64,000 nt of DNA, from positions 2,728,001 to 2,792,000 of the forward strand of contig OZ037772.1 in assembly GCA_964035545.1 (NCBI GenBank). Reading direction: 5' to 3'. Below are positions 1-64,000 of this stretch, one piece after another. The position numbers and the translations under genes were made by a program. The first letter of the stretch is position 1; every line of letters begins with the position of its first letter. This DNA is from Bugula neritina. Lineage: Eukaryota > Animalia > Bryozoa. The notes below the pieces were generated by a model, which did no database searches, was not told the DNA's origin, and saw only the letters and a program-made list of their open reading frames with translations.

Positions 1-107
1 GATCTGAGATCGGTACATGGAAAGCCCGTGTATGAAAACTCTTCTTCATGACATGATCAGAATTGATGATATCAAAGGTAAAAGGTCATGACCTTCAAAT
101 AATATAA

Positions 108-405
<298 letters not shown>

Positions 406-489
406 ATATATATATATATATTTAAATATATCTTTTTGAGCTAGCAATTTGATTATAAATAGGTATACGAGAAACATTGTTATTTATTA

Positions 490-1056
490 CTTTATTAGGT
501 AAAGTAATTACACTGATATTTCGGGTACCACTGTACCCATCTTCAGAGTAGCAATGAATGAAATTCAAAAATTATTATGTTACGTTAGACGTTATGCATG
601 ACACAAAGAATAGAGAGTGGCAGTTATTGTAAATTATTGAAACTTAAGGAGATAATCTTATTTTATATATTACGCAGGTCAAAAATTATACTGATTTTTT
701 TGCATAAAAATAAATTAGAGTTGACAAAAAAAATAGATATCCAAATATAAAAACAGCAAGAATTAGTGAAACTATGTAAGAGTTGAGTAGTGTGGAGCTA
801 TCGATATAGTTTTAGTGGTATGGAGTAATTTTGTTTATTGTGTTGCGGGTTTTATTTGTTTAATGTAGAGAGCTTCGGCTACTTTTCGATGGTGGATTCC
901 TTTAAATGAATGATTTAAAACTGTTGCATTGTCTATTGATATGTTTCGATAATTAGTGGTAGAGATGTGTTCCAAAATTTATCAACACATCTCTACCACT
1001 AATCATGGAAACATATCAATAGACAATGTAACAGTTTTAAATCATTCATTTAAATA
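490..1056 (-). mobile_element. Penelope-like element 3' remnant (GIY-YIG C-terminus, pLTR with hammerhead, inverted partial copy)
   Basis: Minus-strand ~800-975 translates to ILEHISTTNYRNISIDNATVLNHSFKGIHHRKVAEALYIKQIKP..NKQNYSIPLKLY, typical of the PLE endonuclease end. 985-1054 is an inverted copy of 901-970. Confidence 0.8.
511..550 (-). ncRNA. Minimal type I hammerhead ribozyme (family B, Penelope-type)
   Basis: Minus strand reads UACU-CUGAAGA-U GGGUAC AGUG GUACCC-GAAA-UA-UC-AGUG, followed by AATAAA. Lies ~250 nt downstream of a GIY-YIG C-terminal remnant on the same strand. Confidence 0.75.
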
Positions 1057-1959
1057 CAGTTTATCGAATAATTGCAAATTATTTTGTATATACAATGCAA
1101 ATTTCTTATAGAAAAGTGTCCAATTTTTGTTGAAGAAATTACTAAGATTTTTCTTTGAAATAAATGCTATATAATATGTTTAAAAATAAGATTTTAAAAT
1201 TAATGTATCAGCTTTTATTCATAGAAAAAGAATTAAATGTATATAACTGTATATAACTGTATATCGCTGTTGATATTTATAAAAGAAGCGAGAGATGCAA
1301 CTCCCAATAAATATTGAATCCAGAAATAATATTGAATAATAAGGACCATAAGCTAAAGATCATACAGCACTGTCAGCTTGTAATAAATAATATAGTATAA
1401 GATTACTCAAATGAAAATACTATAAATTAAGGTACATTTACATACAAAACATATTTGTGTAAGAAAGTATTTGAATTACAGTTGAAAAAACTACTCAGTG
1501 TTAAAACAACATTTTATTGTAATTAAAGCTTTATTGTAACATATATACAAAAACCTGTTGTTAGTTACTAAAAAATTACGCTGAAAAAATAATAAAGGAA
1601 GTTTGCAGGGGAAGTAACTCCTAATAAACATAAATGTACCAAAAAAAGCAATTTGATTGAAAATTTTAGTTTGACATTCACACAACACACCACAGCAGTA
1701 AGTAATACTCATTGCTGTATAATCAGATAATTTACTTCTGTTACAACTAAAATTTCAATTATGTTACACAATGCTGGTGCTAATTGAGCAATGTTATACA
1801 ATTTCATGATATCAACGGCACCAGTGAAGTAGTCGTATCCAAATAAAACATGATAGACACTCTTCACATGTGCCTTTAGGACATTAGCGTTCTTCAGTGT
1901 TTAGTTACTCAATATATACAATGCAAATATTTTTGTAGAAAGGTGCCAAATAGTTTTTG

Positions 1960-2415
1960 AAGCCCTCAACAATATTCTGTGAGGATAGGGTTGTGGGGGA
2001 CACGGTAAACATATCGGGACAGTCCAACAGCCTCTGCGTCAAAGTTCCTCCTTCTAGACTCAGTGAAGAATTGGCCAACCTTCTAGAAAGTTCCAACTGC
2101 TCAGACGTCACTCTGGCCATCGGACCGCGAGAGGTCAAAGTTCACAAGTCCAACCTCTCCGTCAGGTCTCTTGTCGTCAATGCTATGTTTGAGCATGAGA
2201 TGGATAACAAACAGAATTTAGAATTTAGACAAGATGGTGGCTGACCTTCTCTCCGCAGCAGATAAGTACGCACTAGAGAAGAGTCCCTGTTTGGTAACCT
2301 CTCCATAGACAATGTGTGTGAGGTGCCATGGTTCTAGCAGACCTCCACTCGGCTGAACAACTCAAAACACACGCTCTGGACTTTGTCAACAGCCACGTCA
2401 CAGACGTCGTGGAAA
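1960..2415 (+). pseudogene. SPOP: SPOP/roadkill-like MATH-end, BTB and BACK pseudogene fragment
   Basis: TIFCE.VVGDTVNISGQSN..VKVPPSRLSEELANLLE..SDVTL..HKSNLSVRS.V.NAMFEHEM, then after a deletion and frameshifts [42 protein letters not shown]. Confidence 0.85.
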
Positions 2416-3119
2416 TATGCCATGAAAAATGTGAAGAAACGTACCCTCAACATGTAGACATTGCATTGCCAATCTGAGTTAATGTCAAAGTTTAGCTCTA
2501 TTTCCTAATGATACTTCCTTCTTGAATATCAATTGTACTGCTATCACAAACACTAGTTACAGTAGTATAAAAAAGATCAAATGGCCGGAATTATTGAAAA
2601 CAAGCTGACGAGAAAAAATACAGCATTTGGAAGTTTAAACTCAAGTAAGCAGTATAATAAGCGCCTCTACGGCTATGGAAGTAAGCATCTCGCAGCAACA
2701 AACTTGTCAAAAGTAGGAGTTATCTCCGCTCGACGAATGTTTACTTATGGTTTAGATTGGCAATGTTATTACTGCATAAACAATATAATATGCGGTTCTA
2801 TGTGTATTGTGTAACAGTTAGCACTCAGGTTACTATTCTGTGAGACAAATTTGGGATTTGCTCTACCAAAAGAATTGAAACTATAATATATATGTTTTGT
2901 ATAACATGTTTATCTATTTGATGATAATATTGAAGCAAGCAAAATTACAATAACAAAATATTACAAGACATAACCCAAACCAAAACAAAGATTATCCTAG
3001 CCATCCTTTGAAATCTTGCTGTGTAATACTAGCAAACATAAATTGGTAAGTCTGATAATCGAGATAGATAAGTTATACAAATTAAATACATAAGATAATT
3101 GCAGTTAGAACATCAATAT

Positions 3120-3450
3120 TAAAATATTTCCTTCAACGGAAATTTTTGTAGCCCTAAAATAAATTCTCCAATTCAAATATTTCTCAAATATAAAATTGTG
3201 CAGCTTCAGAAATCCAAATATTTTCTCCAATATAATTTGTGAAGACTAGAAACAAATTTCTCAATTCAAATATAAATTTGTGCAGCTTTAAGATAAAATT
3301 TCTAATTCAAATATTTTCTTCAAATAAACTTATGCTGTTTCAAAATCAATAAATCAAATCAACAATTTTTCTTTAAATAATTTATGCCGCTTAAAAATTA
3401 ATAGATCAATTCAAACAAAATTTCCTCAAACAAGTTTTTGCTGCTTCTAA
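3120..3450. repeat. Degenerate ~40-bp AT-rich tandem repeat
   Basis: Recurring aattcaaatatttt..caaatataaattgtgcagctt units. Confidence 0.55.
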
Positions 3451-5659
3451 AGAAAACTAATACATTTGTTAGTCTAAATAACAAAAGAGGTTAAGAATAT
3501 CCTTAACATAAAATTGTAACATTACTTACTGCAGCCAGTCTATATTATCGATATTTGTATCAATTAGTCAGTTTTCTAGACGTCCCCCCCTAATATAATT
3601 ATTACTGCTGCTATATCTTCTATGCTCCAATCGTCTTTAGCTGCTTTTATCTTCTTGTATATCTATCTTCATTCGTCATTTATCATTCATCCTTTTTCTA
3701 TTTTCAGAAATTCAGCTCCTTTTGTACCAAATCTTTTTGGCAATGGTTCAGATTTTAAGGATACCGACAATAACTGGCCAATGAAAACCAGCGGCAGACT
3801 GACGTAGAACTCGGTTAGGTATGTTGGCAGCTTTACAGCCAAGATAGGGATTGACGTAAGAAGGATCTGTTGTTATTGGCTCATCTTTGTATATTGTGGG
3901 CTATATAATCAATAATTGTACAGCAATCCTTAATCTAAAAAATAACTTTAAAACTATAATATGATAAAATGTATCAGTCGATGCTCACGTGTTGACCTTT
4001 GTAACAGGCTGATCAATGTCAAAAAATTTATTAGGCGTTTGAAACAATATATCATCTACATGTTGGTGTAAACAAATATTTACACATATGTGTATCTCTA
4101 TTTATGAACAGCATCTGCTATATGTTTCAGCTTTTTTATTCATTCCCATTTGTTCATCAATTAGTGTTTTATTTCAAAAGTCAATATTACAAATTTCAAC
4201 ACGTGATCATGGCGTGTGGTACTATCCTAACACACAATTACTTGTCTAAAAGCCACACTACTAAAAAATACTATATATATATATGTGTATTTAATAATGC
4301 ATTAAGCAATTTCTATGCAAGACCGAAATATTTAACTTACTCAAAACTTGTACATTTGAACTTTTAACTTCACTCAATTATTGGGCCTCATGCATCATAA
4401 AACTTTTGAACGTGTTTTATATTCTTTCTTGAATGTTGTAGATAAACTGTAGTCTACATACCTTGGTGGAGCAGATATAAGAATTTATAATTGCGTCAAC
4501 CCGTTGCAGCAGCCATCTTACTGGAAATCTCAAACAAACCTCAGCATCGCCAAAGCCATATTTTAGCAAGCTGACAGAAGATCTCAGATACATAACTTGT
4601 GAAGTACAGAAGTAAGAATTAAACACAAAGGACAGTATATGTATAATCATGCCTTCCATCAAGGCTATCGCTTTTTTAAAGAATTTTCTGAGAATAATGA
4701 TACAAATATTACCACTTCAGCTTAACAACTTATGACATAACGGTTACATTGGATATCATTTTCTAGATTTCATATTTGTCTGTGTTTTAGTACTGCCAAG
4801 GATATCACTCAGCACTAAATGGACAAAATTGCTTCTTTTAATTAAGACACTATGCTGGAGAAAGGCCAATATATATGAATTGGATAAAGAAACTAGTAAA
4901 TTATTCAGTGTTATAACTTATAATTAAACTTTGAACGAGCTTTGCTCTGATTGGTTTTTTCTGACTTATCGTAATATATATCTATATTTAGCCAGGGTTT
5001 TGTGCCTACATAGTAATGTACACTTCCTATGATAAGAGTAATTGAATGCAAATATAAATGAACATAATTTTTCTGATTTTAGTCTAGTTATGTTATAAGC
5101 ATTAGATAACTTGTTTTTGAGACAGCGGGGTGAGAGCTTTGTAAAAAATTTAGCCTAATTAGAATTTCTGTAATAGATAAACGTTACTATAGCTCCTTAA
5201 CAATTCAATTAAAGTTGAATAAAAATATACATCAAATTACCAGTTCAAAGTAAAAGACTTTGAAGGCTAATAACTTACTACGAAGATTTAAACCAAATAA
5301 CAAGAGACTAAATTCAAAACCAATTTATAATTATTCTTAGCATATGACAAGTATGAATGTTACAGCTGCTCTTATACAATGTACTTGTACAGCTCTTACT
5401 CATCCTAGTATGTTTAACTGGCATAGCATCCTTGTCTTTCTAGGGACTCCGCACATCGTTGGAGTGCAGAGGTCATCTCCAACAAAAGACTTTGAATTAA
5501 AGTGGATAAATAAAAGTAAGCGCTTGTAATGTTTTTCAGCTCTAATTAAAGTTCCCAAAATGTTATTGTTGGTAAGTTTTCAGGCTCAAGAATAATCTTG
5601 TATTTTCTTATTAAAAAACAAAAAGAGAAAAAAAAGAAAATAAGGGTCCTCAGTCGCAA

Positions 5660-5846
5660 AAACCAAAAGATAGCTTTTCCAGAGGTGTAGACATATTTAA
5701 AAGTTTCAAATTTGGGGAAGGAAAATCTAAAAAAGTTCACAAGGATGTCCTAGAAAAATTTGACAACTTTTGTAAAAAGACCTTCAAGAAAATAATCAAG
5801 AGACATCAACTGCTATCAATAGATGAGTACGTCACCAACTTACATT
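5660..5846 (+). mobile_element. Gypsy-type gag fragment, copy 1
   Basis: Near-identical to 6865-7055 and 9440-9635, with an internal deletion. Confidence 0.8.
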
Positions 5847-5924
5847 GTTTATGAGCTTGATAGAGACAAAACTTCACTCAATACCAGAGACATATTTTCA
5901 GATATTGTTTTTTTGTGTTTGCAG

Positions 5925-6090
5925 GTGAAAGACCATTTCCATGTGATGTCTGTGGCAAGGCTTTCAAGCGCAGACACCATCTTGCAGAGCACAGGCGACT
6001 ACACACCAGAGAAACCCTTTCAGTGGTCTGGTAAGAAGTTTACTCATTCCGGTTCATATAGTCGACATCGGAATTACACAAACAAATGTG
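5925..6090 (+). pseudogene. Disabled ZEB/zfh1-like C2H2 zinc-finger exon
   Basis: After the acceptor tttgcag the frame reads (G)[27 protein letters not shown], then a frameshift to EKPFQ[deletion][16 protein letters not shown]. The HSGSYS-H motif is characteristic of ZEB/Zfh1 finger clusters. Confidence 0.75.
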
Positions 6091-6275
6091 ACAAAGTTAA
6101 AAGTGTAACATTTGATGCCAATAGAAGTCTGCCTATAGTAGTAGATGCTACTTTATCATAGAGTGTTGGCTCACAAGAGTTTCTCATCTTAAGCATTAAA
6201 GTAGGCATTATTTGTGTGAATTTTATCCAAGTTATCATGTAGTTTTCTTATCATACGATACAACTCATCAGGATC

Positions 6276-7130
6276 TGGTAGTAGAGAAACATAAAAAATA
6301 TATTTTAATTTAGGAGGAAAAACTGAGAATAAGTAACCAAAACCGAAGATGAGGTCTAGCCGTATATTAAGAAAGTTCTCACAACAAAGTAATTAGCAAA
6401 GAAGGGTCAGAGGTCAAGCATACACCAAATCTAGCAAAGTTATTATCTTCAACAGCCTCTCAATGAAACCATGCCATGCCTAGTTCACCTCATAGCAACA
6501 CACCACTGACAGGGTGGGGTGGGGGAGCATGACTAGCAGAGACTTAGCAATTATAAACTAGGTCAGGGGGCACTTTACAAAAACACAGAATCAGAAAGCA
6601 AGTCAGGAAACTGACAGTGCCTTCCTCCTATCAAAAAGGGAGACAACCAACTACTAACCAAAAAAATACTTAAACGGACACTTGATCTAAATTTTTCAAA
6701 ATAAAAAATAGTTGTTGTAAACATGGCAACTGCACAAGATGGTGCAGAGTTGTCCACCCAATGGTCCTGCTTCAAGGAAGAGTTCAACTATTCTTTAATA
6801 GCCTCAGAAAAATCTGATGAAGAGGATAAAATAAAAATGGCCATTCTAATGCAGACCATTAGACCGAGAGGTGTAGACATATTCAAAAGTTTCAAGTTTG
6901 GGAAAGGAGAATCTAAAGATGTTTACAAGGATGTTCTATATAGGAAAATTTGACAACTTTTGTAAAAAGATCTCCAACAAAATAATTAAAAGACATCAAC
7001 TGCTATCGACAAAACAGGAATGCTTATCAATAGATGAGTAGGTCACCAACTTACATAGGATCGCCAGAAAATGTGACCTTGGTGACATGTATGATGTCTA
7101 TTTTATGCAGGCCTTTTTTCTTGGCAACAA
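6276..7130 (+). mobile_element. Gypsy-type LTR retrotransposon 5' part (putative PBS plus gag), copy 2
   Basis: TGGTAGTAGAG at 6276 resembles a tRNA-iMet PBS (TGGTAGCAGAG). ORF 6723-6953 reads W..FKEEFNY.LIAS..KMAIL; in-frame stops follow. Confidence 0.7.
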
Positions 7131-8339
7131 GAAGTATAATACGTGCAAAATTTTTAAGTTGATGCAGATTAAAAGAACTTATTTATGGGTTAAATAACAA
7201 GCAATTGATTTAAGCTTTTTCAAATATAAGGTTATTTCAATGATAGTAAAATGAATTTTACGTAAAATATAATATATTGTACGAAAATAAACAAATAGCA
7301 GCTAACTGGGTAGGAAGCATTTAACTGAGATGATAACATGTTATGTTACATCACCTTATTGTGTATGATTTTAGTATTAAGAACTTTTCTTGGACCACCT
7401 ACTACCACAACCAGTTTACCAACTAGTCAAGAAGCAAATAATGGAGATAATCGAGAAGGTGCTTAATAAAAAAATTGTATATTTGGCGATAACCTCTAAA
7501 TTTGTGATAGCTGTCATTATATTATCATACTTGCAAAAACATAATATTCAATTTTATCTACAAATAATAGTACAATAAAGTATGCTGCACATATATAGTA
7601 TCATGATTATATTAGCTAAGAATGTACCTGTGGTATTGTTTAGAGTTTACAGCTTTGACATCAAAGGGGCTTTACTAATTTACATTTGTTTGATCAATGA
7701 ATCGGAGCACTTACTATCATGCAGTCCAAATTTCTGTTCTGCATGCATCTTCAAATGAGATTTAAATGTTCAATTAGAATTACTTATTTAATGTTTTGTT
7801 TATTTTTAGTTAGCAATGTTGAAAATATTGGAGAGGTATCATGCAGTTCAACAAGCCATGGAAGGTTTGTGTTGACACTTTGAAAATGTTTTATGGTTAC
7901 AATTGGCATAACATACAATTACTTTAATGTGACACGATGATTGTATTGAATTATCAGTATGACAAGACACTTTTATCTATAATATTTTTCCTGTTTTAAA
8001 GTACAAGAAATAGATGGAAATAACAGCTCCAGCGCCGGACCAGCTTATCCTATTGAAGCACTCAAGAAAGACATATAGAAGGTGCTTAGTAATGTACTAT
8101 AATCAAATTTCTGTATATATACAAGTTTTCAGCCAAGGAGTTGCAATCACATGTTCTGTAGTTTTCAGAACAAAAAGATGCTTTTGTTGAGCAGAGTCTT
8201 GAGCTTGGTGACTTGACGAAATTGCTTTGGTCTTAGATAAGTCACAAAAGCATTTATTTGTAGTTAATCTAAATACTAATATAAGACAGTTATAAACTAG
8301 ATCTTAGTTTTAGGTCATATATAGTATGAAATTTCACAG

Positions 8340-8958
8340 ACATGAAAAAACAACTAAAGGAGGTGCTGGATGGGCAGAAAAAACTGATGGCTATAATCAC
8401 TGATAGCCATAGTGGCAAAGACAATATAACTGAGCAGCTGGAGGAGCCGCTAAAAACAATACAAGAGTTTGAATCTCTTGAAGAACTTCTCCAATCCTCA
8501 AGAGAAAAACGTTCTGCTCTGGTACATAGTATGCTACTATATAATATAGATTGTATAGCTAGTTTAAAAACTTTTGGTGTATAACATGCAACATATAACA
8601 TCCTGGCGTAGTTGATATTAGAATACAATTTCTAGTGAACTGTAGATTTTCAAGCTATAAAATGTGTTTCTCTTATGGAATGTTTCTCATTAAAGTGTTA
8701 GAAAAAATATTTGCCCCACTGCAATAACACATTGAATGTATTCATGTAAATTCATGCTATGAAATATAGGTGCATTAATGTTGTAGACAAAGTTTCTTTT
8801 CCAACTGGGGGGAAAAAACTGCGCAGATATGGTGAAAAAAGCCATGAGAAGAATTGGCACCAATTGGCTGTGGAGCCAATTCAGTATGAAGGGCAAAGCC
8901 CATAAACAACATAAAAAGCTGTCTCTAAAAAAAACTGCAGCTTATAAATGCATACTCA
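8340..8958 (+). pseudogene. DUF4806-like gene exons (often a transposon accessory gene)
   Basis: Exon ~8340-8521 (..EEPLKTIQEFESLEELL..) and exon 8787-8958 (FLFQLGGKNCADMVKKAMRRIGTNWLWSQFSMKGK) have AG/GT boundaries. No complete gene could be reconstructed. Confidence 0.6.
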
Positions 8959-9249
8959 GTAAGTCATATAAATTAATCTCGTTTATTTACATCATAATTA
9001 GTTTCACTTCGCTTAAGTTTTTCAGAAATAATTTCAAAGGTTACAGAAGTAAAGTTATAAGCTAAATTTACTTTGATTGAAAAGACATACAGTCAGCATA
9101 TTTTTTGTTTCATGTAGAAGGTTAAAGCTCACAGTTGCTAATATAAATTTGTTTTAAAAATGTTTGGCTATTTTATCTTCTAACTTAAACATGCAATACA
9201 GTCTGTATTTTGGGAGATAATATAATATTGAAATAAAATCTGTATTAAA

Positions 9250-10096
9250 ACTTAAACAGACACTTGATCTAAATTTGTCAAAATAAAAAATAGTTGTTGT
9301 AAACATGACAACTGCACAAGATGATGCAGAGTTATCCACCCAATGGTCCTGCTTCAAGGAAGAGTTTAACTATTCTCTAATAGCATCAGAAAAATCTGAG
9401 GATAAAATAAAAATGGCCATTCTAATGCGACCATTAGACCGAGAGGTGTGGACATATTCAAAAGTTTCAAGTTTGGGGAAGGAGAATATAAAGATGTTTA
9501 CAAGGATGTCCTATAATATAGGAAAATTTGACAACTTTTGTAAAAAGACCTTCAAGAAAATAATCAAAAGACATCAACTGCTATCGACAAAACAGGAATG
9601 CTTATCAATAGATGAGTATGTCACCAACTTTTATAGGATCGCCAAAAAATGTGACCTTGGTGACATGTATGATGATTTTTTTATGCAGGCCTTTCTTCTT
9701 GGCATCAACGACGAACAACTGCGGAGAAAATTGTTCAAGGAGTCAGAAAACATAGACCTCAAAAAAGCTATTAAAAAGTGCAAAGTGGCTGAGAGCTCTC
9801 AGAGTGATATGAAGACTATTAAAGCGGAAGGAGAATCAATTCATACACTTGGTCTCAAGGCCACTAAAGCAAACAAAAGTGCCAAACTGTACTTATGCAC
9901 AACTGACAAGGAAGCAAATAATCTTGCCAAGTCTAACTGTGGAAACTGTGGCAACTCTCATCCTCCCGAAAATGCATACGGCAAACAGTGTAGTAACTGC
10001 AAGAAATCCAATCACTTCATAGCAGTCTGCAGATCCAGGAAAAATGGCAGAATAAATGCAGTCACTGAACACATAGCTAAAACATTAAAGCTTTAA
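9250..10096 (+). mobile_element. gag: Gypsy-type gag, copy 3 (longest), with zinc knuckles
   Basis: ORF 9305-10096: KQECLSIDEYVT..AKKCD.G..FLLGINDEQLRRKL..CGNCGNSH..AYGKQCSNCKKSNHFIAVC. No pol follows. Confidence 0.85.
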
Positions 10097-13000
10097 CTGC
10101 AACCGTTTTACCTTTTTAGGTTGAATGCAATAAAAAGAAGTGCAGTGTCAAATATACATGTAGCTTCAAGTAGACTTGCACTCATGGCAACTGAAAATCA
10201 TGGACAATAATAGTTCTATACTCAAAATACGTGCAGATAAGTCAGTAATAAGTCTGAAGTTGTGTTTATACCTCTCCTGAACAAAGTATTTATGTTTCAG
10301 TTAATAACACTCTTCAGAGTGCACCCTTAAATAGTTTTACTGAAACTCGGTGACATTTCAACTTTAATTTAAATGCTGACTAAAAATGTGGAAGGTATAA
10401 ATGCAACTTAGCAAATATTACCTAAAAGCTCCATCTAATAAAATAGTTGTGAAGTTTTAGCTACATGCAACATTTTAATAGGCAAAATTACAATCACTCA
10501 CCCTAGTGCTTACTAATCACAAAACCTGGTTTGATAACCGGGGAATTTTAAATAACAATTCATTTCATCAAGATTAGAATTAAAGTAAATTTTTTATGGC
10601 ATTCTCACCAAATAAAGATTTGCTGTCATTGTCCAACTTTGCTCTTTTAATCAAATTATTAAAAGCACTTTGAACAATAGAAGCTGAGTCTACAAAAGAA
10701 AGGAGATGCATGTAAATACAATTTTATATCTGAGTGTTATTCCGTGCATTTAATCCAAAAATGTTAATGAGAAAAACTGAAGGCTCTTGAGTGTGTGTTA
10801 CAAAAATGTTATATAAAGCCTGAGATCATGCTTTAAAACACTTTAAATATTGCATAATATATATTAAATCAAGTAAGTACAAGATCAAAATATATATCCA
10901 TACTATGATTTATTATATGTTTAAATATACATGAAGTGCTAGCATAATGTAGCTAATATTTTATATTATGATCAGCCATAAGTGATCGTTATAATTTTAA
11001 ACAATGTATATGTTCGCAGTCTAAATACAATAAATAGATAGCTGTTGTCCATATTTTCAATGCAAGCTGATTAAAAATTGCCAGTGCAGAGTGTGACAGC
11101 CGATACTAGTTGCTGTATCAGCTGATAATTGTTGCTGCGTCAGCACGGATGCCTATGTATTATGATTCACTTAACAAAGGGTGAATGAATTGAGGACACA
11201 GATGCAGGCCCCAACTCTATTTTTTGTTTATTGCCAACAGCATATTTTCTAAGTTAGACTTAGACTCGAACTCATACTTATACTCATACTGTAACCTATA
11301 ACCATGAGAATTACAAACATCATGTTAACTCAACATTAATTACACAGCTGACAAAACAATTAGTTAATGAAGTTCAAAACAAAAGATAATATAATACTTG
11401 ATACTCACAATTAGGTATAGATTGCCTGCATCTTTAGCAGGAGGAAAATTGAGCTGCACTGACTCATTGAATAGAAATAGCCAGCAAATAGCTATCGCGA
11501 AAGCTTTCACAAATAGCTTTCATTTCACAATGGTTTTTGGAAAGCTGCCAAAACTCCTGCAACACAGAGATCTATATATGGCCTTCAAAGCTATTAAAAT
11601 ATATTTTATAGAGTTCCAATCACCATTAAAACAAAGTTTGAGTATAGTAGGCAATATAATTACTGAACAGACTAACTTTAAATATATATCAACGTAAGAG
11701 GTCTAACATTATTCTTAAAAACAAAGTAACAAAAGTAACAAGCTAAAGTTGCTTTCGAAACAAAATAATGATTTACAGGTATATAAATTATTAAATTAAA
11801 ATGTTTGGTATTAGATTACATCATATAGTTTTTTGGTAAGCATTATGCATGATTGTCTCCCCAATCAACCAGAAGTCATATTATGCAGTTTGATGATTTT
11901 AGTTATTTAAAAAAGATAATTGTATTTTCAGTAAATTGTTACATGAAACAAAATTGCACATTTCCTCATAAATTTAACTACAGTTAAAACAACATTATTG
12001 TTTTTTGGTAAGACTGGAAGAAATTAAAATAATACTCAACCTAAGAAGATACATACCTTTTGCTGTCTCCAACTTGCTGCTCAACTTTTCATTTTTGCTT
12101 CTGGTAGAAACAGGCATTTTTTCTAAGAATTTAGTTATATAGTGTTTAAAAGTACTATGGTTTCCTAGCAAGCTTTACCTTGCTGAAATGTAACTTTCCA
12201 GTGTCAGAATAGCAGGTTTGACAAAATTTCTTATTTATATACTGCTATAATAGTAACAAAGAAAATTATCTGTTCTTACAATTACTTCTACTAAGGTCTA
12301 GAGGGAGACTGCATCCCTATAATTATGAAAAAGATAATAGACCTCTTGTAGTTCTGGGCCTACTTTCTTTTCATCTTCATAATAATCAGGAAGCCTAAGT
12401 AAGCCTAAAAGTTTTTAATCTACTAAAAATGGCTGCCAAGAGTTGTACTTTAGTTTAAACCTTATAAAAAAATCCTGGAATTAGCCTATTTGGCCGCAAC
12501 TTCAAAAGCACTGTCATAATTATAATATCTTTTGAATAAGTTTACCCTCCAATACTGTATAATAAAGACAAATCTTCAAGCTAGCTGTTCTATTTTTCTT
12601 GGTTTTGTGTTATCTCAGTACATGCAAAGTTTATAGTCTCTATGAGAGACCTTCTTCAACTGACTGAGCATAATAGCTGAAAATTTTGTCTGCTGTCACT
12701 ACAACGTGAACTTTTATAATAGGAGATGTTAAGAAATGCTTGCAGCTTACTGTTGCGACTATAAATATTAGACCCTGTAGCATATAAGACACCAAGTTTC
12801 ATTCACAATAAACCTAATGGGAATCAAGAGATAATAAATTCAAAGTTATTACCACATATTATTGAAAATTATCTATACATGTCTTACTCTTTTTTTGTGT
12901 AGGTAATCATATTATATGACTAGCAAGAAATTTAGATTTTGATATTCACCCATTGCGTGAACAATATTTTTTCTAACTGAATTATTTTACTTGAAAAATT

Positions 13001-16000
13001 TTCAAAACAGGTAAAACAATTCAGCAACTAGTTTTAAAGTTTGAAAAAGGCATGTAGCACCGGTGCTACACTGGTCGTCTGTCTCTAAGAGTAACAATTC
13101 AGTTTAATTCCAATTGGCAACTCCCCTCCATATAAACTCCAAACAATATATTCTACTTGAACTGCTATATTTAAAAACATTAGAAAATGAAAATCATACT
13201 TTTTATAAATAGTATGTATAGTAACTTTCATAAAATAAGCAAGCGCTTTGCTGGGAATATTTTGTTGCATGCAATTAATAGAAACTGGGGGAACCCTGAG
13301 TATGTCTCGTGTAAACACAGTTGGAGCAAATACACCAGTTAACTGTAGAATGGCTAAATATTTGCAGCTATAATAACGCCTCTAAACAATTCAACTAAAA
13401 AGTAGACATGAATGTGGACATTGTAGCTATTTGGTTATAATTAGTATAATAGCTAAGCTGTGAATTTGCTCTTATCCTTACTAATAATTGACAGACAAAG
13501 TAAGAATTTAAAAGTAAAAATTCAAAGAATAAAATCTTTTAATAACCTCATACCCCAATACATTAGGCCAGGAACTACGACAAATTAAAACAAATAATGG
13601 CTGTCCTAAATTTGCCTATAAATTTTTTGCGGCTACTTACATTTTTCTTTCATATATTGAAGAAGACACAATTAGTGACAGTTTAGAATTAGCAAAAGCT
13701 AGCAACTGTAAGACATGTAGTAATAATCAAGTAGCTAACCTATTACACAGGAAACTTGACAAATAATATTTTCTGCTTCAGCAAGAGAAGTTTAAGCTTT
13801 TTACCACCTTGTCTCATTAAATGCTTGAATATTTTATGTGTATAAACACCTAAAGTAAGTTTGTGATTTGAAATTAATGGCAAAAGGTTAGACTCAACTA
13901 AGTGACTATTGCCTTTCTTGGCCTGGGCCAAGGCTAAACAACTTAAATAACTACTAAAAGTTTGTGGAGAACTCTGGCAGCTGACAAATTAAGTAATTTT
14001 AGAGGTAATGGTTTTCATTATAAAGTTGATAACAGGTTCCAACCTTAAAGAGATACACAAAGGGCTACATAAGGGCAATGACAACTACAATAAGTATAAC
14101 ATAGGACATGTAGTTTGAAGCAATTCTGATGGCAACTCCCCTAGAATCAATATTATACTTAACAAATGTAAACTTCGAACACATCTCTTCAACTTGCTGA
14201 AACTGCATACCAGCAAGAAATCTTTCAACGAAGATAAATTGTATTTTGCAAAACTGTTCACTGTTACCGTGCAACTGTGACTGAATAAGGAAACATAGAG
14301 CAAGCTATTTTTTGTAAAACTAATCATCGATAAAGTACAGAATAAATAAGTCATATAAGTTGTATAATTTTGTATTTTATACCGAAAAAAGTTTTCTTTA
14401 GTTAAATTATTATTTTAGTTGTTGAAAGGACAACTGTTATATTAACTCTAATAGTTTCACTTGAAGCTTTCCTGCAGTGTAGCAGTGCTTGCTCTATCCA
14501 TTCAGTCAGTTACTTAAAGTCAGTCAACAACTAAAGTTACTAGTCTGTAGGCTGTTCTATTTACTCTAGGGCCGAGGCTTTAAAAATGAAGAACTTCATT
14601 CTCCACCATCTAACACTTGTAACCTATTGATGGTCCAGGGTGCTTTGCTTGCCATACTTTGGCTTACAGACAGAGAATTAAAATTGTTTTTTATTACTGG
14701 GTACCTGTTATATTTTGCTCTTACAAGATAAATAAGTTTTAAAATATGCTAAAAGTATAAAAAGCATAAAAACATTTTTAATGGTAGCACCATACATTGT
14801 TGTCCAGTTCGTATCTCTATCCTATTATTTTGCGTTGTTATTATTATTGTTATCAATTTGTGAAAAGAGGTACTGAAAAAGCTTTTTATGAAACTTTGAA
14901 ACATTTACCCCCTACACAACTTACTGGATTGCTCTGTATCACCGTAGGCTAGCGGCAAAGCTAACCAAAATTGCTTTTTCTAAAGTCTAGCTTTTGTGAA
15001 AATTGGCAAGCTTTAGTTAATAACCTGTAATTATATAGCCAAGTTGTTTAATTAAGATTTAAAGTAGCATTGTGTTACACACAATAGTTTCGGAAAACAA
15101 TTGAAAGAAAAGTTCAATAATATATTATTAGAATACCAGGAAAGTCTTGCTGATGTTTATAATTAGCATGCATTAAACGGACTGTATTTCAATGGAAGAT
15201 GTCTTACACATTGTAGAGGAAAAGTTGTCTACTTGCCTTAGTTTACAAGGCTATAGCATAATGATAGTAGTAGACTGTTACTCAAACAAAAAAATTAGGA
15301 AGAAATTTGGTGCTTGTCATAAATATTATGTTAATTTGTCTCTCTAGCATTAGGACAAAAAGAGAGATAAACCAGTTGCCTATATTGTGAGATTGTGCAT
15401 AAACTGCTATATACTAGCTTACAAATTGTTGAGTGCCAATATTTAAATTATCAATATATTTATGTTAGGTAAGGCCAGTAAGAAAATTTAGTTTACCAGT
15501 GGTAACTTATATATTTTGACTGCTAGAAAGTTCAACTGCATTAACAAATAAGCCTCCTTATGCTGTGTAAGATTAAATAAAAAGTACATAAAAGCAGTAA
15601 CAAAGACAAGTTCTGAAACGTCTGCTCTTGCAAACAAAATGCCTAATTGCTAAGTGTTGGGAGCAGTTTCGAAGAAGCTTGTATATTATACCACTAATTG
15701 TTACCATTCAATCTATAAGTTACTGTTGAAAATGGAAAAAAAATCCAAGGCACATTCAGAAGCTTGCTAATATATTTCTTTTAAAGCAATTGCAATCAAA
15801 GAGTAATTTGTAGTGTAACGGCTGGATTTCTAGCCCACAAAAAGTTTCAATAGCTTATAAAAGGGGAGACAACAGACGTGCCTCACCTGCCTGCCACAGA
15901 CGTGTGTCACTTGCAGTAAATGGTAAATAGTATTATAATGAGTGTTAATGAGGGATGAGCTCCATTACATATGAATGTTATTAATTACATTTAATTTGGT

Positions 16001-17708
16001 TTTCACAAGGTATAAATAGAAGTTTAAAAATTGTACTCCTGGGGTCCAACTATGTGGGGCAATTTTAACATTGGCTAATTTTCTTTGTTCTCAGCAGTGA
16101 TTACTAGTGGATACAATACTGCATTGAATTATTCTGAACTTGTTTATAATTAAATACAATTGGTATGGTAGAACAAGTGTAAATTTTTTTTAGGATTTAA
16201 ACTTTGAAATATAATAGATATGCAATTACAAAGTAATTCTAAAACCCGATTCCATTTCTAGATGTGTAATATATGTTCTACAATTACAGTTTTATACATA
16301 TGTAACAAACTACATTCAATTACTTGAAAAAAAAATTAATTGATCACAACTAATTACGAATTACAATTTCTCAAACCATGGTGGTAATGGTTAATAACTG
16401 GCAGACTCAAATATCCTGTGTGCAGAAGTTTTTAGGGTTAGGTATTGATAATATTTAAAAACATTTTTAATTTGTTTTTTCATATTTCTAATTTTGTCCC
16501 CAAAATTTGAGGGCTGAGAGTATGAAAGCTGTTGAAGGTGAATGGAATATTCTTATAGCCTTTTGAACTGAGTTATCCTGCATGTACTGCACAATTTGTT
16601 AGATAATTTCCCAGAGTACACAGGTATGTAAATGTTGTATACAAGGGCTTTAGATGTCTTGAGTATTGGTTTGTCTATTAGTTATTTTCGAGTTTACGAA
16701 AGAAGATTCTAGTAAGTTAACTGCTTGGTGACTTCCTCTCTAAGAATCAATAAGAATATTTTGGTCATGAATCATTCATTTAATATCTCAGTTTTTTTTT
16801 ATATGTTAGAAATAAAGATTAAATTGGCTCGCTATAGTTAACATGGTAGTTTATTTAGTGGTAAATGAGCATCAGACTCTACTTATGAACCAGAATTGGT
16901 CACAAGTCTTGAGAAGGTGAAGTGAAAACCTCATATATATACTACTAGCTGTAGTAGGACAAAACTACTGCTACTGTTGCAGGCACACTCAGCTCTCATG
17001 TGCCTCACAGACGTCTCAAACATAAGACAGTGAACAAGCGTGATGCTGACGGAGACAACTCTCGAGTCTATCCATCTATTCCTCACTACCTCTCACACGC
17101 TGCTCAGCACAAGGTCACACAGGTGTGAGCCATCACTTCCAGTGCCAACTTAACATATCCATTTCATTCCTCAGCCAATCAGATCAGCTCAAGTGATGCA
17201 CCAATAATATATCACACTGTTGACTTGAGGAAGCAGGTGCTACAGCAGGAGCCCTGCACCATCACTGGGCAATCTGACATGAGCTCACGGGTTTCCTCTT
17301 GCACTGCTATGTGTAAAGTAACAGTCTTCTTTTATACAATATTAAGCTGTTAGTTTAGCATATAACTTGTCTCTATGGTTTTATATTATAGTTTATAAGA
17401 CCATGCCTCTCATGTATGTTTCCAACATGGAGATAATTTGGCATGTAATAATATGCTCCTGGCTTTTTTGGCATCACCAGGAATGCTGACAGGCTTTGAT
17501 ATATTATATTATTAATCCATTTATTGCAAGACATAATAACCTGTACACCTTTTGTTTTGAGTATATTATTACAAGAACAAGTTGTGTTTTTGATTGCATT
17601 TTATTTGACTTATTTGTAAATTCAACAAAAAATACCAATTGGTGCCATGTTAATGATGTCGAGCTTCCTTGTAAGTCTTCTTGTCTGTAAAGGAAAAGAA
17701 TGATAATG

Positions 17709-17884
<176 letters not shown>

Positions 17885-19287
17885 CTATACAGCTATACAG
17901 CTATAAACATGCTCGTACATAAAGAAAATAACATTCATGCAACTAGTAGTAAATACTGTTTAGTATAAGCTTCTACTAATTTTGCTATGGTATGTAGCTG
18001 CATTATAATAAATAGCGAGTGAGTATACACTACTAAATGAATTGGTGGAGATCACAAAGCACTTAATAGTCTTTATGCAGAATTTTTCTTTCAGTCTAAT
18101 ATATGAAAGTTATAAAAATTATTTTAGAGAGAACACACACTAACTGAAAGCCAATTTGTTTTCAATAAAGTATATCATAGACCTGCATACTTTGTTCAGG
18201 AAAGAAGAGAGAGCCCCAAAGGAAGAGCCACGCCTACCATGTCCAATGAAAACAGACCTGTCATACTAAGTAGCTACAGACCTGCTATACCAGATAAAAA
18301 CAAACCTGTCATATTGCACAAAACTGAACCTGCAGCACTGAGCAAAGAGCAACCAATCAAATATTCCAAGCAAAGAGGAAACGATTCAGCATTGTGGGAA
18401 AACCTCCCCAGGGGGATCAGCAAACTCCGACAGCTGGTCAAAGTTTTAGCTACAGAAAAAAAAGAGTTGCCGAGTATTGTAATTATTCAGTGAGGAAAAC
18501 CGCATGCTTACCTTGTTCTGGTAACCACTACACAACTGTGAAGAGAAAGGGCTGGAAAGCTACACAACTTTGAGAGATTTCTCATACAGACAGCTGTTCT
18601 ATAAGAAGTGTTACATAAGAGTTGTGACTATTGACTATTATAGACAGGGTTGTAAGAATGTGGACACAGTTTTAGGATTTCTTATTTTAGGAATCCAATA
18701 CTTTAGTTATGTTATGATAGCATTAACTTAGCAGAGGGTTTGGTGTAATTTGATCTAATGCTTAATTACTACTCAAAGCAGAATGGCTTAGTATTTTTTT
18801 TAAAAAGAACATAATATTATATTTATATTTTCTTAAAAATAAATGTTTATTATACATGCCGGTCATAAAAGTCAATTCATTATATGGTATACAGAATTAT
18901 ATCTGTAAATAAACATGTGCATGCTGCAGCTGAAGAATTACAAATAAAATGAGAAGGAAACAAAACGTATTCAACTGGATGGGTTATCAGATGACATTGC
19001 TGTATAAAATGACGAATCAGGAAAAAGAAAGCCTGTGGAAACAAAGCAACACTGAACTACAATGTGGCTAACAAATACCAGGTCAACAGAAATTATATCA
19101 AAACCAATAAATAAAATACCAAGAGGTGTAAAATATCAATATAAGTACACATAGAAAAAACAGGTGATATACAGAATAAAAAGTAACAGTTTAATATTGA
19201 TAAAGCTTTTCATTTTCACACAAACATAACATCTTTACAAGGCATTATTGTATATATATTGCGAAGGTGTGGGCCATGGTACTCTGT

Positions 19288-19334
19288 TCTGTGCTGATGA
19301 GGGGACAAATCCCGAAACAGCTGCTGTCCACAGA
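19288..19334 (+). ncRNA. Minimal type I hammerhead ribozyme (family A, copy 2)
   Basis: TCTGTG CTGATGA GGGGACAAATCCC GAAA CAGCTGCTG TC CACAGA. Predicted cleavage after C19328. Followed by TTGAGA and (TA)n to ~19402. Confidence 0.9.
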
Positions 19335-19336
19335 TT

Positions 19337-19406
<70 letters not shown>

Positions 19407-21823
19407 CGTATGCTCACGTGGAACTATAGAAGGAAATGTCAGCTAGAAGAGGAAAGAAATGGAGGTCAAGGCCAGGAACGCAATGTCAAGGTCAACTGGA
19501 AGAAAGTATTTTAGGTCACGACTTGTCATTCTCAATTATGGCGGCTAGTTTGAGCACACTTTTGGACTAGAAGAGGAAGGATACGAGGAGACCACAGAAC
19601 TCTCTGGGGAGGGAGGTAAAACACACTTCAGCTACAAAGCAAGAGTTGAAAAGAGAAATAATTGGAAAAAGTTGAAAATTTACTAATTTGATCAAAAATG
19701 AACAGATATTAATAAAAAAAATTCTACAGATTCTAACGCTGCTATGCCAGGACAACTATAGCATATTATAATTATATTATCACTTCATTATATAAAAATC
19801 ATATTACATAATATATTATATTGTTTATATGCCATATTATCCTTATATTATAATATTATAATCATACTATATTATAAATATGGTATATTATTATATTATA
19901 CTATATCAATGTACATGACTTGCACCAAGTAGATGCCAAACGTTACCTTTTCTGTGTTGGCAACTTGGGGCAGAACTCTTTTGGGTCGAACATCTGAAAT
20001 AGATGGGGAAGAGATGATTCACCGCCCCTAGCAGAGGCGTGATGTCAGGAGAAAAATCCGAAGTTAAGTTACGACAACTTTTTCTCATGGTGTTGGCGGC
20101 TTTGAGAAAGATAGCTCTGTCGTACTCCTTGCCTGAAGACAGGAAACTGTCATTGTACTTCCATAAAGGAAACGTACATGAACTGTATCAGAAGCTCAAA
20201 CTAACGTCTGTTAATAGTAATGGAAGATATAACAATCTTAATGAGAATTAAAAGCTCTATTAATAGTAATCATTAGATATCTGAATTTGAATTGTGGGAG
20301 TCTAACGCACTCACCCTGAGTAAACATCAGTTTGAACAGAGCACTGAGGTTATCTCCAATACTGTTGAGACTAGCTATAGCCTGGGAGCACATATCATAT
20401 TGCAGCCACGGGTCTACCTTAGTAAGTTTCATACCTTCCAACTGTAAAAAAACGACAGAGCGAATAAAAATGAATAACTGAACAAAGAATACATTCAATA
20501 ACAGGTGGTTGTCAGGTGGGTGATATTCACTACTGCTTCCCTCTGATCATGTCATGTAACAGTCAAATATGACATCACATGTCGACTCACTCTGCACTGC
20601 GGGTGGCTGTGACAAGCAGTGCTCCATACTCAGACCACCCACAGTCCAAGCACCTGGAGCACTGCCCACACATGACAAAAAGTGACAAGACAAAGTGCTT
20701 GGGATAACTAGCAATACAAGGAGAATTAACAGTCAGAGTATGAAGCTGGTACTCACCAGTTTGAAAGTGTTCCCAATACCATCTCTATAACTGGTTAGAA
20801 AGGATTGCACTTGGTTGAGTACTCTGTTAACAGCACCATAAATATCCTCTTTAGCGTCGCAGTTGCCGGCACCTGCACAACATGAAATAACTACCACCTG
20901 CTATCCGTTGACATATGTGAGACCAGTTGCTAGTGACATCAAATGACAGGTACTTGGTTAGCAAATTTATACAAAGATGAGAGTTCTACTGTCACTTGAT
21001 CAAAGGTTGCGACACTCTTCGCTTAGTGTGACTCATAAATTATATATGACTTAGGCTAGCAGGTGAGCATGATCTCATATTATAAGCTATGTAGCTCAAA
21101 ACTATGCAAGCATCCTACCATAAAGAGACACCACTACACCGCACCATTAGTATGAGAGTCTTCATAAGAACTAAAGCTACACTCAAGCCCCACCAGCATG
21201 ATAGAATATGTCACAGACACTTACTATTGCACATATAGTCTATGAATGAGAGGGTTGCAGTTAGCTTCTCTGTAGATGTATGGATACATTGAGCAAGGGC
21301 ACCTTGGGCACATGCCATGCGCACATCTGTTGACAGCTGTCAAGTACATGGCAGTACATATTGATGAACAGGTTTGAATGTAATCAACCGGGATTACTGC
21401 CACGTTATAAAAACACAGGGTCTAAAAACTTAGATCTATTTGAGAGACTTTAAATCTTGGTGAAGAGAAAATACAACTCATCAGAAATATGTACAAATTA
21501 TTACTAACTGGTATGTATCATATAGTATGTATTACAAATATTATAAGAAAGCCTGTCTAATGCAAAAACACTAAGTGCACTTGTTACTGCTACTACAACC
21601 ATTGGACAATCACCTGCATGAATTTAATGATGAGCCTGGATATCTTATTGCTGAGCTGTGACATCCTCTGCACAGTGTCTGCAAGGTGCTCGAGTCAATA
21701 TCATCACACACACTAGAGCACAGCTGGCACTGTTCCATCAACACCTCCGATGAGGTCACCAGTTGCAGACAACATGTCCCTGTAGCTTCTTGACGCTGAG
21801 AATCTTCTGGCTCTATAAGTTTG

Positions 21824-21824
21824 T

Positions 21825-21908
<84 letters not shown>
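21824..21908. repeat. (TA)n microsatellite
   Basis: TA run. Confidence 0.95.
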
Positions 21909-21912
<4 letters not shown>

Positions 21913-22860
21913 ATACGATGTAATGGGAACATAGGCTTTACATTACTACATTACAATACATACACATGTATAACAGAAGTTGATTAAAATATTTGTATAT
22001 TCCTATCCTAAAGATTTAAATATTTTTCAAGTCAGTTGGGTTTTACCTTTTATATGTACACTGTTCAGTGGAATGCTTCTTTTAAACAAAGAAAGTGTTA
22101 TTTAAACTCATTAATTTTAGTTGCCAAGGGAGATAAAGTTGCAGATAGTTTCTTTTCCTTTCAGATAAAACGTGTTACATATGCACATGAATATGTTCAA
22201 CTGATGATAGCAATCAAAATACAAATACCTTGCAACATAAAATAACACAACACCTGCAAAATACTGCTTACAATAGAATTTGCAGCTCTAACTGTAATAT
22301 TGAGTCTACCCTGTGGAGTAATGGTAGCAAGCCAGCGAGTGAAAAGTTTTTAATTGAGTTTTGGGTTTGAAAAGAAATTAGGACTCACCTGCTGACGCTG
22401 CCTTGTAGCTCTCCAGAATGCTGCCAGCAGAGATTCTACACAACTCACACTGCCACAGTATGTAGTCAAATACCTTCCTGCTCCCTACATTGGTTGCTAT
22501 AAACAGTACAGAGCTACACGTATGAGATAAGAGTGGACTAACAGAGAGAGAGGGAGAGGGAGAGAGGGAGAGGGAGAGAGAGGGAGAGAGAGAGGACGGA
22601 TCAACAGTTACTAGCATCTCAATTTCCCCACAATTCTCACCTGTTCTGTGATCTTCACCTTGATCTCTTCCAACTTGTTATGACTTGGTAACCTGCTGTC
22701 TCCACTGTTGGAATCTGGTCTTATACCCTCACTCTCATTGGACGAGTTGCTAGCTAGTAACGTGCCAGCAGATGGTGTGTTGGTGTTTAATGCTGAGTTA
22801 TTACTAGTGTTTACTGCTGACTGAGAGAGATTCGGCCTCAACTACAAAACATAACAGGAT

Positions 22861-23600
22861 AATCTACAGTACAAGGAGGGGATCTACAGTACAAGGAGAG
22901 GATCTACAGTACAAGGAGAAGATCTGCAGTACAAGGAGAGGATCTACAGTACAAGGAGAGGATCTACAGTACAAGGAGAGGATCTACAGTACAAGGAGAG
23001 GATATACAGTACAAGGAGAAGATCTACAGTACAAGGAGAAGATCTACAGTACAAGGAGAAGATCTGCAGTACAAGGAGAGGATCTACAGTACAAGGAGAG
23101 GATCTACAGTACAAGGAGAGGATCTGCAGTACAAGGAGAAGATCTACAGTACAAGGAGAGGATCTACAGTACAAGGAGAGGATCTGCAGTACAAGGAGAG
23201 GATCTACAGTACAAGGAGAGGATCTACAGTACAAGGAGAGGATCTACAGTACAAGGAGAGGATCTACAGTACAAGGAGAGAATCTACAGTACAAGGAGAA
23301 GATCTACAGTACAAGGAGAGGATCTACAGTACAAGGAGAGGATCTACAGTACAAGGAGAAGATCTACAGTACAAAGAGAGGATCTACAGTACAAGGAGGG
23401 GATCTACAGTACAAGGAGAGGATCTACAGTACAAGGAGAGGATCTGCAGTACAAGGAGAAGATCTACAGTACAAGGAGAGGATCTACAGTACAAGGAGAA
23501 GATCTACAGCACAAGGAGAGGATCTACAGTACAAGGAGAGGATCTACAGTACAAGGAGAGGATCTGCAGTACAAGGAGAAGATCTACAGTACAAGGAGAG
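22861..23600. repeat. 20-bp minisatellite (GATCTACAGTACAAGGAGAG), ~37 copies
   Basis: Highly homogeneous tandem array. Confidence 0.97.
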
Positions 23601-23980
23601 GGGGAATTATTTTCAACATGAAGAGTGTAAGCAAGTTCCAATAACAAGAAGCTAAACATTTGCCAACTTTGAGTCCTCTAACAGCTGCAAGGCCATCTTA
23701 AGCTTTTACCTAAACAAATGATGCCTAAGAACTTTTTAATCCCCACCCCAGAAAGAAACCTTGTGTCCATCACCTGTAAGACACACCATGTTTCTAATGT
23801 ATTCCTTAGCTACAGTTTCACAAGAGAATGGATACTCTACCAGACGTGTGTATGATATGTGAGTGGTAGATGAACTCACCTGGTCAGTCATTGAAAGTCG
23901 AATGAGTTCACTGGATATCACTCCGTCTGTGTCACACAGGAAGTGCTTCCTCTGAGAGTTCTGGACCTTTGTCTTTGTTC

Positions 23981-24340
23981 CTATGGCAACAGCAGTGAGA
24001 CTATTAGTTACTATGGCAACAGCAGGGAGACTATTAGTTACTATGGCAACAGCAGTGAGACTATTAGTTACTATAGCAACAGCGGTGAAACTATTAGTTA
24101 CTATAGCAACAGCAGTGAAATTATTAATTACTATAGCAACAGCAGTGAAACTATTAGTTACTATAGCAACAGCAGTGAGACTATTAGTTACTATAGCAAC
24201 AGCAGTGAAACTATTAGTTACTATGGCAACAACAGTGAAACCAGTAGTTACTATAGTAACAGCAGTGGAACTATTAGTTACTATAGCAACAACAGTGAAA
24301 CTATTAGTTAATATAGCAACAGCAGTGAAACTAGTAGCTA
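23981..24340. repeat. 30-bp minisatellite (CTATAGCAACAGCAGTGAAACTATTAGTTA), ~12 copies
   Basis: Tandem array; explains the spurious ORFs at 23736-24443. Confidence 0.95.
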
Positions 24341-24526
24341 AACTAACTCGTGCACAGAGCAAATATAAAAATACACAGCTATAGTGTACACAAAATATAT
24401 ATAAATATACACAGCTATACACAGAGTATATATAAATATACACAGCTATATACAGAGTATATATAAATATACACAGCTATAGTGTACACAGAGTATATAT
24501 AAATATACACAGCAACAGAAGGCCTA

Positions 24527-24859
24527 GGGCCACACTGTGCGTATTTTCGCATGCGAAAATTAAAATCGCGAGTAGCAAAGGTGTCCACTGTAGCGTCAGT
24601 GATGCGTGATAAATAAAGCTTTCATTTTTAAATCGCACTCGCTTTCAATAATACGCAATTTACTGGAATATAGCACTAAATAAAGAAATTGGGCTCGCTG
24701 AATAACTACCAGCCAATTAGGTGACGATGACAGAGACGATTCGCACTTGCGTTGAAAATGCAGAGCGACAAGTGCGAAGGTTTTCTCAACGCGCACAGTG
24801 GACACCTTTGCTACTTGTGATTTCAATTTTCGCATGCGAAAATACGCGCCGTGTGGCCC
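24527..24859. mobile_element. MITE with ~70-bp terminal inverted repeats
   Basis: Left end GGGCCACACTGTGCGTATTTTCGCATGCGAAAATT..GTAGCAAAGGTGTCCACTGT mirrors the right end. TA flanks both sides. CpG-rich relative to its surroundings. Confidence 0.9.
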
Positions 24860-26004
24860 TAGGCTAAGGGTTGACACCATAATTTAGAATGAAGGAAGAT
24901 TCTGTTTTCACCTGAAGAAGGTAGAAGCTGTTGGGTGGTCCTGTGTTCAATAGATGAGAGATTATCTCGGTATATGGTGTACGCATCATCAGATATGGGA
25001 GTGAGTCCTTGGTAGTCACATTTGAAGAGAGAGAAAAGTTCTGATACTCTGTGGGATATGTACAGTACATCGATTCAGACATGTACAGATTTGATGGATA
25101 TAAGGGTTTGTCTACTGTGAGCTAGCTAGTCAACTATACTATGTATTGTACAGAAAGAAACAATTTCTCTCTCGGATACAATGGCACATATTCAGATATA
25201 TCTTTATTGTATACTGTGGTGTATGAATAATGTTGGCAGACAGCAGCCTACCAGTATGTCACTCTTAGTAACTGAGTCAATATACTGAGAAGTTACAGGG
25301 AGATGATACAATCCTTATATTTACTCTGCTGTACTAGACGAGGAACAAGAAAACTTGTGTTCTAATGTGCACCAAAATCTCTACTTAGCTACAAACATAG
25401 CTGATACTCTCCCCTGTTTATATAATAAAGTTGTAATCTAAAGAATACAAACACACTTTTCCTTAGTGGATGTCAGAACTGGACTACTCAAAGCTCTCAC
25501 CAGTTTTAACTTCTCAGGAGCATTGAGGAACACGGTCTACAAAATACACCCACACATATCTAGAACTACCCTCTATATTCACTAAACAGAGTTCCTCAGT
25601 CTATTCAGCATGATAGGACACACCCAGCAAGAAATAAACTCAAGGCTAAAACAGTTATCTGACTGTGAATCACACATTTTATGTTTCCACATTGAAGAAC
25701 ACATTTAATCAGCACACACTAGGCTAACTACAATCAGCTAGTCTCATGGTTCTCTCTCATACTACAGAGAGCTAAGTCTATCTAACTGGTGGCCAGCTAT
25801 ACAGTTTTGAGTATTTATATAGTGTGCCCATGAATTGTTAACAGGGTGGACTCAACTTCTTTAACCCCTTCGTCTCGAACTCTCTGTATAATACTTATAT
25901 TATGGGGCGCAGTAGCTATGTATTTTGTAAATTGAAAAAAAGTATTTAAATATACTCCAGTTGCAGTTTTATAATAGATTAGGAGACAAATAGCTGATGT
26001 TTAA

Positions 26005-29000
26005 AGGCGGTAAGCTTCCAGGTTATTTATTACATTTGAGCAAAAGTTTGCATGCTTTTCAACTGTTTTATCAGCATTTTATCCAATTTCTTATACGAAA
26101 ATACTACAAAAATGTAAGTAAAAGTGGTCATATTAGGTGTCTTGGACTTGCCCAGACTTGCCCGCGAGCGTGCCCTCCGTGTCCTATTCTGACGTGGGGA
26201 TGGCAAAATAGCCCTATTGTAGCGTGAGTTTATATCGCGTAAAGTTATTAAGAAGCGGGTTTGTCACAGATTCTCGTTATTCGTAGTTCAAATCACATGA
26301 ATGTTACTCTTCGGGCGGCTACTAATAACTAACGTTAGCTACGCAACATCAAGAAAGGTAACTAATTTGACTGTTTTCAAATAGACAATTCCATTTTGCT
26401 AGTTTGTAACTATCTGTAAATCACAAAATAATTATTTTCCCTATTTTAATTTCAATTATCATGTCGACCACACTACCAGAAAATTACTCTTAAATATGCA
26501 GTAAATGATGATTTTCAACCGTTTTGTGATGAATTATAGGTTAGTAGTTGTCTACGTAAAACCAAGTTTTAAAATTTGTAACTGAATCAGTGAAACTGAA
26601 TCACAGTATGAGTATCAGTATGAGTATCACTAGTCTATGTCTATGACTCTCACTCTAACTCTAAGTCTATGACTATCGCCTATTGGTGAACTATTATTAA
26701 TAATATTCAATGGTTATATTTATTAACACTATTATTAGTCATAATGATAATCATATGGCAGTATCAGTTTCGAAACTAATACTTATAATATTAGTTATAA
26801 CTATAAGTATAGGTTATACCGATAGCTATATTTATATTAATATAAATATTTATATTCATAGTAATACTAATAACAAATGTAATATTATTATGTTAATCGT
26901 TATACTTGTAAGTTATAATATAAAGCAAACGACACAAGTATTAATTTGAACTGCTGGTCTTAAAATAAAAAGTAAAATAAATAATAATATAAATAATAAA
27001 ATATAAATTATAATAATTTAATTATACTAATACTAATAGCAATACTTATACAGTAATATAATTAGAATAAATTTATAAAACTTAAACAACTTTAAATTTA
27101 AGGAACAACTTTAAATACAAACAAAGATAATATTAAATAATTATAATCATAATGATCATAACAATAAATATAATTATGATTCCAATAATTATCAATATAT
27201 TATGTAATATTTAAATTATTTTAATCTATAATTATAATCATAATTTTTATAGTTATAGTGAATAAATTCAATTTGACATAATAACTATAATATTATAAAG
27301 CAGTCAGCCTATCTCTAATGCTGATTGATATTCAGATTGTTATGACTGTATCATTATTCACTAACTCTAAGAGTAAGTGGCTACAATTATTAGTATCAAT
27401 GTTGTGTTAGAGTACTATACCTATTGGAATTTTGATATATCCATTATATTTACAACTCTGCCTGTTACAGCTATTAATAAATTGAACCAAAATACCAACA
27501 GTGCCTAATAATCGCCTTATTTATAAAATAATCACAATCATAATGCTCAAGTTAATAGATTGGAAATTATTGAAAATTATGTTGTTGCCAATATAAATAT
27601 GACATTGTATGCATCCAAGTAGTGATGTTGTAATATATCTTGGAAGATAATTACATTATAATAAGAGTTAAATTCCTCTAAGTAACTTTTTTTGCAATTA
27701 TTCCTTAGAATAACTATAACTTATACTCCTAACATTTAATAGCGCATTAGTTTTAGATTGAGCTACTAATTGTATTTATTGCATGTGAAAGTTAGTTATT
27801 CTCCGCCAGCTGCATGAATGTGACTGGTAAATTTTGTAACCTTTGGCAGTAATAACTTTGTAGCATAAATTAGACAAATTTTTATGAAAATACATAATTT
27901 TAATGCTATAGCTGCTAGTAATTTTAATGGGTGTAATAATATTACTTTCACCAGCATTAATTTTTACTTTGTTCATGCTTCATAAAGCATTTTCTAAATT
28001 CTTTTTTGAATAAATATATGTATATAATGTGCTGAATAGATTACATATGTTGGGGTTCTTCCTATACTGCAGCTCAGCCTACACTCCCCGCCACAAATGT
28101 TCCTAAACTACTAGCTTCATCAGGATACAGATTGATGGAGCTGTATTGATAAAAACTTCTCTTTTAGCAGTAGAGGCATCATAAAAAAAAGGCAAGTATT
28201 TTACTCAATAAGAATGCGGTTTTTTACTTCTACAAATTTGATAGCCTACACGATTCTATTTAAATGGAAACTGGTCTGACATAATGTGTCTGCAATTTAT
28301 TAGTTATAATATAGTAAATACTATGCGGGTCTATAGATCAAATGGCTCAAAAAAAATTAAATAAAACATTACACAATGCTGTATTTATTAGCAATGTAAT
28401 ACTTAGCAAGTAATTTCACATTATTATTGTTTGCAAAGTTTCATATATCTACATATGTTTGTTCAATTCAGTGTTCTGAAGTAGAAGGTTCCAACAGCAG
28501 GGAAAAGCCTTGAACAAGATATTATGTTCTACATCTCCAACTCATTTTAACTTTGCTGGTCAGTTCATTGTGTATCTGGAGCATAGTTTTGTATTTTCAA
28601 GTAGTCCATCAGATACCTTTGTAGATAGTAAAGATTAAAATGCTTGTGCAATGATGTCCATAATGTTGAACCGATTTATTGAAACTAAAACTGTTCTTAA
28701 TTATAACAAAACTTGACAATCTTTACGTAAAGAATAATGTCCTATAATCTATCTTCATTGTAAACAAAATTAGAAAGTTCCACACCAGCAAATTGTTTAT
28801 CATCATCTGTAGGTGGAAGACGCGTGCACTCAGTTTTAAAGGCAAGCTGGCAGTGGTTTTCTTTGCCTTCTATGAAGATTTGGAAAGAGCCAGAAAATTA
28901 ATACTCTATAACTGCAAAACCATGTTGTAGTGTCTTGTGTTATTGATTGAATCGTCTAAAAGAAAAATTGTTGTATCATTATAATTTTACTGTTGATGAA

Positions 29001-31250
29001 TTAGCAAATCTACTTATCTTGGTAAATATATTCAAGAACAAATACTATAGTGTAACTCAGTTTTGGTTATGTGCATGCTCCTTAAGTGAATTTACAGCAG
29101 ATATCAAACTATATATTAGAGACTGATATAGGAATTAAATTTAAGCTAACCATGATGATGTAAATAGCTGTTGTATGTGACTTCGAGAACTCTGCTGGCC
29201 ATGTCAGTTCAAATACACCAGGGTGATCTGTTACGAATTTCATGTCATTATTGAAATTCAGCTTTTTCAAGTGCCTCTTCACAACTCTGGCAGCATTCTG
29301 ACTGCTACTTAGCTTTCTGCGCCTGAAATTTCTTCTACTTGCACCATTCTTCTATTGGTGGAATGTTAGCCTATAACAAACAGGTGTACCAAAGCTAAAA
29401 AAATATCTAATTCACTGCACTAGGATATTATTCAACTCATTTAAATTTAATATATAGCAGTAAAACAATCACATAATTGTTTTTATTTTATCAGCTTTAC
29501 TTTACAAAGCTGAACCATATAATTTAGTAACTTGTCACCATAATAAACTTTGTACAACATACAAATTGAAAACCTGATGTGATTGCTTTTTTAATAGAAT
29601 ATACATTACAAACATGTTACTTTGATAAGCGTGTTTATAATAAAAGTATTAAACCAGTTAAAAAAAATTATTTTGTTATATAAGGGATCACAAAACTACA
29701 TCATTTTAGACCTGTAGCTCAATGTTCCTCAAGCAACGGGCTGCTATGACTAATTAATTTTCTATCATTGCATTTGATTGTTCTACTCATAGTGTATTGG
29801 CGAGTTAAAATTATTGGTAATTTAATGTATATTTTAGCTACCTCTGTACAATCAATGTCATAGTAATATCAATTAGGTTTTAAATTTCACTGAGTTTATA
29901 GTAAATTACTGCAACCGTTACATAACATTTGGCTAGTTCTCTAGTTCATTAAATAACCATACGAACTTAAATTTACAACATGAAAAAAACACACAAAGCA
30001 AAATCAAAATAAGCATATTATGAACCAATGTAATTGATAAGCGATAATGCTGTTATATAACATAAATTATCAAATTGAAATAGTTATTATTACTATTAGT
30101 ATTACTATCATTATAACAACTATAATTATTATTAGTATTACTATTACTATTAGTATTAGCATTAGTAGTAAAAAATGAGTCGAGTTCAACATAATATACA
30201 ATCTAGCTTACTATAAAAGTAGAAGTAGAACTTTTAAAACTATCATCTGCATCATTATCAGAACTATGAGTAATACTAGTAGTTGTACTAATAGTAATAC
30301 TAATTATTAATAGTAATAGTATCACTATGAGTATGAGACTTGGGCTGGCAGTGATTATCACGATCAGTATCAACATCGTCATAGTCAAAAGTTACAAGAA
30401 TAGAAGCCATATTCATATTGATATTCTCATTGAGTTATGCATAGTCATATTCATAGTAATACTAATAGTCAATCACTGATTGAGTTTATGTCATAGTGAT
30501 ACTCATACTCATAATTAATTTATACGATACTCATACTCATAGTGATACTTCACCGTGAATTTAATAATAATTTTAATTTAATATTATCATTGTTGCTAAT
30601 ATTATGTCTTACTCTTAGTCTAACAGCAGCTCTATGAAGAAGTTAAACATAACTGATAACAAAACAAATTAAAAAAATAATACTGCAACAATCAATATAA
30701 TGTATATCAATATGCTAGCAACCTAATTTTCAGCTCACTTCATTAACTTTCCGTGCAGTATTGTGAATTGTGATAAAATAAATTTATTAATGGTGACCTT
30801 GACATCTTCGTCCAAATGCCTTTCACGTCAAGCCCCGAACCAATTTGTAAAAATTTTGGATTTTTTACTTTTGATTATTTTTTACGAAAAGAGCTTCAAA
30901 ATAAATTTAAAAAAAAGTGAGCTGTTGTCCACATGAAAAGAAATATATGAGCTAATTTTCTAAATTCAGGAAGTTACCAGAGGGTCACAATATTTTTTTA
31001 AAAAAATCTTTATTTTCACGACAAGCTCTATATATTAATATAGAAAAATAGAAGACAACTCTTTTTTCAGATTTTTCATGTGCCACGGTCACGTCAATAT
31101 CAGTGCTATTAACACATATATTTTAATTCATTTTTTCTGGTATATTGAGTTGAGATTTTTTGTATATATTTTGTGAATGCAACTAAAAAAGTATGATCTT
31201 TTAATTAACAGTAATTGATTTTATCAAAATAACCTGGATGCCTACGATGT
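26005..31250 (-). mobile_element. Decayed Kolobok-like DNA transposon
   Basis: TTAA at 26001-26004 and 31251-31254. Imperfect 24-bp TIR (18/24): AGGCGGTAAGCTTCCAGGTTATTT vs reverse complement ACATCGTAGGCATCCAGGTTATTT. Internal KolX-like remnant. Confidence 0.75.
28775..29365 (-). pseudogene. KolX / P2X7 cytoplasmic-ballast-like Cys-rich protein remnant (two exons)
   Basis: EEWCK*..SECCQS..FVTDHPGVF..RVLEVTYNSY, then SYRVLIFWLFPNLHRRQRKPLPACL..PPTDDDKQFAG, with stops and frameshifts. Confidence 0.75.
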
Positions 31251-34200
31251 TTAAATGAAAACATTTAATGGCCTACACCAAGCTTGAAAATAATTAGATA
31301 TAAGCCCACCCCTTGTGCTAGTCACATATTCATGTTCATAGCTTAAGTGAGCTGAAGCACACATCACAGTGGCTGATCATCACCACACACATTCTCACAC
31401 TGTTCTCATAAACTGCAGAGTCGTAAATATGTTCTCCTTCACATTGGTACTTGAACTCGTACTGAAAGTGTTGCTCATAACTGTTCATATTGACACTGAC
31501 ATTATGAAGTTAGTAGTGATATTTCATTTTCAATAGTAGGGCTTTTAGATGGTATTGATTCATCCACAATGAGAAATACTTGCAAATGTTGATAAATTAT
31601 TTTATGATTGAATTGGTGAGTTATAATGTGTATCATTCAAATGTGAACACTGAACATGATCTGGTCACCTTGATTACTTCATATTGATTCATCGCAATTG
31701 TCAGTATAATTGTGCCATAGAGAATTCTATTAAGTTTGAAAATTGACATACAGTTTCACATTGCTCATTCAGTGATCCATGCTTACTGTTACGTTGGCCT
31801 TCAGGCTTAAAGCAACAAAATCTAACAGTAACACTATCTATAAGTATATTTATATTATTATCAAGTATTAGCATTATGACATAAAATTTAACTTAAAGCC
31901 TGTCAGTTATAGTGTCTATGAAATTAAATTCCAAAAATAAAAAAAAAACAAAAATAACAACTTTTATTCACGCTTCAACTTTCAAAACGAAGACTAAGTT
32001 CAGCCCAACGAGGTAAGAAATGATCATTTAATCAGTTAATCACAATGCCTAGTATGTTATCACATTCACCCAAGCTTTCACTGTAAACCACAATGATTAT
32101 AAGTATGATTTAATGAGTATGGCAATATGGCAATCCCAACGACAATAAGTATAACAGTCTGAGTCTTAGTTCTTACTATTAGTATTACTAATACTATTAC
32201 TATTAGTATTAGTATTACTTACAACTTCAACTTGCTTATGCAAGAGAATTAAATCTTTAAAGCGTAGCATCCTTTTCAAGCAAAATAAGGATAATAAGTT
32301 TCGTCAAATTGAGTTAAAAACTACAACTTTACAACTTATAAGTCACAAGCAGTGAACTGAAACTATAATTATAGTTCAATGGTCACAAGTATAAAGCAAC
32401 TTATGCTCAGTCATCACTAATCCTAGTGGGTACGGCAAGCATAATTAAAGCATAATTAAAGCATAATTAATTTTACAATGCGACAAGATTATCTAGACGG
32501 TGCGCTTACGCCTCTCATTGTACTTAAGCAATATCCAATTGTATGGTTTTTATGACTTTAAAATCCGTTTTTGAGAAGCAAGGCTAGATAGAAATTAATG
32601 ATCGATATTGACTCGCTAAGAGTACTCATGTAAACCCGCAAACTACAACTTTTAACTTGACCGCAAAGCTGGAAGTACGATAAGCGTCGCCGTATTGATT
32701 TCAGGCGAATTTTAGTTTATTTCTTTTAAACTGCTGAGAAGTAATATTTCATTATTTGCTTCCATATTTTTATGTCTGTATCAGCCATCAGGGCTATCGC
32801 GATACAATTATAAATGTTCTTAATTCAATCAATATTATGAAATAATTAATGTAGGAAATTCAATTTTGACTATATAGAATAATCTCAATCTGAATAAGTA
32901 TTATTTATTTATTTAACACTTGCACTTCGTCTTACTCTTACTCTTATTCTTTATCTTAGTCTTAGTCAGATAACATACTGATACTGATACTCAATCTCAT
33001 ACTCAATCTCATACTGAGTCTGATACCCATAGTCATAGTGATAGTCTTTGCCAGATTATTGCTAGATAACTTAAGCTAGTACTAGTACTACTACTAGTAG
33101 TACTACTACTACTACTAGTACTAATAATCACAGTACTAATACTAATACTAATAGTAATAGTTATAGTATTGGAGTAATACTAATACTAATAGTAATACTA
33201 CCACTAGTAGTAGTAGCAGTAGTGCTAGTAGTAGTAGGGTACATGATGATGATCATTATGATTATGATTATGAAGATGGTTACTACTATAACTATTACGG
33301 TATGAGTATAACTATAAGTATTAGTATTTGATTTTATTTTGCATTGCTAATTGAAGACCATGCGTTAAAATTAACTGTTTCTCTCTTTTCTAAGTTACAT
33401 TTAAAGTTGCACACTAATAGACATATATGCTTTCAATTTTTTGGGTCTATCTTTAAGTTGCGAAACTTGACCAGTATGACTATGACTAACTGTAACTAGA
33501 ATAAAATATTAGATGATAGAGAAGTTTAATACAGTTACACCTCCTTTGACTTGTGCTACCGTCGGTAGTGTTAAAAGAGTGGAGCCAAAGAAGAGCATAA
33601 TCACAGAATTCACAGCCTGCTGGTTTGAGCTTTTTGTGGTCTAGAGATTGTACTGGGTTACAGGGATCTTTTTCCCGTCTGTGAATTTTTGATCCCTGCG
33701 GTTGTTTCTGACTGTGGGTAGTTGGAGGTGTTGAGGGAGTGGGCTCACTTGGTAGGCTATATCATTGTAATCATATTAACCAACTTAACAGTTTACTAAT
33801 TCATTGTCTAACTCTGTCTGTCTCTGACTAGTAACACTATTTATTTATTTATTTACTTCCTACTCCTTAAAGTTAATATTTACTAAAATTATCTGATAAA
33901 AAATTAAAACCTGAACCTGTCTTTGAATATTTTCCAAAAAAAAATAATATGACGAAACCTAAAAGGTCAGACTCAACCTCAAGTACTAACTCATCAAAAG
34001 CTAAATGCACCCAGAGGCAGAGTGCTATACTTAATTCTACCCCAGGACCTACCGTGCCTCAGGCAGTGTGTGAAAAGTGTACTAAAAATAGATAATGAAG
34101 ATGAAGGTACCCTGTCAATTGAGTGTGAAACTTGTCTCATTTGGTTTCATTTAGACTCTGCTGATCTTATAAAGCAAGATCTAAACACCATTACGAAGAA

Positions 34201-34549
34201 GGGCACTCATTGGTTTTGTGACCAATGTAAAGCTGTGGCATTCCCAAATTTCATAACCAGACTTCAAGCTGTTGAATCCCACATTGAAAAAAGTTATGTT
34301 CAAATAATGGATTCATTTAATAATCTCATGACTGCTGTGGAATCTCAACTAACTAGCTTATTTGAGAATCATGTTTCCAGAAGTGAGAAAACATTTGCTT
34401 CGGTAGTTGCAAAACTGGAAGACTCCACTACAACAATAAATAGGCAACTAAAGACCCAAGAAGTTCAAATTAAATCTACCAAAACAGAGATTTCTAGTGA
34501 AAGCAGAGCTAAAAATATCATAGTTTTTAGAATTTCCGAGGAACACGAC

Positions 34550-34882
34550 TATAGTGAACTAGGCTTTGAGTTGAGCATTAACTCTTCACGGATGTTCTTT
34601 ATTATGTTTTATTATACTTCTATTGACATCCTATTGACATCGTCAAGACTACCATTATTGCAATTCAAACTTACATGATCAGGATAAACATAAATAAACA
34701 ATAAACAAAAAAGGAAACAATATAATAAATGTAAATAACTTACTTATTTTGCTCTCTTAAAATTACACCAGTTTACTAGCACCAACTATTGCCAAGTGCC
34801 AGAGTTAGCACTGGCTGTGCTGTAGAAAGCTTTTCTTAGTGTAGCTAAAATAGCTTAGCAAACTAGCGCTAATTTCACTACA
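34550..34882 (-). mobile_element. Solo LTR inserted in LINE ORF1
   Basis: Termini TATAGTGAA...TTCACTACA (TG..CA-like inverted ends). Exact 5-bp TSD ACGAC at 34545-34549 and 34883-34887. Confidence 0.75.
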
Positions 34883-37461
34883 ACGACACTACTTTAGATG
34901 AATCCATAGGTAAACTCTCAGAAGTTTTAGATTCATGTAGTCTCAGATTTCACACATCAAGAGACAATGCCGCAAGATTAAGACAAAAAAAGTTGACAAG
35001 ATTAGACCCACATGACTAACATTAGCTTCAGAAGTTCAAAAATGGGAATTTCTAAAACGAATCAACGATCAGAAAATAGAAGGAGTCTTTGCGCGTCTTG
35101 ACTGGAATGAAGGGGACCAAGAAAAATATTTTCAACTGAGAAGCGAGCTTAGGGAATTGAGGCAGAAAAATCCAGAAAACAAGTACAAGATAACAAACGA
35201 GAAGATAATAATCGAAGAATATTATCTGTAAATGCAAGATCAGTAAGGGGGAAAATATCGGAGACTCAAACCCTATCCGTTGAATACAATATCATTTGCA
35301 TTACTGAAACACACCTAGATAATGCATTTTTGAATTCTCAACTGTTTTCTTCCAAAGATAAAGTAGTATATAGAGAAGACCCTGACTCGCACGGAGGTGG
35401 TGTATTGATTGCCATAAATGTAGGAATTCCCCATAAGCTAATCAGGTGTGAAACAGAAGCAGAAGTAATCACATAATGTTTTAGATTGGATAGCAAGGAA
35501 TATTGCAATCTTACTTACTATTATAGACCCCCTTCTTCACGTGTTATGAACTTGTTCTTTAAGTACATGGAAAATATTCACACTAAATACTCATAACTGG
35601 TGAATTTAACCTTCCAGGAATCAATTGAGGAAAATACTGGTCTTTCAACTTGTTGGAGGATATACTATACTGACTTTTGTAATTTTCTAACTGATAATCA
35701 TTTTGAACAACTTGTTCATAAATATACGCACGTAGCAGGCAATATATTAGATCTCATCTGTACTGACTTGTCATATAAAGTTTAAAGCACAAATATAATA
35801 ACACCGGGTATTAGCGACCATTTCATGATAGAAACGGTCTTGACCGGTAAAGTTGAACAGAAGAAGAAACCACCTATCCCCCCAATCAAGCTATTTCACA
35901 AAATCGAGTTTCGAACTCGGCGGGTTTACAACTTGTCTAGACGAGTTGCTTTATACTATTAAAAACAAAGTGATGCTGAAATATGATATTAATGTTATAT
36001 GGAATACATTTCAGACTGAATTACATATACTTGTTGATTCATATGTACCAACTAAACAACGTAAGCCTAGAAATCTACATGAGCCTCTCTGGTTTACGGG
36101 CATGTTAGAAACAGCGAAAGTTCTACAACCGCTTTCAAAAGTCTGGTGATACTGATCATTTGGCTAAATATAAAGAATTACGTCGCCACAATGAAAAATT
36201 ATTTAGGAAGCTAAAAGCATCTTTTCTGGTGGATTGTCTATACCAACCTCTTTCCAGTGGCTACACAAAACCGTTTTACTAACATGGTAAAGACCTAAAA
36301 GAGAATGATCATGAGATTACTTCCATAGAAAATAACGATAGTATTTTGATGCACGATAAAACTAAGATATCTAACACTCTGAATGGTTTTTTCTACAGTG
36401 TATTTACCACTCCATCACCTTTACCAGAATTACCATCAGTCACTGAGAAAGATAATATAGTGGTAACTAAAGAAGGAGCTGTAAACCTGCTGAGACAACT
36501 TGTGCAAGGTAAAGCTCCTGGAGTAGATGGATTCACAAAGAACTATCTCACAGTAGACTTAGATCGAACAGCAGAAATACTGGTGTGTATTTTCAATCAT
36601 TCACTCAGTACAGGAATAGTGCCGGATGACTGGAAGACTGCAAATGTAACACCTGAGTTTAAACAGGGTAACCGCATTCTAGCTTCCAATTATCGACCAG
36701 TATCACTAACGTGCATTTGTTGTAAAATTCTTGAACATGTGGTTCTGGATCATTTAAACATACAATTGGAAAATTTCATACATGAAAGCCAACATGGTTT
36801 TCGCCGCAACTTTTTATGTGTAACTCAGCTTGCTACTGTCAACCATGATATATTAAGGCATATAGATAAAGGACATTTTGTAGATGCAGTTGTGCTGGAT
36901 TTTTCTAAAGCCTTTGATGTAATTGACCATCATATTCTTGTAAGCAAAATGATATTGTTAAAAAAATAAACCCCTGTATTATCTGATAAATTTCATCATT
37001 TTTAACTGGACGCTCACAACGAGTGGTCATTGATGGGGTATCTTCGGATTTACACCAGTGACTTCCGGGGTTCCACAAGGAAGTGTGCTGGGTCCAACAT
37101 TATTCGTTTTGTTTATTAATGACATTGTAAACTGCGTTACACACAGTACAATCAGACTTTTTGCTCATGACACTTTTGTCTATCTGCCCATTACTGATGC
37201 AAATGACCATCATAAACTACAGGGAGATCTCTAGACTTTATAGGTGGGCAAAAGAAAACAATATGAAGTTAAACTCAAAGAAAAGTAATGTCATTACCTT
37301 TGGTAAGAAAACAGAAAATATGGAAAATGTCTTCACTTATAAATTAGGAAAAGATCCCCTGAATAGAGTTGGAGTTGTAAAATACCTTGGGATATTGCTA
37401 TCAGCAGACTTGAAATGGAATAAGCATGTCAAAAACGCCATATCAAAGGCATACGGAGTAT

Positions 37462-37767
37462 TGTGGTGGCTCGTAGAGCTACCAGCAACACAATACGCAA
37501 GGTTGCGTATTGACCCGGAACGATGTACTAGCCAATTAGCTAAGCTGCTTAGGAATAATAGTAGCAGCTTCGCGCTACTAGCTCAGTTAAGGATAGTGCT
37601 GTAAATTAAATAGACGTGCGTATTATTAACTGTTGTATATTAGATTTTATTATGTATTCTTGTATTCAAATATAACGATATCTACTCGACTTATCACGGT
37701 GAAGTTTCTCTAGTAATAAATAGACTCTCTTGGTTGCACATCGACCCTAAATCTGAAAATCATAACA
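37462..37767 (+). mobile_element. Solo LTR (Gypsy-like) inserted in LINE ORF2
   Basis: TGTGGTG...CATAACA with internal AATAAA and exact 4-bp TSD GTAT. Removing it restores KAYGVLGLIKLTLGNA. Confidence 0.85.
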
Positions 37768-39054
37768 GTATTAGGATTAATCAAACTCACACTAGGAAAT
37801 GCCCTAGAAAATGTTATGAGTCTTGCATAAAAAAACTTTTTGTAGACCTCTCCTGGAATATGCTGCGGAAGTATGGGACCCGACCAATTAACATCTAATA
37901 ACAAAATTAGAAGTTACTCAAAATAGGGCTATATGGTTCATTAAAAATTTAAAGGGTAGAGAAGTATCGATAACAGCTGCCAAATTTGACCAAGGCCTGG
38001 AAACATTAAGAAAGCGTAGACAATCACAAAGAATTTCTTTGTTTTGTCGCATTACTGCTAATGATGATTTATTTCCAACCTCGAATAACACACTTAAATC
38101 AATGAAATCCTCAACCCATGACATGAATACCCGTATTAAGACTTTCAATGCTATAGCCTGCGATTGGAGCCTGTACCTGCAGGGTTTCCTGGTGCGCACT
38201 GTCCGGGAGCTCCATACGGGGAAAATAGTAGCGGATTTCTGAGCCTGGAAAGATCCGAGAGCCCCACAATTACTCTCTCCGAGAGGTCTTGGGACTTAAC
38301 CCAATCAAGATCAAGATAACATTAACTAACAGTTTACTGTGATTGTGTAGATATATTGATGTGTTTATCATGATTATCAATATCACTCGTTATTCATTAT
38401 CATTGTGATTATCATTTAAGTTTAAGTGATTTACTTTTAGTTTTAGTTCAACACTTCCAGTGAATGGGACTCAGACTGCAAATCAAATTTAAATTATTCA
38501 TATTGACGTTGAAGTTTAATTTTATTTTGAAACTTAAAAATTAAAATTAATATAGTTTGTTCAAACAATTAAAATTATATTAATTATTGTAATGATCATA
38601 ATCATAGTCATAACGTTAACTCATATTGCAATAGACATTGATAGTAATACTAAACTTTGGTCTTTTGCTTTTCAAACTTGCAGGTAGAAACAATTTTAAA
38701 TGAGTATTAGTATGTTGAATACTGGTGATCATATGGGGAAAATGATGATAGTTCTTACTTGCAATTCATTTGTTTGTTTGATTATCAATTTGTATGTTCA
38801 GTAAATTTTATGTATTTCTAGGTATTGCATACTCTAGCAATAATAACTTTTATTCTGTAAATGGATGTATAATAATGTTAAGGTGACTATAGTTTTATGT
38901 GATTGTCTATAAAATACTCTTGTTAGCATTAGTGTTCTTGATGTATCATTAGTGTTACTAAAAACAATGTTTAGGCTTAAAATCAATACTATTGTCATAA
39001 TTCAAATTTATTTTTTGTATTTGTTTTTCGAAATTTTGTTTGTTCTGAAACCAG

Positions 39055-40130
39055 GACCAACCACTACTACTACTACCACCACCACCACTACTACTGCTAC
39101 TACCACCACCACCACTACTACCACTACTAATACCATCTCCACAACTACCACCACCACTACTACTACCACCACTACTACTACCACAACTACTACTCCTTCA
39201 ACTACTACTACTACTACCACTACTACTACTACCACTACTACTACTACCACTACTTCTACTCCTTCAACTACTACTGCTACAGCTGCTACTACTACCACCA
39301 CCACTACTACCACCACCACTACTACCACCACCACTACAACCACTACTACTACTCCTTCAACAACCACTACTACTACCACTACTGCTACTATCACCACCAC
39401 TACTACTACTACCACTACTACTACTCCTTCAACTACTACTACTACAACTACCACTACTACACTACCACTACTACTACTACCACTACTACTACTCCTTCAA
39501 CTACTACTACTACAAATACCACTACTACACTACTACTACCACTACTACAACCACTATTACTACTACTACTACTACCACTACTACTACTACCACTACTTCT
39601 ACTCTTTCAACTACTACTGCTACAGCTGCTACTACTACCACCACCACTACTACCACCACCACTACTACCACCACCACTACTACCACCACCACTACAACCA
39701 CTACTACTACTCCTTCAACAACCACTACTACTACCACTACTGCTACTATCACCACCACTACTACTACTACCACTACTACTACTCCTTCAACTACTACTAC
39801 TACAACTACCACTACCACTACTACAACCACTACTTCTACCACTACTACTACCACCACCACTACAACCACTACTACTACTCCTTCAACTACCACTACTCCT
39901 TCAACTACTACTACAGCTGCTACTACTACTAATACTACTACTACTCCCACTACTACTACTACTACTACTACAACCACTACTACCACTGCTACAACCACTA
40001 CTACTACTACTATTACTACTGCTACTACAGCTGCTACTACTACTACCACTACTACCACTACCACCGCCTCCACCACCACCCGCTGCCACTCCAACTGCTA
40101 CTCCAACTGCCGAACCAACAACAACTAAAA
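39055..40130 (+). repeat. (ACT/ACC)n Thr-rich mucin-like tract, probably exonic
   Basis: Starts after a candidate acceptor (ccag). Reads as poly-Thr with periodic PS/A interruptions and wobble variation. Frame breaks near 39460-39530. Confidence 0.7.
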
Positions 40131-40983
40131 TGTTTGTCAATTCCAGAGCCCTCGACTTCAGTATGAAATTCCCATGACTTGGTGGCCATGTTGCAATTTA
40201 GAGTAACTATAACTTTGAGATTGTAAGCTAAAATCTACACAATAATATGTTCATTAAAATTGTACTCTGCTTGTCACCAATTTCAATATTAACTTTCTCT
40301 ATAACCCTGGATTATATTAGCTCAGTATAATTTTTTAGGCTCAGTTCCTTAGAATATAGTGTTTTATGGTTAATTCAACTTAGCATGTTATGCACCGTCT
40401 GCTAATTTTTAGATACGTGAGACATTTTTAGAGGTGTGAGCTATGATCAAAAAGTCAATCTTTTTTTTACTTTGTTCTCTGCTATTCTTTCACCATATTC
40501 TACACTATTTTACCTTATTCTTGCACACCATTTTTTACATTACATTACATTCTTATTTATTACACCACATTCTACCTTATTTCACCTTATTTTTGCACCA
40601 TATTCTACATTATTCTTACACCATATTCTACCTTATCCTTACACCATATTCTAAATTATCCTTACACCATATTTTATTCAAGTGTTGGATGCTTGGGGAA
40701 AGCCACCGACCAGATTTTATGGGTTTTTAGTGTATAAGTGCTTTCTGACTCTCATCAGTTTGTATAATACAAGAACCCAGGAGAATCACTGAATTGGTAT
40801 AACATAGATATATGTTCATCAGAAATGTACATGATGTAGCAGTGCAGCTCAATGAAGTCATTCGGAAAGTTAAATAATGCTCTTTTAGACATTGCTTTGT
40901 AGAAGTCAGAGTGAGCATGTGACATCCATTCTAATAATAGACAGGATGTTCAGGGGCAGACAACCTTCACCTTATCATTGCAG

Positions 40984-41903
40984 GGTTCTCTGGTCTGTGC
41001 CTGTATGGGAAGTGCCGGGTTATATACGATAATAATGGTGATCCAAAGGTCATGCCCAAACTCCGGTATACCAGGTTCCGAGTGTATTACCATCAGTGGT
41101 GGAGAGGAAGAAGGTTGTTGGTGTACAGGGGGTACTCACTACTACAACGGAGCTTGTGTACCTGACATGACTAGTAAGTGTGTATCTACAGTGTATATCT
41201 ACAGTGGTTATCTACAGTGTGTCTCTACAGTGTGTATCTGCAGTGTATATCTACAGTGTGTATCTACAGTATATATCTACAGTGTATATCTACAGTGTAT
41301 ATCTACAGTGTGTATCTACAGTGTGTATATCTACAGTGCATATCTACAGTGTGTATCTACAGTGTATATCTACAGTGTATATCTACAGTGTGTATATCTA
41401 CAGTGTGTATATCTACAGTGCATATCTACAGTGTGTATCTACAGTGTATATCTACAGAGTGTATCTACAGTGTATATCTACAGTGTGTATCTACAGTGTA
41501 TATCTACAGTGTATCTACAGTGTATATCTACAGTGTATATCTACAGAGTGTATCTACAGTGTGTATCTACAGTGTATATCTACAGTGTGTATCTACAGTC
41601 ATGACTAACTGATATCACTAATACTGTGAGTCATGACTAACCTTTATAACCTATACTGTTTATCAGTACTATAGCTGATATAACTTATAGTGTAATTCAT
41701 GACCAACAGTATAATTTATACCCTGAATCAACTACTACTGATTATGAGAACTGATTACAGGTTGACTCAGACTGTACGGGGTTTACAGTATGTCTCTCAG
41801 GAGTCTGTACTGTGACATGCAGTGACAACCTCAACTGTCCTGATGGCTGCACTCAGGGCATCTGCACTTCACCTTGTTCTTCTGCAGCTCCATGTGCAGA
41901 CGG
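40984..41903 (+). pseudogene. Cys-rich exons (TIL-like, plus a small Cys-repeat exon) upstream of the collagen
   Basis: RSCPNS..GSECIT..EEGCWCTGGTHYYNGACVP ending at a gtaagt donor. Exon ~41761-41903 reads VDSDCTGFTVCLSGVCTVTCSDNLNCPDGCTQGICTSPCSSAAPCAD ending at gtgagt. Confidence 0.65.
41180..41600. repeat. Intronic minisatellite (TATCTACAGTG core, 12-18 bp units)
   Basis: Tandem array. Confidence 0.93.
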
Positions 41904-42179
41904 GTGAGTGATGATAGTTTCACTTCCCTTATTATTATTATGTTTATTAGTATCATGCAATTGTAATTTATTATTATTATATGTGTATATATTATATAAT
42001 ACATATTTTACTATTAAAAGGAAACTCAAACAAGTGTATAGTCCATATTTCTGTGAGAAATACCTGATTGAAAGGTTTTTGTTAAAGTAGGCTAACGGCT
42101 TATTCGTATGTGACACAGGAGGAATTGAGTCATTTTACTCCATCTATCACACACTATATATTATATATCTCTAGTTCGT

Positions 42180-42506
42180 AGCTATTTTTCCCAATTTAAC
42201 TGCTAAGTTATAATGCTTCTTGCATTAAACTAACAGAATATTCACAAATACAGCTGAATAATCGGGGTTTGTTTCTAATTTTGCTTGATTTTCTATGTTT
42301 ATTTTTATTTTTTTACTAAATTTAGGTGTAGACCATGGCAGTTCTTCCGGCACGATCCACACACCTAATTTACTAAAAAAATTGGAAAGAGCATGGAAAA
42401 TCAAGTGAAATTAAAAAACCCTTGTTTGTTCAGCTGTATTGGTTAATATTCCGTGGGTTTAATGCAAGAAACTATGTGCAATAGTCACTAAATTATCAAA
42501 AATAGC
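42180..42506. mobile_element. Degenerate MITE-like inverted repeat
   Basis: ttcttgcattaaac..gaatatt..aatacagctgaa is mirrored by ttcagctgtatt..aatattc..gtttaatgcaagaa. Confidence 0.65.
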
Positions 42507-43135
42507 AAAGAAGTTGAGATATATTGTGTGTATTAAATTTAGTAAAATTACCTAATTATGACTGGATGCTACATTTCTACTCTCAGATGCAATCTTGTTG
42601 TACAGGTAAACCTGGTGAAGATGGATTTGTGGAGAACCCGGACCTAAAGGTGCTCCTGGAGCTGCTGGTGAACCCGGCCCAGCCGGACCTCCAGGTCCTA
42701 CTGGATTCCCTGGTCCACAAGAAAACACTGGCCTAGTTGGTCAACCAGGAGATGTCGGCCTTGTCGGCTTGAAGAGTGCTCGTGGAGAGGTGGGACCTAA
42801 AGGCCCAAGAGGTACGTTCAGCTTATGTAAACACAATTCATATACATGACTCTTCTATTAACTGCTAATAACTCAGTAGGTTTTCATTCCAAACATTATG
42901 AGCTGAGAATGTGACAAGAGGTGACCAAATATTACAGAACCAACTGGTACTGACGGCTTTAGCGGAGAACGTGGACCTAAAGGAGAGCCCGGTGCAACTG
43001 GAGTTACTAGACCACCTGGTCTGCCCGGACCTACTGTCTTGATGGAAAACCTGCTTCACCAGGTGTTGATGGACAACCATGACCAATGGGTATTCTAATC
43101 ATTTGTTGTTATTGATCTGTATATTGCTGAATTAC

Positions 43136-43381
43136 CTTACCTACTGCTACCATCTTATCTTCTGCTACCACCTTATCTTCTGCCACCATCTTATCTTCTG
43201 CTACCATCTTATCTTCTGCTACCACCTTACCTTCTGCCACCATCTTATCTTCTGCTACCATCTTATCTTCTGCTACCACCTTACCTTCTGTTACCACCTT
43301 ACCTTCTGCTACCATATTATCTTCTACTACCACCTTACCTTCTGCTACCATCTTATCTTCTGCTATCATCTTATCTTCTGT
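43136..43381. repeat. 18-bp intronic minisatellite (CTTCTGCTACCATCTTAT)
   Basis: Tandem array. Confidence 0.93.
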
Positions 43382-44336
43382 GATGGCATCCTGTGTCAAG
43401 TTAGTAACATCTAACATTTTTTTTATTGCAAGTAAGTCACAGAAAATACATTCAAATTATTAATTTATATTCATCGTGTAAACACTTTGAATAAACTTCC
43501 GTAAGTTTATAATCACTATCCCTATGAGAACCCCTGATTTAAAGGTGCAAAAAGCGGGCTGAGGACTATTGTGTAATGTGCCACATGAGCAGTTATGACT
43601 GGGTGCACTTCCCAACATCTTTGCTGGTGTTTTGACTTAACCTACTGCCCTCATGTTTCTTCAGTCAGCACTCTAGCTACTACACCACGACTGATTCCTG
43701 GACACTCAGAATATGACTTAAATTTTGAGTTGGAAAATATTGCTAATTTGATTTAAAATGTTTATTATCGTCACTGTAGTTTTTTAATCGGCCATTTTGT
43801 AGATTCACTCACTCCCATGTAGTCCTGTCACTCTATCCTCCATTTACAATTTCTCTATTCACTCTTTCAGATGTTTTGTAAGAATATTTGTTGTACATTT
43901 AATATGTTGTGTTGCATTTGGCTACTTTTTATAAATAATCTCTGAAATATTGTTGAGCTACTATCCTCGCAGGTGCCGTCGGCTTGGACGAACCTCGGGG
44001 TAAACAGGGAGAGCGCGGGCCACCCGGAGTTAGAGGAGAAATGGGCCTAGAGGGCAGAGTGGGACCTGAAGGCAAGCAGGTAGTGACTTCTGGTGACCCC
44101 TGGTCATGACCTCTGTAACTTTTGGCCATAGACCAAATACACCAAAGAGACCAAATACACCAAATAAGTGTAGCTTAACAATTCAGTGTAACTCCACTAG
44201 CAGTGTCCTACACTGCGAAGTACATTCTCTAGAAGAGCGTAGAAAATTTGTTCACAATATATAATTATATTTATATATATAATTATTATTTTTATATATC
44301 TATATATATATATGAATATATCTATATAGATACATG

Positions 44337-44381
<45 letters not shown>

Positions 44382-44544
44382 GATAATATATATATATACA
44401 TGTAGATATATCTATATAGATATTATCATATATCTATATAGATATATGATAATATCTATATAGATATATGGCGTTTCCCAATTATCTAACTTCTCTTCTA
44501 GTCCACATTCACTTAACCATAATATGCTGTAAGCAATACGCTTC

Positions 44545-44775
44545 CTGATAACATAGAAAGTACCCTCTGATAACATAGAAAGTACCCTCTAATAACATAG
44601 AAAGTACCCTCTAATAACATAGAAAATACCCTCTGATAACATAGAAAGTACCCTCTGATAACGTAGAAAGTGCCCTCTGATAACATAGAAAATACCCTCT
44701 AATAACATAGAAAGTACCCTCTGATAACATAGAAAGTACCCTCTGATAACGTAAAAAGTGCCCTCTGATAACATG
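44545..44775. repeat. 21-bp intronic minisatellite (CTGATAACATAGAAAGTACCCT-like)
   Basis: Tandem array. Confidence 0.93.
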
Positions 44776-47700
44776 GAAACTTTAAATTTTCTGAATTTTG
44801 TAATTATTTTTCTATTTTCTCATTTCCTATTGCACAACATAAAGTTGCGTGCCCTCTTTATTCCATGTTAAAAGACTTCATAAAAACACCACATGAAATA
44901 TTTGAGTTGAAGTTTTACTTTCACAGGGAGAGCGTGGACCAGATAGAGACCAAGGTCCTGTTGGCCCACCTGGACCCACTGGACCAAATGGTGCTCCTGG
45001 TAAGATCGGATATCAGGGTAAACAAGGAGAGCAAGGTCCTGCAGGTAAGAATGAGGAGTTACTCACTCTTGTTTGTGTATTTTGTTCCTTTTAGGTATTC
45101 TATAATATTCCGGTGTTACCCTCACATCTATGATATTTTTTAAGGTTTCCCTCACAGCTAAGCTATATGTTGGGGTTTCCCTCACAGCTATGCTATATAT
45201 GCTGGGGTTCTCCTCACAGCTATTATATATGCTGGAATTCCCCTCACACCTATGCTGTATGCTGGGATTTCCCTCACACTTATGCTATATGCTGGGGTTC
45301 TCCTCGCAGCTAGTCTGCACTAAGGCAGGGTGTAGGCTAAGTTATCATATTGAATCCCAGCAGCGATTGTTACTTCAACTGACAGGATTACTGTGTATGA
45401 TAGTTGCTCTGACTGGTTTTCATGGATCATTTTTACCATACTGTTTGCCACATGATGCATTGTCCAAGTAAAAACAAGGAAACAAAGAAATATACCAGAA
45501 ATGTTGAGAAATTTTGTATTCCAAATTTGTTAAAATACCACTTGTAATGCATACTGGTGTTGCTTGGTTCATAGGACCTGTCGGACAAGCTGGAGAACCC
45601 GGTCTGGATGGCAGAAATGGAAAAACAGGAGAAACTGGACCAGCTGGTATGCCCGGTCCAACCGGCTCAAGGGGAGTCACAGGAGAACCCGGATCTGATG
45701 AAAGGTAATATTTGTGTTTCACTTCACCCTATTCAGCTTCTTGGAACTTTTTATCTCTTTTGTTTTTATAATTTGTTGTCAATTTTCTCAGAGACGGTTT
45801 ACCTGGAGTACCGGGTGCTGATGGTAGACCTGGGGAGCAGGGTGATCAAGGACCTGCTGGCCCCATGGGTCCAGTGGGATTCCCCGGTAACCAGGGACCT
45901 GAAGGTGCTCAAGGAGACAAGGGTGATAAGGCAGGAACATTCTTTATTCAGTTTTCTCTTTATTTCAGTTCTCTGGTTTTCCACTAGTCAATCCTGTAGT
46001 TGTTTATTTGTTTTAGTTTATTTATGTTAATACTAGAGTTGCTTCAGTGACATCACATCATGTAATATATTACATAACAGTACAGTACATAGCAATGCAG
46101 TATAATACACCATAATATAATATGTTATACAATACAATATTGTTACAGAAAATAGAATTCACTAATATCTCACAGCTAAGTTGTGTCTTCTAAATATATT
46201 CATTACTATAGGGGCCAGCTGGGCCAGAGGGTGCTTCTGGACCAACTGGATTGTCTGGACCAGCGAGTCCACGTGGGCCAACTGGTCCTCAGGGACCCCA
46301 CGGAGCTTCCGGGAATTCCCGGCGAACAAGGACCTAAAGGTATGAATTAAGTTGAACCTATCTTTGTCCTTAGTTATTGGCCATCAACAGAATCATGGCT
46401 CTAAGAGTTATCCTACCTGGTAAGGAGATAAGGCAACTCCTAACTCATGATAATATTAATGGTGCTGCTGTTGTAAGACCCACTGGTTTCCAGGAACCTC
46501 AGGGATTCCCCGGAGCTCCCGGTATTGATGGTGAAAGAGGAGATGTCGGATAACTTGGTATTGCTGGACCACCCGGGCTACGGGGTGCTGACGGCAAAGA
46601 AGGAATAACTGGTTCTTCTGGTGCTATGGGGCCACCTGGACCTGATGGTGCTAAGGTAAACACTTGCACTGTTAGCAGGTTATTGTTATTCATCTTGTTA
46701 GTTTAGTGGTAATAAACCAATATTCTGTATTTCTAGGGTGAACAAGGGAGAGATGGGGAAATGGGTAGTCCCGGTAGACCTGGACCTCCTGGTGAAGCTC
46801 CAGTATTTGGTTAGTTATTAGTAAAACCGAATCATTGTTCATTACTTGTATCTTTTTTATTTTCTTTCAACTGTTTATTGGTAATATTTTGGGAATTTCA
46901 TCCGTAGCCTGTGATTGAAGCTTTTATTTTATTCTACCATGGGTTATGTTAGGTGCGCCCCCTATGATGATGAGTGCAATGATGTCCAACGGTAAAGGTG
47001 TATAAGCTGATGATGCAGGCGCCAACAATGAGCTCTATAATATGTACCTCAGTGAGTAATGGTCATGATGTGCTTCGATGTTGCCCGATTTGTAGCAGAA
47101 AAGCTCTTTTAAATAGTGTTTTGGAACTCAAATGACGGACCTGTTTCAAATTGTGTGTATGTTTAATTTACAGACAAACAATTTTATAATTAACTGTTAG
47201 AAACTATTGTAATAAAAATATAGACAGCTGTTATAATGTATTTCTCCTCCTAGCATTAATGATTGACATTCTTGTTTGATGAGTCACATATTTAGTTCGT
47301 TTCTCCAGTTAAATGTTGCTACATTCTGACATATTATATAATGTTGATTTATTGCTGTTAGCTTACATCACTACTTCCACTTTATTTCTCTAGAAACAAA
47401 AGTAAGGGACGGGTCCAAAGACAGCCCTGTTAGAGACTGTAGAGAACTCCTCACTGAAAACCCAGAGTTCAAGAGTGGAACTTATTGGGTGAGAGAAGAT
47501 GCTGATATGTTTCTATTTTCTCTGCTCAGAGGAAATCTGCATCCAAGTCTAATGACTGAAATTCTGTGAACATGTTTTACATTCTACAATTGCTACTCCT
47601 GAGATGTCAATATAATGTCATGTGAAGTTTCTACAGATATTTAATGAATTGTTGTTTAGGAAGAAGAGTTTTTCTATGAGTTGCCTGTAATATATAATTC

Positions 47701-49841
47701 TGTAGATTCAACAGCTGAACATGTTTTAGTAGTTTTATTTGATATTAGCATTATGTTGGTGTGAAATAGAGAAGTTGTATTCTCTATTGTTTGTTGTCAG
47801 GTGGATCCAGATGGTGGCTCCATAGCTAATGCTATCCAGGCTTACTGTCGCAAGGAAATGAAGAGCACTTGTATCAATGCCAAGACCTCCGAGTTTGCCA
47901 CCAAATCGTATGTCACCCAGCAGCTAGATAATCAACCATTCGTTGCTAAACACATGGGAACAACAATTGTGAGTGTTTATCTTGCATCAACCATGACTTT
48001 CTCAGTAATACTTGAGAATATTCAAAAGTTTTATGTTGAGAATTGTCGCTATAGTAACATATTTGTTTACTGTATGGATGTTGATAAGTGTTGCTATAGT
48101 AACATGTTGGTTTCCTGTATGGATGTTGATAAGTGTTGCTATAGTAACATGTTGATTTCCTGTATGGATGTTGATAAGTGTTGCTATAGTAACATGTTGA
48201 TTTCCTGTATGGATTGTAGTTTGAGTATCAGGCAGAGTTTTCCCAACTCAACTTCCTTCGAATTCACTCTGAGAGAGCAAAGCAAACCCTGACTTACAGG
48301 TAATAGCCACTGCTAGCAGCTTATCAAATAGTCACTAGTTGCTAGTCGCTAATCAGGTAATATTCACTACCAACAGTTTACCAAATAGTCACTAGTCAGT
48401 ATTCACTAGTCACCAGTTGCTAGTCACCAGTTGCTAGTCACCAGTTGCTAGTTGCCAATCACCAGATACTAGTCCTCTACTATGTTGCAAGTCACTTGAT
48501 AATCTGAACAATCACAGGCTTTTTCTTAAGCTGAGCGAGTTGTTGGTATGTCTATTCCTTTTGCTGATTGTAGATGTATAAACTCAGTGGCGGTAGAAGA
48601 CGCATACGGTAGGAAGAATAAGTCAGTCATTTTATATACAGCTGGTGATAAAGAATACACAGCGACAGATAGCAGGTTTCAATATTCAGTGCTGCAGGAT
48701 GATTGCAAGGTATGTAAATGTGACCTATATAATGTAAATCTGACCTATATAGTGTAAACCTGATCTATATAGTGTAAATCTGACTTTTATAGTGTAAATA
48801 TGACCTGCATATGCACATGATTGCGATAGTTGCATCTTTTGTTCTATTAATTTACTGTGGAGCTTGCTTTTGAGGCTTGCAATAAATGTTTACAAGTTCA
48901 ACCCAAAAGCCACTTTGAGTGCTGTACGAGTTTAGAGTTTTGAGTTTGCCGTCTGCCATTTTGTAGTATGCCAAATCATCAGAAGCTCTGACAGTGATTG
49001 AGATGACACCAAGACCGCCACCCACTTGCCTATTATTGACATTGCTCCTGGTGACGTTGGGACAACCCACAAAGAGTTTGGGGTTCAGCTTGGAGAAGTC
49101 TGCTTTTCATAGACTCATATCTAACAACAGTTTTATTTGGCTGATTTTTTAAAACTGTCCCTGATTAGAGAATTAGTGGCCAATCAGAGAATGCAATCAA
49201 TGTTAGTTGGCTGAGACCAGCAGTCTGATTTTTATATAACCTAATTGTAAATGAAAGATTTGATTACTCTAAATAAATTTATCCGAGACTTCCAAGGCAG
49301 TGATGGTGATTTTTGCACATATAAATTTGAAGGAGTTTAGCTATAGGGTTTATACTGTTTTTTTAATTATTCCACCATAACCTGAGATTGTGAGTAGTGA
49401 TTCTAGAATGAGATAGGGAGGGTGTTATGCCTCTCCCTATGACTTTATATATTTAGAAACTGTTGTTAATTTAGTAATTCTTGTTGGTGCTACATTTTTA
49501 AATTCATTCAATCCAATCATTTCTCTGATATTGCAAAATACATTTTACCATAAGGTGCTACACAACTTATTTCTCAGCTTGTAGATTTCATCATCAAAAT
49601 TATTATAGTACTAAAGTTGGTCACAGATTTCTGATAAGCTGCAGTTTTCAGATCTGATTATTTAACCTATTCATCCTGAAATGAGACATTGTTAGTTTAA
49701 AATGGAATTTAACATATATTTTAGTTACTTAGTTCCAACTGTGTTGACCATATCAACATTTTAAATTTTATTTTGGATGCTATGAAGTATATAAGCAAAT
49801 GGCATTAAGTTATTAATATATGTAATAAGGTTTGCAAAGAC

Positions 49842-50163
49842 TTAATATACCAAGCAACTGTGACAAGACATGACAATAACTCCAGCCAATCATACATAGG
49901 ACTTTGTTCAACTACCTTCAAAGCCAGACTCAGCAACCATAAAGCCTCTTTCCTACATGCAGATATAAAGCCAACAACACACAACTCAGCAGACACATCC
50001 GGAATTTAGAACAAAAACAACACGAAATTCAGCCTAAAATGGATCATTTTAAAAATTTGTAAATCTTACTCAAAACCTAATCAACAAATGTAACTTATGT
50101 AGCTATGAGAAATATGTAATTTTGAAACAATCGGAGTTATCCACTCTCAACAAACGCAAAGAG
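49842..50163 (+). mobile_element. Penelope-like (Neptune-type) GIY-YIG endonuclease remnant
   Basis: LIYQATVT..QSYIGLCSTTFKARLSNHKASF..LKWIILK.CKSY..KCNLCSYEKYVIL..STLNKRKE, with frameshifts. Confidence 0.85.
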
Positions 50164-50365
50164 CGAAGTGTGAGAATTCCATGCTAGTGACCTGCCACAC
50201 ACAGTGCGTGTGTTGCGAGTGCAAAATATTATTAGCAAATGATGTTAGCGTTAAACTTTACTGCTCGCCTACAGACGTTTGTTTTTAAACAGCGTCACCG
50301 GGCAAAGTTATTTGGATATTATAAAGGCGGAAATGTAAAATATATAAAACTGTTTTAATTCAGCT

Positions 50366-50944
50366 CAGTATATTATGTCATACAGTATATTATGTTATAC
50401 AGTATACTATGTTATACAGTATATTATGTTATACAGTATATTATGTTATACAGTATACTATGTTATACAGTATACTATGTTATACAGTATATTATGTTAT
50501 ACAGTATACTATGTTATACAGTATACTATGTTATACAGTATATTATGTTATACAGTATACTATGTTATACAGTATACTATGTCATACAGTATACTATGTT
50601 ATACAGTATATTATGTTATACAGTATACTATGTTATACAGTATATTATGTCATACAGTATATTATGTTAAAAAGTATACTATGTTATACAGTATATTATG
50701 TTATACAGTATATTATGTTATACAGTATATTATGTTATACAGTATACTATGTTATACGGTATACTATGTTATACAGTATACTATGTTATACAGTATACTA
50801 TGTTATACAGTATACTATGTTATACAGTATATTATGTTATACAGTATATCATGTTATACAGTATATTATGTCATACAGTATACTATGTTATACAGTATAT
50901 ACTATGTTATACGGTATACTATGTTATACAGTATATTATGTTAT
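50366..50944. repeat. 17-bp minisatellite (CAGTATAYTATGTTATA)
   Basis: Tandem array; the same unit recurs at 52247-52521. Confidence 0.96.
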
Positions 50945-51899
50945 ATTATTCAACATACAAATGAGATGCTCTTGTCAGTCTATAATGATGAATATTATAC
51001 ACTGGAACTGGGTTACTCTCTCACCTCCCCTCACTGCAGCTCAGCTAGACCAGATCTTCCCAAGTGATGAAGATTTTTATTTCTAAAAGTTTCACAGTTT
51101 GTTACCAGCTCTTTGAGCTCTTGCCTTGTTTTCAAGATTACATGTACTGTATATGTATAACTATAACTCCTTCATTTTATGTAGTTCATATATTTATCCA
51201 CACTACACTCTACAATCTAAGTTTACTTCTACATCCATGTGTCTATTATTCACTCTACCCTAGCTGCTACCCCTCCTACTACGAATGAAGGTTTAGAAGT
51301 TTGAATTGGAAGCAAAACCAACAGGAAGTTTAAGCAGCAATGCAAGCTCATTTCTATAAACTATACACACTGCATACATATAGTGGATATATTTCCTGTG
51401 TTCCAGTACAATCATCACATCATCACTCTTCATTATAGCTGCATCAATCCTTTCAAAGCTGAACTCAAGTTGTGACCTTGACATAATTCTATGATACAAC
51501 TATCCTCACACTCAATAAGTTATTAGAAAAAGAACCTGTTCCAGAGATATCTTTCAAAAAGCATTTCTGCGAATATATTTGAACTTTTACCATTATTTGA
51601 CAGTATTTCTCTGAGCTACCTTCATAAGAGAGTTACATGAGAGTGTCATTGAGCTGGTTTACAGTGAAGGATGATTTGATGAATTCTGTGTTTCCACAAG
51701 CAAACTCTACCCACACATTGCTGACAATACTTTAACAGTTTTAGTGCCATTCAGCACTACCTTTTTATATAAGATAGGATTCCTTCAATATGCCAATGGT
51801 TAGGAATCAGCAAATAAACTGCCTTGACCTGCAAAGTGACCTACAATGTACAGCTTGTCAAAACCCAAGTCAAACTTAAGCAAGCTGCAGCACAAATTC

Positions 51900-52126
51900 A
51901 CCAGCTGCAGCCATAGTATTAATAATTGAACTGCTCTGTGCTTTTTACATGCATAATATAATAATCATAATCTTATATTATAATCAAATATACTAGAACA
52001 AATATAGACTTCTATTGTATATTATGCCTATCATTCATAAATTGCATTTTTAGAAAGAGGGGAACTTAATAGTAAACAGTTATGGAAGGGGAGATGATAT
52101 GGTATGAAAAAGGTTTGGAACCACTG
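51900..52126 (-). mobile_element. hAT-like MITE fragment, same family as 58655-59160
   Basis: Ends GGTTTGGAACCACTG. cagctgcagccatagtattaataattgaactgctctgtg is a near reverse complement of 58838-58877. Confidence 0.65.
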
Positions 52127-52246
52127 AGCTAGAGGAACCACCATACCTCTACCATAGCATCACATCCCTCTGCCATCTTGATTGCAGCCTGCCAGTTAAG
52201 AAAATTCAGGATTAATTAGATGTTCAGTGATGTCGCTGAATATGCA

Positions 52247-52521
52247 TATACTATGTTATACAGTATACTATGTTATACAGTATATTATGTCATACAGTAT
52301 ATTATGTTATACAGTATACTATGTCATACAGTATATTATGTTATACAGTATACTATGTTATACAGTATACTATGTTATACAGTATATTATGTCATACAGT
52401 ATATTATGTCATACAGTATACTATGTCATACAGTATACTATGTTATACAGTATACTATGTTATACAGTATATTATGTTATATACAGTATATTATGTCATA
52501 CAGTATACTATGTTATACAGT
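52247..52521. repeat. 17-bp minisatellite, second block
   Basis: Same unit as 50366-50944. Confidence 0.95.
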
Positions 52522-53894
52522 GTTTAATGTTATACATAGACTGGAGTATGATTTATTAATTCAATCAGATGCAAGTATGAACTGCGTGTTCCTGTAAAGT
52601 ACAGCCAATCATAATCCTGTGCCAACTTCAGTGTTTCACAGTTAGTGAACTGCAAAAAAACCAACTCATTCACCACCATGTCAGTCAAATAATATAATAT
52701 AAAGTATATTGTGTAGCAACAGCTGGGCTGTGGTGAAACTCTACTAGTCTATATTCTTACATGCAGACATGCATATTTAATTAATTTAACATTTTAAAAA
52801 TGAACTTAAAACTCAAGAATTTAAAATATGAAACAAAATAATGTGTCCTATAAAAATAGCACAGCTTCTTAGAAGCAAGTATTTTACACTTGAACATGCA
52901 GAATTTGTACAGCTTATAATGGTGACATTGTTGAATTGATACACACCTCTGATTGGATGTGTTTTACATAATAAAACAATTGTTCATCACTTTTATTATT
53001 AGTCTAAGGTTGACAATAATTTACACTGTTAGTTATTGGTTGTAAACTGATTAATTCATCATTAAGTACTTGTTTGCTGCTGCCTGGTTTATAACTGCTT
53101 ATCACAATTTTAATAACAAGGAAATTATCTTCTCTTGTTGTCTCCAGGTGCTACTGTATTTGACAGGTTTCCCTGTTAATAAAGTAATCTTATACTGATA
53201 CTGATGACATCCACAAATACTTGTGTAGGGGAACAATTGACCCTTCTCTACAACAGGAAAAGAATTGGTAAGACACGTACCAATAATATTACATAACTTA
53301 TTTTATCAATTTACTTATCCTTAATTTTATTGATTAAAAGTTACTTGCATGTAGGCTATTTTATAAATTGTTCCTATAAGACTAATTTGGGTGTACCTAT
53401 ACAATACCAGGATTACATACGACTGTGGGATTATGCGGAGTACACATTAAATCATGGACAGTGTCAATAGTAGTTACGGTAGACTTTGCTCTTGGTGAGT
53501 TTGTTGGAAGAATTTACAGTCCAGTTCTTCGTGATGGAAAATTTTAATCTGCAGAGCAACTCTAGTTGAAAAACTGTTATCTAAAGTTTGTTACTTCAAG
53601 TACTATACAAATATTATTAGTAGCTTGACATTTCTTATCATTAAGGGGTGTTTAATATAAATATAATACTTGAGGTAAATATTCTCATGTGATATAATGT
53701 AGCTTGAAGTTATATCACATGACTTGACTATCTCTACTAGAGTTAAGGTGGGTCACCTGACAGCCCACACATATCCATACACTACATCAGATACTGTAGG
53801 AAAACAGGGCTAATCTAATAAGTATAGAATAGTTGACCCAGCAGTTAGATATTTTGGTATAGAGACTCTAACTTTCTAGTAGTAGAAATAAAAG

Positions 53895-54239
53895 CAAGAG
53901 TGTCCAACCTTTTCAGAGCGAGGGCCACTACATGAAAGCAATTAATACTTCATGACTAAGGCCACATTGGACACGTTAGCTTGCTCTGAGGGCCACAGCA
54001 TCAGTATTTTTAAATTTACTTTATTCCAAATTCCTATAAATCACTACACAATAAAGTCCCAATAGTTACTGCAGGCAGTATGTTTTATAGCATGTGTATA
54101 AATAGGAAATTAAAAAGATAGCTTCTCACTCTAATCCATGTATACATGTGAAAAACAACTTCAGGTTTTTGCCTTTGAGGGCCACATAAATGTAGACTGG
54201 AGGCCACATCCGGCCTGGGCCGCCTGTTGAAAAGCCCTG
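53895..54239. mobile_element. hAT/Charlie-like MITE
   Basis: CAAGAGTGTCCAACC...GTTGAAAAGCCCTG termini with repeated GGGCCACA subterminal motifs. No clean TSD. Confidence 0.65.
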
Positions 54240-54881
54240 CTTTAAACAGTTGGTATATTAGTATGCCAGTGACCTAAAATGTAATGGTCACTCTAGTGTT
54301 ACTTCACACTTAACACAATTCAAATATTGTACATAATAATATACTATACTCCATTAGCATAGTGTAGTAGTTGTCACCACCTGCAAGATGGTCACATGAC
54401 CACTGCTACTTCTCAGACAGTTTACTAAATGACAGAATGAGAAGAATGATGGCTGATCAGATGTATAATAACATAGTTTATCAGTTCACTTGAAGTCTTA
54501 AATTATTTTTGTTGAAAGTTAGTTGCTTGCATTTTAAAACTTGTTAATAAAACTATTATAACTATACAATACTAGGTTTATATGTGACTGCAATGGAATA
54601 TTTACAATGAAATTTTCAGTCCAGTTCTTCGTGATGGAAATTTTTTATCTGCAGAAGAGCTCTAACTGAAAAACTGTTATCTAAAGTTTGTTACTTAAAG
54701 TACCATACAAATATTATTAGCAGCTTGACATTTGTTATCATTAAGGGGTGTTTAACATAAATATAATATTTGAGATAAACATTCTCATGTGATATAATGT
54801 AACCTGAAGTTATATCATATGACTTGACTATCTCTACTAGAGTTAGGGTGGGTCACCTGACAGCCCACACATATCTACACT

Positions 54882-55912
54882 GGTGTCAGGTGATAATGGT
54901 ACAATTGGCAAAATAGGTAAAACTATATAGCACATTTTCAATATTAAGGTTTGAGGCAGGTTAAGTAGTTAAAAAGGAGTTAAGGTTTGAGAATGAGGTT
55001 CTTAGTTTGGGGTTTGGGTTTTGAGTTTGTGGTTTACCCTCCTAATTACGCTTAACGTATTGTAACCCATAACAGCAAATTTCAGCCATTCCTGGTATAA
55101 GTTGCAGCGTTAATCAAGCACTGCTTAGCTCAAAAAATCACACCAGGCAGAGTTGATATGGTACTATAAAATTTAAAAAGTCCTTTCCGCTGGTTTGTTT
55201 TAATCGCTTATTGTTGATTTAATTTAATAAATTCAAAAGTTTCAAAGGATTAAAATATCTTTTTCCCCTTGCTTGAATTAAATTCAGCTTAAAAATGTAG
55301 ATTTCACTAATTACTAAAGTATGCAAACCAACAATGTAAAAATTAATTGGACAGCTTAAATATTTTTATTATTCAAATTAGTTTGCACAATTATATATAT
55401 AATAGACACATATATTTAAAGGAGAGGTTTCTTTTTTTAAATGTTTTTATCTAGTCAAGAACATTATTATCACATTTTTTGAAAATAATTTTGCAATAAT
55501 TTGTGAATAACATTCAAAGGAGTACAAGTAACCGCAGACAAGAATTAGCCTTATTATGATTGGTCATAGCTCAACGTCATGCGTTGTACTTTTCTCAGTG
55601 TGTGACGCATGTTGACCAATTGTAACAGCAGGGCAATTTTATTTTTACCGTATGGTAAATGTGAATAAGGGGTCAGAGTTGAGGGTTTGATTTTGGAGTT
55701 TAAGAAAACTTATAAACACCAGTAAGCCATTTTTCCTGCTAGGCTTATTCCATTTGTGCCCTTGATACCAGAACCATTATTACCTGCGTGCCATTCTACC
55801 TGCGTGCCATTTTATTTGTGCCATTTTATACCTGTGCCATTTTACCTGTGCCATTATTACTTGTGCCATTATTACCTGTGCCATTTTCCCTCTGCCATTA
55901 TTACCTAAAATC
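54882..55912. mobile_element. Non-autonomous Mutator-like DNA element
   Basis: Imperfect TIR (AGGTRATAATGG), subterminal TTACCTGTGCCA repeats, 9-bp TSD ATCTACACT/AACTACACT. An empty paralogous site is visible near 53770-53790. Confidence 0.7.
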
Positions 55913-58169
55913 AACTACACTACATCACATGCTGTAGGAACACTGGCACAGCTGAGGCTAGGCTGACTAATAGGTATGGAATAGTTGACCCAGCAGTTAT
56001 ATACTTTGTTATAGAAACTCTAACTTTCTAGTTTTAGAATATAAATAATTCTCTAAAGATTTGGTATATCAGAAAGAGAGTCACTCAACACCAATTAACT
56101 TGGTTGTCTCAATCAGAGCTGGTCTCTGTGTAGTTTAGTTTGTTTTAAAGGTTCTCTGAAGCTTCCCCAGTCTTTATGAGCTCTCTTTAGATATATACAA
56201 TAGTTTTAATACAATACAAAGACAATTATTGTTAACACATGTCAAGTAACAGAACAGGAATAAGGCCTCTCTGATAGTTATTTGAATATCTACAAGAAGT
56301 ATAACTAAATATACAATAATAACTACATATCTAGAAACATGCAGAATATTATACTAGAAGAAATCTCTTGTAACAAAGTATTGTTACATAACTGGAAGAT
56401 AGAGAAACTATATTTCTCAATTCAGAACACAATCTGCAATCAGCATTCAGTGCTGAAATTAAGCAAAAGCGATGACAGTTGTTATATATATGAATATAAT
56501 AATATCATGATGTAAATAATGATAATGATATTATATTCATATACCAAATGTCATTGCAGTTCCCTAAGCCAAGCGTAACTGGTTATTGTAGGTCACGTGA
56601 CTCAACAGATACACGCCCCTTCTGCTGTAACATTACAACGTCATTGAACACAGTCATTCACACGTTGACTGAAGAGGGCTACACACTGATAACGCGGAGG
56701 TTAGTATAACATTTATAGACCTAGTTTATCAATAGTCGGCAATCAGTATAAGTATTACATTTACTACATTGCTATAACTATTAGAATTAGATTCAGTGTT
56801 GCAATCAGTTTTAATACCACGCTCGCTACCATCATCATTAAATTTATTTAAAATGATTATCTTAACAAGTTATACTTATAGTAGGTTTATTAATATTATT
56901 ATTTATAACCAGTGAGTCACTTATCTTTACTTTGTGAATTTATGATTGCAACACTGAATAGCATTATCATCATTATAATTATAATAATAATTATAATTAT
57001 AATTGCAAGTTTTTAAATTAATGTTACACTTACTCGATTTGAATATCAGAATATCTTACCACTGGCACTAGTCAGTTATTAATGACAGTGCATAGTCATA
57101 GTGATCACTGCATGTGAGACATTGTCATACCCTGCAAATTCCAATGCACTGCCCTTCTGTATTCATTGTGAATAGCATATTTAGTTGGCTTATATTATTT
57201 TACTCAGCTTTGATTATACAACTAACACGTACTGCACTGCTCTAATTTATGTAACAACACTAGTTGCTGCTATCTTTACCTCTAAATTTATATCATTTAA
57301 AAAACTAACATATTTACATGATAGGTATTAAAATTAAAGTTACATAATTGGAATTGACTATTCTATAGATTACTGAGAATATAAGGTTAGCCGCATTTAT
57401 ATGATGTTGTAGACATAAAATATGAGGTTAGTGTTAACAAATCATTTGCTAGGTAAGAGTGTAGAATAAATAATTGGCTAGAGATGAGTGTAGAAGCTGC
57501 CGACTCATGAAACAACTACACCTGACCTAACAGAAGCACAAACATGTTAAATTAGTTTGTTTCACACCACCATAGTTTCTATTAGATGATTAGAATAGCA
57601 AACTAGCAATTGATGGCATGTTTTCTGACAGATGGAAGGGTGACTCTAAGTAACATATTAAATCATGCATCACGAGCACTGCAGAAATGTTAAAATGAGT
57701 TTTGTCATGTAGATTATCAAGGAAACAAAGAATTTCCAACACCCAGCACAAAATATTTCATAGAACTATGTTTTCTCACACTGCTATGTTCCCCCTGTTT
57801 AGTTTCTCACTCATGCTATACACTCCTTGCTATGTAATAGTTCAAAGACACCCTGGGAAGGAACAAAGTCTATCCTATGCTCAGGTGTAGACTCTGTCCC
57901 AGTAGTGTGTCAAAATACTCAGTTAGAAACACATTATTATTGGGAGTTCATGAAATATCCAGCTTATATAAGCAGCTGAGTCAAATTCTGCTGTTTGTTC
58001 ATAAAATTATTACATAACTCACTGGTATTCATGTTTCACTTCTACTCTACATTTTGATGGTCTGGTTATGACTTAGAACTTTGGTTGGGAAACCTTCACA
58101 GATGTAGTGTAAAATATTATGCTAAGAGTATGTGTATCTTTTACAGGATTTCCTTATCATATAACCAAT

Positions 58170-61100
58170 ATGGCAGAATCCAGAGTTGTGAAAAAAAGAC
58201 TCAACAATTCGTATCGCTGTGGGTACTGCTCGCAGTACTTCAACAAACTTGAAGATCCCAGAACTCTGCCCTGTCTGCATGTGTACTGCATGAGATGTTT
58301 GAAGACTGACATCGGTGGTAGGAAGGATCATATTAGATGTGCTTATTGTAGGTGAGTTACAGTACATAACACAATATATCATATCATAGGCTTGCGTATG
58401 ATTTTCTCACTATCATCTAGGAGTTGTCTGGTCTGTGTCTATGAAAAGCAAACAATACTGTATATTCTATGTGAACTCTGGTTACTAACTTGTGGAGTGT
58501 GTGGATATCTTCTCATTAGGTAGAGAAAGTAACTGTTATGTAGATTACATCATCAGCTGTCCTCTCTTGTTGAATTGTGGTGCTGTTGGATGTCATAGGA
58601 TTGGGGTTGTCTCCTCATTATATTATTTTGTTCTCATACAGTACAAGACTTGTTAGACCAACCTTTTTCATATCATCCCCACTTTCATAAATGTTTACTA
58701 TTTATTATCCCCCCTTTATGAAAAACGAAAAAATTTATGACTGACACAATGATAATATAGATTACTATGCAATATTTTTCCTATTACATTTGAATATAAT
58801 ATAATTATTTCTGATAATTATATTGTGCATGTATAAAACACAGAGCAGTTCAATTATTAATATTATGGCTGCAGCTGATGACATTGTACCAGCTTGCTTT
58901 CCAACCTCCCACCCCAACCCCTAAACCCCAACCCCAATATTGTAATTAAAACACATTCATGTAGAAGTAGACTGAGATGGCAGAATTGGTTAAATAGATA
59001 AGCTAAGATGAATGCTTATAGATATACATGTACATGTAACTTGCAGGAGCTCAAAAGTCTTTACAAACTGCTTGAAATTTTCAAAATCGAAATCCAGGCT
59101 CCCCCCTACAAAGCCCAAATTCCCTCTTATAGGGGGATTCTCCCAGGTTGGGAACCACTGTGTTGAATTGACTTGTGTTTACTATCTCCTTTCCTGTGAT
59201 TATAAACATGCAGTATGATGTTGTCATGACAACAGAGTTGCTGTGGCACAAAGTACAGTTTACTAGTATGTAGTGATTGTGTAGTGAGAGTAAAGTGTCT
59301 GGTTATTGTCCATGGTTATATGTAATCTGTAAGGAGTAGAATTATATTATTTAAATATAATGTTGAGAGAGGTACTTTTATAATGGCAGTTTGCTCAATA
59401 GCTTTAGTTCTAATGCGATAGACTCATAGCTCTGGAGTCTAGCAGCTACTACTATTACCACTAGCTGTTCAAAATTCGGCCAACATCCGGGCTGCCAAAG
59501 CATAATAGCCATTGGCAAGGCCAAGCAGTCACTGGGAAATTATTTGACTAAAGAGCAGGTCTTATGACAATTAGACAGGAATCAGTGATTCTGTGACCTA
59601 TTTAGTTAAATCCAATGCTGAACTTTTGATTGATTATTAGATAGCCATCACAATTGTATTTGGTAGTGAGTTGTACAATATAATATTATGGGGTGTCAAT
59701 CAGTGTCTAATCAGTGTCAATCAGTGTCTGTGAATTGAGTGTCTCCTTTAGCTTTGATGAGTTGATTACTTTTTCTACTATCAGTCAGTTGTATTGAGTG
59801 TTACTTTGTATTGAGTGATGAATAGTGTTAAGGATTTGGGCCTATATTATGCCAACCCACCCCCCCCCTCTGACTTAGACTGTGACCCAGCCTGCTGCAC
59901 ATACATAGTAGTACTACACTGAAGATAGTTAACATGTGTATGTGTCATCCTACTAGTAATGGATTACTAAGTACAAGTTATCCTACGACTCACTCTTCTT
60001 ATGCTAGCTGCACGAGATAGACAACACTCACACGTGACACGCACTCACGGTGCACTAGCTTTTGACACATTGCCAATGATGATGAAATGACAGTTTCGCG
60101 CCACTCCTAGCAGTTAGAGTGGCAGGGAATAGTTGTAGTATGTTGTAGTATTGGCTCCTCAGAATTCACTCCTCAGTAATTAGTTGCATTGCACAAACTT
60201 GCAACAATAGTGAATAATTATTGACAATATGGCCTCCACTCAGTAGTTAACTAGTAATTTATCTTGTCATTTTACAATACAAGTTGCAGTTGGAGTCTAT
60301 TTGTTGAGTAGCAGTTCTTTGTCATGAGTGACTATTTTCCAGCATATTAGGTACATAATATAGTCAAGTGTGTTTGTGTGATAGCCTGTGGTCTTTATAA
60401 TGAATGTGTGTTGATGAGTGATGAGTATTTATTTGAGTATTTGTCAAGGACATAGCTGTGTGTGTGGATGGAGTATTTCATTACTTGAGATATACTAAAC
60501 ACAGCTAACACAGGTAACATACTGATTGCTATATATTGTAGGAAAGATCACTATGACATCACAGATCCCACAACACTACCAGTAGCTCAGCATGGAGACC
60601 CCTTAGAATACAAGTCTCCACCCAAACCTGCACCCATTCCCTGCGATGTGTGTAAAGGTGGAACACAAGCTGCTGTGTTCTGTGTGGAGAGTCAGAAGAA
60701 ATTATGTCAGCAGCATCAAGAAGTGAGTCTTTCTTATATAATTTCTCAAGATTAGTTACTAAACCAGCTCTGGTTTGTATGTAGAATATTATTGAAAAGA
60801 AATGTTGAGTCTGTGTGACTTTTTATACTAAACACACAGTTTCACAGTGCAGTGAGTCAACTATGACAGACTTGTTGGTGAAAATACAACCAACTAAACT
60901 GTTGATCTTTATTATACAGAATCACAAAGAGCTGATGGGAGATAGGCATCAGTTTATTGACATTGAGGTATACAGAGCTTCTCCCCAAAGATATACTATA
61001 ACTGAATGTAAACATCATAAACAGGAACAGCTGACAGAAGTGTGTTCCAAGTGTCACCAGATATTCTGTATGAGATGTGATATGAGGACTGGCTGTAAGG

Positions 61101-63341
61101 ATAAGACAGGTATTTACTTGCTGTTGCTATTTCTGTAGAAAAAAACTGAGAAATATCACAAGAACCTGTTATTTATTATTTTATTATTAAAGTGAGTTAT
61201 GTAACAGTAAAAGAGGAAGTCAGTTTGTCAGCATTAAGGTTTGTGTGAGACAGAAGTGGATAGTGCAGGAGTTTATATGGTTCATTTTACTTAATTTAGT
61301 ACACACATGATTTTATGAATAGTGTGATTTTATGTATACAGAGGAGACAGTAGCATCCCATGACTTGGCATCTTTGAGTGATTTGTCTTGTGAGTTACGA
61401 GAAAGTCTGACTGGTGGAATAGAGACTCTGTCTGAGAAAGTTGCAGAGTTGAATGACATCTCAAAGGATGCCTGGAAAGAACTGAGTAAAATAGAAGATG
61501 AAGTGAAGAAGATGGTTGCCAGAGTAAACGCTATAGCTGACGCTCAGGTATGCTGACATGGTGATGTCCTCTAATGTATTTCTGGTTGGCTGTAATTGGA
61601 ATTTGCATTTGGTCTTTGAGTTGTAAATAGAAATAAATTTCATTTGCCACTAGAATTAACTGACCATTAAAGTATTATCATTCTGTGAACAAGTAGCAGT
61701 AGTCATTCATCACATGTTACTCAGTGCAGAGGAACCTGTCAATACAGATGACTCACTCATCCTTCTGCTACTGTCAATCACTCACACAGAGAGGTTGGCT
61801 GTGTGAGTGATTGACAGGTGTCAGGAGGAGGAGACTAGTCACGTGATGTACTAGCTCTCTGCTGTGTATAGAGTGTCACGTGACTGAGTCATTGTCCACT
61901 CAGTGGGTGATCTTTCACTTTCATTTCAAGTGCAGAGGTTGTGAGGTGCAGATGTGGTTACACTGTGTTACTATTTATTAGATAGAAAAGATCAGAAAGA
62001 GAGCTACAAACCTGAGGCTAGAAATATATGGATATTTGAAGAGCTGCACACAGATAGTGGATAATTATAGAATAGAGCTGGCCTTGAGTAAGACAATGGG
62101 CAGACAGTCTCTGCTGGACACAGTACAACATGCAGTTGATAAGTTCAATGATGCAGGGATTGTGAGAGACTACAAAGAGATGAGTGAGAAGGTGGAAAAG
62201 GCTACAGATATTGGTGTAATAGAGAAGTGTGTACTTCCAGACAGCATCTTGGTACCAACATGTAGGTGGAGTCTATAAATAGTAACACTAACTATAAATA
62301 ACTTTCTGCTTGTAATCATGTGAGTTGCCTTCACTGAATATTTTAATAGTAGAATAAGTAGATAGAGTTTATTTATTAGAGAATTGAGTTTTGTTCTACT
62401 TTAACATTATGAAACATTTCTGCAGTGTTTCAGAGTTTATGATGTATAAGTGAGCTGCTAAACTGTGTCATGCTGACTACCTGCTGTCAGTATTAACAAG
62501 ATATTCTCACTTAGACCTGTGCATCACGTAGCAACTTGTAGTAACTACAGACTGATTGTATTTAAAACATCTTTTTATTTCAAGTTTGAAAAGCTGTTTC
62601 CCACCTCCTCAGGTGATGAGATTCTCAAGTTATAGAATTGTTATTTTGTTGTTGCAGACAGTGAAGACAGTCTGGGACTGAAGCTGCTGCAGCCACCAGC
62701 TTCTCTACAGTCTGATGGACTTCCTGTACGTGACTGGTGTTTCACAGTAAACATCTCAGCTGATGGACATCTGATGTGTGTGATACGAGAAGGTGTAGAA
62801 GTAATAAATAGAGAGACTCTGGATACTATCAGCTCAGTGAAACACACCAACACTACAAGGTGGGGGGAGATAATCCAACCTGAAGGGGTGATGGTTGCCA
62901 GCTGGTATAATGAAGAGGAGAAAACAGCTGAAGTCGCACTTCTTGATCCGAACTCCTTTGAGAAGACTCGCTCTCTCTACAAGCAGTCAGTAGATGAACC
63001 CACTTACTATAGAATAGCTCAGCACGACTCACTGCTCTGTATTGTAGACTACAGTAAGAAACAGCTGGTAGTCTGTAATCTAGTTGACAATAAAATACAG
63101 AAGTTCCCACTTCCTGAGATGAAGAACCCTCGTCCTGTATACATCCTCCCAGACTCAACTCTCCTCATAGGAGACTGGGCAGATGGTAAAGTGAGAAGAT
63201 ATAAAGTGGAGAACACAACTCTCACTCTAATGTGGGATTTTCCTCACATCTCAGTACCAACTGGTATTTCCTTTGATCCAACATCTGAACTGATTCACAT
63301 CTGTACACTGGGAGGACCTCTCCTCATTCTCTCACTTGAAG
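58170..63341 (+). CDS. TRIM-family E3 ligase (RING, B-box 1, B-box 2, coiled coil, NHL-like propeller); 3' end not in window or not recognised
   Basis: Phase-compatible GT-AG exons 58170-58351, 60542-60723, 60920-61109, 61342-61547, 61982-62261 and 62658-63341, with no stops. RING CGYC..PRTLPCLHVYCMRC..CAYC; CDVC..VFCVESQKKLCQQH; CKHH..VCSKCHQIFCMRC. Confidence 0.9.
58655..59160 (+). mobile_element. hAT-like MITE in TRIM intron 1
   Basis: CCAACCTTTTT...CCCAGGTTGGGAACCACTG; homologous to 51900-52126. Confidence 0.65.
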
Positions 63342-64000
63342 GTAAATACTCTGTTTATTATAGTAAGTTTAGTTATTTTATATATAATTATGTTGTAGTA
63401 AATAATATATTTTAATAATTAACAGTAAACAACTTCCACTCATAAGATATATTATGATATTGTTAGTATTTATCAACTCACTGATGTTATTTTTAGCTAA
63501 AAGTTATGTAATAAAGACTGTAACATGCTGATAGTAGATGTTATATTCTTCATCACATGACTTGTAGCTAATAATAATATTAGTGAATAATACTGCCTCC
63601 CTACAATAAGTTTATTTCCAGCTGCAGTAACATGCAGGATGTAAGCACAGGTAAAAGTGTATAATATACTGTATAGGTTTAAGGTGTACTCTGTGTAGTG
63701 TGCAGTGAGCTCTTAGTAAACTCTCTATTCAGTCTTCCTTTCCAAGGGTTCACCTGGTAGAGTAGAGGATAGGGACTCCACACTGCTAAGTGAGTTGGTG
63801 CTGCAAGGGGTTCAAACCCACCTATCAGCATGTATAGTTAGTATACTATGCAAGTGTTTTACAGTAATTTTAGAGGTGCTCAGTCTAACAACTGTACAGA
63901 ATGCCAGCTACATATGAGTTATAAGTTGTAGTTTGACTTCAGTCTAGTGCTGCTATTGTTTTGGTTATCAGATAATTTAAATATAAATAATTTGATACTT

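What the first reader, a model, noticed from the sequence alone, without database searches (positions are those of the whole stretch)
19257..19402. Hammerhead-ribozyme retroelement family that sits only in (TA)n microsatellites
Seen: three copies (251-405 minus, 19257-19340 plus, 17731-17754 plus) are identical where they overlap. All end at the same 3' point (..CACAGATTGAGA) and run straight into long (TA)n, and all have TA on the 5' side too. Their lengths differ (~155, ~84, 24 bp). The two longer copies hold a complete hammerhead core with a tiny stem III. Established: minimal type I hammerheads mark Penelope-like pLTRs and retrozymes, and such short-stem-III forms usually cleave as dimers. 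Inference: a fixed 3' end with variable 5' truncation fits target-primed reverse transcription into TA repeats. Zero divergence in an otherwise decayed region suggests a young, high-copy, microsatellite-targeting ribozyme element that may also seed or lengthen TA arrays.
Basis: partly seen in the sequence, partly recalled or inferred. Interest (0 to 1): 0.8.

Follow-up and report, generated by a model that had tools for sequence, protein, structure and literature searches.

The report
Hammerhead retrozyme that lands in TA repeats
The three copies are cut-down members of a young, non-coding 271-base mobile element with a self-cutting hammerhead RNA (an animal "retrozyme"); the kind is known, but its several hundred copies (at least about 230) show clearly that it is copied from RNA into (TA)n repeats, probably by a Penelope-like element living in the same repeats.

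Summary
The three window copies are identical 5'-truncated pieces (155, 84 and 24 nt) of a 271-bp non-coding unit that also occurs as tandem arrays of up to 4 units.

- **Copy number and ends.** The 3'-terminal 21-mer occurs 269 times in the 216-Mb genome: 197 run straight into TATATAT, 38 continue into the next unit, and 34 have other followers, TA-like wherever I could read them. 5' ends are scattered: 218/197/165/92/56 copies reach at least 16/21/53/155/271 nt.
- **Ribozyme.** Each unit has a full type I hammerhead (helices of 6, 4 and 4 bp), and the circular RNA is predicted to be very compact (z = -7.5).
- **Start site.** The 3' end is site-specific. Two other TA-like sites in the unit are used 0 and 1 times. 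No insert starts at the ribozyme cut site, so the template spanned that site.
- **Candidate mobiliser.** A young Penelope-like element (reverse transcriptase plus a GIY-YIG-like tail) shares the same TA arrays, including in this window.

Verdict: an animal non-LTR retrozyme inserted by target-primed reverse transcription. This is a new member of a known kind with informative insertion footprints. The scan had already reached this reading on another copy. Self-cleavage, RNA circularity and the mobilising enzyme remain inferred.

The parts
251..405 (-). 155-nt 5'-truncated retrozyme copy (unit positions 117-271)
   Evidence: 100% identical to the 271-bp unit; the 3' end is at GATTGAGA.
257..303 (-). 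Type I hammerhead of that copy; predicted cut after C263 (minus strand)
   Evidence: core CUGAUGA/GAAA/GUC, helices I/II/III of 6/4/4 bp.
109..246 (.). (TA)n target array on the 3' side of the minus-strand copy
406..421 (.). Short TA tract between the retrozyme 5' end and the tail of a Penelope-like element
421..980 (-). 5'-truncated 3' tail of Penelope-like family PLE-A, ending in the same TA array. It holds a hammerhead-like motif at 515-546 with one extra U after A9.
   Evidence: 95% identical to L034:7395-9560 (minus). Motif position.
970..1054 (+). Inverted 85-nt piece of PLE-A abutting the truncated copy, the inverted-repeat structure typical of Penelope-like insertions
   Evidence: 98.8% identical to PLE-A positions 1595-1679, on the opposite strand.
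17731..17754 (+). 24-nt retrozyme remnant (unit 248-271) that spans the ribozyme cut site
17710..17883 (.). (TA)n array that holds the 24-nt remnant
19257..19340 (+). 84-nt 5'-truncated retrozyme copy (unit 188-271)
19288..19334 (+). Complete type I hammerhead; predicted cut between C19328 and C19329
19341..19402 (.). (TA)31 at the 3' junction

Best explanation
The copies belong to a non-autonomous, non-coding retroelement of the animal non-LTR retrozyme kind. Its unit is 271 nt, carries one type I hammerhead, and is found as single units, fractions of units and tandem arrays.

Proposed mechanism:
1. The element is transcribed. Its RNA spans the ribozyme site when it is copied, so the template is either an uncleaved multimer or a self-cleaved and religated 271-nt circle.
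2. A nick in a (TA)n repeat supplies a 3'-OH that pairs with the AUAU just after ...GAUUGAGA, 12 nt past the ribozyme cut site.
3. A reverse transcriptase copies the RNA from there. It goes round or along the template 0.1 to 4 times and stops at variable points.
4. The 5' end is then joined to the TA repeat through short microhomology, most often at the same AUAUUA site, which yields whole numbers of units.

The enzyme is most likely supplied by the co-resident Penelope-like elements, which have the same TA target, the same 5' truncation and the same inverted-copy habit.

Shown here: family structure, junctions, target, truncation curve, and co-residence with PLEs. Inferred: ribozyme activity, RNA circularity, which enzyme acts, and rolling-circle copying.
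For: **Unit and arrays.** The repeat period is 271 bp and every array ends at the same point. All 30 internal junctions read the same TATTA.

**Census.** There are 269 exact 3' 21-mers: 197 followed by TATATAT, 38 by TATTACG, which is the next unit.

**Truncation curve.** 218, 197, 165, 92 and 56 TA-terminated copies reach at least 16, 21, 53, 155 and 271 nt.

**Flanks.** 3' TA is present in 41 of 44 held arrays, while 5' TA is missing in 10.

**5' junctions.** 18 of 39 have at least 2 nt of TA microhomology against 18% expected (p = 5e-5). 13 of 50 lie at the 3' junction site against 3% expected (p = 2e-9).

**Template spans the cut site.** No insert begins at the cleavage site.

**RNA.** The hammerhead core and helices are present. 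The active fold is 3.6 kcal/mol above the MFE. The circular MFE is -98.5 kcal/mol, z = -7.5, with 72% of bases paired. There is no ORF longer than 45 aa.

[quoted passage not shown] It gives at least 90 matches at 94-98% identity, 5'-truncated. Its 3' ends lie in (TA)n, in the same arrays as retrozyme copies in the window, L019, L033, L034 and L042.

**One-event inverted pair.** A head-to-head pair at C2:30138124/30138742 shares a variant seen in no other listed copy.

**RNA libraries.** One RNA contig carries the 271-nt wrap-around joint. One probable RNA run shows summed word depth of 3,000-59,000, against 6-12 in DNA runs.

**Literature.** Animal retrozymes and the primed-circle, PLE-mobilised model: PMC7229834. 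(TA)n targeting by Hydra, Neptune and Naiad PLEs: PMC8557442.
Against: - No Rfam hammerhead model reaches its threshold.
- The retrozyme shares no detectable sequence with the PLE-A or PLE-B tails, so no SINE/LINE-like tail match ties it to a partner.
- The 3' start site is not explained by microhomology or by predicted accessibility. An equally open UAAAUAU loop is never used.
- The GIY-YIG domain of PLE-A is not detected by Pfam or by a PDB sequence search. It rests on motif reading and Atlas neighbours.
- All runs laid were contigs, so RNA ends, strand and circularity are unseen, and the deep run is only a guessed RNA library.
- The held loci are a biased sample, selected for copies of at least 155 nt or with an internal junction.
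Confidence: 0.78

Rival explanations
1. The template has the same retroelement identity but a different form. It is a linear SINE-like RNA read from a TA-flanked genomic copy, so it carries a (UA)n tail. The tail pairs with the nicked (TA)n target, and the ...GATTGAGA/TA junction is inherited rather than re-made at each insertion. No circle and no rolling-circle copying are involved; multimers descend from multimeric source arrays.
For: - The 3' junction is strictly site-specific: at least 197 uses, against 0 and 1 for other TA-like sites.
- One unused site is predicted to be just as unpaired as the used one.
- Whole-unit copies flanked by TA on both sides are the commonest class, as expected for full-length copies of a linear master.
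Against: - The unit continues TATTA after GAGA, which is itself TA-like and suggests annealing at that site.
- Arrays of 2 to 4 units are common among very young copies, although this model can only shorten arrays.
- All 30 internal junctions are exact, with no extra TA.
- The published biology of the class favours circles (PMC7229834).
Confidence: 0.3
2. The copies are 5'-truncated insertions of an autonomous Penelope-like element, and the repeated piece is its pseudo-LTR.
For: - There is a hammerhead near a fixed 3' end, together with 5' truncation, a TA target and inverted pairs, all of which are PLE traits (PMC8557442).
- A 2026 preprint derives animal retrozymes from PLE pLTRs (10.64898/2026.07.22.740005).
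Against: - In all 17 loci chosen because the sequence continues past GATTGAGA, it continues only into another 271-bp unit. No ORF is attached.
- The longest stop-free run in the unit is 45 aa.
- There is no similarity to the PLE-A or PLE-B tails found here.
Confidence: 0.06
3. It is satellite or minisatellite DNA spread at the DNA level, by unequal crossing-over or by reintegration of circular DNA through recombination at TA repeats, with no RNA step.
For: - 26% of arrays have both junctions at the same point of the unit, as integration of a DNA circle would give.
- TA repeats are fragile.
Against: - Polarity is strong. The 3' end is fixed while the 5' end varies in about three quarters of arrays, with a smooth truncation curve.
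- There are more than 200 dispersed loci of near-identical sequence.
- It is present in RNA libraries.
- A co-resident retroelement leaves the same footprint.
Confidence: 0.08
4. The copies are assembly mis-joins at TA runs.
For: TA runs are hard to assemble from short reads.
Against: - The junctions are consistent at about 200 loci on contigs of up to 35 Mb.
- The element is present in contigs of runs from 10 studies.
- The wrap-around joint is seen independently in two runs.
Confidence: 0.01

Closest known systems
Animal non-LTR retrozymes (Cervera and de la Pena 2020, PMC7229834)
   Same: - Type I hammerhead in every unit.
- Tandem units within the 170-400 bp range.
- Low GC (43%).
- No LTR, PBS, PPT or ORF.
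- RNA predicted to be highly self-paired.
- Co-existence with Penelope-like elements.
- The proposed life cycle: a primed circular RNA copied into tandem cDNA.
   Different: Here the insertion footprint is explicit: a strict (TA)n target, a single cDNA start site 12 nt past the ribozyme site, a graded 5' truncation and an excess of whole units. I found no mention of a microsatellite target for retrozymes in the papers searched. Circular RNA and self-cleavage are not shown for this family.
(TA)n-targeting Penelope-like elements of the Hydra, Neptune and Naiad clades (Craig et al. 2021, PMC8557442)
   Same: Insertion into (TA)n, 5' truncation, inverted partial copies, tandem arrangement, and a hammerhead near the 3' end (Hydra and canonical PLEs).
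   Different: The 271-nt element encodes nothing and shares no sequence with the PLE tails seen here. It would be a passenger of such elements, not one of them.
Newt, Schistosoma and cave-cricket hammerhead satellites
   Same: Type I hammerheads in short tandem repeats that are transcribed.
   Different: Those form long satellite blocks and often have very short helix III forms that act as dimers. Here the arrays are short (up to 4 units in the loci I held), dispersed at more than 200 TA sites, and helix III has 4 bp.
Microsatellite-targeting non-LTR elements and their SINEs
   Same: The target is a simple repeat and the 3' junction lies in that repeat.
   Different: No tail is shared with a LINE. 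The one LINE seen beside a copy (L042) ends in (CAAGA)n, not TA.

Membership tests
Hammerhead ribozyme, type I | Conserved core C3-U4-G5-A6-N7-G8-A9, G12-A13-A14, A15.1-U16.1, and H17 at the cut site | tested here: met
   CUGAUGA ... GAAA ... GUC|C in 70 held copies. Variants fall at N7, in loops, or keep the pairs (G.U to G-C at unit position 241 in 8 copies). Some old copies carry core mutations.
Hammerhead ribozyme, type I | Three helices around the core, with helix I open and helices II and III closed by loops | tested here: met
   helices I, II and III have 6, 4 and 4 bp; the active fold is -9.3 kcal/mol for the 47-mer and 3.6 kcal/mol above the MFE in the whole unit.
Hammerhead ribozyme, type I | Match to a curated covariance model (an operational test, not a defining feature) | tested here: inconclusive
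   No Rfam hammerhead model reaches its gathering score and Hammerhead_1 is not listed even at E <= 10. The RAGATH-1-hammerhead model aligns the same core and helices at 15-26 bits, E 0.18-2.2.
Hammerhead ribozyme, type I | Self-cleavage at the predicted site | not testable with these tools
   This needs in vitro transcription or RNA end mapping. All runs laid were contigs.
Animal non-LTR retrozyme | Tandem units of about 170-400 bp, each with a type I hammerhead; no LTR, no ORF; GC below 50% | tested here: met
   period 271; GC 42.8%; no stop-free run above 45 aa.
Animal non-LTR retrozyme | Dispersed copies with hallmarks of retrotransposition | tested here: met
   more than 200 TA-flanked insertions with a fixed 3' end and graded 5' truncation.
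Animal non-LTR retrozyme | Abundant linear and circular RNA of unit length | tested here: inconclusive
   present in an oligo-dT RNA library with a 271-nt wrap-around joint, and at very high summed depth in a run that is only guessed to be RNA. Contigs cannot tell a circle from a tandem, and DNA carry-over is not excluded.
Animal non-LTR retrozyme | Co-existence with hammerhead-bearing Penelope-like elements | tested here: met
   PLE-A and PLE-B lie in the same TA arrays. PLE-B has a hammerhead at L034:7131-7181.
Penelope-like element (the 271-nt sequence as its pLTR) | Repeat joined to an RT plus GIY-YIG ORF in full-length copies | tested here: not met
   all 17 loci with read-through past the 3' point continue only into further 271-bp units.
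SINE with a LINE partner | 3' tail shared with an autonomous LINE | tested here: not met
   the only LINE seen ends in (CAAGA)n. The unit gives no BLAST match to anything but its own family.

The most novel reading that the evidence does not exclude
The several hundred young copies are a natural record of target-primed rolling-circle reverse transcription of a ribozyme-made RNA circle by a telomerase-related Penelope RT. A (TA)n 3'-OH would be aligned on one fixed template site next to the hammerhead, much as telomerase aligns a chromosome end on its template, and the same site would be used to exit and close the insertion. That would turn the hypothetical retrozyme life cycle into something testable with defined donor, primer and start site.
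Probability: 0.35. Interest if true: 0.65.

Novelty: new member of a known kind. Interest (0 to 1): 0.5.

Why it matters
How animal retrozymes move has only been proposed: a primed circular RNA, perhaps copied by a Penelope-like enzyme.

This family supplies clean insertion footprints for that proposal:
- one target, (TA)n;
- one cDNA start site, 12 nt past the ribozyme site;
- a template that always spans the ribozyme site;
- exits that favour the same site;
- an inverted pair made in one event;
- a young TA-targeting Penelope-like family in the very same repeats.

Together these give a concrete donor, start-site and partner combination for a retrotransposition assay. The family also explains part of the structure of TA microsatellites in this genome. 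It does not reveal a new kind of element.

Tried and rejected
- **Rfam.** No hammerhead family at the gathering score over the window, nor at E <= 10 on an array or on 131 nt. There were only weak local matches.
- **Unbiased sample of loci.** I replaced this with anchored pattern counts.
- **LINE beside a copy in L042 as partner.** Rejected, because its tail is (CAAGA)n.
- **Other TA-like sites of the unit as 3' junctions.** Used 0 and 1 times, so simple microhomology is rejected as the only determinant. Predicted accessibility does not explain it either.
- **Inserts starting exactly at the cleavage site.** None found, so a cleaved linear monomer is rejected as the template.
- **The idea that the element brings or lengthens TA.** The 3' and 5' tracts do not differ.
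- **Selection on the ribozyme core.** The substitution rate is 0.9% in the core against 1.75% outside, and old copies carry core mutations. No conclusion drawn.
- **GIY-YIG of PLE-A and PLE-B.** Not detected by Pfam at E <= 10 or by a PDB sequence search. One call failed on a wrong frame.
- **Naming the organism or an already published family.** A search of the supplement of PMC7229834 for this ribozyme sequence found nothing.

Full report
**1. Observation**

They are 251-405 on the minus strand (155 nt), 19257-19340 on plus (84 nt) and 17731-17754 on plus (24 nt). All are 100% identical to one reference over their length and all end ...GCTGCTGTCCACAGATTGAGA.

The two plus-strand copies are followed directly by (TA)n. 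The minus-strand copy is followed by TAAA and then (TA)n. TA also lies on the 5' side of each.

The two longer copies contain a complete hammerhead: helix I of 6 bp (UCUGUG/CACAGA), the CUGAUGA core, helix II of 4 bp (GGGG/UCCC), GAAA, and helix III of 4 bp closed by CUG. The cut site is GUC|C, between window positions 19328 and 19329, or after 263 on the minus strand. Stem III is short, but it is not the 1-bp form of Penelope minimal hammerheads.

**2. What the family is**

The window lies in a 216-Mb assembly. The 155-nt copy gives 854 candidate matches there. All 40 that were scored are 99-100% identical.

Several hits lie 271 bp apart. Reading them shows a 271-bp unit repeated head to tail in arrays of up to 4 units, each unit with one hammerhead. 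All arrays stop at the same 3' point.

I then took 17 loci chosen because the sequence continues past GATTGAGA. In every one it continues only into another 271-bp unit, and no coding region is attached. The unit has 43% GC and no stop-free run above 45 aa on either strand.

As a circle, the RNA is predicted to fold at -98.5 kcal/mol, with 72% of bases paired and z = -7.5 against dinucleotide shuffles. Enforcing the catalytic fold costs 3.6 kcal/mol.

These are the defining traits of animal non-LTR retrozymes (PMC7229834). Rfam does not call the ribozyme at its thresholds. The RAGATH-1-hammerhead model aligns the same core and helices only weakly.

**3. Insertion footprint**

*The 3' end.* The 21-mer at the 3' end occurs 269 times (reversed control 0). 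Of these, 197 are followed by TATATAT, 38 by TATTACG (the start of the next unit), and 34 by something else. In the loci I held, that last group were TA-like variants such as TAAATATA, or copies broken later.

*The 5' end.* TA-terminated copies that reach back at least 16, 21, 53, 155 and 271 nt number 218, 197, 165, 92 and 56. This is a smooth 5' truncation curve. The anchors must match exactly, so these counts are lower bounds.

*Flanks.* In 44 held arrays with the canonical 3' end, TA is present on the 3' side in 41 and absent on the 5' side in 10. The tract lengths do not differ significantly.

*5' junctions.* In 18 of 39 the junction overlaps the TA phase by at least 2 nt, against 18% expected (p = 5e-5). 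In 13 of 50 the 5' junction lies at the very site of the 3' junction, giving 1.00, 2.00 or about 4 units, against 3% expected (p = 2e-9).

The held loci were selected for copies of at least 155 nt or for an internal junction. These last proportions are therefore indicative only.

**4. What sets the 3' end**

The unit reads ...GAGA-UAUUA-CG... at the junction, so a TA primer can pair there. Microhomology alone does not explain the choice of site. Two other TA-like sites of the unit are used as 3' junctions 0 and 1 times, against at least 197.

One of those sites, UAAAUAU, is predicted to be as unpaired as the used site. Either the enzyme recognises something next to the hammerhead, or the junction is inherited on TA-tailed linear transcripts. 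I keep the second option as a rival at 0.3.

**5. Form of the template**

- No insert begins at the ribozyme cut site: 0 matches for A/T-run + CACAGATTGAGA + TA.
- Even the 24-nt window copy spans the cut site.
- All 30 internal junctions read exactly TATTA.
- Several arrays carry private variants in all of their units.

The template was therefore continuous across the ribozyme site. It was either an uncleaved multimer or a religated circle copied more than once round. These data cannot tell the two apart.

**6. The likely mobiliser**

In L034, next to a retrozyme array, lies a 2.2-kb 5'-truncated element, which I call PLE-A. Its frame reads YGMAKIHK...RPIIS...YIDD. That is a reverse transcriptase (Pfam RVT_1, E = 1.4e-10).

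The frame then continues with LVYKITC...YVGETG...R..H...E, a GIY-YIG-like C-terminus. Pfam and a PDB sequence search do not detect the nuclease part. The nearest ESM Atlas clusters are animal RT proteins, some members of which carry GIY-YIG.

PLE-A gives at least 90 matches (300 candidates) in the genome at 94-98% identity. The C-terminus is fixed and the N-terminal end varies, and some copies have open frames of up to 811 aa.

Its 3' ends lie in (TA)n at two alternative TA-rich points. Copies share TA arrays with retrozyme copies in five held places.

One of those places is this window. Positions 421-980 (minus) are a PLE-A tail ending in the TA tract that also holds the 155-nt retrozyme copy. 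An inverted 85-nt PLE-A piece lies at 970-1054. The tail holds a hammerhead-like motif (515-546) with one extra U after A9.

A second family, PLE-B (L034:6353-7215), has a GIY-YIG-like frame, a hammerhead at 7131-7181 and a TA junction.

The literature reports (TA)n targeting, hammerheads, 5' truncation and inverted partial copies for the Hydra, Neptune and Naiad clades of PLEs (PMC8557442).

The retrozyme shows the inverted-copy habit too. A head-to-head pair at C2:30138124 (minus) and C2:30138742 (plus) shares a hammerhead variant seen in no other listed copy, so the pair was made in one event.

Against a simple partner model, the unit shares no detectable sequence with either PLE tail.

**7. 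RNA evidence**

Only assembled contigs could be laid.
- An oligo-dT metatranscriptome holds the element, including a contig with the 271-nt wrap-around joint.
- A run labelled RNA-Seq, but flagged as a guess, shows 310 contigs with summed word depth of 3,000-59,000, against 6-12 in two DNA runs.

This fits the high expression reported for retrozymes. It does not prove transcription, strand or circularity.

**8. Comparison and novelty**

The kind is known, and the model of a primed circle copied into tandem cDNA by a PLE was proposed in 2020 (PMC7229834). A 2026 preprint derives animal retrozymes from PLE pLTRs (10.64898/2026.07.22.740005).

In the papers I could search, no microsatellite target or fixed cDNA start site is described for retrozymes. 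That is weak evidence of absence.

The scan itself had already noted this family in other windows. One follow-up (s1-437835) reached the same reading.

I file it as a new member of a known kind with informative footprints. Interest is 0.5.

**9. Limits**

- There are no raw reads.
- Organism names are coded.

Noticed in passing
window 421-1054: A 5'-truncated tail of a young Penelope-like family (PLE-A) with an inverted 85-nt piece at its 5' end. It ends in the same TA tract as the 155-nt retrozyme copy. It carries a hammerhead-like motif at 515-546 with an extra U after A9.
   Followed up: partly
L034:6353-7215 (+): A second Penelope-like family (PLE-B): a GIY-YIG-like frame (6424-6876), a hammerhead at 7131-7181 and a 3' junction in (TA)n, lying tail to tail with PLE-A.
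   Followed up: partly
L042:3902-3946, 5080-5124, 5581-5625; L040:7704-7756 and 7874-7927: Further hammerhead motifs of other sequence families, on both strands and close together. They may be other small Penelope-derived or fold-back elements in TA arrays.
   Followed up: no
L042:7415-9640 (-): A 5'-truncated LINE (RVT_1, E = 3.5e-31) with a (CAAGA)n tail. Its 5' end abuts a (TA)n tract, so TA arrays may also capture the 5' ends of unrelated retroelements.
   Followed up: partly
G000:C2:30138124-30138800 and G000:C3:3688123-3688770: Head-to-head inverted pairs of retrozyme copies. The two arms of the first pair share a private 1-nt deletion and a T>C change in helix II, which indicates one insertion event.
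   Followed up: partly
unit position 241 (helix II), e.g. L039:5980-6026: A subfamily of at least 8 held copies has T>C, turning the G.U pair of helix II into G-C. The pair is kept.
   Followed up: partly
runs X17 and X19: Runs labelled as two other organisms (B and C) hold the unit with 0-1 differences per contig. This could reflect very close relatives, a species complex, mislabelling or contamination.
   Followed up: no
G000:C5:14702171-14703074: Three TA-terminated copies in the same orientation, 411 and 331 bp apart. These are repeated hits on one TA array.
   Followed up: no
window 21837-21908 and 44339-44372: Two further (TA)n tracts in the window hold no recognisable element, so they are unoccupied targets.
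   Followed up: yes
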